A stretch of 64,000 nucleotides of DNA from a bacterium. Its GTDB lineage: Bacteria; Zhuqueibacterota; Zhuqueibacteria; Residuimicrobiales; Krinioviventaceae. The notes under the pieces are model-generated. The model was given only the letters and a program-made list of their open reading frames with translations, was not told where the DNA came from and did not search any database. A program made the position numbers and the translations under genes. Positions 1 through 64,000 of the stretch are shown here, in pieces (position 1 is the first letter of the stretch; each line of letters begins with the position of its first letter). The DNA lies in NCBI GenBank assembly GCA_963675755.2, contig CAXXMD010000002.1:576001-640000 (forward strand). The letters are read 5' to 3'.

Positions 1-1
1 C

Positions 2-1558
2 GATGTCTGGAATGCATTAGGATCAGATAATAATCATGGAGCCTATATTGTTGATAATGATTGGGATCTTGATGACTGTAGCAGATGTCATGGTATGGAT
101 TATGAAGGTGGGAAAAGCGATATTTCTTGTTATTCCTGTCATGATTCTTATCCACACTTTCCAACATGGACACTGTCAGAGTCTGAACTGTTTCATGGCA
201 AGTATTTAAAAGCTCATGATTATGCTGTTGGTAATTGCCAGAGTTGCCATGGACAGGACTATAGTGGCGGTACAAGTGAAACCTCTTGTTATCAATGTCA
301 TGCAAATTATCCACATATGGATACCTGGATGGGTACAACGGATGCAAGTCATGGCTCATTTATTCTTGCAGATGAAAACAATATTCAATCTTGTGAATCT
401 TGTCATGGTTCTGATTACGGTGGTGGTACCAGTGATGTTTCCTGTTATACTTGTCACCAAACATATCCACACTTTGCATCGTGGAATGAACCAGAATCTG
501 AACAGTTTCATGGAAAATATGTAGAGTCTGCAAATTGGAATGTTGAATCATGTGAATCCTGCCATGGTGATGATTATTCTGGTGGAACGTCTAATGTTTC
601 CTGTTATACATGTCATCAATCATTTCCACACAACGATAGCTGGCTTACAGCAACTGAAGATGGACATGGTGCATTTTTGAAAAACGTTAATTGGGCTGTC
701 GAAAGTTGTACAACTTGTCATGGTGAAGATTTGGCTGGCGGAAGCAGTGATATTTCCTGTTACACTTGTCATGAAAACTATCCACATGATTCCGAGTGGA
801 TGAATATGGCTTCAAATGATTCTCACGGCAGTTATGTTAAAGCTCAGGAATGGGACACAGAATCGTGTCAAACATGTCATGGTGAAGATTTGGCCGGTGG
901 AACCAGTGACGTATCCTGTTATACCTGCCATGAATCATACCCGCATGCTGATACATGGTTGACTGCAACAGAAGAAGGACACGGCGCATTTGTTAAAGCT
1001 CTGGAATGGGATCTTGAAAGTTGTGCTGATTGTCATGGTGAGGATTATAAAGGCGGTAGTAGTGAGGTTTCCTGTTATACCTGTCACGAATCTTATCCGC
1101 ATCCTGAGAACCATGAATGGGTTGGTGGAACAGACGTCTCTCATGGAAAATATATAAAAACCCAGTATTGGGATCTGTCATCCTGCCAGTTGTGTCATGG
1201 TGAAGATTATGCCGGTGGCACTACCAATACGAGTTGTACTACCTGTCACTCTGGCGAACAAGGTCCTGAATCTTGTAATGTTTGTCATGGAAGTGGTTTT
1301 AATGCCGCACCTCCACAGGATTTAGCGGATCATTCTGAAACTACTTATTTAGGCGTAGGTGCACACCAAACACATATGGCAGTTTCTCCTTATTGTGAAT
1401 TGTGTCACCATCAACCTGAATCCTTTGATGATCCATTGCACCTTGACGGAAATCTTCCTGCAGAAGTTAATGAAAATCTGCAATGGAACCGTGAAACCGC
1501 AACCTGTGCAAATGTTTATTGCCACTCGGATGAAAATAGAGATTATACCTGGAATTGA
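2..1558 (+). CDS. Multiheme cytochrome c with tandem two-heme repeats (5'-truncated by the window edge)
   Basis: The frame is open from nt 2 (DVWNALGSDNNHGAYIVDNDWDLDDCSRCHG-MDY...). 18 CxxCH motifs plus one C-terminal CxxxxCH (CANVYCH) are visible, organised as a 52-53 aa repeat. Confidence 0.93.
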   Translation, partial: DVWNALGSDNNHGAYIVDNDWDLDDCSRCHGMDYEGGKSDISCYSCHDSYPHFPTWTLSESELFHGKYLKAHDYAVGNCQSCHGQDYSGGTSETSCYQCHANYPHMDTWMGTTDASHGSFILADENNIQSCESCHGSDYGGGTSDVSCYTCHQTYPHFASWNEPESEQFHGKYVESANWNVESCESCHGDDYSGGTSNVSCYTCHQSFPHNDSWLTATEDGHGAFLKNVNWAVESCTTCHGEDLAGGSSDISCYTCHENYPHDSEWMNMASNDSHGSYVKAQEWDTESCQTCHGEDLAGGTSDVSCYTCHESYPHADTWLTATEEGHGAFVKALEWDLESCADCHGEDYKGGSSEVSCYTCHESYPHPENHEWVGGTDVSHGKYIKTQYWDLSSCQLCHGEDYAGGTTNTSCTTCHSGEQGPESCNVCHGSGFNAAPPQDLADHSETTYLGVGAHQTHMAVSPYCELCHHQPESFDDPLHLDGNLPAEVNENLQWNRETATCANVYCHSDENRDYTWN

Positions 1559-1562
1559 TTTT

Positions 1563-1599
1563 GAATAGGGGAAATGCCTTTAAAGGCGTTTCCCCATTC
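1563..1599. terminator. Hairpin between convergent genes, probable bidirectional terminator
   Basis: GGGGAAATGCCTTT/AAAGGCGTTTCCCC near-perfect inverted repeat (1568-1595) overlapping the GNAT stop codon; no long U-tract. Confidence 0.55.
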
Positions 1600-2005
1600 C
1601 TATAACATCATCGTCTTTATACCCCAAATGTGAATAAAATGCAATAACATTTTTATTGGTATTTCTTACCTGTAAGTTTATTTTAGGACACCCCATAGAT
1701 TTTAGCAATTCTTCTGCTGCTTGCATTAAAGCTTTACCTATACCTTTTCTTTGCAAAGAAGGGGACACCGCAAGATAGTTAATCCAACCTCTATGGCCTT
1801 CATATCCAACCATTACTGATCCAACCAAAGTATTATTTGTTTCTGCTACAAGCAATCCTTGTGGATGATATGTAATTTTCATGTCAATATCTTTATCCGG
1901 ATCATTCCATGGTACAACCAGATCACAGTCCCGCCACAATTCTACAAGATCTTTTCTGTCATTTTCTTCAAAGACTCTGATTTTAAATTTGTTATTTTTC
2001 TTCAC
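1580..2005 (-). CDS. GNAT family N-acetyltransferase (YpeA-like)
   Basis: VGYEGHRGWINYLAV, acetyl-CoA motif QRKGIGKALM, and GCPKINLQVR. Confidence 0.9.
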   Translation of the reverse strand: MKKNNKFKIRVFEENDRKDLVELWRDCDLVVPWNDPDKDIDMKITYHPQGLLVAETNNTLVGSVMVGYEGHRGWINYLAVSPSLQRKGIGKALMQAAEELLKSMGCPKINLQVRNTNKNVIAFYSHLGYKDDDVIGMGKRL

Positions 2006-2024
2006 TATATAATCCTTTAGAAAT

Positions 2025-2060
2025 AAAAAAACCGTATAATAATTAGCTATTATACGGTTT
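2025..2060 (-). terminator. Rho-independent terminator of tal
   Basis: Stem AAACCGTATAATA / TATTATACGGTTT with a 6-nt loop, followed on the minus strand by a T run, about 20 nt after the tal stop. Confidence 0.75.
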
Positions 2061-2082
2061 GAAAATCAATATTTAATTTGGG

Positions 2083-3048
2083 TTAACAGTTGACGATTTT
2101 ATTTTTAATATAATTTTCAAGTTGCAAAGTATCTTTGGTAAAATTACGAATACCTTCGGCAAGCTTTTCTGTTCCCATAGCATCCTCATTGTGCATCCAT
2201 CTGAATATTTTTTCATCAATTTCAATTATAGGCTCACCGTTTCTTGCTGCTGTTTCCTTGTTGAGTTTATGATGAACAAGTTCGGCTTTGTTTTTCAATT
2301 CTTCAAGCAGGTTAGGGGATATGGTTAAAAGATCACAACCCACAAGTTCTATAATTTCATCAGTATTTCTAAAACTTGCTCCCATGACCTGTGTTTTGAA
2401 ACCATTCTTTTTATAATAATTATAAATACGGGTTACAGATTCAACGCCAGGATCTTTATGCGGTTCGAAATGTTCGATTCCAGTGGACTTTTTGTACCAG
2501 TCCAGAATTCTACCAACGAATGGAGAAATTAGAGTAACATTGGCTTGAGCACAAGCAACTGCCTGGGCAAAACTGAATAATAATGTCATATTACATTTTA
2601 TATCTTCTTTTTCCAGTACTTTTGCGGCTTCTATACCTTCCCAGGTTGATGCAATTTTAATTAAAATACGATCGCGATCAATACCAACATCCTTGTACAT
2701 TTCAATAATTTCACGGGCTTTATCTATGGTTGCTGCTGTATCAAATGATAATCGGGAATCCACTTCAGTTGATATTCTTCCTGGAATAATATCAAGTATT
2801 TCCTTACCAAAATTAACTGCTAGTTTGTCCAGTGTGAGCTCTAGTTTATCTGATTCGGATTGGGCATTATTATTTCCGAAACAAATAGCATCATTAACAA
2901 GATGTTGATACTCTTCACGTTGTGCCGCTTTGTATAGCAGGGAAGGATTGGTTGTGGCATCTGTTGGCTGGTATTTTTGAATCTCCTGAATTTCCCCTGT
3001 ATCTGCAACGACTATTGTATACTGCTTTAGCTGTTCCAATTGATTCAT
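2083..3048 (-). CDS. tal: Transaldolase
   Basis: [33 protein letters not shown] (Schiff-base Lys), [14 protein letters not shown]. Confidence 0.97.
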
Positions 3049-3176
3049 ATGTCACCTCATTATTTATCTTTCACAATAAATAACATGCCAGACAAGTTTA
3101 ATATTTCATTGCATTGTTAAATGTAGAGTTTAATGGGTTGTTTTGGAATAATTAATATAAAAAAAGAATGAATTTT

Positions 3177-3204
3177 AAATGTGGCTGATTTCCAGCCACA
3201 TTTT
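3177..3204. terminator. Hairpin directly after the REC-HDOD stop
   Basis: AAATGTGGCTG-atttc-CAGCCACATTT. Confidence 0.6.
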
Positions 3205-4449
3205 TTATACCGCACTGGTTATTTCATTTAAATCAAATTTAATTTCTTCACTAATTGTTTTAATCTTTTCTACCGGGATTTCGATATAACTGAATTCTGT
3301 ATAATCAATTTCATTAATATCTTCCTGAGCCGCAATGCGGTTTACCAAATCATTCGTAAAACGAGAGACGAGTAGAATGTCATTATTTTTTGATAAATCA
3401 GATGCAAAGCTGTGATGTAAAAGAGCAACTTCAATACTGATAGGAGGCAGATTCCACAAGTTGAGCAAAAAGGCGCCCACTTCTGTGTGTGTATTGCCTG
3501 CAAGGCCCATATCCAATTCACAATCATAAAAACTCATATAGGGATGTTGTTTTTGGTGTTCAATGATTTGTTCGAATCTGTCAGGGAAATATTGGAGCAA
3601 TATGATTTTACCAATATCGTGTGTAATACCAACAGAATTGTATTTTGAATTAATGGGTTTCATGAATTTTAATTTATAGAATAATTGAATGTATTTGTTC
3701 ACTATAGAAGAGTGATCAATAATATTTTGAAAATATTGTTGTTGTACCGAGTTTAATGGCTTTTGTGTGGAAAGTGTAACAGCAAGCACAATGTTTTTTA
3801 CAGCATTTAATCCCATTGTCATAATTGCATGTTCAATTGAGGCCGTAGGCTCTCCTAGGCGTCTGTAAAACGCACTATTGGCAATGTGTAAAATTTTGGT
3901 TGTTACAGAAACATCCTGTTTAATAATATCTGCAAATTCGTCAAATGAAGCTTCTCTGTGGAATGCACTCATGAAATATTGATATAACATTGGCAGACTG
4001 GGTAATCTGTCAAGACTGTTCATCAAATCAAGAATTTTATCGTTTTTAAATGAACGATGAAATTTAAGCATTCGAATAATTTCATCCCGCAGTTCTGTTG
4101 TATCCCACGGTTTAGGAAAATAGGTTGATACCAATCCATTGGTCAAGGCCTGAAGTGCTGTGGATTCGTCAACATAGCCACTGAGGAAAACACGTATAAT
4201 GGAAGGCCATTTCTTTTTAACCAATTCAAGAAATTCCATACCATCCATTTCCGGCATCCGAATGTCACTAATTACCATATCAATTTGTTCGGATTCTATG
4301 ATTTCAATACCTTCTTTAGCGCTTGAAGCTGTTACAATGTCAAAATCATTTTGAAATAGAGTGTCTCGAATGACATTTAAAACACTAGCTTCATCATCTA
4401 CAAAAAGTACCTTGCCCATATTTGCTGCATTAACGTCAAAAGTGGTCAT
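3205..4449 (-). CDS. Response regulator with receiver and HDOD domains
   Basis: LFVDDE...ISDIRMPEMDG...KPW receiver; LPSLP, IANSAFY, HDIGK, HTEVGAFLLNLWNLP HDOD motifs. Confidence 0.9.
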   Translation of the reverse strand: MTTFDVNAANMGKVLFVDDEASVLNVIRDTLFQNDFDIVTASSAKEGIEIIESEQIDMVISDIRMPEMDGMEFLELVKKKWPSIIRVFLSGYVDESTALQALTNGLVSTYFPKPWDTTELRDEIIRMLKFHRSFKNDKILDLMNSLDRLPSLPMLYQYFMSAFHREASFDEFADIIKQDVSVTTKILHIANSAFYRRLGEPTASIEHAIMTMGLNAVKNIVLAVTLSTQKPLNSVQQQYFQNIIDHSSIVNKYIQLFYKLKFMKPINSKYNSVGITHDIGKIILLQYFPDRFEQIIEHQKQHPYMSFYDCELDMGLAGNTHTEVGAFLLNLWNLPPISIEVALLHHSFASDLSKNNDILLVSRFTNDLVNRIAAQEDINEIDYTEFSYIEIPVEKIKTISEEIKFDLNEITSAV

Positions 4450-4537
4450 AATTGCTCCATTTTCCCTTTTAATACCCCTTAAAATTTTTCCCTTATTTAA
4501 AAATAAGATATTCGGAAATCAATGTAAAGATTTTTTT

Positions 4538-5149
4538 TTATAGTTCAAGTAAGAAAAGAGTAGCAATAATTATACTCAAATCAGCTATAAAGTGAGAAAA
4601 AATTGGAATTATTAAGCCATTAAATTTTATTTTACATAATCTCCACATCCAGGCTGTAACAGATAATATGATAAAGCTAAAAATAATCCATTCAATTTTA
4701 ATAAATTGATACAAAACAATTGTGTGATATGCTGCAAACAAACAATCTGTTAATACAGGTTTTTTTGAATTTGAAAATAAAATATTTCTCCAAAAAAATT
4801 CTTCAAGAAAAGGGGTGGTCAATGTATAATAAATACTGAATATATAAAAAGAAAAACTGCTCAAACCTAGTGTTTCCAATATAGATAACATTGACACACC
4901 ATTTGAAACTATTGGCCATAAAATATAGATTGATATCCCTGAAGTTAATCCTGCTATTGAAAAGATAAACAAGTATGCAGGATTAAATCCTTTAAATAAA
5001 ATTTGAAAATTTCTTTCAGATGATAAAATGATTGTTAATAGAACTATGGCATGATAACCAAGTATTGCTGCCCATGCATTTTTTAAAAAGATAATGCCAA
5101 TTACCATTATTAAAATTGGTATACTACCAATTAAATATTTGATGTTCAT
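4538..5149 (-). CDS. CPBP (CAAX/Abi) family intramembrane protease
   Basis: Multi-TM protein with EEFFWR, FAAYH and SHFIAD motifs. Confidence 0.8.
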   Translation of the reverse strand: MNIKYLIGSIPILIMVIGIIFLKNAWAAILGYHAIVLLTIILSSERNFQILFKGFNPAYLFIFSIAGLTSGISIYILWPIVSNGVSMLSILETLGLSSFSFYIFSIYYTLTTPFLEEFFWRNILFSNSKKPVLTDCLFAAYHTIVLYQFIKIEWIIFSFIILSVTAWMWRLCKIKFNGLIIPIFSHFIADLSIIIATLFLLEL

Positions 5150-5175
5150 TAAAATACCCCTTTTAAAACAGGTAA

Positions 5176-5937
5176 TTATTTCTTTGTAGTTTGCATATTT
5201 ACCCCTTTAAGCACTTTATCCGAATAACCCCAGCCATATTCAGATGGAAGATCAACAAGAATGAAACTTGATTTCTTGATCGCCTTGATGAGCAATTGAT
5301 TTTCAAGGTCAATTCTTGCCTGATCATTGGTTTTTATTACTAAATCATTTACGTTAAACATGCCGGAAATATTATATATAAATATTCTTCTTTTATCATA
5401 TAGATCATAAAACAGAGTTTTATCGGGTTCAAGGTCGCATCGATATATGGTAGCATCTGCATGTATGTGTACGGCTTCATCAAAACCCTGGCCTGAAGCA
5501 ATAGGGTAAATATTATTTAGCCAATTTCTGGACTTTGATTTTTTGATAACTGTTGACGGTTCAAGGTTATGTTTGTTAGGGTAAATCCAGATTTGAAAAT
5601 ATTGTACCGGTTTTTCAGAAAAATTGATTTCAGAATGACGTACACCTGTACCTGCGCTGAGGCAATGAACGTGATTGGTTGAAATTAAGGTTTTGTTGTT
5701 CAAATTGTCATGGTGGGTTATTTCACCCTTGTGAACCAATGTAACAATTTCCATGTTTTCATGGGGATGTGTTGGAAAACCACATTGGGGTAGAATATGA
5801 TCATGGTTAAAGATTCGCAAATCACCAAACTGTAGATTGTCCGGATCATAGTAACTTGAAAATGAAAACAGCCACCAAGATTTTAACCAACCCAAATTTG
5901 TATAATGACGTTCGTCAGCTCTAATTATTCGTATCAT
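5176..5937 (-). CDS. Pirin family protein (YhhW-like)
   Basis: FSFSSYYDP, GFPTHPHENMEIVT, SAGTGVRHSE, QIWIYP. Confidence 0.92.
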   Translation of the reverse strand: MIRIIRADERHYTNLGWLKSWWLFSFSSYYDPDNLQFGDLRIFNHDHILPQCGFPTHPHENMEIVTLVHKGEITHHDNLNNKTLISTNHVHCLSAGTGVRHSEINFSEKPVQYFQIWIYPNKHNLEPSTVIKKSKSRNWLNNIYPIASGQGFDEAVHIHADATIYRCDLEPDKTLFYDLYDKRRIFIYNISGMFNVNDLVIKTNDQARIDLENQLLIKAIKKSSFILVDLPSEYGWGYSDKVLKGVNMQTTKK

Positions 5938-5939
5938 AA

Positions 5940-7358
5940 CTATTCATATCTTATTGGCCAGGATTCAGAATCAGTATGGGCGTGTTTTATATTCATTTGA
6001 ATTTTTTCAAGAATATCCGTATGAACATTTGCGATATTTCTGGTTTCGCTCAAATCAGTATTCAGGTCAAATAATTCAATAGGAGCATTAGGACCATTCT
6101 GGACTGCTTTCCAATTTTCCATTCGCAGTGCAAATCTGGTTGGCTTGTTCCAATGGAATTCCCAAAACAGGTACTCGTGTTTTTGTTGTCTTTCGGGTTT
6201 ATCTAAAAGTGTTGGTAGAAATGAAATTCCATCAATATTTTCAGGAATCTCAGTTCCAGCAAGTTCAGCGCAAGTAGGAAGGAGATCCCAAAATGCAGAT
6301 ATATGATCACTTTTTGAACCAGGTTTGATTTTCCCCGGCCATTTAGCAATAAAAGGAACCCGTATTCCACCCTCATAAACATCACGTTTTATGCCTCGTA
6401 AGGGGCCATTGCTATCATTGAAATCTGGATCATTTAAACCTTCTTTATGTGGACCATTGTCACTTGAAAACATAATTATTGTATTTTCAGCTATGCCAAG
6501 GTTTTCCAATTGTTTAACAATTTTTCCAATATCACTATCCATTCTGGAAATCATGGAAGCATGACCTTTTTGAGCAGCCGGCCAGTTTTTATCTTTGTAA
6601 ATCCCATAATCAGGAACTTCCATTCCATGTTCTGCTTCAACAAGGTTCCATTGATTATTTGCATGGGGAATGGTATAAGCAAGGTACAGGAAAAAGGGAT
6701 TATTTTTATTGGTATCAATAAAGGCTTGAGCCTCTTTTGTAAATAAGTCATGAGAATAAGTGGATTTGTTCGTAGATGCGCTTCCAATACCTTTCGAGTA
6801 TCCTGTTTCAGACATTACTACGTTATTGTCCAGTTTAACCTTTTCATGATTACGCCAGAGCCAATCTGTATAATAGTTATGTGCACGGGTTTGGTTTAAA
6901 TATCCGAAAAAATAATCAAATCCTTTTTTGTTCGGTTCCCCGGTGGTTCCTGTTTCACCCAAACCCCATTTACCTACTAGAGCTGTTGAATAACCTTCTT
7001 TTTTCAACAATTCAGCTACTGTCAGATCGTAGGGTTCTATTGCGATGAGGGCATTTCCACGAATCCTGGCGTGTCCAGTATGTTTACCAGTCATGAGGCA
7101 GCATCGTGAAGGTGCGCAAACTGTGCTTCCTGCATAATGATCAGTAAATAAAATACCGTCTTGTGCCAATTTATCGATATTGGGAGTTTGAATTTCTTTT
7201 TGGCCGTAACATCCCAGATCACCATAACCCAAATCATCCGCTAAAATATAAATGATATTGGGTTTTGAGTTTTGAGTTGTGCAATTAAAAATAGGGAAAG
7301 ATAAAGAGGCAGTAGCCGCACCGAGTACATGTTTAAGGAATTCTCTACGTTGCAGCAA
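5940..7358 (-). CDS. Arylsulfatase family sulfatase, probable Tat-exported (lipo)protein
   Basis: KPNIIYILADDLGYGD, formylglycine motif CAPSR, GKWGLG, SSDNG, YEGGIRVP; N-terminal RREFLK. Confidence 0.93.
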   Translation of the reverse strand: MLQRREFLKHVLGAATASLSFPIFNCTTQNSKPNIIYILADDLGYGDLGCYGQKEIQTPNIDKLAQDGILFTDHYAGSTVCAPSRCCLMTGKHTGHARIRGNALIAIEPYDLTVAELLKKEGYSTALVGKWGLGETGTTGEPNKKGFDYFFGYLNQTRAHNYYTDWLWRNHEKVKLDNNVVMSETGYSKGIGSASTNKSTYSHDLFTKEAQAFIDTNKNNPFFLYLAYTIPHANNQWNLVEAEHGMEVPDYGIYKDKNWPAAQKGHASMISRMDSDIGKIVKQLENLGIAENTIIMFSSDNGPHKEGLNDPDFNDSNGPLRGIKRDVYEGGIRVPFIAKWPGKIKPGSKSDHISAFWDLLPTCAELAGTEIPENIDGISFLPTLLDKPERQQKHEYLFWEFHWNKPTRFALRMENWKAVQNGPNAPIELFDLNTDLSETRNIANVHTDILEKIQMNIKHAHTDSESWPIRYE

Positions 7359-7379
7359 AACTATTCCTTTCCGAAAGCT

Positions 7380-8228
7380 TTATTTGTCTTTCAATTTATC
7401 GAATACTGAATTAATATTATCATCTAATGTGGCAATTTTTTCTTTAAAAAACAAACCTAAATAAATTGGATCTTTGTTCTCAGCATATTGTAAAGCTTTT
7501 GATCTATCTGTTACATCATAATCATCCGGAAATTTGCCTACTACCTGGTTCCAGCTTTTATAAGTAATAAGTTTATTAAATTCTACACAGGGGGATAAGT
7601 CATGAATAAAAGAAAAGCCCGGGTGTTGAATTGCTTCCTTGACAATTTGAGAAACCAATGCCCGTTCACGACTAAAAACACGAGCTACAAAGGTTGCGCC
7701 ATATGATAACGCCAATGTTGTGGGATTTAATGGGCGCGCAATATTACCGTAAGGGGTAGTTCCACTAATCATTCCCATTGGAGACGTTGGTGAAACCTGT
7801 CCTTTGGTTAATCCGTAAATGCTATTATCAAGAAGGATATATGTGATGTTGAGGTTGTTTCTTGCTGCATGCGGAAAATGACCGCCACCAATACCTACAC
7901 CGTCACCATCACCACCAACCACAACAACTGACAGTTCCGGATTAGCAATTTTGATTCCTGTAGCAATAGGAATTGCTCGACCATGCAGCCCATGAAAACC
8001 AAATCCGTTTACAAAAAAGGGAAAGCGACCGGAACAGCCAATACCTGAAACAACAACAAAATTTTTAGGAGGTATTTTGAGCTCATTGGCAGCTTCGTAG
8101 AGCCCATTTAATGCGGTAAAATGTCCACATCCGGGACACCATGTAGGCAAGTTACCACGCCATTTACTTTTATTTTCAATTTTAACCCGGTCTAATGCAT
8201 CAAGTACGGACCTTTTATTTAATGTCAT
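7380..8228 (-). CDS. korB: 2-oxoacid:ferredoxin oxidoreductase beta subunit
   Basis: WCPGCG, SGIGCS, TPP motif GGDGD...DNSIYGLTKGQ, SPC. Substrate is uncertain. Confidence 0.9.
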   Translation of the reverse strand: MTLNKRSVLDALDRVKIENKSKWRGNLPTWCPGCGHFTALNGLYEAANELKIPPKNFVVVSGIGCSGRFPFFVNGFGFHGLHGRAIPIATGIKIANPELSVVVVGGDGDGVGIGGGHFPHAARNNLNITYILLDNSIYGLTKGQVSPTSPMGMISGTTPYGNIARPLNPTTLALSYGATFVARVFSRERALVSQIVKEAIQHPGFSFIHDLSPCVEFNKLITYKSWNQVVGKFPDDYDVTDRSKALQYAENKDPIYLGLFFKEKIATLDDNINSVFDKLKDK

Positions 8229-9969
8229 TTTGTACCTCTAGAATCTTTTCTGCAACTTTTGCCGGACTTACCGGATCTACAGAGGGGATATGTACCTCTA
8301 CAGGTTTAATATTATATGACGATTTGAGCAATGCGGCATATTGACCTTGATAATTCATTTCAAATACCAAGATTTTCTTACAACTGTTGAAAAACTCGTT
8401 AAAAGCATTTTCATCTTGTGGAAATATCATAATACTTTTTAAAAGTTTAGATTTTGCACCTTTTTGACGGGCAATCTCCATGCCTTCCAGAATTGCACCA
8501 ATGGTTGAGCCCCAGCTGGCAATACCTATTGTTGCATCCTCATCTCCAATGATCTCCACAGGGGGCAGGTCTTTAACCATTGTTTTAAATTTTCGGAATC
8601 GCTTTGCTGTCATATCTTTATGAACAACAGACTCAAAGTTAGGATTTCCCTTTAAATTGTGTTCCAACCCTGTTACTGTATAAAACGCACCTTCTTCACC
8701 CGGAACCAGCCATGGGGAAATACCGTCTTGCGTCATTTCATATCTATTATAATTTCTCAACTGTTCAGCAGTTGGTTTTACACGTGTTGAACGGTTACGA
8801 TTGACATTGAGTTCCAGACTTTCGGTTTCGACCCGTTGTCCTAAAAAGAGATCACTCAGAAAGATAACGGGGGTTTGATATTTTTCAGCCAAATCAAATG
8901 CGGTTTGTACACCCGTATAACAATCTTTAATATCAGTAGGGGCCATTACTACACGCGGCGAATCTCCGGAACCACCATAAAGTGCAATATTCAGGTCACC
9001 TTGTTCAAGTTTTGTTGGTAATCCTGTTGCCGGACCACCGCGTTGTACATTGATGATTATTGAAGGGATTTCTGCCATTACGGACAGATTTAGCAGCTCG
9101 CTCATTAATGATAAACCGGGGCCAGATGTAGCTGTCATGGAACGTGTCCCTGTATACCAGGCACCTAACACTGCACCTGCGGCAGCGATTTCATCTTCAA
9201 CCTGAATTGTCCAGCCGCCAAGTTTGGGTAACTCTGTTGCACAGATTTCCATAATTTTGGTAGCAGGTGTAATAGGATAGCCGGCAAAAAACTGGAGTCC
9301 GCAATCCATTGCTCCTCTTGCTAATGCTTCATTACCACTAATCATGGTCAATGGCTTTGCATCCGTTTGAATAGGAAATTCATGATCCAGTGGGAATTCT
9401 TTTTGGCAATATTCATAACCCAATTCAAAAGCTTTCAGGTTAGTTGTAACAACCTTTTCGCCTTTGCGGTTAAATATTTTTTTTATGTAATTTTTAAAAA
9501 TATCCTGAGGGAGTCCATATAGATAGCAAAATGCGCCAATTGCTACAATATTACGCCCCTTGTTTGTATTGGTCGCCTGGTTTGAAAGTTTTTTTAATGG
9601 TACACCATATCCCTGCATATTGGGTTTTATATGAGATGCCAGGCTTTCATCTTCCGGTATGTCAGATGTTTGACTGCTGTCATAAATAATACTGCCACCG
9701 GGAACCATGTCATCAATCTCATCAATGGATTCAAGTGATGCCAGTCCCACTAAAATGTCAATTCCGTCTCCCATGCTGTAAACTTTGGAGTTAGAGAACC
9801 GTACAGTGGATGTAGATTTGCCAAGCCCTCTAATTTCTGCACTATAGATATCATTTACCATTACATGCAGGCCAATACCTGCACAAGAGTTGGCAACAAT
9901 CCGGCTGGCAGACACTATACCATCACCGGCAATACCACAAAATCTAATAGATAATTCTTTATGTTCCAT
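8215..9969 (-). CDS. korA: 2-oxoacid:ferredoxin oxidoreductase alpha subunit (gamma-alpha fusion)
   Basis: GIAGDGI, SGNEA, GYPITPA, EDEIAA, ATSGPGLSLM, QRGGPATGLPT, WGSTIG. Confidence 0.9.
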   Translation of the reverse strand: MEHKELSIRFCGIAGDGIVSASRIVANSCAGIGLHVMVNDIYSAEIRGLGKSTSTVRFSNSKVYSMGDGIDILVGLASLESIDEIDDMVPGGSIIYDSSQTSDIPEDESLASHIKPNMQGYGVPLKKLSNQATNTNKGRNIVAIGAFCYLYGLPQDIFKNYIKKIFNRKGEKVVTTNLKAFELGYEYCQKEFPLDHEFPIQTDAKPLTMISGNEALARGAMDCGLQFFAGYPITPATKIMEICATELPKLGGWTIQVEDEIAAAGAVLGAWYTGTRSMTATSGPGLSLMSELLNLSVMAEIPSIIINVQRGGPATGLPTKLEQGDLNIALYGGSGDSPRVVMAPTDIKDCYTGVQTAFDLAEKYQTPVIFLSDLFLGQRVETESLELNVNRNRSTRVKPTAEQLRNYNRYEMTQDGISPWLVPGEEGAFYTVTGLEHNLKGNPNFESVVHKDMTAKRFRKFKTMVKDLPPVEIIGDEDATIGIASWGSTIGAILEGMEIARQKGAKSKLLKSIMIFPQDENAFNEFFNSCKKILVFEMNYQGQYAALLKSSYNIKPVEVHIPSVDPVSPAKVAEKILEVQNDIK

Positions 9970-9984
9970 ACTCTACCGTTTCGT

Positions 9985-10986
9985 TTATTCCCACCAGCGG
10001 GCTTTTAAGGGTTTACCCATTAATTTGAATGATAGTGTTTCATGTATCTGATACTCAACTTTATGTCCGGCAATATTTTTACCGGCTATTTCTCCTTGTT
10101 CCTGGGCGTTTGGCCAACCGAAGTTGATCCAATAGTTTTTCAATACAGGATGATATATTTCTGTACAATCACCTGCAGCATAGATATCTTTAACCGAAGT
10201 TTGCAGGTGTGTATCCACCAATATGCCTTTTTTCTGATATACTTTATCCGCCTGGCAAAAATCTATATTGGGTTTTCTGTCATCCCAGGCGAAAATGATA
10301 TCCGTGTCAATTTTTTTGTTTTTCAAAGTCAGTACGCGATATTTGTCGGTTTTCTTTTCTACATAAACAGGTTTGTCATTGATTATAATTTCAATGCCCT
10401 TGTTTTGAATGAACTCATGTATATAATCTGCAAATTCAGATTGCAGCAATGGAAAGAGTACCTGATCACGACGAGTAATGTAGGTAATTTTTTTACCCAG
10501 GTTATACATTCCAGCTAAAAGATCAAGATTACTCAGATTCTCACCATAAATAACACAATGTTCAATACTGTTTAAATTGCGTTTCAAAAGTTGAATATCC
10601 TGCAATGTATAATAGGATTTGATGAATTGCGAAAATGGATTGAGCAGGGGACCCAGGTGCTGACGTCCACCAGTAGCTATGAGTAATTTGTCGAACGATA
10701 AAACTTCATTGTGAAAAAGTTTAATTTGTTTATTTTCCGGATCAACTGCTTTTACGGATTCACCTTTGCGAAATTTAATTCCCAATTCTTTGATTTCTTC
10801 CAGATTCAGGTAATACAGTTGTGAATCATCAAGTTGATCGCAAAGATATTCGGTGAGAAGGTAGCGGTTATAGGGAAGGTAGGGTTCCTTTCCAATGACC
10901 GTAACATCAATTTGTGGGTCCGTCTTTCTTATTGTTGAGGCAGCTGTCATACCGGCTATTCCAGCACCGATGATGATCACTTTCAT
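9985..10986 (-). CDS. FAD-dependent pyridine nucleotide-disulfide oxidoreductase family protein (NirB/rubredoxin reductase-like)
   Basis: IIGAGIAG, LLIATGG, DIYAAGDC and WPNAQEQG; the second Rossmann motif is degenerate. Confidence 0.85.
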   Translation of the reverse strand: MKVIIIGAGIAGMTAASTIRKTDPQIDVTVIGKEPYLPYNRYLLTEYLCDQLDDSQLYYLNLEEIKELGIKFRKGESVKAVDPENKQIKLFHNEVLSFDKLLIATGGRQHLGPLLNPFSQFIKSYYTLQDIQLLKRNLNSIEHCVIYGENLSNLDLLAGMYNLGKKITYITRRDQVLFPLLQSEFADYIHEFIQNKGIEIIINDKPVYVEKKTDKYRVLTLKNKKIDTDIIFAWDDRKPNIDFCQADKVYQKKGILVDTHLQTSVKDIYAAGDCTEIYHPVLKNYWINFGWPNAQEQGEIAGKNIAGHKVEYQIHETLSFKLMGKPLKARWWE

Positions 10987-11013
10987 AACAATTCTCCAAA
11001 TAGCGGGAATGAA

Positions 11014-12687
11014 TTATTTTTCTTTTTCTACAGTTGTTAAAGAATACTTTGATATGGATATACAATCAACAGGGCAGGCGCGTACACAATTCCCGCACCG
11101 TATACATTTGTCATTATCAATTACAATTGCCTGTACCTGGCCCCAGTTTTCAGCTTTCACCGGTGTCATATTACCATCATCCGTTACGATAATATCTTTG
11201 GCCATTTTAATACAATCAACAGGCATAACATCAATACATGCCAGGCAATAGATACAGCGGTCAATATCAATCTGAAAGTTATAGTGACAGAGATAACACC
11301 GCTTTGCTTCTTTTAGAGATTTTTCTTCACTAAAGCCTGTATCTACTTCTTTTTCTTTTATTGATCTTTCAGAAATTGGAATTTTATCCATAGGCTGCAA
11401 TGGAATAAAATCATATTCGCGAATTCTACCAGTTTCGTTAATTGGTTCAATAGTTACAATGTCTTCATACCCATCCAAACCAGCAAGATCTTTGTGAACT
11501 TCTTGGGCAGATTTACGTCCATCAGCACATGCCTGGATTACCGTTGAAGCACCATTTCTAAAATCACCTGCTGTGTAAATTCCTTTTGTTTCCAGTTGTA
11601 GATCCTTGACAAGGTGTTTTTCTTCTTCCTGGCCGATTGCAAAAATTACGGTATCTGCAGGGATAACAAAATCCGAATCGGGTATTTGAGTTAGCTGATT
11701 ATTTGCCCCTTTGGCATTTCGTTTAAATTTAACACCCGTAACCTGGCCGTTTTCAGACTCGATAGCAACAGGGGTGACAAGAAAAGCAAAATCAATACCT
11801 TCTGCTTCCATGTCTTCAATTTCGTGCTCACCTACAGTCATTTCATTCCGGGTAAAAAGAAATGAGAGTGTAATATTTTTAGCACCCATACGGTAAGCCA
11901 TGCGTGTACAATCCACAGATGTAAAGCCGCCACCAACTACAATTACATTTTTCATTTTATGATCAAAAGTATTCGTGTTGGCGCCCATCATAAAATCGAG
12001 CCCCCATGTTACACCTGTTTTGTCTAAACCGGAAATATCCAGGCGTTTAGGTGCCATACATCCACCGGCCATTATCACGGCGTCATATTTTGAATTTAAT
12101 TTTTCTAACTGGTCATAATTTTCTATTCGTATATTGGTTTTCAAGGTAACACCCAAATCCAAAATGGATTTTAAATCCTGGTTTACAATATCATTCGGCA
12201 ACCTGAAACGGGGAATACCATAACGCAACATTCCACCTGCTTCAGAATATTGCTCAAGTATAGTTACCTTGTAACCTCTAATTGCCAGATCATTAGCCGC
12301 AGTTAATCCTGATGGACCGGATCCAATTATGCATACAGTTTTACCATTAGGTTTAATACTTTTCTTAAATTCTTTAAAACCAAAATCGGCCGCTGATCTT
12401 TTTAAGAAACAGATAGCAACAGGATCTCCTAAACCATCCCATCCATGTCTGCACGCACTTTCGCAAGGGCGATGACAGATTCTACCTAAAATAGAGGGTA
12501 ATACATTATCTTTACGGTTAATTAAATAGGCAGTTTTATAATCTCCATCGGATATGGCTTTAATATACCCAGGAATATCCGTCATAATAGGACAAGCAGA
12601 TTTGCATGGTATATTCACATCAATCCACTTACGGTCCAATAAATCCGTTGATTTGATAATTCCGTCCCCATGAGATAGAAGTGCCAT
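11014..12687 (-). CDS. GltD/SudA-like FAD and Fe-S oxidoreductase with C-terminal ferredoxin domain
   Basis: PCKSACP, GRICHRPCESACR, IIGSGPSGL, GGMLRYGIP, AGD, RCYLC, CIYCLAC, CIRCGNCVRACP. Likely start is the ATG at 12687 or 12690 after GGGAG (the ORF track starts at 12753). Confidence 0.88.
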   Translation of the reverse strand: MALLSHGDGIIKSTDLLDRKWIDVNIPCKSACPIMTDIPGYIKAISDGDYKTAYLINRKDNVLPSILGRICHRPCESACRHGWDGLGDPVAICFLKRSAADFGFKEFKKSIKPNGKTVCIIGSGPSGLTAANDLAIRGYKVTILEQYSEAGGMLRYGIPRFRLPNDIVNQDLKSILDLGVTLKTNIRIENYDQLEKLNSKYDAVIMAGGCMAPKRLDISGLDKTGVTWGLDFMMGANTNTFDHKMKNVIVVGGGFTSVDCTRMAYRMGAKNITLSFLFTRNEMTVGEHEIEDMEAEGIDFAFLVTPVAIESENGQVTGVKFKRNAKGANNQLTQIPDSDFVIPADTVIFAIGQEEEKHLVKDLQLETKGIYTAGDFRNGASTVIQACADGRKSAQEVHKDLAGLDGYEDIVTIEPINETGRIREYDFIPLQPMDKIPISERSIKEKEVDTGFSEEKSLKEAKRCYLCHYNFQIDIDRCIYCLACIDVMPVDCIKMAKDIIVTDDGNMTPVKAENWGQVQAIVIDNDKCIRCGNCVRACPVDCISISKYSLTTVEKEK

Positions 12688-12874
12688 CATCGAACTCCCA
12701 TTAATAAATGATGGATTTTTTAAAAAGATAATGATTGCTGTTACTCGAAACAAGTATTTTATCGTTATTATTTTGATTTTATTGTGATTTATTGAATTTT
12801 TTAATCAAGATGTTGTTGAATTTAATTTTTTTTAATACTTTGTTTTTATTGATATTTAATAGGAAAATAGAAAA

Positions 12875-13540
12875 TTGTTCGGAAATAGCAGAAACATAAA
12901 TTCAAATCAAACTGAAATACATTGTGATTTGATAAAATACTTGGAAAGATACAGGAAGAATCCGTTTCGACGTCAGATTTCAAATCAGGTATTGGAAAGT
13001 TTTTTAATGCTCGATGAGCAAGTAAAAAAACATAATATGCCAATCATACTGGATTCAGGCTGTGGAGTAGGAGAGAGCACATTCCGTATAGCTGAAAAAA
13101 ATCCAAATTGTTTGGTTGTGGGAGTAGACAAATCAATACATCGTCTTAATAAAAATTTATCGAATCAAGTTAAACATAATAATGTTATTTTTTATCGTAC
13201 AAATTTAATTGATTTTTGGCCTCTTGTTAATAAATACATGTGGCCGGTTCAAAAACATTATTTGCTTTATCCTAATCCTTGGCCGTTAAAAAAAGATGTT
13301 AAAAAAAGATTTCATGCACATCCCATTTTTATGGAATTGATTGAAATTTCTAATGTTATAGAATTACGTAGTAATTGGAGAATTTATCTTGAAGAATTTT
13401 CACTTGCTTTTGAACATGTTGCGGGGTGCAAAAGTAAAGTGGAAATTTATAATCCTGAATCAGCTTTAACACCATTTGAGCGCAAGTATCAATCAAGCGG
13501 GCATATATTATTTAGATTGTTGATTCAAAATGAGGGATAA
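12875..13540 (+). CDS. trmB: tRNA (guanine-N7)-methyltransferase TrmB-like
   Basis: SAM motif LDSGCGVG, YPNPWP, ELRSNW, TPFERKY. Confidence 0.7.
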   Translation: MFGNSRNINSNQTEIHCDLIKYLERYRKNPFRRQISNQVLESFLMLDEQVKKHNMPIILDSGCGVGESTFRIAEKNPNCLVVGVDKSIHRLNKNLSNQVKHNNVIFYRTNLIDFWPLVNKYMWPVQKHYLLYPNPWPLKKDVKKRFHAHPIFMELIEISNVIELRSNWRIYLEEFSLAFEHVAGCKSKVEIYNPESALTPFERKYQSSGHILFRLLIQNEG

Positions 13541-14650
13541 ATGACAGATCAATCTGTAGCAATCCAGAAACAATTTAAAATATTAATAATTCATCAAGAT
13601 CCTTCCGGATTTGAAATTTTTAGTGAACAATTTCAAAATCCACGTTTCCATTATGAATCCTGTTTAACAACTGACTTTGATACCAGGACAATTGTATATT
13701 CAAATTATGACAGCTTTGTTTTTATCAATAACAATAATATTCACATGCTGCTTCCACTATGTGAACAAATAAGAAACCATCCCGAGTTGTTGTTTCACCC
13801 TATCTTGTTTGTTAATAGTTGTAAAAATGAAAAAGATACCATTGCGGCTTTTCAAGCGGGCAGTTCAGATGTTGTTAATGTACCTTGTAATCCTAATGAG
13901 TTTTTTATAAGATTTGAAAAACAATTTACTAATTACCAGACTATACTACAATTACATGAAATAAATAATACCAAAGACAAGTTCTTATCCATTATATCTC
14001 ATGACTTGCGAAGCCCATTTACAATCCTTTTAAATTTTTCCAAAATATTATATAACAAGTTTGATAGTTTTGATCATCAATTACAAAAAGAATACATTAG
14101 TGCCATAAATGATTCTGCTGAACATACATATACAATTTTAGAAAATTTATTACGATGGTCTAAAGCCAATTCCGGGGAAATAAGATTTAGTCCTACTCGT
14201 ATTAATCTAACTTCTGTTATTTATGAAAGTATTTTATTACTAGCTAATGAAGCCGGTAATAAAAACTTGAATATCTATTTTAACAATCAGGTAGAACATT
14301 TGATAACCGCTGATCGAAATATGTTGAGTGTTGTTTTTAATAATTTAATTAACAATGCAATAAAATATTCTTATCCTGCTGGAAAGATTATCATCAATAT
14401 TGAAAAGATCAATTCTGATTATCAAATTAAAATTTCAGACAAAGGTACCGGTATTGAAAGTCAAAGATTGAATCATTTATTTAAAATTGGTGATTTGATT
14501 AAAACACCAGGTACTAATAATGAACATGGGGCTGGGTTGGGATTACTCATCATTAAGGAATTTATTGACAAACACCAGGGAAAAATTATCGTGAGGAGTG
14601 TTAAAGATGGTGGATCCACTTTTGTTGTAACACTTCCAGGTGAGGCATAA
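13541..14650 (+). CDS. Sensor histidine kinase with N-terminal degenerate receiver-like domain
   Basis: H-box SIISHDLRSPF, NLINNAIKYS, DKGTGI, GAGLGL, GSTF. Confidence 0.88.
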   Translation: MTDQSVAIQKQFKILIIHQDPSGFEIFSEQFQNPRFHYESCLTTDFDTRTIVYSNYDSFVFINNNNIHMLLPLCEQIRNHPELLFHPILFVNSCKNEKDTIAAFQAGSSDVVNVPCNPNEFFIRFEKQFTNYQTILQLHEINNTKDKFLSIISHDLRSPFTILLNFSKILYNKFDSFDHQLQKEYISAINDSAEHTYTILENLLRWSKANSGEIRFSPTRINLTSVIYESILLLANEAGNKNLNIYFNNQVEHLITADRNMLSVVFNNLINNAIKYSYPAGKIIINIEKINSDYQIKISDKGTGIESQRLNHLFKIGDLIKTPGTNNEHGAGLGLLIIKEFIDKHQGKIIVRSVKDGGSTFVVTLPGEA

Positions 14651-14802
14651 AGTATACAATATTGTTAATGTTTTCGGCTATTTTTGGTATTTTTTCTTTA
14701 AAATTGTTTACTTTAGGCAACAATTTTTCCAATCTCTGGTTTTTGTGTTTATTATTCACCTCATAAAAAACAATGATTTAAACTGTATTTTTTTTTGGTA
14801 TA

Positions 14803-15795
14803 ATGTTTGCTGATCTTGTAGTGGATTTGTTAAAGAATCAATTTACAACATGTGGAACTTTAATTATGGATATGCAAAACAGTTGTTTGAAAATGATGTA
14901 TTTCTCATTTGGAAAATCGAGTGTAAAGCAGATTAATTTCGACAGAAAAAAAGTGATTTTTGTATCGCTTGTTTTTATTATGACCTTGACAATATTAATC
15001 TCTGTTTCACTCAAAATGTTCACTGGCTTTTATCAGAACTGGAGAATTGCTCATTTGAGAAAAGCCAATAATGAGCTTGAACATCAAATATATAATCTAG
15101 AACAAAAGCTGGTACAACTTGATAATAAAGTTGTTTCACTGGAACGTCAGGATGACGATTTGAGAGTATTTGTAGACATTCCTACAATTAATCCTGATAT
15201 CCGAAGATTAGGAACAGGTGGTCAATCTCCGGCTGTCATTACTGGCTATAGTTCTGTTAATGAATCTTTACTAGGTTTTGCTCAAAATGTTGATCAGCAA
15301 TTATTTAACCTGTCACATCGACTGGATCTTTTGATTGACAGTAGAGATGAAATTGTAGTAAAATATAATGAAAATTCAAGTCAATTACGCCAAACCCCTT
15401 CAATTCATCCTGTTCGAAGAGGAAGGATAAGTGACAGTTTTGGTTATAGAATTGATCCTTTTACGGGACAACGCAAACACCACAATGGTGTAGATATTTC
15501 AGCTCCCCGCGGTACAGATATTTATTCTACAGCGGATGGAATTGTAGTTGAAGCTGTTACTAAATATACTCCCAACCAGTTACGTGGTAAATATGTTATC
15601 ATCGATCATGGTTTTGGTTTTAAAACCAAATACGCACATCTTTCAAAAGTACTGGTCAAACCTGGTCAAAAAATTGCCAGATATACAGTCATTGGCAAAG
15701 TTGGAGATACCGGACGCGCAACGGGTCCACATCTCCATTATGAAGTGATCAAAGAAGACAGACAAGTAAATCCTATATATTATTTTATGGATTGA
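14803..15795 (+). CDS. M23 family peptidase with TM anchor and coiled coil
   Basis: HNGVDI, YAHLS, GRATGPHLHYEV. The true start is probably a downstream Met. Confidence 0.92.
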   Translation: MFADLVVDLLKNQFTTCGTLIMDMQNSCLKMMYFSFGKSSVKQINFDRKKVIFVSLVFIMTLTILISVSLKMFTGFYQNWRIAHLRKANNELEHQIYNLEQKLVQLDNKVVSLERQDDDLRVFVDIPTINPDIRRLGTGGQSPAVITGYSSVNESLLGFAQNVDQQLFNLSHRLDLLIDSRDEIVVKYNENSSQLRQTPSIHPVRRGRISDSFGYRIDPFTGQRKHHNGVDISAPRGTDIYSTADGIVVEAVTKYTPNQLRGKYVIIDHGFGFKTKYAHLSKVLVKPGQKIARYTVIGKVGDTGRATGPHLHYEVIKEDRQVNPIYYFMD

Positions 15796-15890
15796 GCGAT
15801 TAAATTTTGACAAATTTTTATTTGTTTTGTTTTTAAAACAAATTTATTATATTTTTGATAAATACTACTCTTACAAAAATATGATAGACT

Positions 15891-18110
15891 ATGCGCTCAT
15901 TAACAAGATTTGTTCTGATTGCCCTTTGTTTTTCTACTATTTCTTCTGCACAAATTAATCCTGTTCAACTTGAACCGGCACTAGTTTTCAACTCTGATCG
16001 TTCTACAACTTTTACAAGAACGATTTACTCTTTGGGATCTCGGTTCTCATCTACAGATTCTATTTTTGCTTTACAAAAAATCCAAAAATTTAATATAACC
16101 AAGGTTGATTCTGTTAATAACCACGAGTTACAAATTGATTTTATTATTGAACCTGGATTTACAGAATTTGGCAAGCATAAATTTCTAGTTTTAGATTCTT
16201 TACAGCAGAAGAAATTAGATTTTACTTTGGATATAAGGTATGCAAATCCTCCATTTGTAGAATCAATTATAATACGCCAGAATAAAAAAGTAATGAATGA
16301 CACAATTCGCTTGTCAGATACGGATTATACTCTGGCTACTCTCACCATTAGAGGAACAGGTTTGTTCGACAATACCATTGTAGAGTTTGACGATCCTGCA
16401 ATTCAGGTTTTAAATACACCGGGGTGGAGAAGAAGTATTGCTCCAAATCTTTTGCAAGTGGGCCTTGAAATTAAATCCGGTAATATTAACGTTGGTTATA
16501 AACAATTTCGAATTAAAAATGATTTTGCCATGGAAGGATTTGGCAAGATTTTTATTAAAAGCAATAGAGCTCCTGTAATATACGGTACGGTCCCTGATAT
16601 TATCGCTGATGGTCAGGATCATCGTATACAAATCCGTGGTGATTATTTTCAATCAGGATTAACGGTATCATTGCTGCCTCAAGATGGTATTGCAAGAGTA
16701 CAAAATCGTTCAGCAAGTGATGTTGAATTGTTGATTAACATTCCTGTTTTAGAAAATTCAAAAAGTTATAAACTTGTTATCCAGAATCCTGATGGATTAT
16801 CTGATACTACAGGATATTTTACTGCAAAAACACCTCCGTTAAATAAAGCTTATGCCCGTTCATTAAATAATCAACCTGTATTTCTAGATAAAGAAACACG
16901 AATTGTATTTACGGTTCAAACCTATGCCAACAAACGATTAAACAAGCAAACCGCATATGAGATCAATATTGATGGTGTAAAATTTCCGGTTAATTCAGTA
17001 ATCAATGACAGTACTTGTGAAGCTGTTATAAAATTATCTCAAAAATCGCCATACACATTATTGAATCAACATGTTTTTACAATTAGTCCCGTAGACGCGG
17101 CACCCAAATGGAAAGGCCTGTTATTCAGCAAACCCGCACCAGATCTTACTTATATGTCTCCCGAAAATGTACTGCATCCCCAGGATACACTAAGTTTTGT
17201 GTTCAAAGGACAAAATTTAGATGATATAATCATGTATATTACCGATCCTGAAATCACTTTTAAAATTCAGGAAAATAGAGGGGATTTGATTCGAGTAACT
17301 GCTATAGCCGGACGTCATTTAAAAAATGGTACGTATCCTGTAAAAATTCGAAAAAATGATGTAACTTTTGAGTTCCCTGAGCATCAAATAATTATACAGC
17401 AGTGGCAGCCATTTACTGAATACGCCTCAATACATACTACCAGTTTGAAAAGTTTGCCATCTGATTCTTTGTGGAAAGAAAAACAGAGGGCCCGGATCAT
17501 TGAAAAAACAGACAAGTTACGAATGGATTTCTATTTGCAAAACTTGTCAAAAGAAGCTGGTACACAAAAAGTTTTTATTAATGCGGTTCTGATCGATTCT
17601 TCTAATGCTGTTCGAGCTGAGACGCGCTTTTTTAAAGCGTTGAGTTATGAAAATAAAACTTTTTCCTGGAATTGGCGTTTACATGAAAAAATTAAATCTG
17701 GTGATCGTATAGAGATTTCTATCAGCAATACTGGTGGTCAAAACAAAAAGACTGAGGTGTTTTTTGTAAAGCCACACTGGTCAGAATCTTTCAAGGGATC
17801 AACCTCATTTATAATTTTCAAAGCTCCAATGAATGGTGGTAATGCTACTGCGGAAATCTTAAGAACGGTTGCAATTGGTCTTTCGTATCAGCCATTTGAA
17901 AATAAAGACTTTTTGGAGTTTGATTCATCGATTTTAATAGGAAACGCAACATCGAGCGATAGTGATCTTGATGTGGATTTGGGTCTGGGTTTGAGTGTTA
18001 TTCTCTGGAACCATATTCAACTGGGATTTGGTTCAAACTTGACAAACGGACCCTTTTCAGAAATGTTTGCTTTTATGGGTACACGCATAAAAATACCTGT
18101 TCCCTGGTAA
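15891..18110 (+). CDS. Secreted hypothetical protein, beta-rich (Ig-like modules plus possible C-terminal OM beta-strands)
   Basis: Signal peptide (MRSLTRFVLIALCFSTISSAQ); IPT-like segments (IRGTGL, IRGDYF...NPDG, FKGQNL); amphipathic C-terminus ending in W. Confidence 0.6.
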   Translation: MRSLTRFVLIALCFSTISSAQINPVQLEPALVFNSDRSTTFTRTIYSLGSRFSSTDSIFALQKIQKFNITKVDSVNNHELQIDFIIEPGFTEFGKHKFLVLDSLQQKKLDFTLDIRYANPPFVESIIIRQNKKVMNDTIRLSDTDYTLATLTIRGTGLFDNTIVEFDDPAIQVLNTPGWRRSIAPNLLQVGLEIKSGNINVGYKQFRIKNDFAMEGFGKIFIKSNRAPVIYGTVPDIIADGQDHRIQIRGDYFQSGLTVSLLPQDGIARVQNRSASDVELLINIPVLENSKSYKLVIQNPDGLSDTTGYFTAKTPPLNKAYARSLNNQPVFLDKETRIVFTVQTYANKRLNKQTAYEINIDGVKFPVNSVINDSTCEAVIKLSQKSPYTLLNQHVFTISPVDAAPKWKGLLFSKPAPDLTYMSPENVLHPQDTLSFVFKGQNLDDIIMYITDPEITFKIQENRGDLIRVTAIAGRHLKNGTYPVKIRKNDVTFEFPEHQIIIQQWQPFTEYASIHTTSLKSLPSDSLWKEKQRARIIEKTDKLRMDFYLQNLSKEAGTQKVFINAVLIDSSNAVRAETRFFKALSYENKTFSWNWRLHEKIKSGDRIEISISNTGGQNKKTEVFFVKPHWSESFKGSTSFIIFKAPMNGGNATAEILRTVAIGLSYQPFENKDFLEFDSSILIGNATSSDSDLDVDLGLGLSVILWNHIQLGFGSNLTNGPFSEMFAFMGTRIKIPVPW

Positions 18111-18130
18111 TTGTTAATGGAGATTTTAGA

Positions 18131-18370
18131 ATGAATTGTGATGATATTTTAAATCGAATTTGTGATGACTTGTCAGAAGATATTAACTCTCAGGTTTGCA
18201 AAGATATTAAAAATCATTTAGAGTCGTGTGAAAATTGCAGTGCACAGATTAATTCAATGAAAAATGCAGTAAATTTATACAAATGCCTTGAAGAAAAAAA
18301 GGTACCAATTGTTGTGCATGAACGACTTTTGAAAATGTTGAATTTAGAGAATTTACCACCTGCTAAATAA
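18131..18370 (+). CDS. zf-HC2 (ZAS) anti-sigma-factor-like small protein
   Basis: MNC...HLESCENC (HxxxCxxC), 79 aa, GGAG RBS. Confidence 0.8.
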   Translation: MNCDDILNRICDDLSEDINSQVCKDIKNHLESCENCSAQINSMKNAVNLYKCLEEKKVPIVVHERLLKMLNLENLPPAK

Positions 18371-18371
18371 C

Positions 18372-19415
18372 CTATATATTTAGCAGTATTGTTATTAATG
18401 ATATGATTAATAACAATACTAAAATTGCAAATCCTCTTCCCCTGAATAATCTATTAATAATTCTATTCCTGGTATTGTTAACTGCTTTTCGCAATGGCAG
18501 CCAGAAATTTCTGTCCATAAATAGAAAAAAGGATTTTATTAATTCCTGCCCTGTATAAATCCATTGTTGTAAAAAATATTGTTGAGTATCCTGACTTTTT
18601 TGGTATTGCTGTTTAATCTCTGCTGGCATTACTTTTTGCTCTTCAACTTGCAAATTTAGCTCCAACTGATCCGGATCTAATCTGTAATAGGGGATATACA
18701 TTTTTTTTGTTGCTTTGCCCTTTTCATAGACAGAACCCGGTTTTATCCCTTTGTGGAATTTACCTTTTGCGTAAATTAATGAAATAATATCATTTAAATA
18801 AGCCGTCATGGTGGGATTGTGTTTATCAATCATTTCATTAATGAAATGTTGTTGTTGATTAAGTTGATCGATTAAAACATTTTTCTCTTTACTAAATGTA
18901 TCAAATATCCTAACAAGTTTGTTAATTGCTTTAAATAATTGATCATCAAAATCTGTAAATGAACCATCTTGTAAAAGAAAGGGGATTGATTTGAGTTCAA
19001 TATTAAAATTATAGTTTGTTGATTTATTATCATTGGTATCAAATACTTTTGAATTAATTATAAAAGATAATTTTAAACCAATATGCTCTTCAAAAGTATT
19101 AATATTTAAGCTTGTGTTTAAAAATCGTATGCTTTTATTTGCCAAATCACTATTGGTAGAATTAATATGCTGTTGAATTTTTGATGAAAGCATATAATCC
19201 TGCTTGAAATCTATTTTTATATTTTTATTGGGAAAATCATCCAGTGGTTTTTTATGTTTTCCAATGGATTTTAATTGTTCGTATTGCTCAATTTTGAATC
19301 GATTCACCTTGCTCATAGATTTTCCTGTTAAAAAATTATAAAAAGAAGTAAAATATAGATCATTTATCATTGCAAATTTCATCCCAAATACGTATAATTC
19401 TAAATAAAAAAACAT
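18372..19415 (-). CDS. Hypothetical protein with C-terminal membrane anchor
   Basis: 347-codon ORF ending in RGRGFAILVLLLIISLITILLNI; no recognised domain; start uncertain. Confidence 0.55.
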   Translation of the reverse strand: MFFYLELYVFGMKFAMINDLYFTSFYNFLTGKSMSKVNRFKIEQYEQLKSIGKHKKPLDDFPNKNIKIDFKQDYMLSSKIQQHINSTNSDLANKSIRFLNTSLNINTFEEHIGLKLSFIINSKVFDTNDNKSTNYNFNIELKSIPFLLQDGSFTDFDDQLFKAINKLVRIFDTFSKEKNVLIDQLNQQQHFINEMIDKHNPTMTAYLNDIISLIYAKGKFHKGIKPGSVYEKGKATKKMYIPYYRLDPDQLELNLQVEEQKVMPAEIKQQYQKSQDTQQYFLQQWIYTGQELIKSFFLFMDRNFWLPLRKAVNNTRNRIINRLFRGRGFAILVLLLIISLITILLNI

Positions 19416-19454
19416 GTATTTTCAATTCCAATCAAGTTAGATTTGGGTGATGAA

Positions 19455-20624
19455 ATGGCGGATAATGAATTCAAGATTGTAGAATTTTCCAATCAAACCA
19501 AAAATGATAGACAATTATTGAAACAGTTTGTTGATTTTCATTGGTCACATTATGAAAATGATCCTCAATATGTACCTTTATTGGATTATGAATATTTGGG
19601 TTTTCGTTTAATTGGCATGACAGGTTTTTTTGAACCCCGCAATTTATTTTTTAAACATGCGGAAATGCGTTTTTTCCTGGCTCAACGAAACGGAGAAACT
19701 GTTGGCCGATGTAACGCTTTTGTGAATCATAGCTATAATGAACATTGGAATGAAAAGACAGGATTTTGGGGACAATTTGAATCAATTGATGATCTTGATG
19801 TTGCACGTGCATTAACAGATGCTGCTGCAAACTGGCTCGCAAAGCAGGGAATGGATACGATGCGAGGACCTCAAAATCTACCCATTAATGAAGCTACTCC
19901 TGGTTTGTTAACTGAGGGCTTTGACACCAGACCTGTGATTTATTATCAATATAATAAACCTTATTATCAAAGTTTAATAGAGCAGCTTGACTTTAAACCC
20001 GCAAAGAAATTTTTATCATGGGAAGCACCAGTAAATCAGGGTGAAAAACCAAAGCTTGAACGCGTTACTGAAAAGATAATGAAACGTTTTGATATTAAAG
20101 TTGAAACCTGGGATCAACGTCCGTTTAAAACCCGTCGTCAAGAGATGTTTGAAATTTATAATGACGCATGGAGTGATAATTATAATTTTGTACCTTTTAC
20201 GCAGGAAGAGTTTTTTTCCATAGTTAGTGATATGATGCTGGTAATGGATAAAAAATTATTTTTATTTATTTATGTAAATGATGAACCCGCAGCATTTTTT
20301 GGTGGCGTGCCTAATATTAATGAAGTTATAAAACCCATTCGCGAAATTAAAAGATGGGAATTGATACGTGCTATCAAGATGTTATTAACCAAACAAAGTG
20401 TTAAAGGATTTAGATTAGGGTATTTGGGAGTAAAAAAGAAATTCAGAAGAATGGGGCTCGATGGTTTGATGTTGTGGAAACAACACGCATATTCCAAACA
20501 AGCTGGCTATGAATATTCTGATTTAGGTTGGGTTTTGGAGGATAATGTAATGGTACATCGATTGATCGATTTAATTATTGCAAAACCTTCAAAAGTTTAT
20601 ACGATTTATGAAAAGCAAATTTGA
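19455..20624 (+). CDS. YghO-like double-GNAT-fold N-acyltransferase
   Basis: GFWGQFE, MRGP, YNKPYY, YNDAWSDNYNFVP, LGVKKKFRRMGLD, GWVLEDN. Confidence 0.75.
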   Translation: MADNEFKIVEFSNQTKNDRQLLKQFVDFHWSHYENDPQYVPLLDYEYLGFRLIGMTGFFEPRNLFFKHAEMRFFLAQRNGETVGRCNAFVNHSYNEHWNEKTGFWGQFESIDDLDVARALTDAAANWLAKQGMDTMRGPQNLPINEATPGLLTEGFDTRPVIYYQYNKPYYQSLIEQLDFKPAKKFLSWEAPVNQGEKPKLERVTEKIMKRFDIKVETWDQRPFKTRRQEMFEIYNDAWSDNYNFVPFTQEEFFSIVSDMMLVMDKKLFLFIYVNDEPAAFFGGVPNINEVIKPIREIKRWELIRAIKMLLTKQSVKGFRLGYLGVKKKFRRMGLDGLMLWKQHAYSKQAGYEYSDLGWVLEDNVMVHRLIDLIIAKPSKVYTIYEKQI

Positions 20625-20644
20625 AAAATAGTATAGGAGTTGAT

Positions 20645-21598
20645 ATGTCTCAAGTGAATCGTCGTGATTTTATTAAAAAAAGTAGTATTGTTGCTGGAAC
20701 TGCAGCAATGGGAGGATTGATTCAAGCTTGTTCCAAATCTGAAAAACCTGTTGCAAGTTGGAATGGTTTTAAACATGCAATGTGTAACGAAAGTATGCAG
20801 GATTTGAGTTGGTCTGAACAGTGTAGTATTGTTGCAAATGCCGGATACCAGGGAATTGAGATTGCTCCATTTACCTTGGTTCAAAATGGAGTAAGCGATA
20901 TTGATGAAAACGGTCGCAAAGAAATGAAAAAAGTGATGAATGATTTGGGATTAGAATGTGCTGGTTTGCATTGGTTATTGGCTCCACCTCCCAAAGGATT
21001 GCATTTTACAACTCCCGATGCTAAACTTCGTGCAAAAACTGTAGATTATTTAAATCAGTTGATTGATTTTTGTGGCGATTTAGGCGGTACAGCTATGATT
21101 TTTGGTTCGCCAAAGCAACGTAACACTCTGGGAATTTCTATAGACGAAGCTAAAAAATATTTTACTGAAAATTTAGCTTCTGTTGCTGATCATGCTCAGG
21201 CACGTGGTGTTAAGATTTTGATTGAACCACTGGATACAAGCCAAACAGATGTTATCAATGTAACTGCAGAAGCTGTTGAAATTATCAACAAAATCAATCA
21301 TCCAGCAATTCAAACCATGTTTGATTTTCATAATACTCCTAATGAAACAGAACCGTTTGATGTAATTGTTGAAAAAAATTATCAATACATAAAACATGTT
21401 CATGTTCAGGAAATGGATGGTAAATATCTGGGTACTGGTGATTCGGTTGATACATTTGTCAAAGCATTCCAGGTACTGAAAAACAAAAATTATGACAAGT
21501 GGGTGTCACTGGAAGTTTTTGATTTTACACCAGGCGGAAAAACTATAGCCGAAAGCTCTATTAAGGTTTTGAAAGAGATAGAATCTAAACTTGTATAA
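20645..21598 (+). CDS. Sugar phosphate isomerase/epimerase (xylose-isomerase-like TIM barrel, D-psicose/tagatose 3-epimerase-like), Tat lipoprotein
   Basis: Tat motif RRDFIK and lipobox LIQAC; metal ligands IEPL, DFH, HVH, SLEVF; AGGAG RBS before ATG 20645. Confidence 0.85.
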   Translation: MSQVNRRDFIKKSSIVAGTAAMGGLIQACSKSEKPVASWNGFKHAMCNESMQDLSWSEQCSIVANAGYQGIEIAPFTLVQNGVSDIDENGRKEMKKVMNDLGLECAGLHWLLAPPPKGLHFTTPDAKLRAKTVDYLNQLIDFCGDLGGTAMIFGSPKQRNTLGISIDEAKKYFTENLASVADHAQARGVKILIEPLDTSQTDVINVTAEAVEIINKINHPAIQTMFDFHNTPNETEPFDVIVEKNYQYIKHVHVQEMDGKYLGTGDSVDTFVKAFQVLKNKNYDKWVSLEVFDFTPGGKTIAESSIKVLKEIESKLV

Positions 21599-21604
21599 GT
21601 TGTA

Positions 21605-21637
21605 ATAAAAGGCGTTGATATCATCAACGCCTTTTAT
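21605..21637 (+). terminator. Rho-independent terminator
   Basis: ATAAAAGGCGTTGAT-atc-ATCAACGCCTTTTAT. Confidence 0.85.
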
Positions 21638-21681
21638 AATTTAAAAAAAATGTTGCATAATTCATAAAAAATGATTTATTC

Positions 21682-21704
21682 ATTCATGTTTTCACTACAT
21701 GAAT
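21682..21704. promoter_or_regulatory. Palindromic operator-like site upstream of the TopIB gene
   Basis: ATTCATGT-N7-ACATGAAT perfect 8-bp inverted repeat, 25 nt before the start codon. Confidence 0.35.
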
Positions 21705-21729
21705 TTATTCGAAAGGAAATAAGCAGGTT

Positions 21730-23478
21730 TTGTTAACTAAACTTATCCATAATGGAATTATCGTTCCGGATCCCCCAAAATATCATGGTGTAACCTTAAA
21801 AGTCAAAGATCAACAAATTAAACTTTCCCCAAAACAGGAAGAAATGGCCTATGCCTGGGCAAAAAAACAAGGTACACCTTATGTAGAAGATCTTGTATTT
21901 GTTAAGAATTTTCTCAAGGATTTTAGCCTTGCCCTTGGTTTTAAAAAAGCCCTTAAACTTGATGAAATAGATTTCACTCCCGTTTATAAGATTGTTGATA
22001 AAGAACGTGCCGCTCGTGAAGCCATGAGCAAGGAAGATAAAAAACTCCTTGCAGCGAAACGCAAAGAGATTCGTGAAGAGTTGAAAGAGAAATATGGTTT
22101 TGCTTCAACTGGCGATGAGAGAATAGAACTTGCGAATTATTTAACAGAACCCAGTGGTATTTTTATGGGTAGGGGTAAACATCCATTACGTGGACGTTGG
22201 AAAGAAGGTGCCTCCCAAAAAGATGTTACCTTGAATCTTAGCCCCGATGCACCTGTGCCTCCCGGAGATTGGAAGGAAATTGTTTGGCAACCTGACTCTT
22301 TATGGGTTGCAAGATGGGATGACAAGTTGTCAGGTAAATTAAAATATATCTGGCTGCACGATACTGCTCCTATCAAGCAGGCACGTGAAGCAAAGAAATT
22401 TGATAAAGCACTCGAATTAAATTCAAGAATTGAAAAAGTTAGAAAATCAATTGAAAAAGATTTGCAAAGTGAAGAGTTCAAAATCCGCAAAGTTGCTACC
22501 GCATGTTTTTTGATTGACGCGTTATGTCTTCGTGTTGGTGATGAAAAGGATCCTGAAGAAGCGGATACCGTTGGTGCAACCACATTACGTCCCGAACATA
22601 TAAAATTTCTCAAAGATGGCCGTGTAGAATTTAGATTCTTGGGAAAGGACTCTGTACTTTGGGATAAAAAGATAGAACTACCGGATTTTGTTAAAGATAA
22701 TTTAACAGAGTTGTCTGAAAAAGCAAGGCCCTCAACCAACAGCTTTGGTAAAGTAAAACATGAAGCTTATAATAAACCACAATTATTTCCTGACATTACC
22801 AGCCGTAATGTTAATGCGTATTTATCGCATCATATGAAAGGTTTAACTGCCAAGGTTTTTCGTACTCACCATGCTACCAATGTTGTAAAAACTTCATTAG
22901 AAAATTCCAATGTAGTTAAAACTGATCCTGAATATGTTAAATGGGAAGCAACTGTAAACGCAAACCTTGAAGCTGCAATTTTATGTAATCATACAAAGCA
23001 GCCACCCAAAAATTGGGCAGAGCGTAAAGTAAAATTTAGAGAACGCGAAAAAAGTGCCAAGGAAAGAATTGAAAATATAAAAACTTTGCTCAAAACGCTC
23101 AAGCAAGAAGTTAAAGATCTTAAAGTAGAATATAAAGAAAAGAAAGAGGCTGCACCTAATAAAGCCCAACGAAAAAAGATAAAAGAACGATACGATAAAA
23201 AAATTCAGGCTAAAAAGAGTAGACTGGAAGCTACCATTCAACGTGAAGAAAAAGCACAAATTGCATTAGGTAAATTACGTGCACAAAAAGCTATTGCTTC
23301 TCAAAACAGAACCTGGAACTTGGGTACAAGCCAAAAATCATATATTGATCCTAGAGTATTTCACGAATGGGGAAAATCAGTTAATTACGATGTTATAGAT
23401 AAATACTATTCAGCAACACTTAAACGCAAGTTTATGTGGGTCAAAGAGCAGGATAATGATGAAAATGAAACTGCTTGA
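21730..23478 (+). CDS. DNA topoisomerase IB, large eukaryotic/archaeal type
   Basis: N-terminal HNG and EEMA, GRGKHPLRG; catalytic residues LRVG (R268), GKDS (K306), KVFRT (R378), ILCNH (H421) and SYIDPR (Y538); coiled-coil linker before the catalytic Tyr. Confidence 0.93.
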   Translation: MLTKLIHNGIIVPDPPKYHGVTLKVKDQQIKLSPKQEEMAYAWAKKQGTPYVEDLVFVKNFLKDFSLALGFKKALKLDEIDFTPVYKIVDKERAAREAMSKEDKKLLAAKRKEIREELKEKYGFASTGDERIELANYLTEPSGIFMGRGKHPLRGRWKEGASQKDVTLNLSPDAPVPPGDWKEIVWQPDSLWVARWDDKLSGKLKYIWLHDTAPIKQAREAKKFDKALELNSRIEKVRKSIEKDLQSEEFKIRKVATACFLIDALCLRVGDEKDPEEADTVGATTLRPEHIKFLKDGRVEFRFLGKDSVLWDKKIELPDFVKDNLTELSEKARPSTNSFGKVKHEAYNKPQLFPDITSRNVNAYLSHHMKGLTAKVFRTHHATNVVKTSLENSNVVKTDPEYVKWEATVNANLEAAILCNHTKQPPKNWAERKVKFREREKSAKERIENIKTLLKTLKQEVKDLKVEYKEKKEAAPNKAQRKKIKERYDKKIQAKKSRLEATIQREEKAQIALGKLRAQKAIASQNRTWNLGTSQKSYIDPRVFHEWGKSVNYDVIDKYYSATLKRKFMWVKEQDNDENETA

Positions 23479-23574
23479 TTAATTAATAATTTTATTGTAA
23501 TTTTTTACATCTTTAAATTTATCCATGTAAACTTTTGGAGCAATTAAGATTCATCATTTTAACTTAACCTATGG

Positions 23575-24291
23575 ATGGAATCCATGCCTGATGAAAGAGT
23601 TTTACGTTTATTAAAATTTGTTCCTCTTTTTTCCAAATTGAGTGAAGCAGAATTAATACAAATTTCAGATCAATGTGTAAAAAAAGAGTGTCAAAAAGAC
23701 CAGGTTCTATTTGTTGAAGAAGAATCCGGTCAGACATTATTTATTATTCTCAAAGGAACAGTAAAGATTACCCGTACAAGTGATGAAGGCAAAGAGGTAA
23801 TTTTAACAATTTTAAAATCAGGCGATTTTTTTGGTGAATTGTCTTTACTTGACGGTAAAGGTCGTTCAGCCACCGTAATTGCAATGGCAGAGACGGAACT
23901 CTTGTTGCTTCGAAGAAGCGAATTTTTATTAATTATTGAAAAATTTCCCCACATTGCTTCTGAATTGCTCAAAGTGCTTGCTGACAGAATAAGAAAATGT
24001 GATGTTCAGATTGAAAATCTCACACTTCAAGATGCTGTAGGTAGAGTAGGGGCTACATTAATTCACGTAGCAGAACAGACAGGCTACAAGCGTGGTAAAA
24101 GTATGGTAATTCCTAAACTACCTGTTCAGCAAGACCTGGCAAATATGGCAGGCACTGCTCGGGAAACCATTTCAAGAGTTATGGCTCTTTTCGAACAAGA
24201 AGAACTGTTTGTGAGAGAAGGAGGCCACCGTGTAGTTTTTCCGGATTTTGAAAGGTTTAAATCCGATTATTGGTCTGCAAGTAAAGATTGA
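23575..24291 (+). CDS. Crp/Fnr family transcriptional regulator (cNMP-binding)
   Basis: FFGELSLLDGKGRSAT cNMP pocket; HTH QDLANMAGTARETISR. Confidence 0.92.
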   Translation: MESMPDERVLRLLKFVPLFSKLSEAELIQISDQCVKKECQKDQVLFVEEESGQTLFIILKGTVKITRTSDEGKEVILTILKSGDFFGELSLLDGKGRSATVIAMAETELLLLRRSEFLLIIEKFPHIASELLKVLADRIRKCDVQIENLTLQDAVGRVGATLIHVAEQTGYKRGKSMVIPKLPVQQDLANMAGTARETISRVMALFEQEELFVREGGHRVVFPDFERFKSDYWSASKD

Positions 24292-24300
24292 TTATTTGTA

Positions 24301-24810
24301 ATGCAAAATTTAGAAATTAAAGCAAAATTCTCTGATCTTAAATATGCTGAACAAATAGCAATACAAATACATGCTGTCAAAAAGTGGACAAGAAAACAAA
24401 AAGATATTTATTTTATTACACCTAAAGATAAATTAAAGCTCAGAATAGTTGATGATGCTGTATGTGATTTGATTTATTATAACAGACCTGAAAATAAAAA
24501 AGCAGAAATTAGTAATTATAAAATATATAAAACACAAAAACCACAAGAGCTGCTTGAAATCCTGACTGATATTTTTTCAATTGATATTATTGTCGAAAAA
24601 ACAAGAACATTATATCTTTATGAAAATGTTCGTATCCATCTTGATTCTGTTAATCAACTTGGTTCTTTTATTGAATTTGAAGCTGTTTTAGATGATAAAA
24701 ATGATTTAAATGTTTCTGTTGATCATTTGGATTTTTTAAGTAAAAAATTTAACATTAGTGATAATCAATTAGTAGATACTGGTTATTTTGAATTATTAAA
24801 AAACAAATAA
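24301..24810 (+). CDS. CYTH domain protein / class IV adenylate cyclase (CyaB-like)
   Basis: NLEIKAK, QKDIYF, LKLR, VEKTR, IHLD, GSFIEFE. Confidence 0.85.
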   Translation: MQNLEIKAKFSDLKYAEQIAIQIHAVKKWTRKQKDIYFITPKDKLKLRIVDDAVCDLIYYNRPENKKAEISNYKIYKTQKPQELLEILTDIFSIDIIVEKTRTLYLYENVRIHLDSVNQLGSFIEFEAVLDDKNDLNVSVDHLDFLSKKFNISDNQLVDTGYFELLKNK

Positions 24811-24825
24811 TATTTTGGAGCGAGT

Positions 24826-25773
24826 GTGTACGGTAATTTAAAGGTATTTTCTGGTAACAGTAATCCTCAATTAGCAAAAGATATTTGTGAAAATATCGGA
24901 ATTGAACTTGGTAAAATCAGAATTCACAAATTCAGTAATGAAAATATTAAAGTGAAAATTGAAGAAAACGTTAGGAATGATGACGTATATGTATTGCAGA
25001 GTGCATCAAAGCCTTTAAACGAACACTTTATGGAATTGTTGATCATTCTTGATGCATTAAAATATGCTTCTGCCAGAAGAATCACAGTTGTAACTCCATA
25101 TTATTTTTATGCACGCTCTGATAAAAAGGATGAGCCCAGAATTTCAATTACTGCCAGATTGGTTGCAGAGTTACTTAAAGCAGCTGGTGCTGATAGAATT
25201 ATTACAATGGAATTGCATGCACCTCAAATTATGGGTTTTTCACGTATACCAATGGATCAGCTTTTGCCAACCCAAATTTTACTGAATCATTACCGTCAAA
25301 AAGATCTTTCAAATGCTGTAATTGCTGCTACTGATGTGGGTGGTGCTAAAGCTGCCAGAAAATTTGCCAGACAACTTGGTCTGCCAATGGTAGTAATGGA
25401 TAAAGAGAGGATAGGGGATAAAGAAAAAGTAATCATTAATAATATTATTGGTGATGCACAAAACAAGGATGTTTTGATTATTGATGATGAGATCCTGTCT
25501 GGTGGTTCAGTGCTCGAAGCAGTCAAGTTTTTAAAAGAACATGGAGCGAACCGTATTTGGGCTGGTTGTACTCACGGTTTTATGACATCAGAAGTTTTAG
25601 ATAAATTTCAGGAATCAGAGGTTGAAGAGTTGGTAACGACCAATACTGTACCCCAACTGCTTTCTGAAAAACATACAAAAGTTAAAGTATTATCTGTTGC
25701 AGAATTATTTGCAAAGGCAATCACTGCAATACATGTTGGAGATTCTGTTGGTGCGTTGTTTAGTGACTCGTGA
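24826..25773 (+). CDS. prs: Ribose-phosphate pyrophosphokinase
   Basis: FSGNSNPQLA, YARSDKK, LHAPQI, DVGG, IIDDEILSGGS. Confidence 0.95.
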   Translation: MYGNLKVFSGNSNPQLAKDICENIGIELGKIRIHKFSNENIKVKIEENVRNDDVYVLQSASKPLNEHFMELLIILDALKYASARRITVVTPYYFYARSDKKDEPRISITARLVAELLKAAGADRIITMELHAPQIMGFSRIPMDQLLPTQILLNHYRQKDLSNAVIAATDVGGAKAARKFARQLGLPMVVMDKERIGDKEKVIINNIIGDAQNKDVLIIDDEILSGGSVLEAVKFLKEHGANRIWAGCTHGFMTSEVLDKFQESEVEELVTTNTVPQLLSEKHTKVKVLSVAELFAKAITAIHVGDSVGALFSDS

Positions 25774-26411
25774 GAATGTTAATGAATAATAACTATGATA
25801 TTGTATTTTTTGACCTGGGAAATGTACTTGTTAATGTAAATATTGAAATGTTTTTTGCAAACCTTGCAATAATAACCGGTAGTTGCATGATGGATGTGTA
25901 TTCTGTAGCAGATTCACATGCCGATACTATAGAGCAATTTAACAAGGGCTTAATCTCTGCTGACCAATTTTATGAAAAAGTAACATCAAGTTATAATAAC
26001 ATTACTTTTGAACAATTCTCTGATGCATATACTGATATATTTACATTAAATGCACCCATTGTTCCTTTGGTTAATTTATTGCAAAAGTCTGAAAAATTGT
26101 CTATTATAAGCAATACAGATATATTGCATTTTGAATATATCAAAAAGAAATTCAACTTAATCAATGATTTTGAAAATCCAGTTACTTCATACGAGGTTCA
26201 TTCTTTAAAACCAGAGCCTGAAATTTATTTAAATGCAATGAACCAATTTAAAGTACAACCCAATCATTGTATTTTTATTGACGACAAGAAAGAAAATATA
26301 ACTGCTGCCAATGATCTGGGTATGACAGGAATACATTTTACCAATGTAAACAGACTTGTTGACACATTAATTAATTTAGGATTTACAAACTTGAAAACCC
26401 TGGAGGTTTAA
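25770..26411 (+). CDS. HAD family phosphatase (YihX-like)
   Basis: FFDLGNVL, SNT, KPEPEIY, FIDD. An alternative start is ATG 25782. Confidence 0.9.
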   Translation: MRMLMNNNYDIVFFDLGNVLVNVNIEMFFANLAIITGSCMMDVYSVADSHADTIEQFNKGLISADQFYEKVTSSYNNITFEQFSDAYTDIFTLNAPIVPLVNLLQKSEKLSIISNTDILHFEYIKKKFNLINDFENPVTSYEVHSLKPEPEIYLNAMNQFKVQPNHCIFIDDKKENITAANDLGMTGIHFTNVNRLVDTLINLGFTNLKTLEV

Positions 26412-27638
26412 ATGTCAGTATTGGCAATAAATGGTGGAACACCTGTAAGAACAGATTCATTTCCTGTTTGGCCGGTTTGGGGTGAAGAAGAAATTAATAA
26501 TGTTACCAATGTTATAAAAAGCGGAAAATGGGGTTGTTTAAATGGAACAATCACATCTGAATTTGAAAAAAAATATGCATCCTATATGAATGCCAAACAT
26601 GGAATTTGTGTAAACAGTGGGACTACTGCTTTACAAATAGCACTCAAAGCTGCTGATGTTGATGCAGGATCAGAAGTTATGGTCCCAGCTTATACTTTTA
26701 TTGCAACTGCAACTGCAGTTGTAGAGATGGGTTGTATTCCCATATTTGTTGATATTGATCCTGAAACTTATAATATTGATGTTGATAAAGCTGAACAAGC
26801 TATTACTGATAAAACCGCAGCTATAATGCCCGTCCATTTTGCAGGCTGTCCTGCAGATATGGATAAAGTTATGGCGCTTGCCCAGAAACATAACTTGAAA
26901 GTAATTGAGGATGCAGCACAGGCATGGGGCTCCGAATGGAAAGGTCAACGTGTAGGTGCATTAGGAGATGCAGGTTGTTTCAGTTTCCAATCCTCAAAAA
27001 ATATTAATTCCGGTGAAGGTGGAATAATATTAACTAACGATGATGAAGTTGCTAAAATGGCAAGATCGCATATCAATTGTGGTAGAAGTGAAGATGGTCT
27101 TTGGTATGAGCATTTTTATTTCGGTGGTAATTACCGAATTACCGATCTCCAGTCTGCTGTATTGATGGCACAATTCGAGCGATATGATGAACTCATGGCA
27201 ATTCGTAAAGAAAATTTTCAATATCTCTCAGATGCATTAAAGGATATTGAAGGTATTGAACCTTTAACAATTGATGAACGGGTTACATCAAATTCTTGTC
27301 ATTTGTTTATTTTTAAATATAAAAAAGAGCATTTTAATAACGTATCCAAATCATCTTTTATTGATGCTTTACGTAAAGAAGGAATCTATACAAGCCCTGG
27401 TTATTCATTGCCTTTGTATAAACAACCTGTATTTATGAATAAAGCATTTGGGCCCAGAGGAAAATCAATTGATTTACCAGTTGATTACAACTCTTTTTCA
27501 TGTCCTGAAACAGAAAAAGCCTGTTATGAGGAAGCTATTTGGTTCACTCAAAATATGTTTTTAGGTGATCAAAATGATATGGATGATATTGTTGATGCAA
27601 TATTAAAAATTTCTGAGAATAAATCTGAACTGAGTTGA
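26412..27638 (+). CDS. DegT/DnrJ/EryC1/StrS PLP aminotransferase
   Basis: LAINGGTPVR, NSGTTAL, EDAAQA, FSFQSSK (PLP Lys), GEGG, GNYR. Confidence 0.93.
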   Translation: MSVLAINGGTPVRTDSFPVWPVWGEEEINNVTNVIKSGKWGCLNGTITSEFEKKYASYMNAKHGICVNSGTTALQIALKAADVDAGSEVMVPAYTFIATATAVVEMGCIPIFVDIDPETYNIDVDKAEQAITDKTAAIMPVHFAGCPADMDKVMALAQKHNLKVIEDAAQAWGSEWKGQRVGALGDAGCFSFQSSKNINSGEGGIILTNDDEVAKMARSHINCGRSEDGLWYEHFYFGGNYRITDLQSAVLMAQFERYDELMAIRKENFQYLSDALKDIEGIEPLTIDERVTSNSCHLFIFKYKKEHFNNVSKSSFIDALRKEGIYTSPGYSLPLYKQPVFMNKAFGPRGKSIDLPVDYNSFSCPETEKACYEEAIWFTQNMFLGDQNDMDDIVDAILKISENKSELS

Positions 27639-27648
27639 GGGGGTATTT

Positions 27649-27954
27649 TTGTTATCGGTTTGCAGGATGTGTGGGCGGCGATCTTTGCGGCCAAAAGACC
27701 TGTTAAGAAATCCGTTTAATGTTACATTCATCTGTACGTATTGTGGAGCAGAATATAAAGTAACAAAAAACTTTATTCACTTTATAATTGTTTTTTTGAT
27801 ATGGATTCTAACATTTGTTGCATTTTTTTTATTAACAGTATTTAATTTTGATGGAATATTAAAGCTGATTTTGAGTTTTATAATATTAATCATTTCATTT
27901 ACCATTTCTGTAATGATTGGGAATTTGGATAAAATTAGTCGTTTACGAAAATAA
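27649..27954 (+). CDS. Small zinc-ribbon membrane protein (CxxC-x20-CxxC plus two TM helices)
   Basis: CRMC...CTYC followed by two hydrophobic helices; TTG start after GAGGGG. Confidence 0.6.
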   Translation: MLSVCRMCGRRSLRPKDLLRNPFNVTFICTYCGAEYKVTKNFIHFIIVFLIWILTFVAFFLLTVFNFDGILKLILSFIILIISFTISVMIGNLDKISRLRK

Positions 27955-27962
27955 GTGAGAAT

Positions 27963-28328
27963 ATGTTCAAACTAACTGTTCATTCTACTTTTTCAGCAGC
28001 TCATCGTCTTGTTGATTATTCAGGTGCTTGCCAGAGAATCCATGGTCATAATTGGAAAGTACGGGCAACAATTGAATCTGATCGATTAAATGACCTGGGA
28101 ATGGTAATGGATCTATATGAACTCGAAACTATATTAAATACTACTTTGAAAAAGTTTGATCATTATATTATTAATGATATTGAACCATTTACAGAGATAA
28201 ATCCAACTTCTGAAAACCTTGCTAAATATATATACTATGATATAAAGAAACAATTATCAGAACCTATAAAAATGGTACAGGTTGAACTTTTAGAAACGGA
28301 TGATTTCTCTGTAACTTTTGCCGAATAA
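27963..28328 (+). CDS. queD: 6-carboxy-5,6,7,8-tetrahydropterin synthase
   Basis: FSAAHRL, CQRIHGHNW, DH, NPTSENLA, ET. Confidence 0.93.
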   Translation: MFKLTVHSTFSAAHRLVDYSGACQRIHGHNWKVRATIESDRLNDLGMVMDLYELETILNTTLKKFDHYIINDIEPFTEINPTSENLAKYIYYDIKKQLSEPIKMVQVELLETDDFSVTFAE

Positions 28329-28349
28329 CCAAAAAAGAATAAATATTTC

Positions 28350-28377
28350 TTGACTATTGTTGTTTAAATGATATATT
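28350..28377 (+). promoter_or_regulatory. Sigma70-type promoter of the aro operon
   Basis: TTGACT-N16-TATATT with extended -10 TG (TGnTATATT). Confidence 0.55.
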
Positions 28378-28422
28378 TAAATACTCTATAGCGGAAGAAT
28401 ATAAATTGAGAAAAACCTGAAT

Positions 28423-28491
28423 ATGCGATTTTATTTTGAAAATTATTATTATTTTTTTATCGCCTTTGTAGCGGGAGGGATTAGCGTGTAA
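28423..28491 (+). CDS. Phe/Tyr-rich attenuator leader peptide MRFYFENYYYFFIAFVAGGISV
   Basis: 22-codon ORF with 5 Phe and 4 Tyr codons, including a YYYFF run, directly upstream of a terminator and the chorismate mutase/aro operon. Confidence 0.88.
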   Translation: MRFYFENYYYFFIAFVAGGISV

Positions 28492-28552
28492 ATGGAATTT
28501 TTTTTCTAGCTAACCCCGCCCACTGCTTTCACAAAGTAGTGGGTTTTTTTTT
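28471..28552 (+). promoter_or_regulatory. Transcription attenuator (antiterminator and terminator)
   Basis: Terminator GCCCACTGCTTT-cac-AAAGTAGTGGGT plus T run (28518-28552). Alternative pairing of GCGGG..TTAGC (28471-28485) with GCTAACCCCGC (28509-28519) overlaps the terminator's 5' arm. Confidence 0.85.
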
Positions 28553-28569
28553 ATATATAAGGATAAGAA

Positions 28570-28827
28570 ATGGAATTGTCAGAACTTCGAAATGAAATAG
28601 ATTTAATTGATGAACAAATTCTGGATTTGCTTTCAAAACGTGCCCATGTTGCTATTGATATTGGTGAATTCAAGAGTCAAAACAATCTGGAAATTTTTAA
28701 TAAAGACCGTGAAGATAAAATTTTTGAAAATCTGATTAATAAAAATAATGGCCCATTAAGCGATAACGCTGTTCGGGCAATATTTGAACAAATCATTGTA
28801 ATCTGCAGAGACTTACAAAAGCTCTGA
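28570..28827 (+). CDS. Chorismate mutase, monofunctional AroQ class
   Basis: LSELRNEIDLIDEQILDLLSKR...IGEFK...RE. Confidence 0.92.
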   Translation: MELSELRNEIDLIDEQILDLLSKRAHVAIDIGEFKSQNNLEIFNKDREDKIFENLINKNNGPLSDNAVRAIFEQIIVICRDLQKL

Positions 28828-28853
28828 TAATTATTTATTGAAAGGACAGTATT

Positions 28854-29870
28854 TTGGTAATTGTCATGAAAGATAGTGCGTCAGATGAAATGATTGCAAT
28901 AGTATCTGACAAACTTGTTGAGCTTGGTTTTGACGTTCACAAAGTTGTGGGTGTTAACAAAACCATAATAGGTGCCATAGGTGATAAACGCGGTATTGAT
29001 ATAAGACAATTTGAAATTATGGAAGGTGTTCAGGAAGTTGTTCGCATTACTGAACCTTATAAACTTGCAGGACGTACTTTTCACCAGGAAAATTCAGTTG
29101 TTAAAGTTCAAGACACATCGTTTGGTGGTGATGAAATTCATGTAATTGCCGGACCTTGTTCTATTGAAAGTGAAGATCAATTGTTTACAATTGCTGAACT
29201 GGTAAAAAAAGCCGGAGCTACCGTATTACGTGGTGGAGCATTTAAACCGCGTACATCTCCCTATAGTTTTCAGGGAATGGGTAAAGAGGGTTTACAGTTG
29301 CTGCAAAAAGCTGGAAAAGAATTCAATTTACCCACTGTTTCCGAGATAATGCGTGAAAATCAGGTTGATTTAATGTGTGAATATGTCGATATTCTTCAAG
29401 TGGGTGCTCGGAATATGCAAAACTTTTCACTTTTAAAAGAGCTGGGTAAAACCAAAACACCAATCTTGTTAAAGCGTGGTCTTGCTGCTACAATTGAAGA
29501 ATTTTTAATGGCTGCAGAATATATTATGGCTGGTGGAAATTACAATGTGATATTGTGTGAACGTGGTATTCGTACTTTTGAAAACTATACCCGAAATACT
29601 TTGGATATTTCTGCAATACCGGTTGTCCATAAATTAAGCCATTTACCCATCATTGCTGATCCCAGCCATGGAACAGGAATTCGTGATAAAGTACCTCCAA
29701 TGGCAAGAGCTGCAATTGCTGCCGGTGCAGATGGTTTGACAATTGAAGTACATCATGAACCGGAAAAAGCATTTTCTGATGGTGCTCAGTCATTGTATCC
29801 TAAACAATTTGAACGGTTAATGGAAGAACTTCGAATGATTGCGTGGGCTATAGGTCGTAAAATTAAATAG
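28854..29870 (+). CDS. aroF: DAHP synthase type I-beta with N-terminal regulatory domain
   Basis: IAGPCSIE, GGAFKPRTSPYSFQG, GARNMQN, LLKRG, CERGIRTF, DPSH. Confidence 0.96.
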   Translation: MVIVMKDSASDEMIAIVSDKLVELGFDVHKVVGVNKTIIGAIGDKRGIDIRQFEIMEGVQEVVRITEPYKLAGRTFHQENSVVKVQDTSFGGDEIHVIAGPCSIESEDQLFTIAELVKKAGATVLRGGAFKPRTSPYSFQGMGKEGLQLLQKAGKEFNLPTVSEIMRENQVDLMCEYVDILQVGARNMQNFSLLKELGKTKTPILLKRGLAATIEEFLMAAEYIMAGGNYNVILCERGIRTFENYTRNTLDISAIPVVHKLSHLPIIADPSHGTGIRDKVPPMARAAIAAGADGLTIEVHHEPEKAFSDGAQSLYPKQFERLMEELRMIAWAIGRKIK

Positions 29871-29879
29871 GATTAAATA

Positions 29880-30989
29880 ATGGATACCAATAATCGTTTT
29901 AAAACAATTGCGATAGTAGGGGTGGGGCTGATTGGTGGTTCTCTTGGAATGGCCCTGAAGCGAAAAGGATTTAAAGGAACTATCATTGGCATCGATAATC
30001 CTTATACCCTCGAAGATGCTATAAAGAGAAAAGCGGTTGACAAGGTTTACCCCATTGATCAACTTAAAGAGGGTGTAGCCACTGCTGATCTTGTTTTTCT
30101 TTGTACACCTATTGATGAAATAGTAAACCTTATCAAAATTGTTGGTAATTATGTAAAACCCAATACTCTTATTACAGATGTTGGCAGCATCAAGCGAAGC
30201 ATAGTTGAAACCGCCAATTTACATTTACCACGAGAATGCGATTTTATTGGTGGCCATCCCATGGCTGGTTCTGAATTCAGAAGCATTAAAGCCGCTGATC
30301 CATTTTTGTTTGAAAATACAATTTATGTTTTAACTCCAACGCGTCCTATAGATGAATCTACACGTAAAGCTTTTGGAGAGTTGTTGGAATCCATAGGTGC
30401 CAAAGTTTTATTAATGCTGCCCAAGCTGCATGATGAAATTGCTGCTGCTGTTAGTCATTTACCGCAAATGGCTGCTGTAGCTATGATGAATATGGTCGCG
30501 GAAAAGCAAAAAGAAAGTCCGCATTTTATGAAGATGGCTGCGGGTGGTTTTAGAGATATGACTCGTATTGCATCCAGTCCTTATGGTATTTGGGAGCATA
30601 TTCGACAGACAAATTCAGACATGATTATTGAATATATTGATGCATATATAAAAGAATTGGAAAAAGTCAAAAAGATATTATTAACACCGGAATTGGAAAC
30701 ATATTTTGAAAGCTCTGCTAAAAACAGACTCAATATCCCCAGTGATACAAAGGGCTTTTTACGTCCTCATTTTGATATTTCAGTAGCAGTTGAGGACAAG
30801 CCTGGAATGATTGCTATTATAGCAAATACTTTGAATGATGAGAATATCAATATCAAGGATATTGAAGTTTTAAAAATCAGAGAAGATGAAGGTGGAACAA
30901 TACGTTTGGCTTTTACAACTGAAAATGATAGAGAAGCTGCTATCTCTTTGTTAAGAGCCAAGGGACTTGAATGTGGAAAGAGGGATTGA
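29880..30989 (+). CDS. tyrA: Prephenate dehydrogenase with C-terminal ACT domain
   Basis: GVGLIGGS, TDVGSIK, GGHPMAG, HD..SHLP, GFRDMTRIA; ACT segment EDKPGMIA. Confidence 0.95.
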   Translation: MDTNNRFKTIAIVGVGLIGGSLGMALKRKGFKGTIIGIDNPYTLEDAIKRKAVDKVYPIDQLKEGVATADLVFLCTPIDEIVNLIKIVGNYVKPNTLITDVGSIKRSIVETANLHLPRECDFIGGHPMAGSEFRSIKAADPFLFENTIYVLTPTRPIDESTRKAFGELLESIGAKVLLMLPKLHDEIAAAVSHLPQMAAVAMMNMVAEKQKESPHFMKMAAGGFRDMTRIASSPYGIWEHIRQTNSDMIIEYIDAYIKELEKVKKILLTPELETYFESSAKNRLNIPSDTKGFLRPHFDISVAVEDKPGMIAIIANTLNDENINIKDIEVLKIREDEGGTIRLAFTTENDREAAISLLRAKGLECGKRD

Positions 30990-30990
30990 A

Positions 30991-32274
30991 ATGAATGAAC
31001 GTTTAATTAAACCAGCTGCCAAATTAAATGGCACTCTATTAATGCCCGGCGATAAATCTATTTCTCATCGAGCTTTAATCCTTTCGTCAATTGCCAACGG
31101 TGATTGTAAAATTACCGGTTTATCAGATGCAGTTGACATCCAGAATACAACCAATTGTTTAAAATCTCTTGGTGTTTCCATAGAAGAAAAAGATAATAGT
31201 GTAATTGTTCATGGCAAAGGTATGATGGGAATGTCAGAACCTTCAGCTATTCTTGACGCAGGGAATTCCGGAACTACTATACGTCTATTATCTGGTATAT
31301 TGGCAGCGTTACCTTTTACAACAGAAATAACCGGTGATGAATCACTACAAAAACGCCCAATGCGACGAATTATAGAGCCTCTTGAATTAATGGGAGCACA
31401 AATAGACAGTGCTGATTTTAAAGCACCTTTGAAAATCCGTGGTAATCATTTACGTGCTATTGATTATGCTTCACCAGTCGCCAGTGCTCAGGTTAAATCC
31501 TGTATTTTACTAGCTGGCTTGTATGCACGTGGATTGACCCGGGTTACAGAAACTTCTGAATCACGTAATCATACAGAATTAATGTTACGTGAATTCAATG
31601 CCAATATTCATTTCAACCCTGGAATGGCCGGCGTTCGTGGACCGGCTGAGCTTGAAGCAACGGACATTGATGTACCAGGCGATATATCCGCAGCCGCATT
31701 TTTCCTTGTAGCTGGTTCGCTTTTGAATGGATCTGAAATTGTAATGCCCAACATTGGTATCAACACAACCCGGACCGGTATTCTTGATGCTTTGACAACA
31801 ATGGGTGCAATGATTGATAAATCAGATGAAAACTCTATGAACCATGAAGATCGTGCAACTTTGACTGTTAAATCTACAATGTTGATGCCAACTCATTTAG
31901 GCGGTTCGTTAATCCCCAGAATTATTGATGAAATTCCCATTATTGCTGTAGCGGCTACTCAGGCACCTGGTACCACCATCATAAAAGATGCTGGTGAATT
32001 GCGCGTAAAAGAATCTGACCGAATTAAAACTGTAGTAGATAACCTGAAACGTATGAAAGCCAATATTCGTGAGATCAAAGATGGTATGATCATTGACGGT
32101 CCATCTAAGCTCAAAGGTGCTGAAATTGACAGTTTTGGTGATCACCGTATTGCAATGGCATTTGCAATTGCAGGTTTGGTTGCCGAAGGAGAGACGTTAA
32201 TCAAAAACACAGATTGTGTTGATACTTCTTTTCCTGGATTCTTTGACAAGCTGGAGTCGTTACGTAATGATTGA
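30991..32274 (+). CDS. aroA: EPSP synthase
   Basis: PGDKSISHRA, DAGNSGTT, SAQVKS, RNHTE, IDEIP, ELRVKESDR, DHRIAM. Confidence 0.97.
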   Translation: MNERLIKPAAKLNGTLLMPGDKSISHRALILSSIANGDCKITGLSDAVDIQNTTNCLKSLGVSIEEKDNSVIVHGKGMMGMSEPSAILDAGNSGTTIRLLSGILAALPFTTEITGDESLQKRPMRRIIEPLELMGAQIDSADFKAPLKIRGNHLRAIDYASPVASAQVKSCILLAGLYARGLTRVTETSESRNHTELMLREFNANIHFNPGMAGVRGPAELEATDIDVPGDISAAAFFLVAGSLLNGSEIVMPNIGINTTRTGILDALTTMGAMIDKSDENSMNHEDRATLTVKSTMLMPTHLGGSLIPRIIDEIPIIAVAATQAPGTTIIKDAGELRVKESDRIKTVVDNLKRMKANIREIKDGMIIDGPSKLKGAEIDSFGDHRIAMAFAIAGLVAEGETLIKNTDCVDTSFPGFFDKLESLRND

Positions 32275-33142
32275 TGCCAAAACCCGAGTTTTAGCTGTAA
32301 TTGGCGATCCTATCGAACATAGTCTGTCACCTCTTATGCAGAACTGGTTTATCCATAAAACCGGGATAAATGCTGTTTATACTGCATTTCATGTTAAACC
32401 TGAAAATGTTAAAGATTGCGTAGCAGGTATGCGAGCAATGAATATTGCGGGTTTAAATGTAACTGCTCCACACAAACAACTTGTAGTGGATCATGTAGAT
32501 TCAGTGTCAAATGAAGTTGAACTCTTGGGTGCTTCGAATACACTTGTTAATACTGATGGTAAAATTTCAGCATATGTTACAGACCCGTTTGGTTTTATAG
32601 AATCTTTGGGCCCTGAAAAAGACCGCTTTATGGATGCTACAGTTGTATTGTTTGGCGCCGGTGGTGCTGCTATGTCAATTGTTTATGCATTATCCAGATT
32701 AAGAGTTAAAAAAATCTTTATTACCGATCTCTATCCTGAAAAAGCTGCAGATTTACACAAAATGGCAACTCATGATCTCAATATAACAGATGTAACCATT
32801 ATCGATCCTGATAATAAAGATAAATCCGATATCATTCGGGATGCTGATGTATTAATCAATGCAACTGCTGTTGGTATGCATCCACTGGTTGGTAAATCCG
32901 TAATTGAAGATTTTACTCCTATTGGTCCCAAACATTTTGTTTACGATCTAATATACAATCCGGGTGTTACCCACTTAATGCATAATGCACAAAAGCAGGG
33001 TGCAAGCGTGCAAAACGGACTCGAGATGTTGATTTTTCAAGGTCTTGAATCTTTCCGGTTGTTTACCGGAGAATCTGTTCAGCTTGAAGAAAAGGAGCTG
33101 AGTGAATTAAAATCTATTATGAATAAGGCTTTAGGTTTATGA
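32267..33142 (+). CDS. aroE: Shikimate dehydrogenase
   Basis: GDPIEHSLSP, NVTAPHK, NT, GAGGAA, NATAVGM, DLIYNP, GLEMLIFQG. Confidence 0.95.
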   Translation: MIDAKTRVLAVIGDPIEHSLSPLMQNWFIHKTGINAVYTAFHVKPENVKDCVAGMRAMNIAGLNVTAPHKQLVVDHVDSVSNEVELLGASNTLVNTDGKISAYVTDPFGFIESLGPEKDRFMDATVVLFGAGGAAMSIVYALSRLRVKKIFITDLYPEKAADLHKMATHDLNITDVTIIDPDNKDKSDIIRDADVLINATAVGMHPLVGKSVIEDFTPIGPKHFVYDLIYNPGVTHLMHNAQKQGASVQNGLEMLIFQGLESFRLFTGESVQLEEKELSELKSIMNKALGL

Positions 33143-34344
33143 ATAAAATTAGGTTTCTGACTGCCGGAGAATCTCACGGTCAAGCTTTAAATGCTATCAT
33201 TGAAGGACTTCCGGCCAATCTTGAAATCAGTGAAGTAGAAATACGTTATGATCTTGCCCGCAGACAACGCGGTTATGGTCGTGGTGGCAGGATGCAAATC
33301 GAAAAAGATTATGCAAGAATTATGACAGGTGTTAGATACGGAAAAACACTGGGAAGTCCTGTTTCTTTATTACTTGAAAACAAAGACTGGCCCAACTGGA
33401 CTGAGAAAATGTCTGTAACTCCTGTTGATAATCCTGTCCCCAAGTTACAGATGCCACGTCCGGGACACGCTGATTTTTCCGGTATGGTTAAATATCAGCA
33501 GGATGATTTGCGAAACTTGCTGGAACGCTCATCCGCACGTGAAACCACAATGCGTGTAGCAGTGGGTGCTGTTTGCAAAAAGCTTTTATCTGAATTTGGT
33601 ATTAAAATATATGGACATGTTGTAAGAATTGGTTCTGTTGAATCTCATTTTTCGGGCTTGAATGTTACCCGTAAAGATTTTGACGATCCTGATTTTGTTG
33701 AAAACTGGAATGATACATTTAATCAAGTAGAATCTGCTGAAATGGCATGTGCTGACGCTAAAGCAAATAAAGCCATGATGGATCTTGTTGATGATGCCAA
33801 AGAAAAAGGAACTTCTTTGGGTGGTCAGTTTGAGGTCATTGCAACCGGTCTTCCCGTCGGTTTAGGCAGCCATGTACACTGGGATCGCAAACTGGACGCT
33901 CACATTGCTTATGCAATGATGAGTATTAATGCCATGAAATCCGTTGAAATTGGAATGGGTGTTGGTGTTGCTCAAAATCCAGGCAGTGCTGTACATGACC
34001 AGATTTATTATAATAAAAAAAACGGATATTATCGTACCAGCAATAATGCCGGTGGTCTGGAAGGCGGTATGACCAATGGAGAGCCGGTTATTGCCCGTAT
34101 TTCAATGAAACCCCTGCCAACCATGGTAACACCTTTAGACTCTGTTGATGTAAAAACAAAGTCATCAAAACAGGCTCATTATGAGCGTGCGGATGTTTGT
34201 GCTGTTCCTGCTGCAGTAATTGTAGGTGAAGCCATGATGGCAATTGTACTTGCAAATGCTTTGATTGATAAAATTGGCGGTGACTCGATAGAAGAGATGA
34301 AACGAAACTATAAAGGATTGCCCAATGTACCCCTGGGATGGTAA
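33139..34344 (+). CDS. aroC: Chorismate synthase
   Basis: TAGESHG, RRQRGYGRG, PRPGHAD, ERSSARET, NNAGGLEGG, MKP. Confidence 0.97.
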   Translation: MNKIRFLTAGESHGQALNAIIEGLPANLEISEVEIRYDLARRQRGYGRGGRMQIEKDYARIMTGVRYGKTLGSPVSLLLENKDWPNWTEKMSVTPVDNPVPKLQMPRPGHADFSGMVKYQQDDLRNLLERSSARETTMRVAVGAVCKKLLSEFGIKIYGHVVRIGSVESHFSGLNVTRKDFDDPDFVENWNDTFNQVESAEMACADAKANKAMMDLVDDAKEKGTSLGGQFEVIATGLPVGLGSHVHWDRKLDAHIAYAMMSINAMKSVEIGMGVGVAQNPGSAVHDQIYYNKKNGYYRTSNNAGGLEGGMTNGEPVIARISMKPLPTMVTPLDSVDVKTKSSKQAHYERADVCAVPAAVIVGEAMMAIVLANALIDKIGGDSIEEMKRNYKGLPNVPLGW

Positions 34345-34861
34345 AAACGTCTATTTTTTAGGATTTATGGCTTCCGGAAAATCTGCAATTGGTCGTGAAT
34401 TTTCTAAAATGTTGGGTTGGCCTTTTTATGATACAGATGATCTTGTAGAAAAATCTGCCGGTAAAACAATCAGTGAGATTTTCGAACAGGATGGAGAACA
34501 GGCTTTTCGTGATCTTGAAACACGTGTGATCAAATCCGTTTCTGAACAAAAACATCAGGTTATTTCACTTGGTGGAGGAGCGATAATTCGTCAGGATAAT
34601 TGGAAATATATTACCGAATCCGGAATTACAATCGGACTCATGGCACCTGTAAATGTATTAGCTGAACGTATTGCAAGAAAATCTCATCGACCTTTGATGT
34701 ACAATTTAAAAGGGGATGAATTGATTAAAAAAATTGAAACTATGCTTGAAGAACGTGAACCTTATTATATTCGCGCACAATACAAGTTTGAAAATACAGG
34801 ACTTTTAACCGTTCATGACTTTACCCAGGAAATATTTAATACAATCCGGGATGATATATGA
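34325..34861 (+). CDS. aroK: Shikimate kinase
   Basis: GFMASGKS, DTD, GEQAFRDLE, SLGGG, RPL. Confidence 0.95.
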   Translation: MYPWDGKNVYFLGFMASGKSAIGREFSKMLGWPFYDTDDLVEKSAGKTISEIFEQDGEQAFRDLETRVIKSVSEQKHQVISLGGGAIIRQDNWKYITESGITIGLMAPVNVLAERIARKSHRPLMYNLKGDELIKKIETMLEEREPYYIRAQYKFENTGLLTVHDFTQEIFNTIRDDI

Positions 34862-35955
34862 AAACCGTTAATATAGATCTGGGTGAAAGAGGATATTCTA
34901 TTCAAATTGGACCGGGGATTCTGTCAAGTTTACCTGAACTGTTAGTAAAACATGGATTACAGGAAGAATTGTACATCATCACCGACACCAATGTTGATCA
35001 TTACTATCATCAAACAATAATAGAGCTATTTGATAACACTGACATAAATCCAGTAATATTCACCGTACCGGCAGGCGAGAAATCCAAATCTCTTGACGTT
35101 GCAAATCATCTTTATACCCAATTACTTGAAAATAACGCTACACGTAAAGCTGCAGTTGTTGCTTTTGGAGGTGGTGTAGTAGGGGATCTTGCCGGTTTTA
35201 TTGCTGCTACCTTTATGAGAGGTGTTCCGTTTGTGCAGGTTCCAACCACTATACTAAGTCAGGTTGACAGTAGTGTTGGTGGTAAAGTGGGAATTAATCA
35301 CCCCTTGGGTAAAAATCTTATTGGTGCTTTTTATCAACCTGAATTTGTCCTAATTGATCCCGATGTTTTAATAACATTGCCCGAGAGAGAAATCAAAGCC
35401 GGTCTTGCTGAAGTTATTAAATACAGTTTTATTTGGGATAAAGACTTTTTTACCTCTCTTTCTGAGCATATTGATTCGTTAATTACCTTGTCAGACACAG
35501 AATACCTTGTTGATGTTTTGGCTACATGTTGTGAGATAAAAGCAGAGGTTGTGGAAAAGGATGAAAAAGAATCGGGATTGCGCAGTATATTAAACTTTGG
35601 TCATACTGCAGGCCATGCTCTGGAAGCTGTTACCGGGTATAAGCAATTTCTCCATGGAGAAGCTGTATCGCATGGTATGCGTGCTGCCATCCATTTATCT
35701 ATGCTTGAAAATCGAATCGATCAGGAAACTTTAAACAATGCATTAAAGCTGATAGATCTTTTAACCCCACCTGCAATTCCATCTTTTGTCTCTGTCGAAG
35801 AAATACTAGATGCTACTAAAAAAGACAAAAAACGCTCAAAATCAGGGCAGCTATGGATTTTATTGGATGAAATTGGAAAATATGCAATGACAAGAGATGT
35901 TTCCATGGATAATATCAAGTTCGCAGTTGAATTTATGATCAGGTACAAGATATGA
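34858..35955 (+). CDS. aroB: 3-dehydroquinate synthase
   Basis: [44 protein letters not shown]. Confidence 0.97.
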
Positions 35956-36395
35956 TCAAAGTACTTGTCATACATGGTCCCAATCTTAATCTCCTGGGTG
36001 ACAGGGAACCGGATGTCTATGGAACCCTGACTCTTGATAATATAAATAATGAAATTACCAGGCTTGCCAAGTCTCTGGATATTACTGTTGAATGCTTTCA
36101 ATCCAATCATGAAGGAGAATTGATTGATTTCATTCATAATAACCGTTTTTCTGCTAATGGAATTGTAATCAATCCAGGTGCTTATACACATTACTGTTAT
36201 GCCATTCGTGATGCAATATCCGCCGTAAAATTACCAACTGTTGAAGTACACTTGTCTGATATTCACAAACGAGAAGATTTTCGTAAAATTTCTGTCATTC
36301 AACCGGTATGTATCCACCAAATTTATGGTAAAGGTTTAGACAGTTATCTCGAAGGTCTTATATTTTTAAACCAACACTTTAAACAAAATTTGTAA
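35952..36395 (+). CDS. aroQ: Type II 3-dehydroquinate dehydratase
   Basis: [35 protein letters not shown]. Confidence 0.97.
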
Positions 36396-36447
36396 TTCTC
36401 TCATGGGGTATAGTTTCCACATCTTGTTTGTCCGATTTAATTAGTTA

Positions 36448-36476
36448 TTGATTCTTTATTTCAATTGTTCTATATT
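36448..36476 (+). promoter_or_regulatory. Putative sigma70 promoter for polX
   Basis: TTGATT-N17-TATATT, in an AT-rich context where chance matches are common. Confidence 0.35.
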
Positions 36477-36489
36477 TTAAATTCTATTA

Positions 36490-38214
36490 TTGGAGATTTA
36501 TTTGAAAAATATTGAAATTGCAAATATTTTTATGCAAATGGCCGATATTTTAGAGTTTAATGGTGAGTCACCATTCAAGGTCAATGCTTATCGTAAAGGT
36601 GCCCGTATTCTTGAAGAAATGACAGAAGATATTGAATCTGTCTGGCAATCCGGTAATCTACAGGATATTCCTGGTATTGGTAAAGCCCTTTACGGTAAAA
36701 TAGAATCTTTTTTAACTCATGGAAACATACCACAATTTGATGAATTATTAAAAGATACCCCCAAAGATCTTTTTTTATTATTAAAAATACCAAATTTTGG
36801 CCCCAAAACCGCTGCCCTGGCATACAAAGAGTTGAAAGTACAAACACTCGATGATTTAAAAACTGTAATCGAATCCGGCAAGTTGGAATCATTACCTGGC
36901 ATGGGTGCAAAGCGTGTTGAAAAAATTAAAAAAAGTGTCGAGTTGTTAAAGGCTTCGCAGGAACGCTTATCTATTGGACTTGCTATTCCCATTGTTCAGG
37001 AGACTATAGATTATTTAAACGAACATGTTGGTGATAAAATCATCAAAATAACAACTGCCGGCTCAACCCGAAGAGGAAGAGAAACCGTTCATGATATTGA
37101 TATTCTGGTTTCATCCGAAAATCCTCAAGAAGTAATCGAATGCTTTACCCAAATGCCGGGCGTAACTTCTGTATTGGGTTCAGGTTCGACAAAGGGCAGC
37201 ATTATTGTAAATGATCGTGAACAAATTGATTTACGTGCAGTGCCTGAAGAAAGCTTTGGAGCAGCATTGCAATATTTTACAGGTTCTAAAGCGCATAATG
37301 TAAAACTTCGCGGAATAGCCAAATCTCAGGGTTATAAAATCAATGAATACGGCATTTTCAAAGATGACACCAAAGTTGGCGGCGAAACTGAAAAAGAAAT
37401 TTATGAACAATTGGGCCTGGTTTGGATTCCCCCTGAATTACGCGAAGATCGGGGAGAGATAGAAGCCGCTGCAGAGAATACTTTACCCGAGTTGATTACT
37501 GATACTGATATGCTTGCAGATTTACATATGCACACCCACTATAGTGACGGTCAATTATCAATTCAAGAAATGGCTGAAGCAGTTAGACAATTGGGTTATA
37601 AATATATGGCAATTACTGATCATTCGGCCAGTGCATTTTACGCAAATGGGCTGCAAGTTGATAGATTAAAGAAACAAATTGATGAAATACATGAGATTAA
37701 CAGTAACTATTCTGATTTTGAAATTCTTGCAGGCTCTGAGGTAGATATTTTACCCAATGGAAATCTTGATTTTGATGATGAAATGCTAAAACAACTTGAT
37801 TTTGTTGTAGCATCCATACACTCGGCATTCACTACAAAACCCACCGAGAGAACGCTTGCCGCCATTGAAAATCCATTTGTGGATGTAATAGGGCATCCTA
37901 CTGGTAGATTAATCTCTCGACGTGAAGGGTTCAATTTGGACATGGAAAAGGTAATGCAGCGCGCAGCTGAAACGGGTACTGCCCTTGAAGTCAATGCCTA
38001 TTGGGACCGGTTGGATTTGTCTGATATCCACATCAAACAAGCAATTTCAATGGGTGTTAAATTGTCAATCAATACAGACAGTCACCATACACGGCACTTG
38101 AGTATGATGCAATTTGGTATAGCTACAGCAAGACGGGGGTGGGCAACAAAATTTGATGTAATTAATACAATGTCCCTTGAACAATTGCGGACATGGCAAA
38201 AGCGAAATAACTGA
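36490..38214 (+). CDS. polX: DNA polymerase X with PHP domain
   Basis: AYRK, HhH IPGIGK, AGSTRR, intact catalytic HDIDIL and IDLR, YFTGSK; PHP motifs HMHTHYSDG, TDHS, GHP, DSHH. Confidence 0.95.
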   Translation: MEIYLKNIEIANIFMQMADILEFNGESPFKVNAYRKGARILEEMTEDIESVWQSGNLQDIPGIGKALYGKIESFLTHGNIPQFDELLKDTPKDLFLLLKIPNFGPKTAALAYKELKVQTLDDLKTVIESGKLESLPGMGAKRVEKIKKSVELLKASQERLSIGLAIPIVQETIDYLNEHVGDKIIKITTAGSTRRGRETVHDIDILVSSENPQEVIECFTQMPGVTSVLGSGSTKGSIIVNDREQIDLRAVPEESFGAALQYFTGSKAHNVKLRGIAKSQGYKINEYGIFKDDTKVGGETEKEIYEQLGLVWIPPELREDRGEIEAAAENTLPELITDTDMLADLHMHTHYSDGQLSIQEMAEAVRQLGYKYMAITDHSASAFYANGLQVDRLKKQIDEIHEINSNYSDFEILAGSEVDILPNGNLDFDDEMLKQLDFVVASIHSAFTTKPTERTLAAIENPFVDVIGHPTGRLISRREGFNLDMEKVMQRAAETGTALEVNAYWDRLDLSDIHIKQAISMGVKLSINTDSHHTRHLSMMQFGIATARRGWATKFDVINTMSLEQLRTWQKRNN

Positions 38215-38989
38215 TACCTGGCAGGAAAAAAGACTGGCAAAGCTTTCTCATAAATTGATCCGTTTTTTCTATCTAGACAAAATTTTTGCGGATAACGGAT
38301 ATTTGCTAAGCAGTAGAACACCATTTTATGGATTGTTGAGCACAATTCCATTGTTGATAATTTATGAAATAATGACCTTGTTTGTAGGTCATTATGAAAG
38401 CTATTCGGTCCGTAATTATGCGGAAATATTGTTCAAAGAACTGCTCGATCTATTGGGATTACATGGTCCCTTTATGTTTGCTTTGTTGGTAATTATTGTT
38501 TTGGCAGTTGTGTATTATTTCAGGGACCAGAAACATAAAAAGTTTTCACCCAGTTATTTAGGCTACATGTTTTTAGAAAGTACGTTTTATGCTATATTTC
38601 TGGGTTTTATAGCATCCCGTTTTACCCGAATGCTATTCATGGTTATTAATCCTCAAGATCAGCAGGTTTCAATTATGCTGTCATTGGGTGCCGGATTTTA
38701 TGAAGAATTAATATTTCGTGTACTACTTTTTGGAATAACTGCCCGCACTTTGATATTATTAAAGATGCAGAAATTTTCCGCGTATTTAATTTCTGCATTG
38801 TTTTCTTCTGTTTTGTTCTCCTGGAGCCATTATATGGGATCAGAACAGTTTCAAATTATAACCGGATTTTTCCGGTTGTTTATGGGCATTATGTTTTGTG
38901 TATTATATAAATTGAGAGGCTTTGGGATCACCGCTTATACACATGCGTTATATGATCTGTTTCTTTTGGTAAATGTATGGTCAGTTTAA
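38177..38989 (+). CDS. CPBP family intramembrane glutamic endopeptidase
   Basis: GFYEELIFR, FSWSHY, HALYD; multiple TM helices; true start uncertain. Confidence 0.8.
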   Translation: MNNCGHGKSEITDTWQEKRLAKLSHKLIRFFYLDKIFADNGYLLSSRTPFYGLLSTIPLLIIYEIMTLFVGHYESYSVRNYAEILFKELLDLLGLHGPFMFALLVIIVLAVVYYFRDQKHKKFSPSYLGYMFLESTFYAIFLGFIASRFTRMLFMVINPQDQQVSIMLSLGAGFYEELIFRVLLFGITARTLILLKMQKFSAYLISALFSSVLFSWSHYMGSEQFQIITGFFRLFMGIMFCVLYKLRGFGITAYTHALYDLFLLVNVWSV

Positions 38990-40038
38990 ATTTTAAAAAA
39001 TATTATAAACATATTCTAACTATATTATTGCTGATAATCCTGTTTGTCGGATTATCAGTTTATTTTTATTTCAATTATCCTTTTAATAACCAAGATCTAA
39101 CCCAAAAAGATTTTATTATTGAATGGGGCGAATCTTTTTCTTCTGTTAGTAATCGATTAGAAGCTGATTCGCTAGTTAAAAGTTCTAATGGTTTAAAGGT
39201 ATTGGCCCGTATTACGGGTGAAACCATGGATATTAAAGCAGGTAAATATACTTTACCTAAAACCGGTTCCTTGTCTTATGTTCTGAATATGATTACAGAG
39301 GGGCGTCAGAGTTTTATCAAAGTTACCATTCCTGAAGGCTTAACCATACAACGCATTGCCACATTACTCGAAGATACTTTAAAGATTGATCCGGTTGAAT
39401 TTAAACGATTGACTCATGATTCAAGTTATATCAAAACTCTTGGGCTTGGTAATGGAGCCTCTTCAATATCTCTGGAAGGGTATCTGTTTCCTGATACTTA
39501 TAATTTTCCGTATGGATTGAATGAAAAACAGATAATAAGACAATTAGTATCAGCTTTTAAAAGTCAGGTTTCTGACTATATGGTGAATGCCGGTTCTGCA
39601 TACAATTTTGATTTGAACCAGATTATTGCACTCGCTTCTATTATAGAGGGAGAGGCTATTCTTGATGATGAGAAACCCGTCATTTCATCCGTTTATCACA
39701 ACCGATTACGTCTAGGTATGCTGTTGCAGGCAGATCCCACCATTCAATATATTATAGATGACGGTCCCCGTCGCTTACTTAACAGAGATCTGCAAATTGA
39801 ATCACCTTATAATACATACAAATATGCCGGTTTACCTCCGGGCCCAATTAATAATCCCGGTTTAGCAGCAATCAAAGCTGCAGTATTTCCGGTTGAGAGT
39901 AAATTTTTATATTTTGTAGCTGATGGAAAAGGGGGGCATGTTTTTAGTGAAACCCTTGCTCAGCATAATCGAGCAAAACAGCAGTTTAATCAGATTAGAC
40001 GGCAGGTTGCCAGAGAAAAACGCAGGAAGGAAATGTAA
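38977..40038 (+). CDS. mltG: Endolytic transglycosylase MltG
   Basis: N-terminal TM, TIPEG, EGYLFPDTY, ASIIEGE, NRL, LQADPT, SPYNTY..GLPPGPI. Confidence 0.95.
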   Translation: MVSLNFKKYYKHILTILLLIILFVGLSVYFYFNYPFNNQDLTQKDFIIEWGESFSSVSNRLEADSLVKSSNGLKVLARITGETMDIKAGKYTLPKTGSLSYVLNMITEGRQSFIKVTIPEGLTIQRIATLLEDTLKIDPVEFKRLTHDSSYIKTLGLGNGASSISLEGYLFPDTYNFPYGLNEKQIIRQLVSAFKSQVSDYMVNAGSAYNFDLNQIIALASIIEGEAILDDEKPVISSVYHNRLRLGMLLQADPTIQYIIDDGPRRLLNRDLQIESPYNTYKYAGLPPGPINNPGLAAIKAAVFPVESKFLYFVADGKGGHVFSETLAQHNRAKQQFNQIRRQVAREKRRKEM

Positions 40039-42234
40039 TTGAGTTCTACGACGGATTGGATATATAAAGAATTAAACGAGAATCAACTTGCGGCTGTAAA
40101 ACAGCTTGATGGTCCGGTATTGATACTTGCCGGTGCGGGTAGTGGTAAAACACGTGTTTTAACTTATCGTATTGCAAATTTACTGGCCCAAAACAAAGCT
40201 GAACCTTACCAGATCCTTTCTATGACATTTACAAACAAAGCGGCAGCAGAGATGCGGGAACGAATTGAAAAACTCGTTCCTGAAAATTCTGATGGAATGT
40301 GGATGGGTACTTTTCATTCCTTGTTTGCAAAATTATTGCGCAGGGATGGAGACAAGATTGGTTTTGATAGAAACTTTACGATATATGATGTAGCAGATCA
40401 GGTTACACTGCTTAAAACGATTATTGGCGAGTTGAAACTTCCTGTGCAGGAAGTTCAGCCTAAAATTGTACAGAATAAGATCAGCAATGCCAAAAATGCC
40501 ATGATCATGCCCGAAGAATACAGTAACACTGTTGGAAATCCTATGGATGAGGTGGTTGCTAAAATCTATGCATTATATCAAAAACGGTTGTTGGAAAACA
40601 ATGCAATGGATTTTGATGATTTATTAATTAAACCTATTGAGCTTTTTACTAAAAATCCAGATGTTCAGGCATTTTATCAAAACCGTTTCAAGTATATCAT
40701 GGTTGATGAGTATCAGGATACAAACCACGCACAGTATAGAGCGTTGAAAATGATGACCGGCCAGGCAGGTAATATTTGTGTAGTGGGTGATGATGATCAA
40801 TCTATTTACCGATGGCGAGGTGCAGATCTTCGGAATATTCTCGAGTTTGAATCTGACTATCCCAAGTGTAAAAAATTTCGTCTGGAACAGAATTATCGTT
40901 CTACTAAAAATATTTTGGCAGCAGCGCACTCTGTGATTGTACATAATGTAAAACGTCATGATAAAGAGTTGTGGACGAACAGAGAGCCGGGAGAGCAGGT
41001 AACTTTGACGACATTGTATGATGAACGTGAAGAAGCCCGATACATTGTTGGTCAGATTGGTAACGAATTCCGCAAGGCTGAGCGAAGATTTTATGATTTT
41101 TCTATATTGTATCGTACCAATGCGCAGTCCCGTGTTATTGAAGAGGCGTTACGTATTGATGGTATACCTTATATCATTGTAGGTGGCGTAAAATTTTATG
41201 AACGCAAAGAAGTCAAAGATGTTCTCGCTTATCTCAAAGTATTGGTTAATCCTGCTGATAGTATAAGTTTAAAGCGCATTATAAATTTCCCCTTGCGTGG
41301 CATTGGTGATTCTACCATTCAAAAACTTGAACTATACGCATTTGAGAAAAGTAGATCTATCTATGAAGTATTAAAATATGTAGATGAAATCCAGGGTATT
41401 ACTGATAAAACAGTAAAACGAATTAGCAATTTTTACAAATTATTGAAAAAGTACCATTCATTGCAGGAAAAAGTATCTCCAACTGAACTTGCTACTTCTT
41501 TGGTTGAAGAAACCGGTATACTCAAGCAGTATAAAGAAGATACTTCTGTAGAATCTCAAACCCGTGCTGAAAACGTTCGCGAGCTTTTGATAGCTATTGC
41601 TGAATATTGTAAACAAAACGGATCAGAAGCAACACTCGAAGCATTTTTGCAACATGTAACATTGACTACTGATATTGATACCTGGGATGATAAATCCAAT
41701 GCGGTGACCATGATGACCCTGCACGCTGCAAAGGGTTTGGAATTTCCTGTTGTGTTTATCACAGGACTTGAAGAAGGATTGTTTCCTACTTCACGAAGTC
41801 TGGATGATCCTCATGCGCTTGAAGAGGAGAGACGCTTGTTTTATGTTGGCGCTACCCGAGCACAGGATAAACTGTACCTAACATTAACAAAAAACAGACA
41901 GCGTTACGGTGAAAATCCTGCACGGGTAAAATCCCGTTTCATTAAAGAATTAGACTCCCGTTATGTCCAGTATGAACAAAGTCGTACCATACAGGCCAAA
42001 GAAATTAAAAAGCCACGTGTGTATTACGATGCTGATTCAATGCCTGACTATGAAAACATGTCTCAGGAGAATATTGAATTTTCTGTAGGAATGCGGGTAA
42101 AACATGTTAAATTTGGTAAAGGAAATATTTTAAAAATTGAACCCAGTCATGGAACATACAAGCTGCTTGTGATGTTTGATACAGCAGGAGAAAAACGACT
42201 TGTATTACCTTATGCAAAATTGGAAATTTTATAG
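40039..42234 (+). CDS. pcrA: ATP-dependent DNA helicase PcrA/UvrD
   Basis: AGAGSGKT, TFTNKAA, VDEYQD, GDDDQSIY, QNYRST, LYRTNAQSR, HAAKGLEF, EERRL; C-terminal Tudor-like HVKFG. Confidence 0.96.
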   Translation: MSSTTDWIYKELNENQLAAVKQLDGPVLILAGAGSGKTRVLTYRIANLLAQNKAEPYQILSMTFTNKAAAEMRERIEKLVPENSDGMWMGTFHSLFAKLLRRDGDKIGFDRNFTIYDVADQVTLLKTIIGELKLPVQEVQPKIVQNKISNAKNAMIMPEEYSNTVGNPMDEVVAKIYALYQKRLLENNAMDFDDLLIKPIELFTKNPDVQAFYQNRFKYIMVDEYQDTNHAQYRALKMMTGQAGNICVVGDDDQSIYRWRGADLRNILEFESDYPKCKKFRLEQNYRSTKNILAAAHSVIVHNVKRHDKELWTNREPGEQVTLTTLYDEREEARYIVGQIGNEFRKAERRFYDFSILYRTNAQSRVIEEALRIDGIPYIIVGGVKFYERKEVKDVLAYLKVLVNPADSISLKRIINFPLRGIGDSTIQKLELYAFEKSRSIYEVLKYVDEIQGITDKTVKRISNFYKLLKKYHSLQEKVSPTELATSLVEETGILKQYKEDTSVESQTRAENVRELLIAIAEYCKQNGSEATLEAFLQHVTLTTDIDTWDDKSNAVTMMTLHAAKGLEFPVVFITGLEEGLFPTSRSLDDPHALEEERRLFYVGATRAQDKLYLTLTKNRQRYGENPARVKSRFIKELDSRYVQYEQSRTIQAKEIKKPRVYYDADSMPDYENMSQENIEFSVGMRVKHVKFGKGNILKIEPSHGTYKLLVMFDTAGEKRLVLPYAKLEIL

Positions 42235-42237
42235 CTT

Positions 42238-45200
42238 ATGAAAAAACTATTTATTTTTTTGATTCTGACCACTCCATTTTGGACTTTAGCTCAGGAAACT
42301 GCATTACAGGAAGAACATGATTTTCGCTTTTCTATTCAGCTCATGAACAAGGAAATGTACGACCTGGCAGCCATTCAATTTGATAAATTTACGGATAATT
42401 ATCCTACCAGCCCCAATGCACCACAGGCAATGATCAATGCTGCATCCTGCTATGAAAAAATGGATAGCTTGAATGTGGCCGCTAAATATTATTATGATCT
42501 TGTACTAAAATTTCCACAAAGCGAACTGGTAGATCAGGCTTTGTACAATAGAGGTATATTGCTGCAAAAAATGGGTGACCATTTAAATGCAGCATTAAAT
42601 CTTGAACGATTATTGATTTTTACTCCTTCAAGCAATCTGGTACCTGCCGCACAGCTGCTTGCAGCACAATCATTTATCCAGATCAAAGATTACAGCAAGG
42701 CATTAAACGCAGCAAATGTAGTTATTGAAAAATATCCTTCACATCCCGAGCGATCTCATGCGCATCTGATTATTGCTGAAATTTATGGCTATCAGGGAAA
42801 AATGGAATATGCGTTTAGCGAATTGGACAAAGTGTCAGGTAATAATCTGGAAAATGAGATCACCCAGCAGGCTTTTTTACTTAAAGCCAAACTGTTTAGG
42901 GATTCAGGGCGTTACTCCTTGTCTGACAGTCTGTTAGAAAATTTGATTCAAGCAAGAGTTGTTAATGATTTTGTACTTGAAGCGGGGTATCAGCTTGCTC
43001 TATCTTATCAGGCTTTTGGAGATTATCAAAAATCTATCAAAGTTGCAACAGGCTTGCTGAATAAAAAATCTGCTGGTATATTACCCTCAAAGCTGGTATT
43101 GGTAACTGGTGACAATTATGCCATGCTCAAAGAATATGAAACTGCTCTTTCATATTATACACAATGTGATACCTCCATTATTGATAACAACTGGGATACT
43201 GCTTTTTTGTATCGTTTGGGATTTGTATTTCAAAAGCTCAACCGTAAAGAAGAATCAAGCAAGGTATTTGAACAAATTTTAAATAACCCTGGAGCGGTTG
43301 ATACCTATATTCTTTTTAAAAGTCTTGAAACCTATGCTTTAATACTAAAAGAAAGCAATAACGCAATAGAAGCGGTTGATTTCTTACAACAATCTTTGCA
43401 AAATCCTGTATATTCAACCTATCAGGATAAAATTTTATATATTTTAGGTGAGATTCAAGAGACTGGTTTAAATGACTGGGCAGGAGCACGTTCAAGCTAT
43501 TCTGCAATTCAATCTGCTGCATTAAAAAGTGATTTGGCTGATCAGGCCCAAATTAAAATCTGCCAAACTTTTGAAAAAGAAGGCAATATTGACCAGGCGC
43601 TACGTGAATACAAGAGATTTTTAAACATATATCCTGCTTCTGATCAATATCAAAATGTTAAAGTTAAAGCAGATATATTAGAAAAACAATTGCCTGTTGC
43701 CAGCTCCGGAACGGATTTAATAGCAAAAATGTTCCTGCAGGACCTCAACAGTGCCTCCAGTGCGCAGACACTTGCAGATTTGGCTGGAATTTTGATCAAT
43801 GAAAGACATGATTACCAAACCGCAATCTCTTTTATTGAAAAAGCTGTTGCCGCGGATATGACTGAATCGCTGGATCTTGAAAAACTTGCATTTGAAAAAG
43901 CGTATTGTCACGCTGTTTTGTCGGAAATTAATTATGCAAACCATCAACCCATCAAAGCCAAAGCTCATAAAGATACACTTAATCAGCTTTATAGTCATAT
44001 GCAGGCAGGATTTCCGAACTCGGAACAAACATTTAAAACCTATTTATATAAAATCAAACTGGATTTGATGGAAATTGAATCCCCGGAACATGTTTCCCGC
44101 TACCTGGATTCAACTTTGGTGAAAATTCCGGAGGATATGAAATCTGATCCCCAATATGTAGCGTTGGAATTGATGCAAATTCATTCTTTGCTTGATGCAA
44201 AATCTGATACAACCAATTGGCTCAACCTTCAAAAAGCGAATATGATTTGTTCTGGTATCCAATCTCAAACTAATGATCCTGAATTGGTGTCAGAATCGCA
44301 ATTGTTGAATGCAGAGATCCTCTACAAACTTGCTGAGACAGACAGTGCCGTCAAAGTGCTTTCACAAATCAAACAAAATAATGCTGTCGGCGTTCAGTCA
44401 CAGTACTTATTGGCAAGATTGTACCAGGAAGAAGAAATGTATGATAAAGCATTGCGTATCTATAATACCATAGCCAGTTCGCATTATTACTCTCCACTTG
44501 CTATAGAAGCAGTAAAGAACAGTGTCGGGATTTTATATGAATTAGATCGTATCAAAGAAGCCCGAGCTTTGATTGACCAATATCTCGAGTACAAGGGAAA
44601 TGAATATCTCCCCAATTTTTTTTTCGATACCCAATTTGATGAATTAATTTGGTTATCTGCCAAATTGTCGGACAAGAATCAGGAACCTGTAAAAGCAACA
44701 CAGGATTTACAGCGATATCTTTACACCAGTAATGCGCCAAAGCATCAGGCAGAAGCGTTATTATTGTTGGGCGATATTGCACGTGAATCAAACAATAACG
44801 AAATTGCAATTGGTCATTATACCGAGTTGGTGCAAAAATTCCCTGGCGACACACTGGCCCAGAGTGCCAGAGAGTCCATTGCCGATATTTTCTTTCAAAT
44901 GGAAGATTATCAACAGGCATTACAGCACTTTAAATCCATAAAATCTCAGCAAACAGGGGATAAGCAAATTTTTGCTTATTCACGTGAAGTGGTTTGTGAA
45001 TTCCGTCTTGGAAATCTAGCCAAAGCAAAGAACCTTGCTAAACAATTTTCAAAGACCTATAAAGATCAGGACAAATATGAAGCAGAATTTCTCTATGAAG
45101 AAGGAATGCTTCAAATTAAACTTAAAAATTTTGATGAAGCAGAAGATGCATTCAAAGATTTGTCCAAAAAGTACGATGATATTCCCGAAGGTGCAAAAGG

Positions 45201-45918
45201 GGATTTGGGACTTGCCAGGATGTATGTAATTACCGGCAAACCGGAAGATGCGTTGAAAATACTAACTCAAATTCCCGAAGATTATGATGATCCCATTATT
45301 CTGGCTACTGCCTATTTAAATCTTGCAGATTTTTATTACGAGAACCGCCTGTTACCACAATGTATTGCTGCTAATGAAAAAGTATTGGGACTGGTGGATT
45401 CCGGTAATTTGCACAAAAGTGCCATGAATTTATTGATCAAAACCTACGATCAGTTCAAATTGGGAGATAAAGCCATTGCATTAATCCGGGAATTTATCGA
45501 AAAATACCCCAACGATCCCGATATTATGATCAAAAAAATACAGATTGGAATTCTTTTGCATGATATTAAGGATTATGATCGCTCTATCTCTTATTTAAAG
45601 AACCTGAAACCCTTTGTAAGCAGTACAGATGAGCCCGAAGTGCAATATTACATCGCTCTGTCATATATGGATAAAGGAGATTTTGATCAGGCAATTGTAG
45701 AGTTTTTAAAGGTTAAATATCTCAGTAAAGACACAAAGTTGCCCTGGAAGGTTTCATCACTTTATCAGGCTGGTATTGCTTATCGAAAATTGGGTAATTA
45801 TGATAAAGCAATTGAATTGTTGCAGCAGGTAGTTCGAGAACAGGGAGCCGTTGACAGTTTTGGTCAGGCTGCCGCTTCAAAAATCAAAGAAATTGAATCT
45901 GAAAGAGCACAATTGTAA
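42238..45918 (+). CDS. Large secreted tetratricopeptide repeat protein
   Basis: Signal peptide; many TPR-like helical pairs with YP.S turns over 1226 aa. Confidence 0.85.
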   Translation: MKKLFIFLILTTPFWTLAQETALQEEHDFRFSIQLMNKEMYDLAAIQFDKFTDNYPTSPNAPQAMINAASCYEKMDSLNVAAKYYYDLVLKFPQSELVDQALYNRGILLQKMGDHLNAALNLERLLIFTPSSNLVPAAQLLAAQSFIQIKDYSKALNAANVVIEKYPSHPERSHAHLIIAEIYGYQGKMEYAFSELDKVSGNNLENEITQQAFLLKAKLFRDSGRYSLSDSLLENLIQARVVNDFVLEAGYQLALSYQAFGDYQKSIKVATGLLNKKSAGILPSKLVLVTGDNYAMLKEYETALSYYTQCDTSIIDNNWDTAFLYRLGFVFQKLNRKEESSKVFEQILNNPGAVDTYILFKSLETYALILKESNNAIEAVDFLQQSLQNPVYSTYQDKILYILGEIQETGLNDWAGARSSYSAIQSAALKSDLADQAQIKICQTFEKEGNIDQALREYKRFLNIYPASDQYQNVKVKADILEKQLPVASSGTDLIAKMFLQDLNSASSAQTLADLAGILINERHDYQTAISFIEKAVAADMTESLDLEKLAFEKAYCHAVLSEINYANHQPIKAKAHKDTLNQLYSHMQAGFPNSEQTFKTYLYKIKLDLMEIESPEHVSRYLDSTLVKIPEDMKSDPQYVALELMQIHSLLDAKSDTTNWLNLQKANMICSGIQSQTNDPELVSESQLLNAEILYKLAETDSAVKVLSQIKQNNAVGVQSQYLLARLYQEEEMYDKALRIYNTIASSHYYSPLAIEAVKNSVGILYELDRIKEARALIDQYLEYKGNEYLPNFFFDTQFDELIWLSAKLSDKNQEPVKATQDLQRYLYTSNAPKHQAEALLLLGDIARESNNNEIAIGHYTELVQKFPGDTLAQSARESIADIFFQMEDYQQALQHFKSIKSQQTGDKQIFAYSREVVCEFRLGNLAKAKNLAKQFSKTYKDQDKYEAEFLYEEGMLQIKLKNFDEAEDAFKDLSKKYDDIPEGAKGDLGLARMYVITGKPEDALKILTQIPEDYDDPIILATAYLNLADFYYENRLLPQCIAANEKVLGLVDSGNLHKSAMNLLIKTYDQFKLGDKAIALIREFIEKYPNDPDIMIKKIQIGILLHDIKDYDRSISYLKNLKPFVSSTDEPEVQYYIALSYMDKGDFDQAIVEFLKVKYLSKDTKLPWKVSSLYQAGIAYRKLGNYDKAIELLQQVVREQGAVDSFGQAAASKIKEIESERAQL

Positions 45919-45919
45919 A

Positions 45920-46768
45920 ATGGATAAAATATTAATAGATACCGCCAAAAAGATCATTGAAAACGCACTTTTAGAGGATTTGGGGAAATGGGGCGATATT
46001 ACCACACGTGCAACAGCCAGTGATGACAATATGAATACCGCACAAATTATTGCCAAGCAAGAGGGTGTCATTTCAGGACTTGAGATTGCCGAATTGGTAT
46101 TTACTACTGTTGACAATACAATTACTTGCACTAAACATGTATACGATGGTGATAACGTTAACAATCGTGATCAGATAATGACCATAACCGGCAAAGCATC
46201 CAGTTTATTAAGTGCGGAACGAACTGCGTTAAATTTTTTGGGTCATTTATCAGGAATTGCAACATTAACCAGTCAGTTTGTTGCAGAAACCAAAGGTACA
46301 AAGGCAAAAATTTTGGATACCCGCAAGACAACTCCCGGATGGAGATTGCTTGAAAAGTATGCTGTTGTATGCGGAGGGGGGATGAACCACCGCATGGGAT
46401 TGCACGATATGTTCCTGATCAAAGATAATCACATATCTCATTGTGGCTGTATTACAGAGTCTGTTAAAAAATGCCGTAATTATATGAATGAAAAGAGCAT
46501 ACAGGCACCTATCGAAGTTGAAGTGAAAAATCTATCAGAATTTCGCGAAGCTGCATCGCTTGATGTTGATCGAATTATGCTTGATAATATGAGTGACGAG
46601 TTGATTAAAGAGTGTATTGATGCCAACCATAGCCAAATACCGTTGGAAATATCAGGAAATGTGAACCTTGAAACTGTTAAACGATACGCTCAAACAGGTG
46701 TGGATTATATATCTGTTGGAGCTTTAACTCATTCTTTTCGGAACTTTGATTTCAGTATGTTGTTTTAA
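45920..46768 (+). CDS. nadC: Quinolinate phosphoribosyltransferase (carboxylating)
   Basis: ED..GDITT, ERTALN, DTRKTTPG, HRMGL, KDNH, EVE, MLDN, SVGALTH; likely ATG at 45920. Confidence 0.96.
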   Translation: MDKILIDTAKKIIENALLEDLGKWGDITTRATASDDNMNTAQIIAKQEGVISGLEIAELVFTTVDNTITCTKHVYDGDNVNNRDQIMTITGKASSLLSAERTALNFLGHLSGIATLTSQFVAETKGTKAKILDTRKTTPGWRLLEKYAVVCGGGMNHRMGLHDMFLIKDNHISHCGCITESVKKCRNYMNEKSIQAPIEVEVKNLSEFREAASLDVDRIMLDNMSDELIKECIDANHSQIPLEISGNVNLETVKRYAQTGVDYISVGALTHSFRNFDFSMLF

Positions 46769-46941
46769 TAATATGACGTAATGCCAGCTAATGCGACAAT
46801 ATGGCATTTATAATTTATATGTGAATTGCAACTATTATTGTTTTTTATGGATTTATGCGTATTTTTATGTAATGGAATAGTATTTGCTGATATATCGTTA
46901 GATTAACTATATGTTTGCTTAATAAACGAGGTATAATATAA

Positions 46942-48474
46942 ATGAATAGACCTGAAAACAATAAAATTCCTACTCCTGAAGAATTACAAAAAGATGTTGC
47001 TGATTTTTTAAAGGATAAATACGGCAAAAATGTGATTATTCCGCAGCAACCCAACAGTTACGGGTCTGATTCAGGTGAAAAAGTTGAAACACCCAAGCCT
47101 GAATATAAAATTAATTTCAATTTAAAGCCAACCGAACTTGAAGAATATTTAAATAAATATGTTGTTGGTCAGGATGAAGCTATTGAAGTTTTAGCAACAA
47201 AGATCTGTACACACTTTAATAGAATGAATTATGAGAAAAACCATCCGGAAGCTGATGAGCTGGTTGGTAATATAAAAAGTAATGTGTTAATGATTGGACC
47301 CACTGGTGTTGGTAAAACCTATCTCATTAAGCTTATTGCAAAAAAGATTGGCGTACCCTTTGTAAAAGGGGATGCTACAAAATTCAGTGAAACCGGATAT
47401 GTAGGTGGTGATGTTGAAGATCTTGTAAGAAATCTGGTGCACGAGGCGAACGGTGATATCTCTTTGGCTGAATATGGCATCATTTATCTGGATGAAATTG
47501 ATAAAATTGCATCAATGTCTAATGGTTATGGTCCCGATGTATCCAGAGGCGGTGTTCAGAGAAACCTGCTTAAATTGATGGAAGAAGCCGAAGTTGATTT
47601 GAAAACGCCGCATGACCTTGCTTCTCAAATGGAAGCTGCCATGGAAGCTCAACGGACCGGCAAAGTTAATCGCAAAAAGATCAATACAAAAAATATTCTG
47701 TTTGTAATGAGTGGAGCGTTTTTTCAACTCAGTGAGATTATCAGACGCAGATTAAATCAGCAACCAATTGGTTTTCAGGCAAAAAGTGATGAAAACCTCA
47801 GTTTAACCAATGATCTTGAAATTATGAAAAATGTTAAGACTGAAGATTTGATTAAATTCGGTTTTGAATCTGAATTTATTGGCCGTTTACCGGTAGTTGT
47901 TACACTGAATACCCTTGATGTAGATGGTTTGTATCGTATTCTCAGCAATCCTAACAGCTCTGTTATTCAGGGTAAAAAGCGTGATTTTATGGGTTATGAT
48001 ATTGATATCGACTTTCAGGACGACGCTTTGAAAAAAATGGCAGAACTTGCTTATGAAGAGCAAACCGGTGCCCGCGGTCTGGTGAGTGTTGTAGATAAAA
48101 TGATGTTAAAGTATGAAAAAATGCTTCCGGATACAGATATTCACGAGCTATTATTTACAGAGAAAATGATTAACAATCCGGTTGGAGAGCTTGAAAAGAT
48201 TCTTACTTCGTACTATATCAAAAAATTTCAAAAACGATTTCTGGTTACAAATGGAATTGTAATCACATTCACTGATAAAGCTGTTGAATTGTTGAATCGT
48301 GATGCCAAGAATAACAAGATAACCCTGGAAGAAGAGTGTAACAATCTATTGCGGGATTATGAATATGGTTTACGCCTGCTTGGTAAAGAAGAGTTTACAG
48401 TTGATGAACAAATTGTTACCAATCCCAAAGAGCGACTTGAGGAATTAATTAAACTCAGCTATGAAAATAAATAG
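46942..48474 (+). CDS. clpX: ClpX-like AAA+ ATPase lacking the N-terminal zinc-binding domain
   Basis: YVVGQDEA, GPTGVGKT, GYVGGDVE, DEIDK, DVSRGGVQ, IGF loop, EFIGRLP, GARGL. Confidence 0.8.
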   Translation: MNRPENNKIPTPEELQKDVADFLKDKYGKNVIIPQQPNSYGSDSGEKVETPKPEYKINFNLKPTELEEYLNKYVVGQDEAIEVLATKICTHFNRMNYEKNHPEADELVGNIKSNVLMIGPTGVGKTYLIKLIAKKIGVPFVKGDATKFSETGYVGGDVEDLVRNLVHEANGDISLAEYGIIYLDEIDKIASMSNGYGPDVSRGGVQRNLLKLMEEAEVDLKTPHDLASQMEAAMEAQRTGKVNRKKINTKNILFVMSGAFFQLSEIIRRRLNQQPIGFQAKSDENLSLTNDLEIMKNVKTEDLIKFGFESEFIGRLPVVVTLNTLDVDGLYRILSNPNSSVIQGKKRDFMGYDIDIDFQDDALKKMAELAYEEQTGARGLVSVVDKMMLKYEKMLPDTDIHELLFTEKMINNPVGELEKILTSYYIKKFQKRFLVTNGIVITFTDKAVELLNRDAKNNKITLEEECNNLLRDYEYGLRLLGKEEFTVDEQIVTNPKERLEELIKLSYENK

Positions 48475-48500
48475 CATTATTAAATAAAATATCGTATTTT

Positions 48501-48533
48501 AAAAAGCCGTTTCATTCGTGAGACGGCTTTTTT
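48501..48533 (+). terminator. Rho-independent terminator
   Basis: AAAAAGCCGTTTCA-ttcg-TGAGACGGCTTTTTT with a UUCG loop. Confidence 0.88.
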
Positions 48534-48601
48534 CTTATATTTTATATTTTTTTTTATTAAATTTATTATAATATTGATATTAACAAGCAGTTTAGATAGA
48601 A

Positions 48602-50455
48602 TTGACAATTCAAGAAAAACTTGATAATCTGCCGCGCAAACCCGGCGTTTATTTGTTTCGCGATAAATTTGGTGAGATACTGTACATTGGCAAAGCCAAA
48701 ATTTTGCGAAACAGAGTGCGTTCCTATTTCCAGGCTGGACGAAAACCTGAGCCTAAAATTATGCGGCTTGTTGCTCGCGTTTCCGATATTGAAACAATTG
48801 TAACGGATTCTGAAGTAGAAGCGCTGATCCTTGAAGCAAATCTTGTCAAAGAAAACAAACCCCGTTACAATATTAATTTAAAAGATGACAAGAGTTTTCC
48901 GTTCATTCGTGTAACAAATGAACCTTATCCCAGGATCTTTCCTACAAGAAAGATTATTCAAGATGGTTCAAAATATTTTGGTCCATATACGGATGTATAT
49001 TCTCTGAGGACTTTATTAAAAACAGCTAACAAGATATTTGCTATCAGATCTTGTAATTATAATTTAAATGATCCTGCAATTGAGCAGGGCAAATTCAAGT
49101 TGTGTCTGAATTATCATATAAAACGATGTTATGGTCCCTGCGAAGGACACATATCGCAGGAAGAATATTCTAAAATTATAACCAATGTTATTGATTTTAT
49201 TCAAGGTCACACACAAAAAGTAGAACTGGACCTCAAAAATCGAATTCAACAATTATCCAGTGAATTGCGATTTGAGGAAGCAGCAAGATTGCGAGATCAG
49301 TTACAGTCCATTGAAATCTTTCAACAGCGTCAAAAGATTGTTGATTCTAGCCATATTGATCGAGATATTTTGGCAGTCGCTGTTGATAAAAACGATGCCT
49401 GTTGTGTCGTTTTCAAGGTCCGGGATGGTAAGATTATAGGAAGACAGCATTTTTATATTAATGGTGTCAAAGACGAATCTGAACAAACGATTATTGTTTC
49501 ATTTATGAAGCAATACTATTTAAACAGTGACTATGTGCCTAAAGAAGTCTATGTTCCAAGAGATTTGGATGATAAAGAAACGCTAATCCATTGGTTGAGT
49601 GAAAAACGCCAGAATAAAGTACGAATCATTCATCCGATTCGAGGCGACAAAGCTCATTTATTAAAAATGAGCACAAAAAACGCCAGGTTGCTGCTTGATG
49701 ATTTAAAAATCCAAAAGCAGAAAAAGCGTGATATGGTAGCCGCAGCAGTTACAGCTTTACAGGAATCATTAAAGCTGCCAAAACCACCAAAAAGAATTGA
49801 AGGCTTTGATATCTCCAATATTCAAGGCACAAATCCTGTAGCTTCAATGGTGTGCTTTATCAATGCACAGGCAGCTAAATCAGAATATCGCCGTTTTCGT
49901 ATACGCATCAAAGAGTCTCCTGATGATTTTGCCATGATGCATGAAGCAGTTTACCGGAGATATTCTCGTCTTTTGAGAGAAAATAAACCTTTTCCGGATT
50001 TGATTTTGATCGATGGTGGAAAAGGGCAGTTGTCTGCAGCGGTCAGCGCACTTGAAGAACTGAATATCAAAGATCAGCCAATTATATCTTTGGCAAAACG
50101 TCTGGAAGAAGTATTTGTACCCGGAATACCGGATGCACAACAGATCAAACGTGATTCACCTGCAATAAAACTGTTGCAACGTGTGCGAGATGAATCACAT
50201 CGTTTTGCAGTGACATATCACCGTACTTTGCGTAAAAAACGGACTTTGATCTCTGTACTGGATGAAATTCCGGGTATTGGAAAGTCGAGAAGACAGTTAT
50301 TATTAAAGACATTTGGATCTCTAAAAAATGTCAAAAATGCTTCGGTTTCAGAGTTGTCAAAAGTAGATGGCATTTCTGAATCCATTGCTAAAGAAATTCG
50401 TGAATTCTTTCATCCCAGTGAAAAAGGGATGAATAGTAATGAAAATAATACTTAA
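48602..50455 (+). CDS. uvrC: Excinuclease ABC subunit C
   Basis: PGVYLF..YIGKAK..RVRSYF (GIY-YIG), FEEAARLRD, IEGFDISN, DLILIDGGKGQL, RDESHRFA, HhH. Confidence 0.97.
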   Translation: MTIQEKLDNLPRKPGVYLFRDKFGEILYIGKAKILRNRVRSYFQAGRKPEPKIMRLVARVSDIETIVTDSEVEALILEANLVKENKPRYNINLKDDKSFPFIRVTNEPYPRIFPTRKIIQDGSKYFGPYTDVYSLRTLLKTANKIFAIRSCNYNLNDPAIEQGKFKLCLNYHIKRCYGPCEGHISQEEYSKIITNVIDFIQGHTQKVELDLKNRIQQLSSELRFEEAARLRDQLQSIEIFQQRQKIVDSSHIDRDILAVAVDKNDACCVVFKVRDGKIIGRQHFYINGVKDESEQTIIVSFMKQYYLNSDYVPKEVYVPRDLDDKETLIHWLSEKRQNKVRIIHPIRGDKAHLLKMSTKNARLLLDDLKIQKQKKRDMVAAAVTALQESLKLPKPPKRIEGFDISNIQGTNPVASMVCFINAQAAKSEYRRFRIRIKESPDDFAMMHEAVYRRYSRLLRENKPFPDLILIDGGKGQLSAAVSALEELNIKDQPIISLAKRLEEVFVPGIPDAQQIKRDSPAIKLLQRVRDESHRFAVTYHRTLRKKRTLISVLDEIPGIGKSRRQLLLKTFGSLKNVKNASVSELSKVDGISESIAKEIREFFHPSEKGMNSNENNT

Positions 50456-50481
50456 TTACTATATAAATAGGGAGCACAACC

Positions 50482-51741
50482 ATGTCTGAAAAGATTAACA
50501 AAGTGGTCCTGGCCTATTCAGGCGGATTGGACACATCCATTATTATTCCCTGGTTAAAGGATAACTATGGCTGCGAAGTTGTCGCTTTTGCGGCAGATTT
50601 AGGACAATGTGAAGAATTGGACGGACTAGAAGAAAAAGCCATCGCCACTGGCGCAAGTAAATGTTATATTGAAGATTTACGTAAACCTTTTATTGAAGAA
50701 TATATCTGGCCGACATTGAAAGCCGGTGCTATATATGAAGGTAAATACCTGTTGGGTACATCCTTTGCTCGTCCCATTATTGCAAAACGCCAGGTTGAAA
50801 TTGCGGTTGCTGAAGGCGCAGATGCTGTTGCACATGGTTGTACCGGTAAAGGTAATGATCAGGTGCGTTTTGAGCTTACGTTTAAAGCGTTTAACCCCAA
50901 ATTGCAAGTAATTGCACCTTGGCGTGAATGGGATATCCGTTCCCGTGAAGAAGCTATTGCCTATGCAGAAGAAAAACAAATCCCTATCACAGCTACAAAA
51001 GAAAAAATTTATAGCAACGACCGTAATATTTGGCATATTAGCCATGAAGGTGGAGATCTTGAAGATCCCTGGAATGGCCCCAGAGATGAAATGTTTGTAT
51101 TAACCAATTCTCCTCAGGAAGCACCGGATAAAGAAGAAGTTGTAGAAATTGAATTTGATAAAGGTGTGCCTGTAGCTGTCAATGGTGATCGCTTGGGATC
51201 CGTTCCATTGGTTCAAGAATTGAATAAAATTGGTGGAAAACATGCCATTGGGCGAGTTGATCTTGTAGAAAACCGTCTGGTAGGTATGAAATCACGTGGT
51301 GTTTATGAAACACCAGCCGGATCAATCCTGTATCGTGCACATATGGAGCTTGAAAGCTTGATTTTAGATAAAGATACCATGCATTTCAAAAACATGCTTG
51401 CTCCCAAATATGCTGAATTGGTATATAACGGTCAATGGTTTACTCCTTTGCGTGAAGCACTTGATGCATTTGTTGAAAAAACACAGGAATATGTTTCAGG
51501 TACAGTTCGATTTAGATTGTACAAAGGCAATATTATTTCTGCCGGCGTTAAATCACCTTATTCGCTTTACAGAGAAGAACTTGCTACTTTTGGCGAAGAA
51601 GATGTATATGATCAAATGGATGCTAAAGGATTTATCAATCTTTTTGGTTTACCACTCAAAGTTCGTTCGCTTGTAGAGCTGGATTGGGGTAAGAAACCCA
51701 AATACGAAGAACCTGATTATAGTATATTCAAGAGGGATTAA
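50482..51741 (+). CDS. argG: Argininosuccinate synthase
   Basis: [40 protein letters not shown]. Confidence 0.98.
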
Positions 51742-51742
51742 C

Positions 51743-53122
51743 ATGTCTTCTGATCTCAAAATATGGAGTGGGCGGTTTTCGCAGGGTACTGAATCCATTA
51801 TGGAGGAATTCAGCACCTCAATCCATTTTGATAAAGCCATGTTTGATGCTGATATTAAAGTAAACAAAGCCTGGGCCAAAGCATTGGTCCAGGTTAATGT
51901 TTACAGTGAGGACGATGCTAAACTGGTTTGCAGTACACTCGATGATATTCACAAAGATTATCATGACGGCAAGCTTGAATTCGCAAAATCCGATGAAGAT
52001 ATTCATTCTGCAAATGAAAGATGGTTGACTGAACGCCTTGGCGATATTGGCGCTCGCATTCATACCGGCCGCAGTCGTAATGACCAGGTTATTACAGATT
52101 TACGCATATATCTACGTGATCAAATTTCTGATCTGGATACTGCTATCTTGTTGCTACAAAGGGAGTTAGTAGCTTTATCTGAAGCTAATTTTGAAACTGT
52201 ATTTGCAGGCCAGACCCATTTACGTCAGGCTCAACCTGTTTCTTTTGCTCATTACTTGTTGGCCCTGTTTTTCCAGATGCAGCGAAACCGAGATAGACTT
52301 GCGGATTACAAAAAGCGTTTAAACAAGATGCCGCTGGGATCAGGTGCTATTGCCGGAGCCGCATTTGAAATTGACAGACAGGTCCTTGCAAATGAATTGG
52401 AATTTGATGCGCCAACTGAAAATAGCTATGATGCAACATCTGATCGTGATTTTGTTCTCGAGTTGTTGAATATCTGTACGCAGACTATGCTGCATTTATC
52501 GCGAATGGCTGAAGATTTCATTATTTGGTCTTCTGAATCTTTTGGTTTATTAGAAATTGGGGAACAATATTCAACCGGCAGTAGTATGATGCCACAAAAG
52601 AAAAACCCGGATTCACTAGAGCTGATTCGTGGAAAATGTGCACGTGTTATAGGTAATCAGGTAACCGGTTTGACTATGATGAAGGGAATACCTACAGCAT
52701 ATGTTAGAGATTTGCAGGAAGACAAGGAACCGGTATTTGATTCACTGCACCAGACAATACAATGTATTCTGATTAGTAAAGGTGTATTTGAGACATTAAC
52801 AGTAAATTCAGAGCGTATGCTGAATAATCTTGATCCCGCATTGTATGCAACGGATTTGGCTGATTATCTTGTTAAAAAGGGCATACCTTTTAGAAAAGCA
52901 CATTCTATTGTTGGATCTGTGGTTGCACGTGCTGAAAATGACAATATCCCTTTTAATGAACTTGAAATTACAGTTTATCAGGAATATGCTAAAGAATTTG
53001 AACCTGATCTTTATAATTTATTTGATCCTATTAGTGCTATCAATAAGAGAAATATTGAAGGAGGTACCGGAATCAAATCTATTCAGCATCAAATAGATTT
53101 GGCAAAATCCTTTATTGCATAA
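51743..53122 (+). CDS. argH: Argininosuccinate lyase
   Basis: WSGRF, EDIH, HTGRSRNDQ, THLRQAQP, GSSMMPQKKNPD. Confidence 0.98.
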   Translation: MSSDLKIWSGRFSQGTESIMEEFSTSIHFDKAMFDADIKVNKAWAKALVQVNVYSEDDAKLVCSTLDDIHKDYHDGKLEFAKSDEDIHSANERWLTERLGDIGARIHTGRSRNDQVITDLRIYLRDQISDLDTAILLLQRELVALSEANFETVFAGQTHLRQAQPVSFAHYLLALFFQMQRNRDRLADYKKRLNKMPLGSGAIAGAAFEIDRQVLANELEFDAPTENSYDATSDRDFVLELLNICTQTMLHLSRMAEDFIIWSSESFGLLEIGEQYSTGSSMMPQKKNPDSLELIRGKCARVIGNQVTGLTMMKGIPTAYVRDLQEDKEPVFDSLHQTIQCILISKGVFETLTVNSERMLNNLDPALYATDLADYLVKKGIPFRKAHSIVGSVVARAENDNIPFNELEITVYQEYAKEFEPDLYNLFDPISAINKRNIEGGTGIKSIQHQIDLAKSFIA

Positions 53123-53249
53123 GTAATGTAAATTCCGACAGATTAACTGAATTTTCAATTATTGAGAGAAAATTACATTATTTTACAAGTTAAACTGTTT
53201 TGGAATCCTTACATTGTATAATTGTATGATAAACAGTGGAGTTTTCAAT

Positions 53250-54470
53250 ATGAAACGCTGCAATATTTTCGTACTTTTACTTTTGTTATCTTTTCAACCT
53301 GTCTTTTCTGAAATTTTATCCCAATGGCGTGGTCCGGGCCGCGATGGAAAATACCCGGAAACTGGATTATTGAAGCAATGGCCTGCTGCCGGACCCAAAT
53401 TAATTTGGGATTTTGAAGGTATTGGCAATGGTTTTTCTTCTCCTGCGGTAACATCTGATCGGGTTTATGTGTTGGGTGAAATCGATAAAACCGGCTTTTT
53501 ACATGCTTTTGATCATCAGGGAAATCTGTTGTGGAAAATAGCATATGGCCCTTCGTGGACAAAAAGCTATCCGGGTTCACGTTCAATTCCAACAATTGTT
53601 GATGATAAAATTTACTTTACTAGCGGTATGGGTGTTATTTATTGTCTCAATGCCAGTGATGGTAAAACACTTTGGTCTCTTGATTATCTAACTCAATTTA
53701 GTGGTGAAAATTTAATGTGGGGTGTAGCAGAATCTCCACTTGTATATGATAATAAAGTAATTGTAACTCCTGGTGGGAACAAAGCGCTAGTTGCTGCATT
53801 AGACAAGGATACAGGTAAAACATTATGGACCTGTACCGATTTTACTGAAAATTCTGCCTATTGTTCTCCTGTACTTGTTACTCATAATGGCCAACGCACA
53901 ATCTTGACCATGACAGAAAAATCGTTATTAAGCCTGAATCCTGATACGGGTAAGCTAAACTGGCGGCAGGAGCATAAAACAAAATGGGATATTAATCCCA
54001 ATACTCCATATTATTTCGATGGTAAAGTTATTACAAGCAGTGGTTATGGAACTACCGGAACAAACCTGTTTAAAATTGCTGCAAATGGTAAAAGTGCTGA
54101 TTTGGTTTGGAATAATGGTGAATTGGATAGCCAGATTGGTGCTTTTGTTGTGGTAGATGGTTACATGTACGGCTCCGGACATGATAACAGTAATTGGCAG
54201 TGTATTGATATTGCAACAGGTAAAACCATGTATGAATCTGATCAATTGCGTAAAAAAGGCAATATTATATTTGCAGATGGCATGCTTTATTGTTATGATG
54301 AGAATGGACAAGTTGCATTGGTAAAACCGAATCCACAAAAGTTTGAATTGGTCAGCCAGTTTAAAATCACAAAAGGTAATGATCAGCACTGGGCACATAC
54401 AGTAATTAAAAACAAGCGCATGTATATTCGTCATGGAAATGCGCTGATGGTTTATGATATAGGGAAATAA
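53250..54470 (+). CDS. Secreted PQQ-binding-like beta-propeller protein 1
   Basis: Signal peptide, QWRGP.RDG, repeated (A/L)D..TGK..W blades; likely ATG at 53250. Confidence 0.88.
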   Translation: MKRCNIFVLLLLLSFQPVFSEILSQWRGPGRDGKYPETGLLKQWPAAGPKLIWDFEGIGNGFSSPAVTSDRVYVLGEIDKTGFLHAFDHQGNLLWKIAYGPSWTKSYPGSRSIPTIVDDKIYFTSGMGVIYCLNASDGKTLWSLDYLTQFSGENLMWGVAESPLVYDNKVIVTPGGNKALVAALDKDTGKTLWTCTDFTENSAYCSPVLVTHNGQRTILTMTEKSLLSLNPDTGKLNWRQEHKTKWDINPNTPYYFDGKVITSSGYGTTGTNLFKIAANGKSADLVWNNGELDSQIGAFVVVDGYMYGSGHDNSNWQCIDIATGKTMYESDQLRKKGNIIFADGMLYCYDENGQVALVKPNPQKFELVSQFKITKGNDQHWAHTVIKNKRMYIRHGNALMVYDIGK

Positions 54471-54483
54471 GAAAAGGGATATT

Positions 54484-55740
54484 ATGAAAAATTTTAATTC
54501 TATGGTAAGGACAAAACTCATTTTAATATTACTCTTGATGTCAGGTATCGTGATGGCTGATACCTGGGCAGAATTCAGAGGTAATAATCGTGATGGAGTT
54601 TCTACTGAAACCGGTTTGCTTAAATCGTGGCCAGCAAACGGACCCGAGTTGTTGTGGGAAGTCACTGGTTTGGGTGATGGATATTCTTCAGCTGTCATTG
54701 TAAACAATACGATATATGTTACAGGTGCAACTGATAAAAAAGAATATTTATATGCATTTGCTTTGAATGGAAAATTGAAATGGAAACAACAGTACGGTGA
54801 TGTTTGGTATCGCTCTTATCCTGATCCTCGTACCTCACCTACATTTAATGGAAACAGACTGTATGTTGTTAGCGGTATGGGGCAGGTTGTAAGCCTGGAT
54901 GCTGCAACTGGAAAGGTACTCTGGACCGTTGATATGATCAAAACCTTTAATGGTGAATTCCATCGTTGGGGCATTTCTGAATCCCCGGTTGTAGATGGTA
55001 AACATGTATATTGTACCCCTGGTGGCCCTGATGCAACAATGGCTGCTTTGGATAAAAATACAGGCAAAACCGTCTGGGTAACCAAAGGTTTGACTGATGT
55101 CAGTAACTATTGCTCACCCTTGATGATAAAACGTGGTGGAAAAAATATTCTAATGACCCAGGTCGAAAATCATTTTATTGGTGTCGATGCCGCTAATGGT
55201 AAATTACTCTGGAAAGTTGTGGTAAAGGATTTGTGGCCTCAAAACAAATCCATCAATATTAATACACCTCTTTATAAAGACGGTCAGGTTTTTATTACAG
55301 CAGGTTATAACTCTGGCAGTGCCATGTTTGAGTTATCTGCTGATGGTACCAGTATAAAAACACTTTGGGTAGATACTACACTGGATGTTCACCATGGTGG
55401 TGTTATTACTGTGGATGGATACATTTATGGTTCAAACTGGTTGAACAATAATAAAGGAAATTGGGTTTGCCTGGACTGGAAAACCGGTAAAGTCATGTAT
55501 GAAACCGAATGGATCAATAAAGGTGCAATCGTTTATGCTGATGGTATGCTTTATGTCTATGAAGAAAAAGATGGTACAGTTGGAATAGCCAAAGCCACGC
55601 CAGATGGTTTCAATGTTGTCAGTTCTTTTGAATTTACCGCCGGTGGTGGTCCCAATTGGGCACATCCCAGTATTTCAAATGGAGTTTTATATATGAGACA
55701 TGGTGATGTATTACATGCTTATAATATAAAAGCGAAATAA
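54484..55740 (+). CDS. Secreted PQQ-binding-like beta-propeller protein 2 (paralog of the preceding gene)
   Basis: WAEFRG..RDG..ETGLLKSWP..GP, LDAATGKVLW, ESP, YCSP, WAHP. Confidence 0.88.
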   Translation: MKNFNSMVRTKLILILLLMSGIVMADTWAEFRGNNRDGVSTETGLLKSWPANGPELLWEVTGLGDGYSSAVIVNNTIYVTGATDKKEYLYAFALNGKLKWKQQYGDVWYRSYPDPRTSPTFNGNRLYVVSGMGQVVSLDAATGKVLWTVDMIKTFNGEFHRWGISESPVVDGKHVYCTPGGPDATMAALDKNTGKTVWVTKGLTDVSNYCSPLMIKRGGKNILMTQVENHFIGVDAANGKLLWKVVVKDLWPQNKSININTPLYKDGQVFITAGYNSGSAMFELSADGTSIKTLWVDTTLDVHHGGVITVDGYIYGSNWLNNNKGNWVCLDWKTGKVMYETEWINKGAIVYADGMLYVYEEKDGTVGIAKATPDGFNVVSSFEFTAGGGPNWAHPSISNGVLYMRHGDVLHAYNIKAK

Positions 55741-55745
55741 AATTT

Positions 55746-57161
55746 ATGAAGCAGTTTTCTTTACAAATTATAGTAACAATTGTTCTGGTATCAACCGCGT
55801 TTGCAGGATTAGCATGGTGGTTATTTAGTGATCCCACATCTGAATTTTCTGTGAATTTACCCGGAATGGATAATCGCCCGGCTAATCTCAAAAGCGCTGC
55901 TTCCATGGTTGAAATTGGAGAATTTTATCAATGGTTTGATTCTTTAAAAACCGATCTAACCGGTAAATGGCCCCGTTTCCGCGGTAGCAATTTTGATAAC
56001 AAGAGTAAAATGCAGGTTGATGTGGATTGGGGTGACCAGGGACCTCAGATAGCATGGTCTGTTGATCTGGGAGAGGGGCATGCCGCTCCGGCAATCTATA
56101 ACGGCAAAGTCTATTTACTTGACTATGATGAAGCTGAACGGACAGATGTTTTACGATGTTTTTCACTGGAAGATGGTACCGAGTTGTGGCGTCGCTGGTA
56201 CAAAAATCCATTAAAGCGTAATCATGGTATGTCTCGTACGATTCCTGCAGTAAATGAAAAGTATGTAGTTACTATCGGTCCCAATTGTCATGTGATGTGT
56301 GTTGATGCTGATTCCGGAAGTTTCCGCTGGGGAATCAATCTGGTTGACGATTATAATACCAAGGTTCCGCTATGGTATACCGGTCAATGTCCGCTGCTTG
56401 AAGACTCTATTGCTGTAATCGCTCCTGGTGGTAAAGATCTTGTTATTGGTGTGGATTGCGATAGTGGAAAAGTAGTTTGGCGAACTCCGAATCCTAATAA
56501 TTGGGACATGTCTCACTCTTCAATAATGCCCATGACCTTTAACGACAAAAAAATGTATGTCTATTGTGCATTCGGCGGTATTGTCGGGATTTCTGCAGAG
56601 GAGGAAGACAAGGGAACAATCCTTTGGGAGTCTTCTGAATGGAATCCCAATGTTATTGCTCCATCACCAGTAATTCTACCAGATGGGCGCATTTTCGTTA
56701 CTGCCGGATATGGCGCAGGCTCTATGATGTTTCAGCTTGTTTTTGATAATGGTGAATACCGTTTAAACTCACTGGACAAGCTTACACCAAAAGATGGGCT
56801 TGCTTCCGAACAACAAACTCCTATATTATATGATGGACACTTGTTTTGCGTGCTGCCCAAAGATGCCGGCCCGGATCGTAATCAGCTGGTTTGTGTCGAT
56901 CCCGATGATGTTCGATCTTTTGTCTGGACAAGTGGCAAAACGACACGCTTTGGATTAGGCCCATTTATCTTGCTGGATGATAAATTTTTTGTTCTCAGTG
57001 ATGAAGGCGAGTTGACAGTATTAAAAGCGAGTGTGCAATCCTATCAGGAAATTGCCAAAGCAAAAATTCTGGACGGACACGATGCATGGGGTCCCATCGC
57101 TGTAGCTGACCACCGCATGTTGTGTCGTGATTCCAAAAAACTGGTTTGTATAGAATTATAG
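55746..57161 (+). CDS. Membrane-anchored PQQ-binding-like beta-propeller protein 3
   Basis: N-terminal TM, WPRFRG, DGTELWR, DSGKVVW, WGP. Confidence 0.85.
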   Translation: MKQFSLQIIVTIVLVSTAFAGLAWWLFSDPTSEFSVNLPGMDNRPANLKSAASMVEIGEFYQWFDSLKTDLTGKWPRFRGSNFDNKSKMQVDVDWGDQGPQIAWSVDLGEGHAAPAIYNGKVYLLDYDEAERTDVLRCFSLEDGTELWRRWYKNPLKRNHGMSRTIPAVNEKYVVTIGPNCHVMCVDADSGSFRWGINLVDDYNTKVPLWYTGQCPLLEDSIAVIAPGGKDLVIGVDCDSGKVVWRTPNPNNWDMSHSSIMPMTFNDKKMYVYCAFGGIVGISAEEEDKGTILWESSEWNPNVIAPSPVILPDGRIFVTAGYGAGSMMFQLVFDNGEYRLNSLDKLTPKDGLASEQQTPILYDGHLFCVLPKDAGPDRNQLVCVDPDDVRSFVWTSGKTTRFGLGPFILLDDKFFVLSDEGELTVLKASVQSYQEIAKAKILDGHDAWGPIAVADHRMLCRDSKKLVCIEL

Positions 57162-57168
57162 GTTAATC

Positions 57169-58149
57169 ATGAAACCCAAATCCATACAAAACTTGATTAC
57201 TACTTTGATTGTTATTGGTATTATATTAATAATTACCATTGTAGGTTATCGGTCACTTGCGTTTAAACCCGGCCCGGACACATCAGAAAATCCTTATGAA
57301 TACAATATCGATGAATTCAAACATGTACCCGAAAGTTTAAAACACTATAGTGAATTAAGGCCGATAGCTGCAAATAATATAAAAGCAATTGCAATAGATC
57401 ATCAGGATCAACTCTATGTTGTTCAAGATGAATCTCTAATTCGGTACTCTGCTGCGGGAAAACAATTATCGATTTTGGATGTACCTTCTCAGGTACAATG
57501 CATAACTGTGGATTCACAGGGCAAAATCTATCTGGGTGTTCATGATCATGTTCAGATTCTGGATAATGATGGTCGTGCTTTGATGGGCATTGATGCATTT
57601 GATCGTAATTCAATTGTTACCTCTATTGCAGTAACCCCCGAGTTTATTTATATAGCCGATGCCGGCCCTCAACGTGTATTACAATACAATCACAGAGGAC
57701 AACTGGTGAATACGATTGGTGGTAAAGATGAATCCAAAGATATTCCCGGTCTGCTTATTCCAAGTCCCTATTTTGATGTTGCCATTGATCCTGATGGTTT
57801 TTTATGGGTTGCCAATCCTGGTAGAACTCAACTGGAGAATTACACACCTGAGGGTAACCTGAGATCCTTTTGGGGTCAATCCGGCATGGATCTGGAAGGT
57901 TTTAGTGGTTGTTGTAATCCATCTCATATTGCTATTTTATCAGACGGCTCTTTTGTTACCAGTGAAAAAGGATTGGCAAGAATTAAGATACATGATAGAA
58001 CCGGAAAGCTTGTTTCTGTTGTTGCGGGTCCAAAAATGTTTAACACTAATCCTGGAGTGATGGATATAGCTGTTGATTCCAAAGGTCGCATATATGTTGC
58101 TGATCCCAAACGGAATCAGGTACGTATTTTTGAAAAAAGTCAGGTGTAA
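57169..58149 (+). CDS. Membrane-anchored NHL-repeat beta-propeller protein
   Basis: N-terminal TM; NHL blades (IAVDSKGRIYVAD..NQVRIF, VAIDPDGFLWVANPG); GFSGCCNP motif. Confidence 0.82.
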   Translation: MKPKSIQNLITTLIVIGIILIITIVGYRSLAFKPGPDTSENPYEYNIDEFKHVPESLKHYSELRPIAANNIKAIAIDHQDQLYVVQDESLIRYSAAGKQLSILDVPSQVQCITVDSQGKIYLGVHDHVQILDNDGRALMGIDAFDRNSIVTSIAVTPEFIYIADAGPQRVLQYNHRGQLVNTIGGKDESKDIPGLLIPSPYFDVAIDPDGFLWVANPGRTQLENYTPEGNLRSFWGQSGMDLEGFSGCCNPSHIAILSDGSFVTSEKGLARIKIHDRTGKLVSVVAGPKMFNTNPGVMDIAVDSKGRIYVADPKRNQVRIFEKSQV

Positions 58150-58151
58150 AG

Positions 58152-58352
58152 ATGCTTAATCGTCGACAATGGTTCAATAATATTTTCAGATATGGCTTGC
58201 TCGCATTGATAAGCGGTACAGCCGTTTACCTGAGTGCAAGAGATCGCAAAGACAGCTATACTTTGCAGTGCAATGGTGTATGTAAATCGTGTGATTCTGC
58301 TTCAAACTGTGATCTTGTTGAAAAAGAAAATGTATCATCAACTCAAAAGTAA
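58152..58352 (+). CDS. Small Cys-rich protein with twin-Arg-like N-terminus
   Basis: NRRQWF, a hydrophobic helix, and CNGVCKSC..SNC. Confidence 0.7.
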   Translation: MLNRRQWFNNIFRYGLLALISGTAVYLSARDRKDSYTLQCNGVCKSCDSASNCDLVEKENVSSTQK

Positions 58353-58354
58353 AT

Positions 58355-58957
58355 ATGAATATTAAAGATAATAAACCGGTAAACCGCAGACAGTTTATTA
58401 AAAACGGCCTGCATACGACAGCTGCTATAAGTATTGGCGGTTTTGCAGGATATGCAATACAGCGTTCATCTAAATCAGATATGGTTTGGCAGATAGATCC
58501 TGAAAAATGTATTCAGTGTGAAAATTGTGCTACAAAGTGTGTTCTCGCTCCATCTGCTGTCAAATGTGTGCATGCATATGCAATGTGTGGTTACTGTGAT
58601 TTATGCGGTGGCTATCATCGCCCCGGAACCAAAAGACTGGATACAGCTGCTGAAAGTCAACTTTGCCCCACAGGAGCAATACAACGCAAGTTTATTGAAG
58701 ATCCCTATTTTGAATATCGAATTGATGAAGAACTCTGTATCGGTTGCGCCAAATGCGTAAAGGGATGTGGCTCATTTGGCAATGGTTCACTTTTTCTTCA
58801 GGTTCGTCACAATATCTGTGTAAATTGTAATGAATGTGCAATCGCCAAAGCGTGCCCGGCTGATGCGTTTGTCCGTGTGCCTGCTGATAATCCTTATTTA
58901 TTCCGTGGTGAATTCAAGTCCATACAATTGAACGAAGGAAGCGGGGAAGAGGCATAG
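58355..58957 (+). CDS. Tat-signal 4Fe-4S polyferredoxin (NapG/MauM-like position)
   Basis: NRRQFIK Tat motif; CIQCENCATKC, CGYCDLC..CP, CIGCAKCVKGC, CVNCNEC..ACP. Confidence 0.88.
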   Translation: MNIKDNKPVNRRQFIKNGLHTTAAISIGGFAGYAIQRSSKSDMVWQIDPEKCIQCENCATKCVLAPSAVKCVHAYAMCGYCDLCGGYHRPGTKRLDTAAESQLCPTGAIQRKFIEDPYFEYRIDEELCIGCAKCVKGCGSFGNGSLFLQVRHNICVNCNECAIAKACPADAFVRVPADNPYLFRGEFKSIQLNEGSGEEA

Positions 58958-60252
58958 TGAAAAAGGCGATTTTCTTTCTATTGTTAATTATCCAGCTTGC
59001 ACCTGTAGCATTTTCACAGGTGCAGCGGTTCCCCAAACCCGATTTTGAATCCGGATATGAACAACCTGTTCCAACCCAACCCACACCTCGGGCTGCAGTT
59101 TGGGATTATATCGATATACTCGTTTTAATCTCTGCCATGAGTTTAATTACCTGGTTTATTTTAAAAAAACGTTCCAGACGATCAGTCTTTTGGGTGATGA
59201 TTTTTTCGTTACTCTATTTTGGATTTTTCAAAAAAGGATGTGTCTGCTCCGTCGGTTCCGTGCAAAATATGGTTCTGGCTTTGTTTGATTCAGCTTATGC
59301 AATTCCCATTACTGTTGTGGCTTTTTTCTCCATTCCTTTGATATTTGCTTTGTTTTTTGGTCGTACTTTTTGTGCAGGCGTTTGCCCACTGGGCGCACTT
59401 CAGGATATTGTAGGATTAAAGCCCTTAAAAACACCAGCATGGTTGAATCAGGTGCTGGGTATTGTACCATACATTTATTTGGGTTTAGCTGTTCTGTTTG
59501 CTGCAACCGGTGCCGGATTTATTATATGCAGATACGATCCTTTTGTGGGGATATTTCGATTTGGAATGAATTCAAACATGTTTATCTGGGGCGTTATTGT
59601 ATTGGGTACAGGTGTTTTTATTGCCAGACCCTATTGTCGGTTTCTCTGTCCCTACAGTGTATTATTACGCTGGATGTCTTTATTATCAAGGCACCATTTA
59701 ACCATAACTCCCACAGAATGCATCAACTGCCATCTCTGCTCTGAATCCTGCCCATATGATGCTATTGCAGGACCTTCATCCGAAAAATATCCCGGCAATG
59801 TTACTACTGAAAAATGGAAACTGGGAGTTATGATCGTGGCAATTCCCATTGTAATGCTTATTAGCGGTTGGGCATTGTCTCAATTATCTGTAGCATTTTC
59901 CCGCTCACATTATGTTGTTAAAACAGCAGAGCAAATTCGTCTTGAAGATACAGGACAGGTAAATTACACAACAGATGCCAGCGAAGCATTTAGAGGTACC
60001 GGAGAACCTACAACCGGTTTATACGCTCGGGCGGCAAAGGTCCAGGAGCAATTCAAGCTTGGCACGTGGCTGTTGGGTGCTTTTTTAGCATTGGTAATAA
60101 TGATTAAAATAATCAATTTTTATATTTGGAAACATAGGGACGGATACACCCCCGACAAAGCATTTTGTGTAAGCTGCGCGCGTTGTGTGGATTACTGTCC
60201 TGTTGAACATGAGCGACTCGCAGAATTAAAAGGAGTAAATCTCATTGAGTAA
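58957..60252 (+). CDS. Polytopic membrane 4Fe-4S protein (NapH/MauN/NosR C-terminal-like)
   Basis: GRTFCAGVCPLG, RPYCRFLCPY, CINCHLCSESCP, CVSCARCVDYCP, and many TM helices. Confidence 0.88.
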   Translation: MKKAIFFLLLIIQLAPVAFSQVQRFPKPDFESGYEQPVPTQPTPRAAVWDYIDILVLISAMSLITWFILKKRSRRSVFWVMIFSLLYFGFFKKGCVCSVGSVQNMVLALFDSAYAIPITVVAFFSIPLIFALFFGRTFCAGVCPLGALQDIVGLKPLKTPAWLNQVLGIVPYIYLGLAVLFAATGAGFIICRYDPFVGIFRFGMNSNMFIWGVIVLGTGVFIARPYCRFLCPYSVLLRWMSLLSRHHLTITPTECINCHLCSESCPYDAIAGPSSEKYPGNVTTEKWKLGVMIVAIPIVMLISGWALSQLSVAFSRSHYVVKTAEQIRLEDTGQVNYTTDASEAFRGTGEPTTGLYARAAKVQEQFKLGTWLLGAFLALVIMIKIINFYIWKHRDGYTPDKAFCVSCARCVDYCPVEHERLAELKGVNLIE

Positions 60253-61927
60253 TCCGGAAACAAATAAAAAAATATATGCAATTTTGAATCGGACGATTTT
60301 AATCACATCCATTTTTCTGATTCTGGTTTCTGTCTTTTTTGTTACCAATTACCTTCAATTAAAATCCAATGATCCATTAAACAGTCCGGCTTTGGAGCAA
60401 TTATATAAAAATCTGGACAGTGATCCCAATAATGATATGCTAAGAGACCAGATTCGCTCATTGGATCTGTTGGCCAGAAAAGCCTATTTTACAAAGCAAT
60501 GGCAAATCAATACCGGTGGTGCATTATTATTTATTGCGATTATCATTCTGGTAATTGCATTTAAAATCAAAAGTAATTTAAGACAAAAGGATCCCGGATT
60601 AAACAAGCTTGAAGAAAACTGGGACGACCGCTTGATGACACGCAAGTGGTTATCTTTATCCGGAGTGATTTTGCTGAGTGTCACAATCCTTTTGGCAATT
60701 TTGACCAATCGTGAAATGGAATCCGCTTCCTTTATTGTAAAAAAACAAAAGGATTTACCAATACCCTCTGAAAATGAGGTGATGAAAAATTGGCCGGCTT
60801 TTCGTGGTCCTTTTAGTAATGCTATTGCGTATTATACCAATATACCTTTAACCTGGGATGGAGAAACCGGCGAAAATATACTATGGACGGTTGATGTACC
60901 TCGTATTGGTTTTAATTCTCCCATCCTTTGGGATGATCGACTCTATATGTCTGGTGCTGATGAAGAAGGACAAGAAGTTTTCTGTTTTAATGCAGACAAT
61001 GGTGAATTGATATGGCGAAAACCGGTAAGCAATGTACCGGGTACACCGGACGAATTACCGGATGTCACAGAAGATACCGGCTTTGCCGCACCTACCATGA
61101 CAACCGATGGGAATCATGTTTTTGCTATCTTTGCAACCGGTGATCTGGCATGTTTTGATATGGATGGAAACCAGGTTTGGGTCAAGAATATTGGTCATCC
61201 GGATAACCATTATGGGCATTCTTCTTCATTAATCATGTATGAAAATTTGCTACTTGTTCAGTTTGATCAGGCAGATGTTGCCTTTGTTACTGCACTGGAT
61301 GGAGCAACAGGAGAAGAAAAATGGAAAACCCCGCGCGATATGGGACTCTCCTGGTCGTCTCCTATTTTAGCCAAGGTAGATGATCAATGGCAATTTGTGG
61401 TAAACGCTACCCCCAATGTTGTTGGTTACAATCCTGAAACCGGTGAAGAGTTGTGGAGAATGGATTGCCTCAGCGGTGAAGTTGCTCCTTCATCCGCTTA
61501 TGCAGATGGATTTGTTTATGCGGCTAATGATAATGCAATACTGGCAGCAATTAAACTGGGTGATATACCCGAGCTTGCCTGGGAATATGAAGATGATTTA
61601 CCTGATGTTTGCAGTCTGGTAGCAAATAAAGATTATGTATTTATGCCGTCAAGTTGGGGAACGGTTACCTGCCTGGATGCCAAGACTGGTGAGCAATATT
61701 GGTTACAGGAATTTGATGATGGATTTTACTCGTCTCCGGTTATTGTGGGTGAATATGTAATGGCTATGGATCTGGAAGGAGTTACTCAAATATTTAAAGC
61801 GGATAAAGAATTTGAACTGGTTGCTTCCAATTCATTGGGAATGGTTGCAAACAGTACGCCTGTTATTGCAGATGGTCGTATTTATTTTCGAAGCACAGAA
61901 AAGCTGATATGTATAGGTGAAAAATAG
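60245..61927 (+). CDS. Multi-TM anchored PQQ-binding-like beta-propeller protein 4
   Basis: Three N-terminal hydrophobic segments, NWPAFRGP, repeated D..TG...W blades, very acidic propeller. Confidence 0.85.
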   Translation: MSNPETNKKIYAILNRTILITSIFLILVSVFFVTNYLQLKSNDPLNSPALEQLYKNLDSDPNNDMLRDQIRSLDLLARKAYFTKQWQINTGGALLFIAIIILVIAFKIKSNLRQKDPGLNKLEENWDDRLMTRKWLSLSGVILLSVTILLAILTNREMESASFIVKKQKDLPIPSENEVMKNWPAFRGPFSNAIAYYTNIPLTWDGETGENILWTVDVPRIGFNSPILWDDRLYMSGADEEGQEVFCFNADNGELIWRKPVSNVPGTPDELPDVTEDTGFAAPTMTTDGNHVFAIFATGDLACFDMDGNQVWVKNIGHPDNHYGHSSSLIMYENLLLVQFDQADVAFVTALDGATGEEKWKTPRDMGLSWSSPILAKVDDQWQFVVNATPNVVGYNPETGEELWRMDCLSGEVAPSSAYADGFVYAANDNAILAAIKLGDIPELAWEYEDDLPDVCSLVANKDYVFMPSSWGTVTCLDAKTGEQYWLQEFDDGFYSSPVIVGEYVMAMDLEGVTQIFKADKEFELVASNSLGMVANSTPVIADGRIYFRSTEKLICIGEK

Positions 61928-61929
61928 CA

Positions 61930-64000
61930 ATGACGCAGAAATTTAATATTAATGATATAGATTCTATTGTACATTCTATTGGTACCGGACAGGAAAATGT
62001 AATATCCATATTACAGGCTATCCAGAACCAATACAAATATTTACCCCAGGATGCATTAAAACGCGTATGTGAGATCAGTGATATAACTCCGGCATCCATT
62101 ACAGGTGTTTCTACTTTTTATTCTCAATTCAGACATACTCCCGTTGGTGAACACAGCATTCATGTTTGCGTTGGCACAGCCTGCCATGTTAAAGGAGCTG
62201 AACTTGTATATGATTCTTTTAAACGACATCTGGATATTACAGGTATCAACGACACTGACGCTCAAAAACAATTTACCGTACAAAAAGTAGCATGTCTGGG
62301 ATGCTGCACACTGGCGCCTGTTGTTCAAATAGATGATATTACTTATGGACATGTACAACCGGATAATATACCGGGAATCATCCAGGATTTTAAAAAATAT
62401 GCCGGTAAAAAAGTCAGACAAAAGATCCCCAAAAAATGGGAACATGACCATTATGGAGAAATTCGTTTGGGTTTGGGTTCATGCTGTATTGCAGGAGGAA
62501 GCGGCCAGGTACAGGAAGAATTACTGAAAACCCTGACTGATCAGCGCATTCCCATTGATGTAAAGCGTGTAGGTTGTGTGGGCATGTGTCATCAAACACC
62601 GTTGTTGGAAATTGATACACCGGGACACGATCCTATCATGTATACCAATGTACAGGCAGAAGATGTTAATGAGATTATTACGCGTCATTTTCGTCCCAAA
62701 GGAATCCATCTGGTAACTCAAAAAGTGGATGATTGGCTAAACAGTCTGATTACAGACAAGCATAATGTAAATATACCACATTATCCGGTTCATATGCGTG
62801 ATGAACCTATATCAACTTTTCTGGGACCACAGGTGCATATTGCTACAGAACATTCCGGTACTATTGATCCGGTTAGTCTGGAAGAATATGTTGAAAAAGG
62901 TGGATTTTCAGCGTTTGAAAAATGCATCAAATCTCAATCTCAGGATGAGATTATACAATCAGTCAAAACCAGTGGATTAAAAGGCAGGGGAGGCGCTGGC
63001 TTTCCAACCTGGAAAAAGTGGGACATTGTAAAAAATATTGAGCATAATGATAAAGTCGTAATCTGTAATGGAGATGAGGGTGATCCCGGGGCTTTTATGG
63101 ATCGAATGCTCCTGGAATCATATCCATTCCGCATTATAGAAGGTTTATCCATTGCCGCTTTTGCTGTAGGTGCTAAAACAGGATATCTGTATATCCGTGC
63201 AGAATATCCACTTGCAGTAAAACGAATCAAAGATGCGCTCCAAAAGTGTTATGATACAGGTTATCTGGGTGATAATATTCTGGATTCCGGTTTTTCACTG
63301 GATTTAAAAGTAAAAGAAGGTGCAGGTGCGTTTGTTTGTGGTGAAGAGACTGCACTTATTGCCTCTATTGAAGGCAAGCGGGGCATGCCGCGCATTCGAC
63401 CTCCATATCCGGCTGAAAAAGGATTATGGGAAAAACCCACGCTTGTAAATAACACGGAAACCATTTCACTTGTCCCATGGATTTTTAGAAATTCACCAGA
63501 AACCTTTGCCAGGTTGGGTACAGAATCCAGCAAGGGAACCAAGGTATTTGCGCTTGCCGGCAAAATTGCCAGAGGTGGCTTGATTGAAGTGCCTATGGGC
63601 ATCAGCATCCGTCAAATTGTAGAGGATATTGGCGGCGGTATTGCAAATGGAAAGAAATTCAAAGCTGTACAGATTGGTGGTCCTTCAGGTGGATGTGTAC
63701 CTGCAGAGTTGGCCCATATCGGCATCGATTTTGAGGAATTGGACCAGGTAGGTGCCATGATGGGATCAGGTGGTTTGCTGGTAATGGATGAAAATGACTG
63801 CATGGTGGACATTGCCCGGTATTTTCTCAGCTTTACCCAGGACCAATCCTGTGGTAAATGCACTTTTTGTCGTGTTGGAACCAAGCGAATGTTGGAAATA
63901 TTGGATAGAATTGTAGCTGGCAAAGGCAATATAAAAGATTTGGATGATCTGGAATACCTGGCCCATCAAACCAAAGCCGGCAGCTTGTGCGGCTTGGGTA
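61930..64000 (+). CDS. Fused NuoE-like [2Fe-2S] + thioredoxin-like [2Fe-2S] + NuoF/HydB-like FMN/NADH subunit (3'-truncated by the window edge)
   Basis: Manual translation from ATG 61930: CVGTACHVKG...CLGCC; GLGSCC...GCVGMC; GRGGAGFP, CNGDEGDPGAFMDR, GAFVCGEETAL, IGGPSGG, SCGKCTFCR, SLCGLG. Absent from the ORF track because it has no stop inside the window. Confidence 0.92.
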   Translation, partial: MTQKFNINDIDSIVHSIGTGQENVISILQAIQNQYKYLPQDALKRVCEISDITPASITGVSTFYSQFRHTPVGEHSIHVCVGTACHVKGAELVYDSFKRHLDITGINDTDAQKQFTVQKVACLGCCTLAPVVQIDDITYGHVQPDNIPGIIQDFKKYAGKKVRQKIPKKWEHDHYGEIRLGLGSCCIAGGSGQVQEELLKTLTDQRIPIDVKRVGCVGMCHQTPLLEIDTPGHDPIMYTNVQAEDVNEIITRHFRPKGIHLVTQKVDDWLNSLITDKHNVNIPHYPVHMRDEPISTFLGPQVHIATEHSGTIDPVSLEEYVEKGGFSAFEKCIKSQSQDEIIQSVKTSGLKGRGGAGFPTWKKWDIVKNIEHNDKVVICNGDEGDPGAFMDRMLLESYPFRIIEGLSIAAFAVGAKTGYLYIRAEYPLAVKRIKDALQKCYDTGYLGDNILDSGFSLDLKVKEGAGAFVCGEETALIASIEGKRGMPRIRPPYPAEKGLWEKPTLVNNTETISLVPWIFRNSPETFARLGTESSKGTKVFALAGKIARGGLIEVPMGISIRQIVEDIGGGIANGKKFKAVQIGGPSGGCVPAELAHIGIDFEELDQVGAMMGSGGLLVMDENDCMVDIARYFLSFTQDQSCGKCTFCRVGTKRMLEILDRIVAGKGNIKDLDDLEYLAHQTKAGSLCGLG

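What the first reader, a model, noticed from the sequence alone, without database searches (positions are those of the whole stretch)
21730..23478. Eukaryote/archaea-type large topoisomerase IB in a bacterial chromosome
Seen: a 582-aa protein with motifs matching human Top1 (HNG, GRGxHP, LRVG.EKD..ADTVG, FLGKDS, AKVFRT, AILCNH, LGTS..Y.DPR), an intact R-K-R-H-Y pentad, the N-terminal cap region and a linker. Established: typical bacterial TopIB is the short poxvirus-like form of about 330 aa, while the long form characterises eukaryotes and Thaumarchaeota-related archaea. The flanking genes are ordinary bacterial ones with no mobile-element marks. Inference: an inter-domain transfer, probably from archaea, that has been domesticated.
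Basis: partly seen in the sequence, partly recalled or inferred. Interest (0 to 1): 0.82.

Follow-up and report, generated by a model that had tools for sequence, protein, structure and literature searches.

The report
Eukaryote-type topoisomerase IB in bacteria
A sediment-type bacterium carries an intact DNA-untwisting enzyme of the long form otherwise known from eukaryotes, giant viruses and archaea, and the gene turns out to be a stable, inherited part of whole bacterial orders whose closest relatives are in Asgard archaea.

Summary
Window 21730-23478 (+) encodes a 582-aa long-form topoisomerase IB. It has all three eukaryote-type Pfam domains, the R268-K306-R378-H421-Y538 pentad and a coiled-coil linker. 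A confident model superposes on human TOP1-DNA complexes (TM 0.81-0.83).

The host is a 6.5-Mb KSB1-phylum bacterial chromosome. The locus is not chimeric: an independent closed chromosome of the same genus is colinear.

The gene is not a lone or recent import:
- It is in 39 of 41 genomes of its order, and its tree and distances follow GyrA.
- It is under strong purifying selection (dN/dS 0.04) and has host-like composition.
- The rest of the phylum has no TopIB of any form.
- The same clade is near-universal in at least two Chloroflexota orders (42/42, 21/23).

In my trees the bacterial sequences form one clade (support 99-100), sister to Asgard (Thorarchaeota-type) TopIB. They share an insertion, a longer linker and Ser before the catalytic Tyr.

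An ancient archaea-to-bacteria transfer followed by vertical descent is the best reading. Direction is unproven, eukaryote sequences could not be obtained, and an AU test against the main alternative was borderline (p 0.058). My literature searches found no description of long-form TopIB in bacteria.

The parts
21605..21637 (.). 15-bp perfect hairpin between the upstream TIM-barrel epimerase-like gene (stop at 21598) and the TopIB gene. It looks like a terminator and implies that TopIB has its own transcription start.
   Evidence: -19.6 kcal/mol, z -6.5, 0 of 200 shuffles fold as well. Sequence read. The consensus terminator scan did not list it.
21633..21661 (+). Sigma-70-like promoter match (TTTATA, 17 nt, CATAAT; 9 of 12). 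Weak evidence.
   Evidence: 13 such matches in the region against 7.6 expected, so this is not evidence of function on its own.
21714..21717 (+). AGGA, a possible ribosome-binding site 12 nt before the TTG start.
   Evidence: Read directly; inference.
21730..23478 (+). Coding sequence of the long-form DNA topoisomerase IB, 582 aa, TTG start, TGA stop.
   Evidence: Homologues align from residue 1.
21739..22356 (+). N-terminal DNA-binding 'cap' domain (residues 4-209, Pfam Topoisom_I_N), the mark of the long form.
   Evidence: 1e-49, profile 5-213 of 213. Yeast N-terminal fragment 1ois matched at 1.8e-24.
22369..23085 (+). Catalytic core (residues 214-452, Pfam Topoisom_I).
   Evidence: 6.4e-60.
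22531..22533 (+). Codon of R268 (pentad; LRVGDEK motif).
   Evidence: 69 of 69 rows RKRHY.
22645..22647 (+). Codon of K306 (pentad; FLGKDS motif).
22711..22779 (+). Segment (about residues 328-350) carrying the insertion shared by the bacterial and Asgard clades and absent from BAT-type archaeal and giant-virus enzymes.
   Evidence: One search shows a 10-residue gap in 6z01 here. One search gives the K306-to-R378 spacing as median 73 (bacteria) and 78 (Asgard) against 61 (BAT) and 59 (NCLDV).
22861..22863 (+). Codon of R378 (pentad; AKVFRT motif).
22990..22992 (+). Codon of H421 (pentad; LCNH motif).
23014..23304 (+). Linker: two long antiparallel helices (residues 429-474 and 478-525), a coiled coil as in human TOP1 but longer than in BAT-type archaea.
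   Evidence: model pLDDT 91.8. One search gives the H421-to-Y538 spacing as 118 in bacteria (range 117-120), against median 66 in BAT, 70 in NCLDV and 211 in Asgard.
23269..23460 (+). C-terminal domain (residues 514-577, Pfam Topo_C_assoc) that carries the catalytic tyrosine.
   Evidence: 1.4e-13.
23338..23343 (+). Codons of S537 and Y538. Y538 is the predicted catalytic tyrosine. The residue before it is Ser in all bacterial and Asgard rows and Asn elsewhere.
   Evidence: Ser in 37 of 37 Asgard and bacterial rows; Asn in 32 of 32 BAT, L162 and NCLDV rows.

Best explanation
The gene encodes a functional long-form (eukaryote/archaea-type) type IB DNA topoisomerase. The enzyme clamps duplex DNA between the N-terminal cap and the catalytic core. 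Tyr538, helped by R268, K306, R378 and H421, nicks one strand and forms a 3'-phosphotyrosyl link. Supercoils of either sign relax by controlled rotation, braked by the coiled-coil linker. The nick is then resealed. No ATP or Mg2+ is needed. The mechanism is inferred from family membership and was not assayed.

In this bacterium it is an extra chromosomal swivel. It stands beside two type IA enzymes and a single gyrase-type type IIA enzyme.

Historically it is not a recent import. A long-form gene entered Bacteria once or a few times from an archaeal lineage related to the Asgard (Thorarchaeota-type) TopIB clade. It spread between KSB1 and Chloroflexota lineages early on. In the window's order it has been inherited vertically ever since, under strong purifying selection.
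For: Identity and integrity:
- Three Pfam domains.
- 468 bits to the solved Caldiarchaeum TOP1 and 239 to human TOP1, against 22 to the short forms.
- Pentad intact in 69 of 69 rows.
- AlphaFold model pLDDT 91.8, pTM 0.84.
- That model superposes on human TOP1-DNA complexes at TMq 0.81, TMt 0.83, rmsd 4.1-4.4 A over 587 columns. Variola and Deinococcus short forms align over only 237-243 columns at TMq 0.25-0.31.

Not an artefact:
- A closed 6.5-Mb chromosome of the same genus is colinear across 10 genes at 84-99% amino-acid identity.
- An 80-kb Logan contig spans window 18000-28000 with 0 differences, though it may come from the source sample.

Vertical descent:
- 39 of 41 genomes of the order, in 21 of 21 genera.
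- The same subclades appear in the GyrA and TopIB trees.
- Pairwise distances of the two proteins correlate across 21 genomes: Pearson 0.76, and 0 of 2000 permutations were as high.
- Two conserved housekeeping contexts are found.

Constraint:
- dN/dS is 0.042.
- GC and GC3 are within 0.5 sd of 46 neighbouring ORFs.

Restricted origin:
- The 124 genomes of the phylum without a match are the same in both scans, PF02919 and PF01028.
- 4 of 401 sampled Chloroflexota have it, but 42 of 42 and 21 of 23 in two orders.

Placement:
- Bacteria are monophyletic (SH-aLRT 99, UFBoot 100).
- Asgard plus Bacteria group together (100 and 100), with BAT-type archaea and then giant viruses outside.
- Shared derived characters support this: the insertion, the longer linker, a W-x-P-[DE]-S motif and Ser before the Tyr.
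- The Asgard rows are really archaeal: Nep1 and aIF6 flank L194, and 34 of 35 organism-named homologues are Asgard.
Against: No activity or expression data exist, and no RNA run was listed.

Limits of the tree:
- It lacks true eukaryotes. Giant-virus sequences stand in for them; they score 431 bits to human TOP1 against 340 to 6z01.
- The archaeal rows came from one motif-based metagenome scan that stopped at 120 rows. A closer archaeal or other donor could be unsampled.
- The AU test of the alternative 'Asgard plus BAT together, bacteria outside' was 63.9 lnL units worse but gave p 0.058, so it is not formally rejected.
- Bacterial and Asgard clades are reciprocally monophyletic, so the direction (archaea to bacteria, the reverse, or both from a third source) rests on parsimony.
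- KSB1 monophyly is weak (UFBoot 66).
- The second KSB1 lineage (family f6) is unplaced: it is sister to Chloroflexota at 89.5/85 in one tree, but AU p 0.64 for grouping it with the order.
- The site-heterogeneous 'careful' search never finished.

Other limits:
- The 'species tree' is a single 440-aa GyrA fragment.
- 122 of the 202 GTDB hits were never shown, so other phyla may hold the gene.
- No link to loss of another topoisomerase was found. One GyrA/ParC-type gene is the rule across the phylum, with or without TopIB.
Confidence: 0.72

Rival explanations
1. The transfer ran the other way or through a third party. The Thorarchaeota-type Asgard TopIB was acquired from bacteria, or both clades took it from an unsampled lineage such as a virus or another archaeal group.
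For: Bacterial and Asgard clades are reciprocally monophyletic, with neither nested in the other. Both are patchy within their domains: 4 of 401 Chloroflexota and 43 of 167 KSB1. A passage of Forterre 2025 (PMC12395588) reads Asgard TopIB as itself laterally acquired from BAT archaea. The joint stem is long (0.49-0.64 changes per column), which leaves room for unsampled intermediates.
Against: All other long forms sampled are archaeal or eukaryote-virus. With a giant-virus root, the sister of the (Asgard plus Bacteria) clade is archaeal, so an archaeal ancestor needs fewer domain changes. No phage record matched. No plasmid record held the long form: 92 records, none covering 80% of the query and at most 48% among the 15 listed. 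The only IMG/VR locus found with the bacterial motifs is 31% identical.
Confidence: 0.2
2. The long form is ancestral in Bacteria, or at least in these phyla, and was lost almost everywhere.
For: It is near-universal within three orders. The AU test does not quite reject placing bacteria outside all archaeal rows (p 0.058).
Against: It is missing from 124 of 167 genomes of its own phylum and from 397 of 401 sampled Chloroflexota. KSB1 and Chloroflexota sequences differ by about 0.42-0.47 (identity to the window protein 0.53-0.96, median 0.58), roughly the same as the maximum inside the single KSB1 order (0.42). That is far too little for a split as old as the phyla. Derived characters are shared with Asgard.
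Confidence: 0.04
3. Assembly or binning artefact: an archaeal fragment joined to a bacterial contig.
For: Nothing positive. In run X2, from the same sample as X1, the contigs leave a 78-base gap (21645-21723) just upstream of the gene.
Against: Run X1 holds one 80-kb contig across 18000-28000 with no differences. An independently assembled closed chromosome of the same genus, and two genomes of another genus, have the same gene order. Composition is host-like. 39 of 41 related genomes carry the gene.
Confidence: 0.01
4. A decaying or non-catalytic relic, or a protein with a new non-topoisomerase role.
For: No assay or transcript evidence is available.
Against: The frame is intact in nearly all relatives; among the genomes only G010 shows an internal stop. 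The pentad is invariant. dN/dS is 0.042. The fold is confidently modelled as a closed clamp.
Confidence: 0.03

Closest known systems
Asgard (Thorarchaeota-type) topoisomerase IB, listed in Asgard papers as a eukaryotic signature protein
   Same: It is the sister clade in all my trees (support 100). Both share an insertion between K306 and R378, an extended linker, the W-x-P-[DE]-S-[LM]-W motif and Ser before the catalytic Tyr. Identity to the window protein is 47-51%.
   Different: The Asgard proteins are about 670 aa, with an H-to-Y spacing of 211 residues against 118 here. They have RVEH/RAEH where bacteria have RPEH. The host domain differs.
BAT-type archaeal TOP1, e.g. Caldiarchaeum subterraneum CsTOP1 (PDB 6Z01/6Z03; Takahashi 2022, PMC8748870; Dahmane 2016, PMC4824112)
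   Same: Same three-domain architecture and pentad. It is the best solved-structure match (3.7e-139, 468 bits; Foldseek E 1.6e-46). Its canonical relaxation activity was shown experimentally (passages seen).
   Different: It has a shorter linker (median H-to-Y spacing 66), lacks the insertion and has Asn before the Tyr. It forms a separate clade (SH-aLRT 92, UFBoot 81).
Human TOP1 (PDB 1K4T, 1A36, 1RRJ)
   Same: The whole-chain fold matches: TMq 0.81, TMt 0.83, rmsd 4.1-4.4 A over 587 columns. The cap, core, coiled-coil linker, C-terminal domain and pentad are the same.
   Different: About 30% identity. It has no long charged N-terminal extension. Ser replaces the Asn before the catalytic Tyr; from recall, this is the human N722S camptothecin-resistance change.
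Short bacterial/poxviral TopIB (Deinococcus radiodurans 2F4Q/3M4A; variola 2H7F)
   Same: The catalytic core and tyrosine chemistry are homologous.
   Different: Only residues about 176-385 align, at E 4e-4 to 5e-4, and TMq is 0.25-0.31 over 237-243 columns. The short form has no Topoisom_I_N cap and no linker. All 92 plasmid hits are of this form, and the listed ones cover at most 48% of the query.
Giant-virus long TopIB (Tupanvirus, Powai lake megavirus, Edafosvirus)
   Same: Full-length long form; 30-35% identical to the window protein.
   Different: It is closer to human TOP1 than to archaeal TOP1 (431 against 340 bits). It has a short linker and Asn before the Tyr. It serves as the outgroup in my trees.

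Membership tests
Long-form (eukaryote/archaea-type) topoisomerase IB | N-terminal cap domain (Pfam PF02919 Topoisom_I_N) | tested here: met
   1e-49, 169 bits against a cut-off of 25; residues 4-209 cover profile positions 5-213 of 213.
Long-form (eukaryote/archaea-type) topoisomerase IB | Catalytic core (PF01028) plus C-terminal domain (PF14370) carrying the tyrosine | tested here: met
   6.4e-60 and 1.4e-13, both over the curated cut-offs.
Long-form (eukaryote/archaea-type) topoisomerase IB | Active-site pentad Arg-Lys-Arg-His-Tyr | tested here: met
   R268, K306, R378, H421 and Y538 align with the motif positions of human TOP1. They are invariant in 15 of 15 rows and 69 of 69 rows.
Long-form (eukaryote/archaea-type) topoisomerase IB | Coiled-coil linker between core and C-terminal domain, and the closed-clamp fold | tested here: met
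   helices 429-474 and 478-525, pLDDT 91.8. TM 0.81-0.83 to human TOP1-DNA complexes.
Long-form (eukaryote/archaea-type) topoisomerase IB | Mg2+- and ATP-independent relaxation of positive and negative supercoils through a 3'-phosphotyrosyl intermediate | not testable with these tools
   Needs purified protein. Shown for the Caldiarchaeum homologue in the literature (PMC4824112 and PMC8748870, passages seen).
Short poxvirus-like bacterial topoisomerase IB | About 300-350 aa, with a small virus-type N-terminal domain in place of Topoisom_I_N and no linker | tested here: not met
   The protein is 582 aa. Pfam lists only the three eukaryote-type domains at E <= 0.01. The short forms match only the core, at E about 4e-4 and TMq 0.25-0.31.
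BAT-type (Thaumarchaeota/Aigarchaeota) archaeal TopIB | Clade membership; short linker (H-to-Y spacing about 57-123, median 66); Asn before the catalytic Tyr | tested here: not met
   It falls outside the BAT clade. The spacing is 118 and the residue is Ser537.
Asgard Thorarchaeota-type TopIB | Clade membership; about 670 aa with an H-to-Y spacing of 211; shared insertion and Ser before the Tyr | tested here: inconclusive
   It is sister to this clade, not a member of it (100/100). It shares the insertion and the Ser but not the 211-residue linker region.

The most novel reading that the evidence does not exclude
Long-form topoisomerase IB, counted as a 'eukaryotic signature protein' of Asgard archaea, belongs to an inter-domain exchange network among sediment microbes. 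One clade is shared by Thorarchaeota-type Asgard archaea, a KSB1 order and several Anaerolineae orders. Its direction is open: Asgard may be the recipient, or a third party the source. On this reading whole bacterial orders run their chromosomes with a eukaryote-style swivelase. That enzyme carries, fixed in nature, the Ser-for-Asn change next to the catalytic tyrosine that (from recall) makes human TOP1 camptothecin-resistant.
Probability: 0.3. Interest if true: 0.75.

Novelty: new member of a known kind. Interest (0 to 1): 0.62.

Why it matters
Topoisomerase reviews and the primary papers I could read describe bacterial TopIB as the short form only, and the long form as restricted to eukaryotes, giant viruses and some archaea (PMC4824112 abstract; PMC8748870 passages). 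In the papers I read, the long form features in arguments about the archaeal root and the archaeal-eukaryal ancestor, and is listed as an Asgard 'eukaryotic signature protein'.

This window shows that a long-form clade is a fixed, vertically inherited gene of entire bacterial orders in two phyla, and that it is sister to the Asgard clade. Three consequences follow:
- The known host range of the enzyme changes.
- TopIB distribution should be used with caution as a marker of archaeal-eukaryotic ancestry.
- Bacterial proteins that should be easy to express become available for studying how linker length (118, against about 66 and 211 residues) and the Ser/Asn position affect controlled rotation and drug sensitivity.

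It also raises a physiological question. What does an ATP-independent remover of positive supercoils add to a bacterium that already has gyrase and two type IA enzymes?

Tried and rejected
Chimeric assembly. Rejected.

Recent lone transfer. Rejected.

Mobile-element carriage. No phage record matched. Plasmid records matched only as the short-form core. No integrase or transposase was found among the neighbours scanned in the window or in the conserved KSB1 contexts. One IMG/VR locus (L092) matched the bacterial motifs, but it is a 31%-identical giant-virus-like gene.

Compensation for a missing topoisomerase. The window's genome has two type IA matches and a single GyrA/ParC-type match. A single match is the rule across the phylum whether or not TopIB is present; only family f14 commonly shows two. 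No correlation was found.

Replacement of a short-form TopIB. Rejected. PF01028 finds the same 43 of 167 genomes as PF02919.

Separate acquisition by the second KSB1 lineage (f6). Suggested by a quick tree. The AU test found a better tree with f6 and the order together (p 0.64), and a full search put f6 beside Chloroflexota at 89.5/85. Left unresolved.

Eukaryote sequences. My last homologue search, seeded with a giant-virus protein, returned only giant-virus relatives. No eukaryote is in any tree.

Other attempts:
- The first AlphaFold run, with 15 sequences, gave a poor model (pLDDT 67) and was replaced.
- The site-heterogeneous 'careful' tree did not finish in 741 s. I used the quick PMSF tree and an LG+F+G4 bootstrap run instead.
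- AU test B (bacteria plus BAT) did not finish.
- No RNA holder was listed among the sequencing runs.
- There is no tRNA or Rfam match in the window.
- Supplementary files, such as Figure S1 of PMC12395588 with a TopIB tree, are closed. They may show bacterial sequences that I could not see.

Not-in-print claim. It rests on these searches:
- KSB1 + topoisomerase, 1 unrelated paper;
- topoisomerase IB + Anaerolineae, 0 papers;
- topoisomerase IB + Chloroflexi, 0 papers;
-, plus the passages read.
PMC2621148 was seen only as a listing and the start of its abstract. PMC11894792 returned no occurrence of the terms.
Full report
THE OBSERVATION

The window holds an uninterrupted ORF at 21730-23478 on the + strand. 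It is 582 codons long and starts with TTG. Pfam finds the three domains that define eukaryote-type topoisomerase I:
- Topoisom_I_N at residues 4-209 (1e-49);
- the catalytic core at 214-452 (6.4e-60);
- the C-terminal domain at 514-577 (1.4e-13).

Against all PDB sequences the best match is chain 6z01_A (3.7e-139, 468 bits). The paper that deposited it identifies this as TOP1 of the archaeon Caldiarchaeum subterraneum (PMC8748870, passages). Human TOP1 follows at about 1e-69 and 239 bits. The short Deinococcus and variola enzymes reach only E about 4e-4 over the core.

The pentad is R268, K306, R378, H421 and Y538. It is invariant in 15 of 15 close homologues and in 69 of 69 rows of my widest alignment.

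An AlphaFold model built on 108 homologues is confident (pLDDT 91.8, pTM 0.84). It shows two long antiparallel helices at 429-474 and 478-525, the linker coiled coil. The model superposes on human TOP1-DNA complexes at TMq 0.81, TMt 0.83 and rmsd 4.1-4.4 A over 587 columns. The short forms align over only 237-243 columns at TMq 0.25-0.31. The Caldiarchaeum crystal has the best Foldseek E-value but a low global TM (0.43-0.49). The likely reason is that it is the open apo form (described in PMC8748870) while the model is closed.

THE HOST AND THE LOCUS

The window is part of a 6.48-Mb genome in 3 contigs, 98% complete. The window also encodes UvrC, PcrA, PolX, a YbgF/BamD-type TPR protein, Crp, Prs, DAHP synthase and other ordinary bacterial genes. 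The nearest organism-named homologues are labelled candidate division KSB1.

Upstream of the gene lie:
- a 15-bp perfect hairpin at 21605-21637 (-19.6 kcal/mol, z -6.5);
- a weak promoter-like match;
- an AGGA 12 nt before the start.
The gene probably has its own transcription start.

GC (0.367) and GC3 (0.258) are within half a standard deviation of 46 other ORFs of the window.

A closed 6.5-Mb chromosome of the same genus has the same ten genes in the same order, at 84-99% amino-acid identity. Two genomes of another genus share the order at 41-85%. A Logan contig of 80 kb covers window 18000-28000 with no difference, although it may come from the sample of origin. A chimeric assembly is excluded as far as these data allow.

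DISTRIBUTION

Within the phylum:
- 39 of 41 genomes of the window's order have a homologue, in 21 of 21 genera, and nearly all of these are full length. Identity is 96% in the same genus and 61-73% elsewhere. The two genomes without a match are 86% and 92% complete.
- Across the phylum, 43 of 167 genomes match PF02919. They are the window's order plus one further family (f6, 4 of 4). Families f7 to f26 have none.
- PF01028, which also detects the short form (it rings in the Deinococcus control), finds exactly the same 43. The rest of the phylum therefore has no TopIB at all.
- These tallies include one unpublished genome, G158, which lacks the gene.

Beyond the phylum:
- A scan of one genome per GTDB species found 202 stretches encoding a relative, of which the best 80 were shown. 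By record title, 23 are KSB1-type (9 'KSB1', 6 'uncultured Cytophagia', 8 'bacterium') and 57 are Chloroflexota: Anaerolineae, Anaerolineales, Caldilineae, Ardenticatenales, Thermoflexales and 'Chloroflexia'.
- An even sample of the Chloroflexota phylum gave 4 of 401.
- The order of one carrier gave 42 of 42, and the order of another gave 21 of 23.
- One Chloroflexota locus lies on a closed chromosome, next to bacterial DNA polymerase I.

The long form is therefore rare across bacteria but near-universal in at least three orders of two phyla.

VERTICAL INHERITANCE IN THE WINDOW'S ORDER

A GyrA-fragment tree of 40 genomes makes the TopIB-bearing order one clade (SH-aLRT 99; one mistranslated row set aside). 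TopIB trees recover the same subclades:
- G000/G001/G017/G014/G005;
- G027/G025/G040;
- G008/G011/G006/G003/G013;
- family f4.

Pairwise distances of the two proteins correlate across 21 genomes. Pearson is 0.76, and 0 of 2000 permutations reached that value.

About 16 other KSB1 loci share a second conserved context of housekeeping genes: SurE, AccD, a GNAT, TsaB, TsaE and a divergent response-regulator-PglZ gene.

Against the same-genus orthologue, dS is 0.56, dN is 0.023 and dN/dS is 0.042.

The gene is an old, constrained resident of the lineage.

WHERE IT COMES FROM

Outgroups were collected in other ways:
- A degenerate pattern for TAKVFRTY found 41 IMG/VR stretches. With L092 this makes 42 viral loci, of which 39 hold a relative of the window protein at 26-35% identity. 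They are mostly giant-virus MAGs.
- Relatives of one of them are named Tupanvirus, Powai lake megavirus and Edafosvirus. That sequence scores 431 bits to human TOP1 against 340 to 6z01. This group stands in for the eukaryote side of the tree.
They are 27-56% identical to the window protein.

A FastTree of 96 representatives, an IQ-TREE quick search under LG+C20+F+G4 PMSF on 69 rows and an LG+F+G4 run with 1000 ultrafast bootstraps agree. Reading from the giant-virus outgroup, the order is:
- one long unplaced row (L162);
- a clade of 21 rows (SH-aLRT 92, UFBoot 81);
- a clade (100/100) made of 12 rows (100/100) plus all 25 bacterial rows (99/100).
Within the bacteria, Chloroflexota has 97/95 and KSB1 has 92/66.

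The 21-row clade is BAT-type archaeal. L180 scores 834 bits to the Caldiarchaeum structure. The 90%-identity clusters of 4 of the 10 rows looked up carry Nitrososphaerales or Nitrososphaeraceae names.

The 12-row sister clade is Asgard. L194 is flanked by Nep1, aIF6 and FtsY. Of the 35 organism-named homologues of its TopIB, 27 are Candidatus Thorarchaeota, 4 Promethearchaeota, 2 Sifarchaeia, 1 Hodarchaeota and 1 'Thermoplasmata'.

DISCRETE CHARACTERS

Discrete characters agree with the tree:
- The K306-to-R378 spacing is 73 in bacteria and 78 in Asgard, against 61 in BAT and 59 in giant viruses.
- The H421-to-Y538 spacing is 118 in bacteria (range 117-120) and 211 in Asgard, against medians of 66 and 70.
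- A W-x-P-[DE]-S-[LM]-W motif replaces H-D-x-x-S-T-W.
- The residue before the catalytic tyrosine is Ser in 37 of 37 Asgard and bacterial rows and Asn in 32 of 32 others.

CAVEATS ON THE ORIGIN

- No eukaryote sequence is in the tree.
- The archaeal sample is motif-limited and capped at 120 rows.
- The careful site-heterogeneous search did not finish.
- An AU test of 'Asgard plus BAT together, bacteria outside' was 63.9 log-likelihood units worse but gave p 0.058.
- Bacterial and Asgard clades are reciprocally monophyletic, so the tree does not give the direction.
- With archaeal lineages on both sides of the bacterial clade, an archaeal source needs the fewest domain changes. This is parsimony, not proof.
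- Divergence between KSB1 and Chloroflexota sequences (about 0.42-0.47) barely exceeds the maximum inside the KSB1 order (0.42). The gene therefore moved between the phyla, or into both from one source, at about the time these orders began to diversify.
- The placement of KSB1 family f6 is unresolved.

HOW IT PROBABLY WORKS

By membership in the family, the protein should clamp duplex DNA and cleave one strand through Y538, forming a 3'-phosphotyrosine. It should let supercoils of either sign relax by controlled rotation against the linker, then religate, without ATP or Mg2+. This is shown for the Caldiarchaeum homologue in the literature (PMC4824112, PMC8748870) and is only inferred here.

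The genome keeps two type IA topoisomerases and one gyrase-type enzyme. Nearly the whole phylum has a single GyrA/ParC-type match whether or not TopIB is present. TopIB is thus an addition rather than a replacement.

A plausible benefit is ATP-free removal of positive supercoils ahead of replication and transcription. This is inference only.

The fixed Ser537 corresponds, by my recall, to the human N722S camptothecin-resistance change. The human chain that scored best (1rrj) shows Ser at that place. It comes from the entry titled 'Structural Mechanisms of Camptothecin Resistance by Mutations in Human Topoisomerase I'. The bacterial and Asgard enzymes may therefore be naturally insensitive to camptothecin, which can be tested.

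COMPARISON WITH WHAT IS KNOWN, AND NOVELTY

- Dahmane et al. 2016 state in their abstract that among prokaryotes the long version is seen only in Thaumarchaeota. In passages I read, they treat all bacterial sequences as short forms.
- Takahashi et al. 2022 draw bacterial and viral TopIB as the short architecture.
- Forterre 2025 describes Topo IB as ubiquitous in BAT archaea and Eukarya, with a few Asgard exceptions.
- Asgard papers list TopIB as a eukaryotic signature protein of Thor-, Gerd-, Balder- and Hermodarchaeota.
- Searches pairing 'topoisomerase IB' with Anaerolineae or Chloroflexi found no paper. KSB1 with 'topoisomerase' found one unrelated paper.

The proteins themselves are in public databases, labelled 'DNA topoisomerase I'. 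The family is known, but its bacterial clade and that clade's sister relation to the Asgard clade appear undescribed in what I could search.

I rate it a new member of a known kind, with interest about 0.6. It would surprise a topoisomerase-evolution specialist and bears on the use of TopIB as an archaeal-eukaryotic marker. The enzyme class and mechanism are not new, and the key evolutionary inference still needs a fuller tree.

Noticed in passing
L074 and the genomes of its order (G167, G572-G611); also P0091, P0104, P0115: In one Chloroflexota order the TopIB open frames are mostly about 730-830 aa rather than about 580. In my rows the extra length lies either before the cap domain (up to about 374 residues before the first pentad Arg) or after the tyrosine motif (up to 219 residues). 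The nature of these extensions was not examined.
   Followed up: no
L162:3282-5042 (-), a metagenome contig of 388 kb, 30% GC in the locus: A 587-aa long-form TopIB that branches alone between the giant-virus group and all archaeal and bacterial rows (long branch). It has a long H-to-Y spacing (114) but Asn before the Tyr. The flanks are ambiguous: an N-glycosylase/DNA lyase and an anti-sigma-factor antagonist. The organism is unknown.
   Followed up: partly
Whole genome G000 and the phylum: The genome has only one GyrA/ParC-type gene, so there is apparently no separate topoisomerase IV. The same holds for nearly all genomes with a match among the 167 genomes of the phylum. Only family f14 commonly shows two.
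   Followed up: partly
window 15891-18110 (+), 18372-19415 (-), 19443-20624 (+): Three ORFs of 739, 347 and 393 aa just upstream of the TopIB locus have no Pfam or NCBIfam family at the thresholds used. The 393-aa one is conserved next to the epimerase-like gene and TopIB in two genera at 66-94% identity.
   Followed up: no
window 23575-24810 (+): Directly downstream lie a Crp/Fnr-type regulator and a CYTH/class IV adenylate-cyclase-like protein (50 bits, below the curated cut-off of 58). This is a possible cyclic-nucleotide signalling pair. The Crp gene stays beside TopIB in the two genera that share the synteny; the CYTH gene was found beside it in L012 and L019 but not in L013.
   Followed up: no
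L093-L133 (IMG/VR): With L092, 39 of 42 viral loci hold a relative of the window protein, about 30 of them aligning over nearly its whole length. They are mostly giant-virus MAGs. Named relatives include Tupanvirus and Powai lake megavirus. So some Mimiviridae-like viruses carry the long form, not only the short poxvirus-like one.
   Followed up: partly
G010:C5:405230-406961 (same family as the window's genome): This genome's TopIB appears broken. The match is split in two, with one TGA inside the second piece. It is the only clear case of decay seen among the 41 relatives.
   Followed up: no
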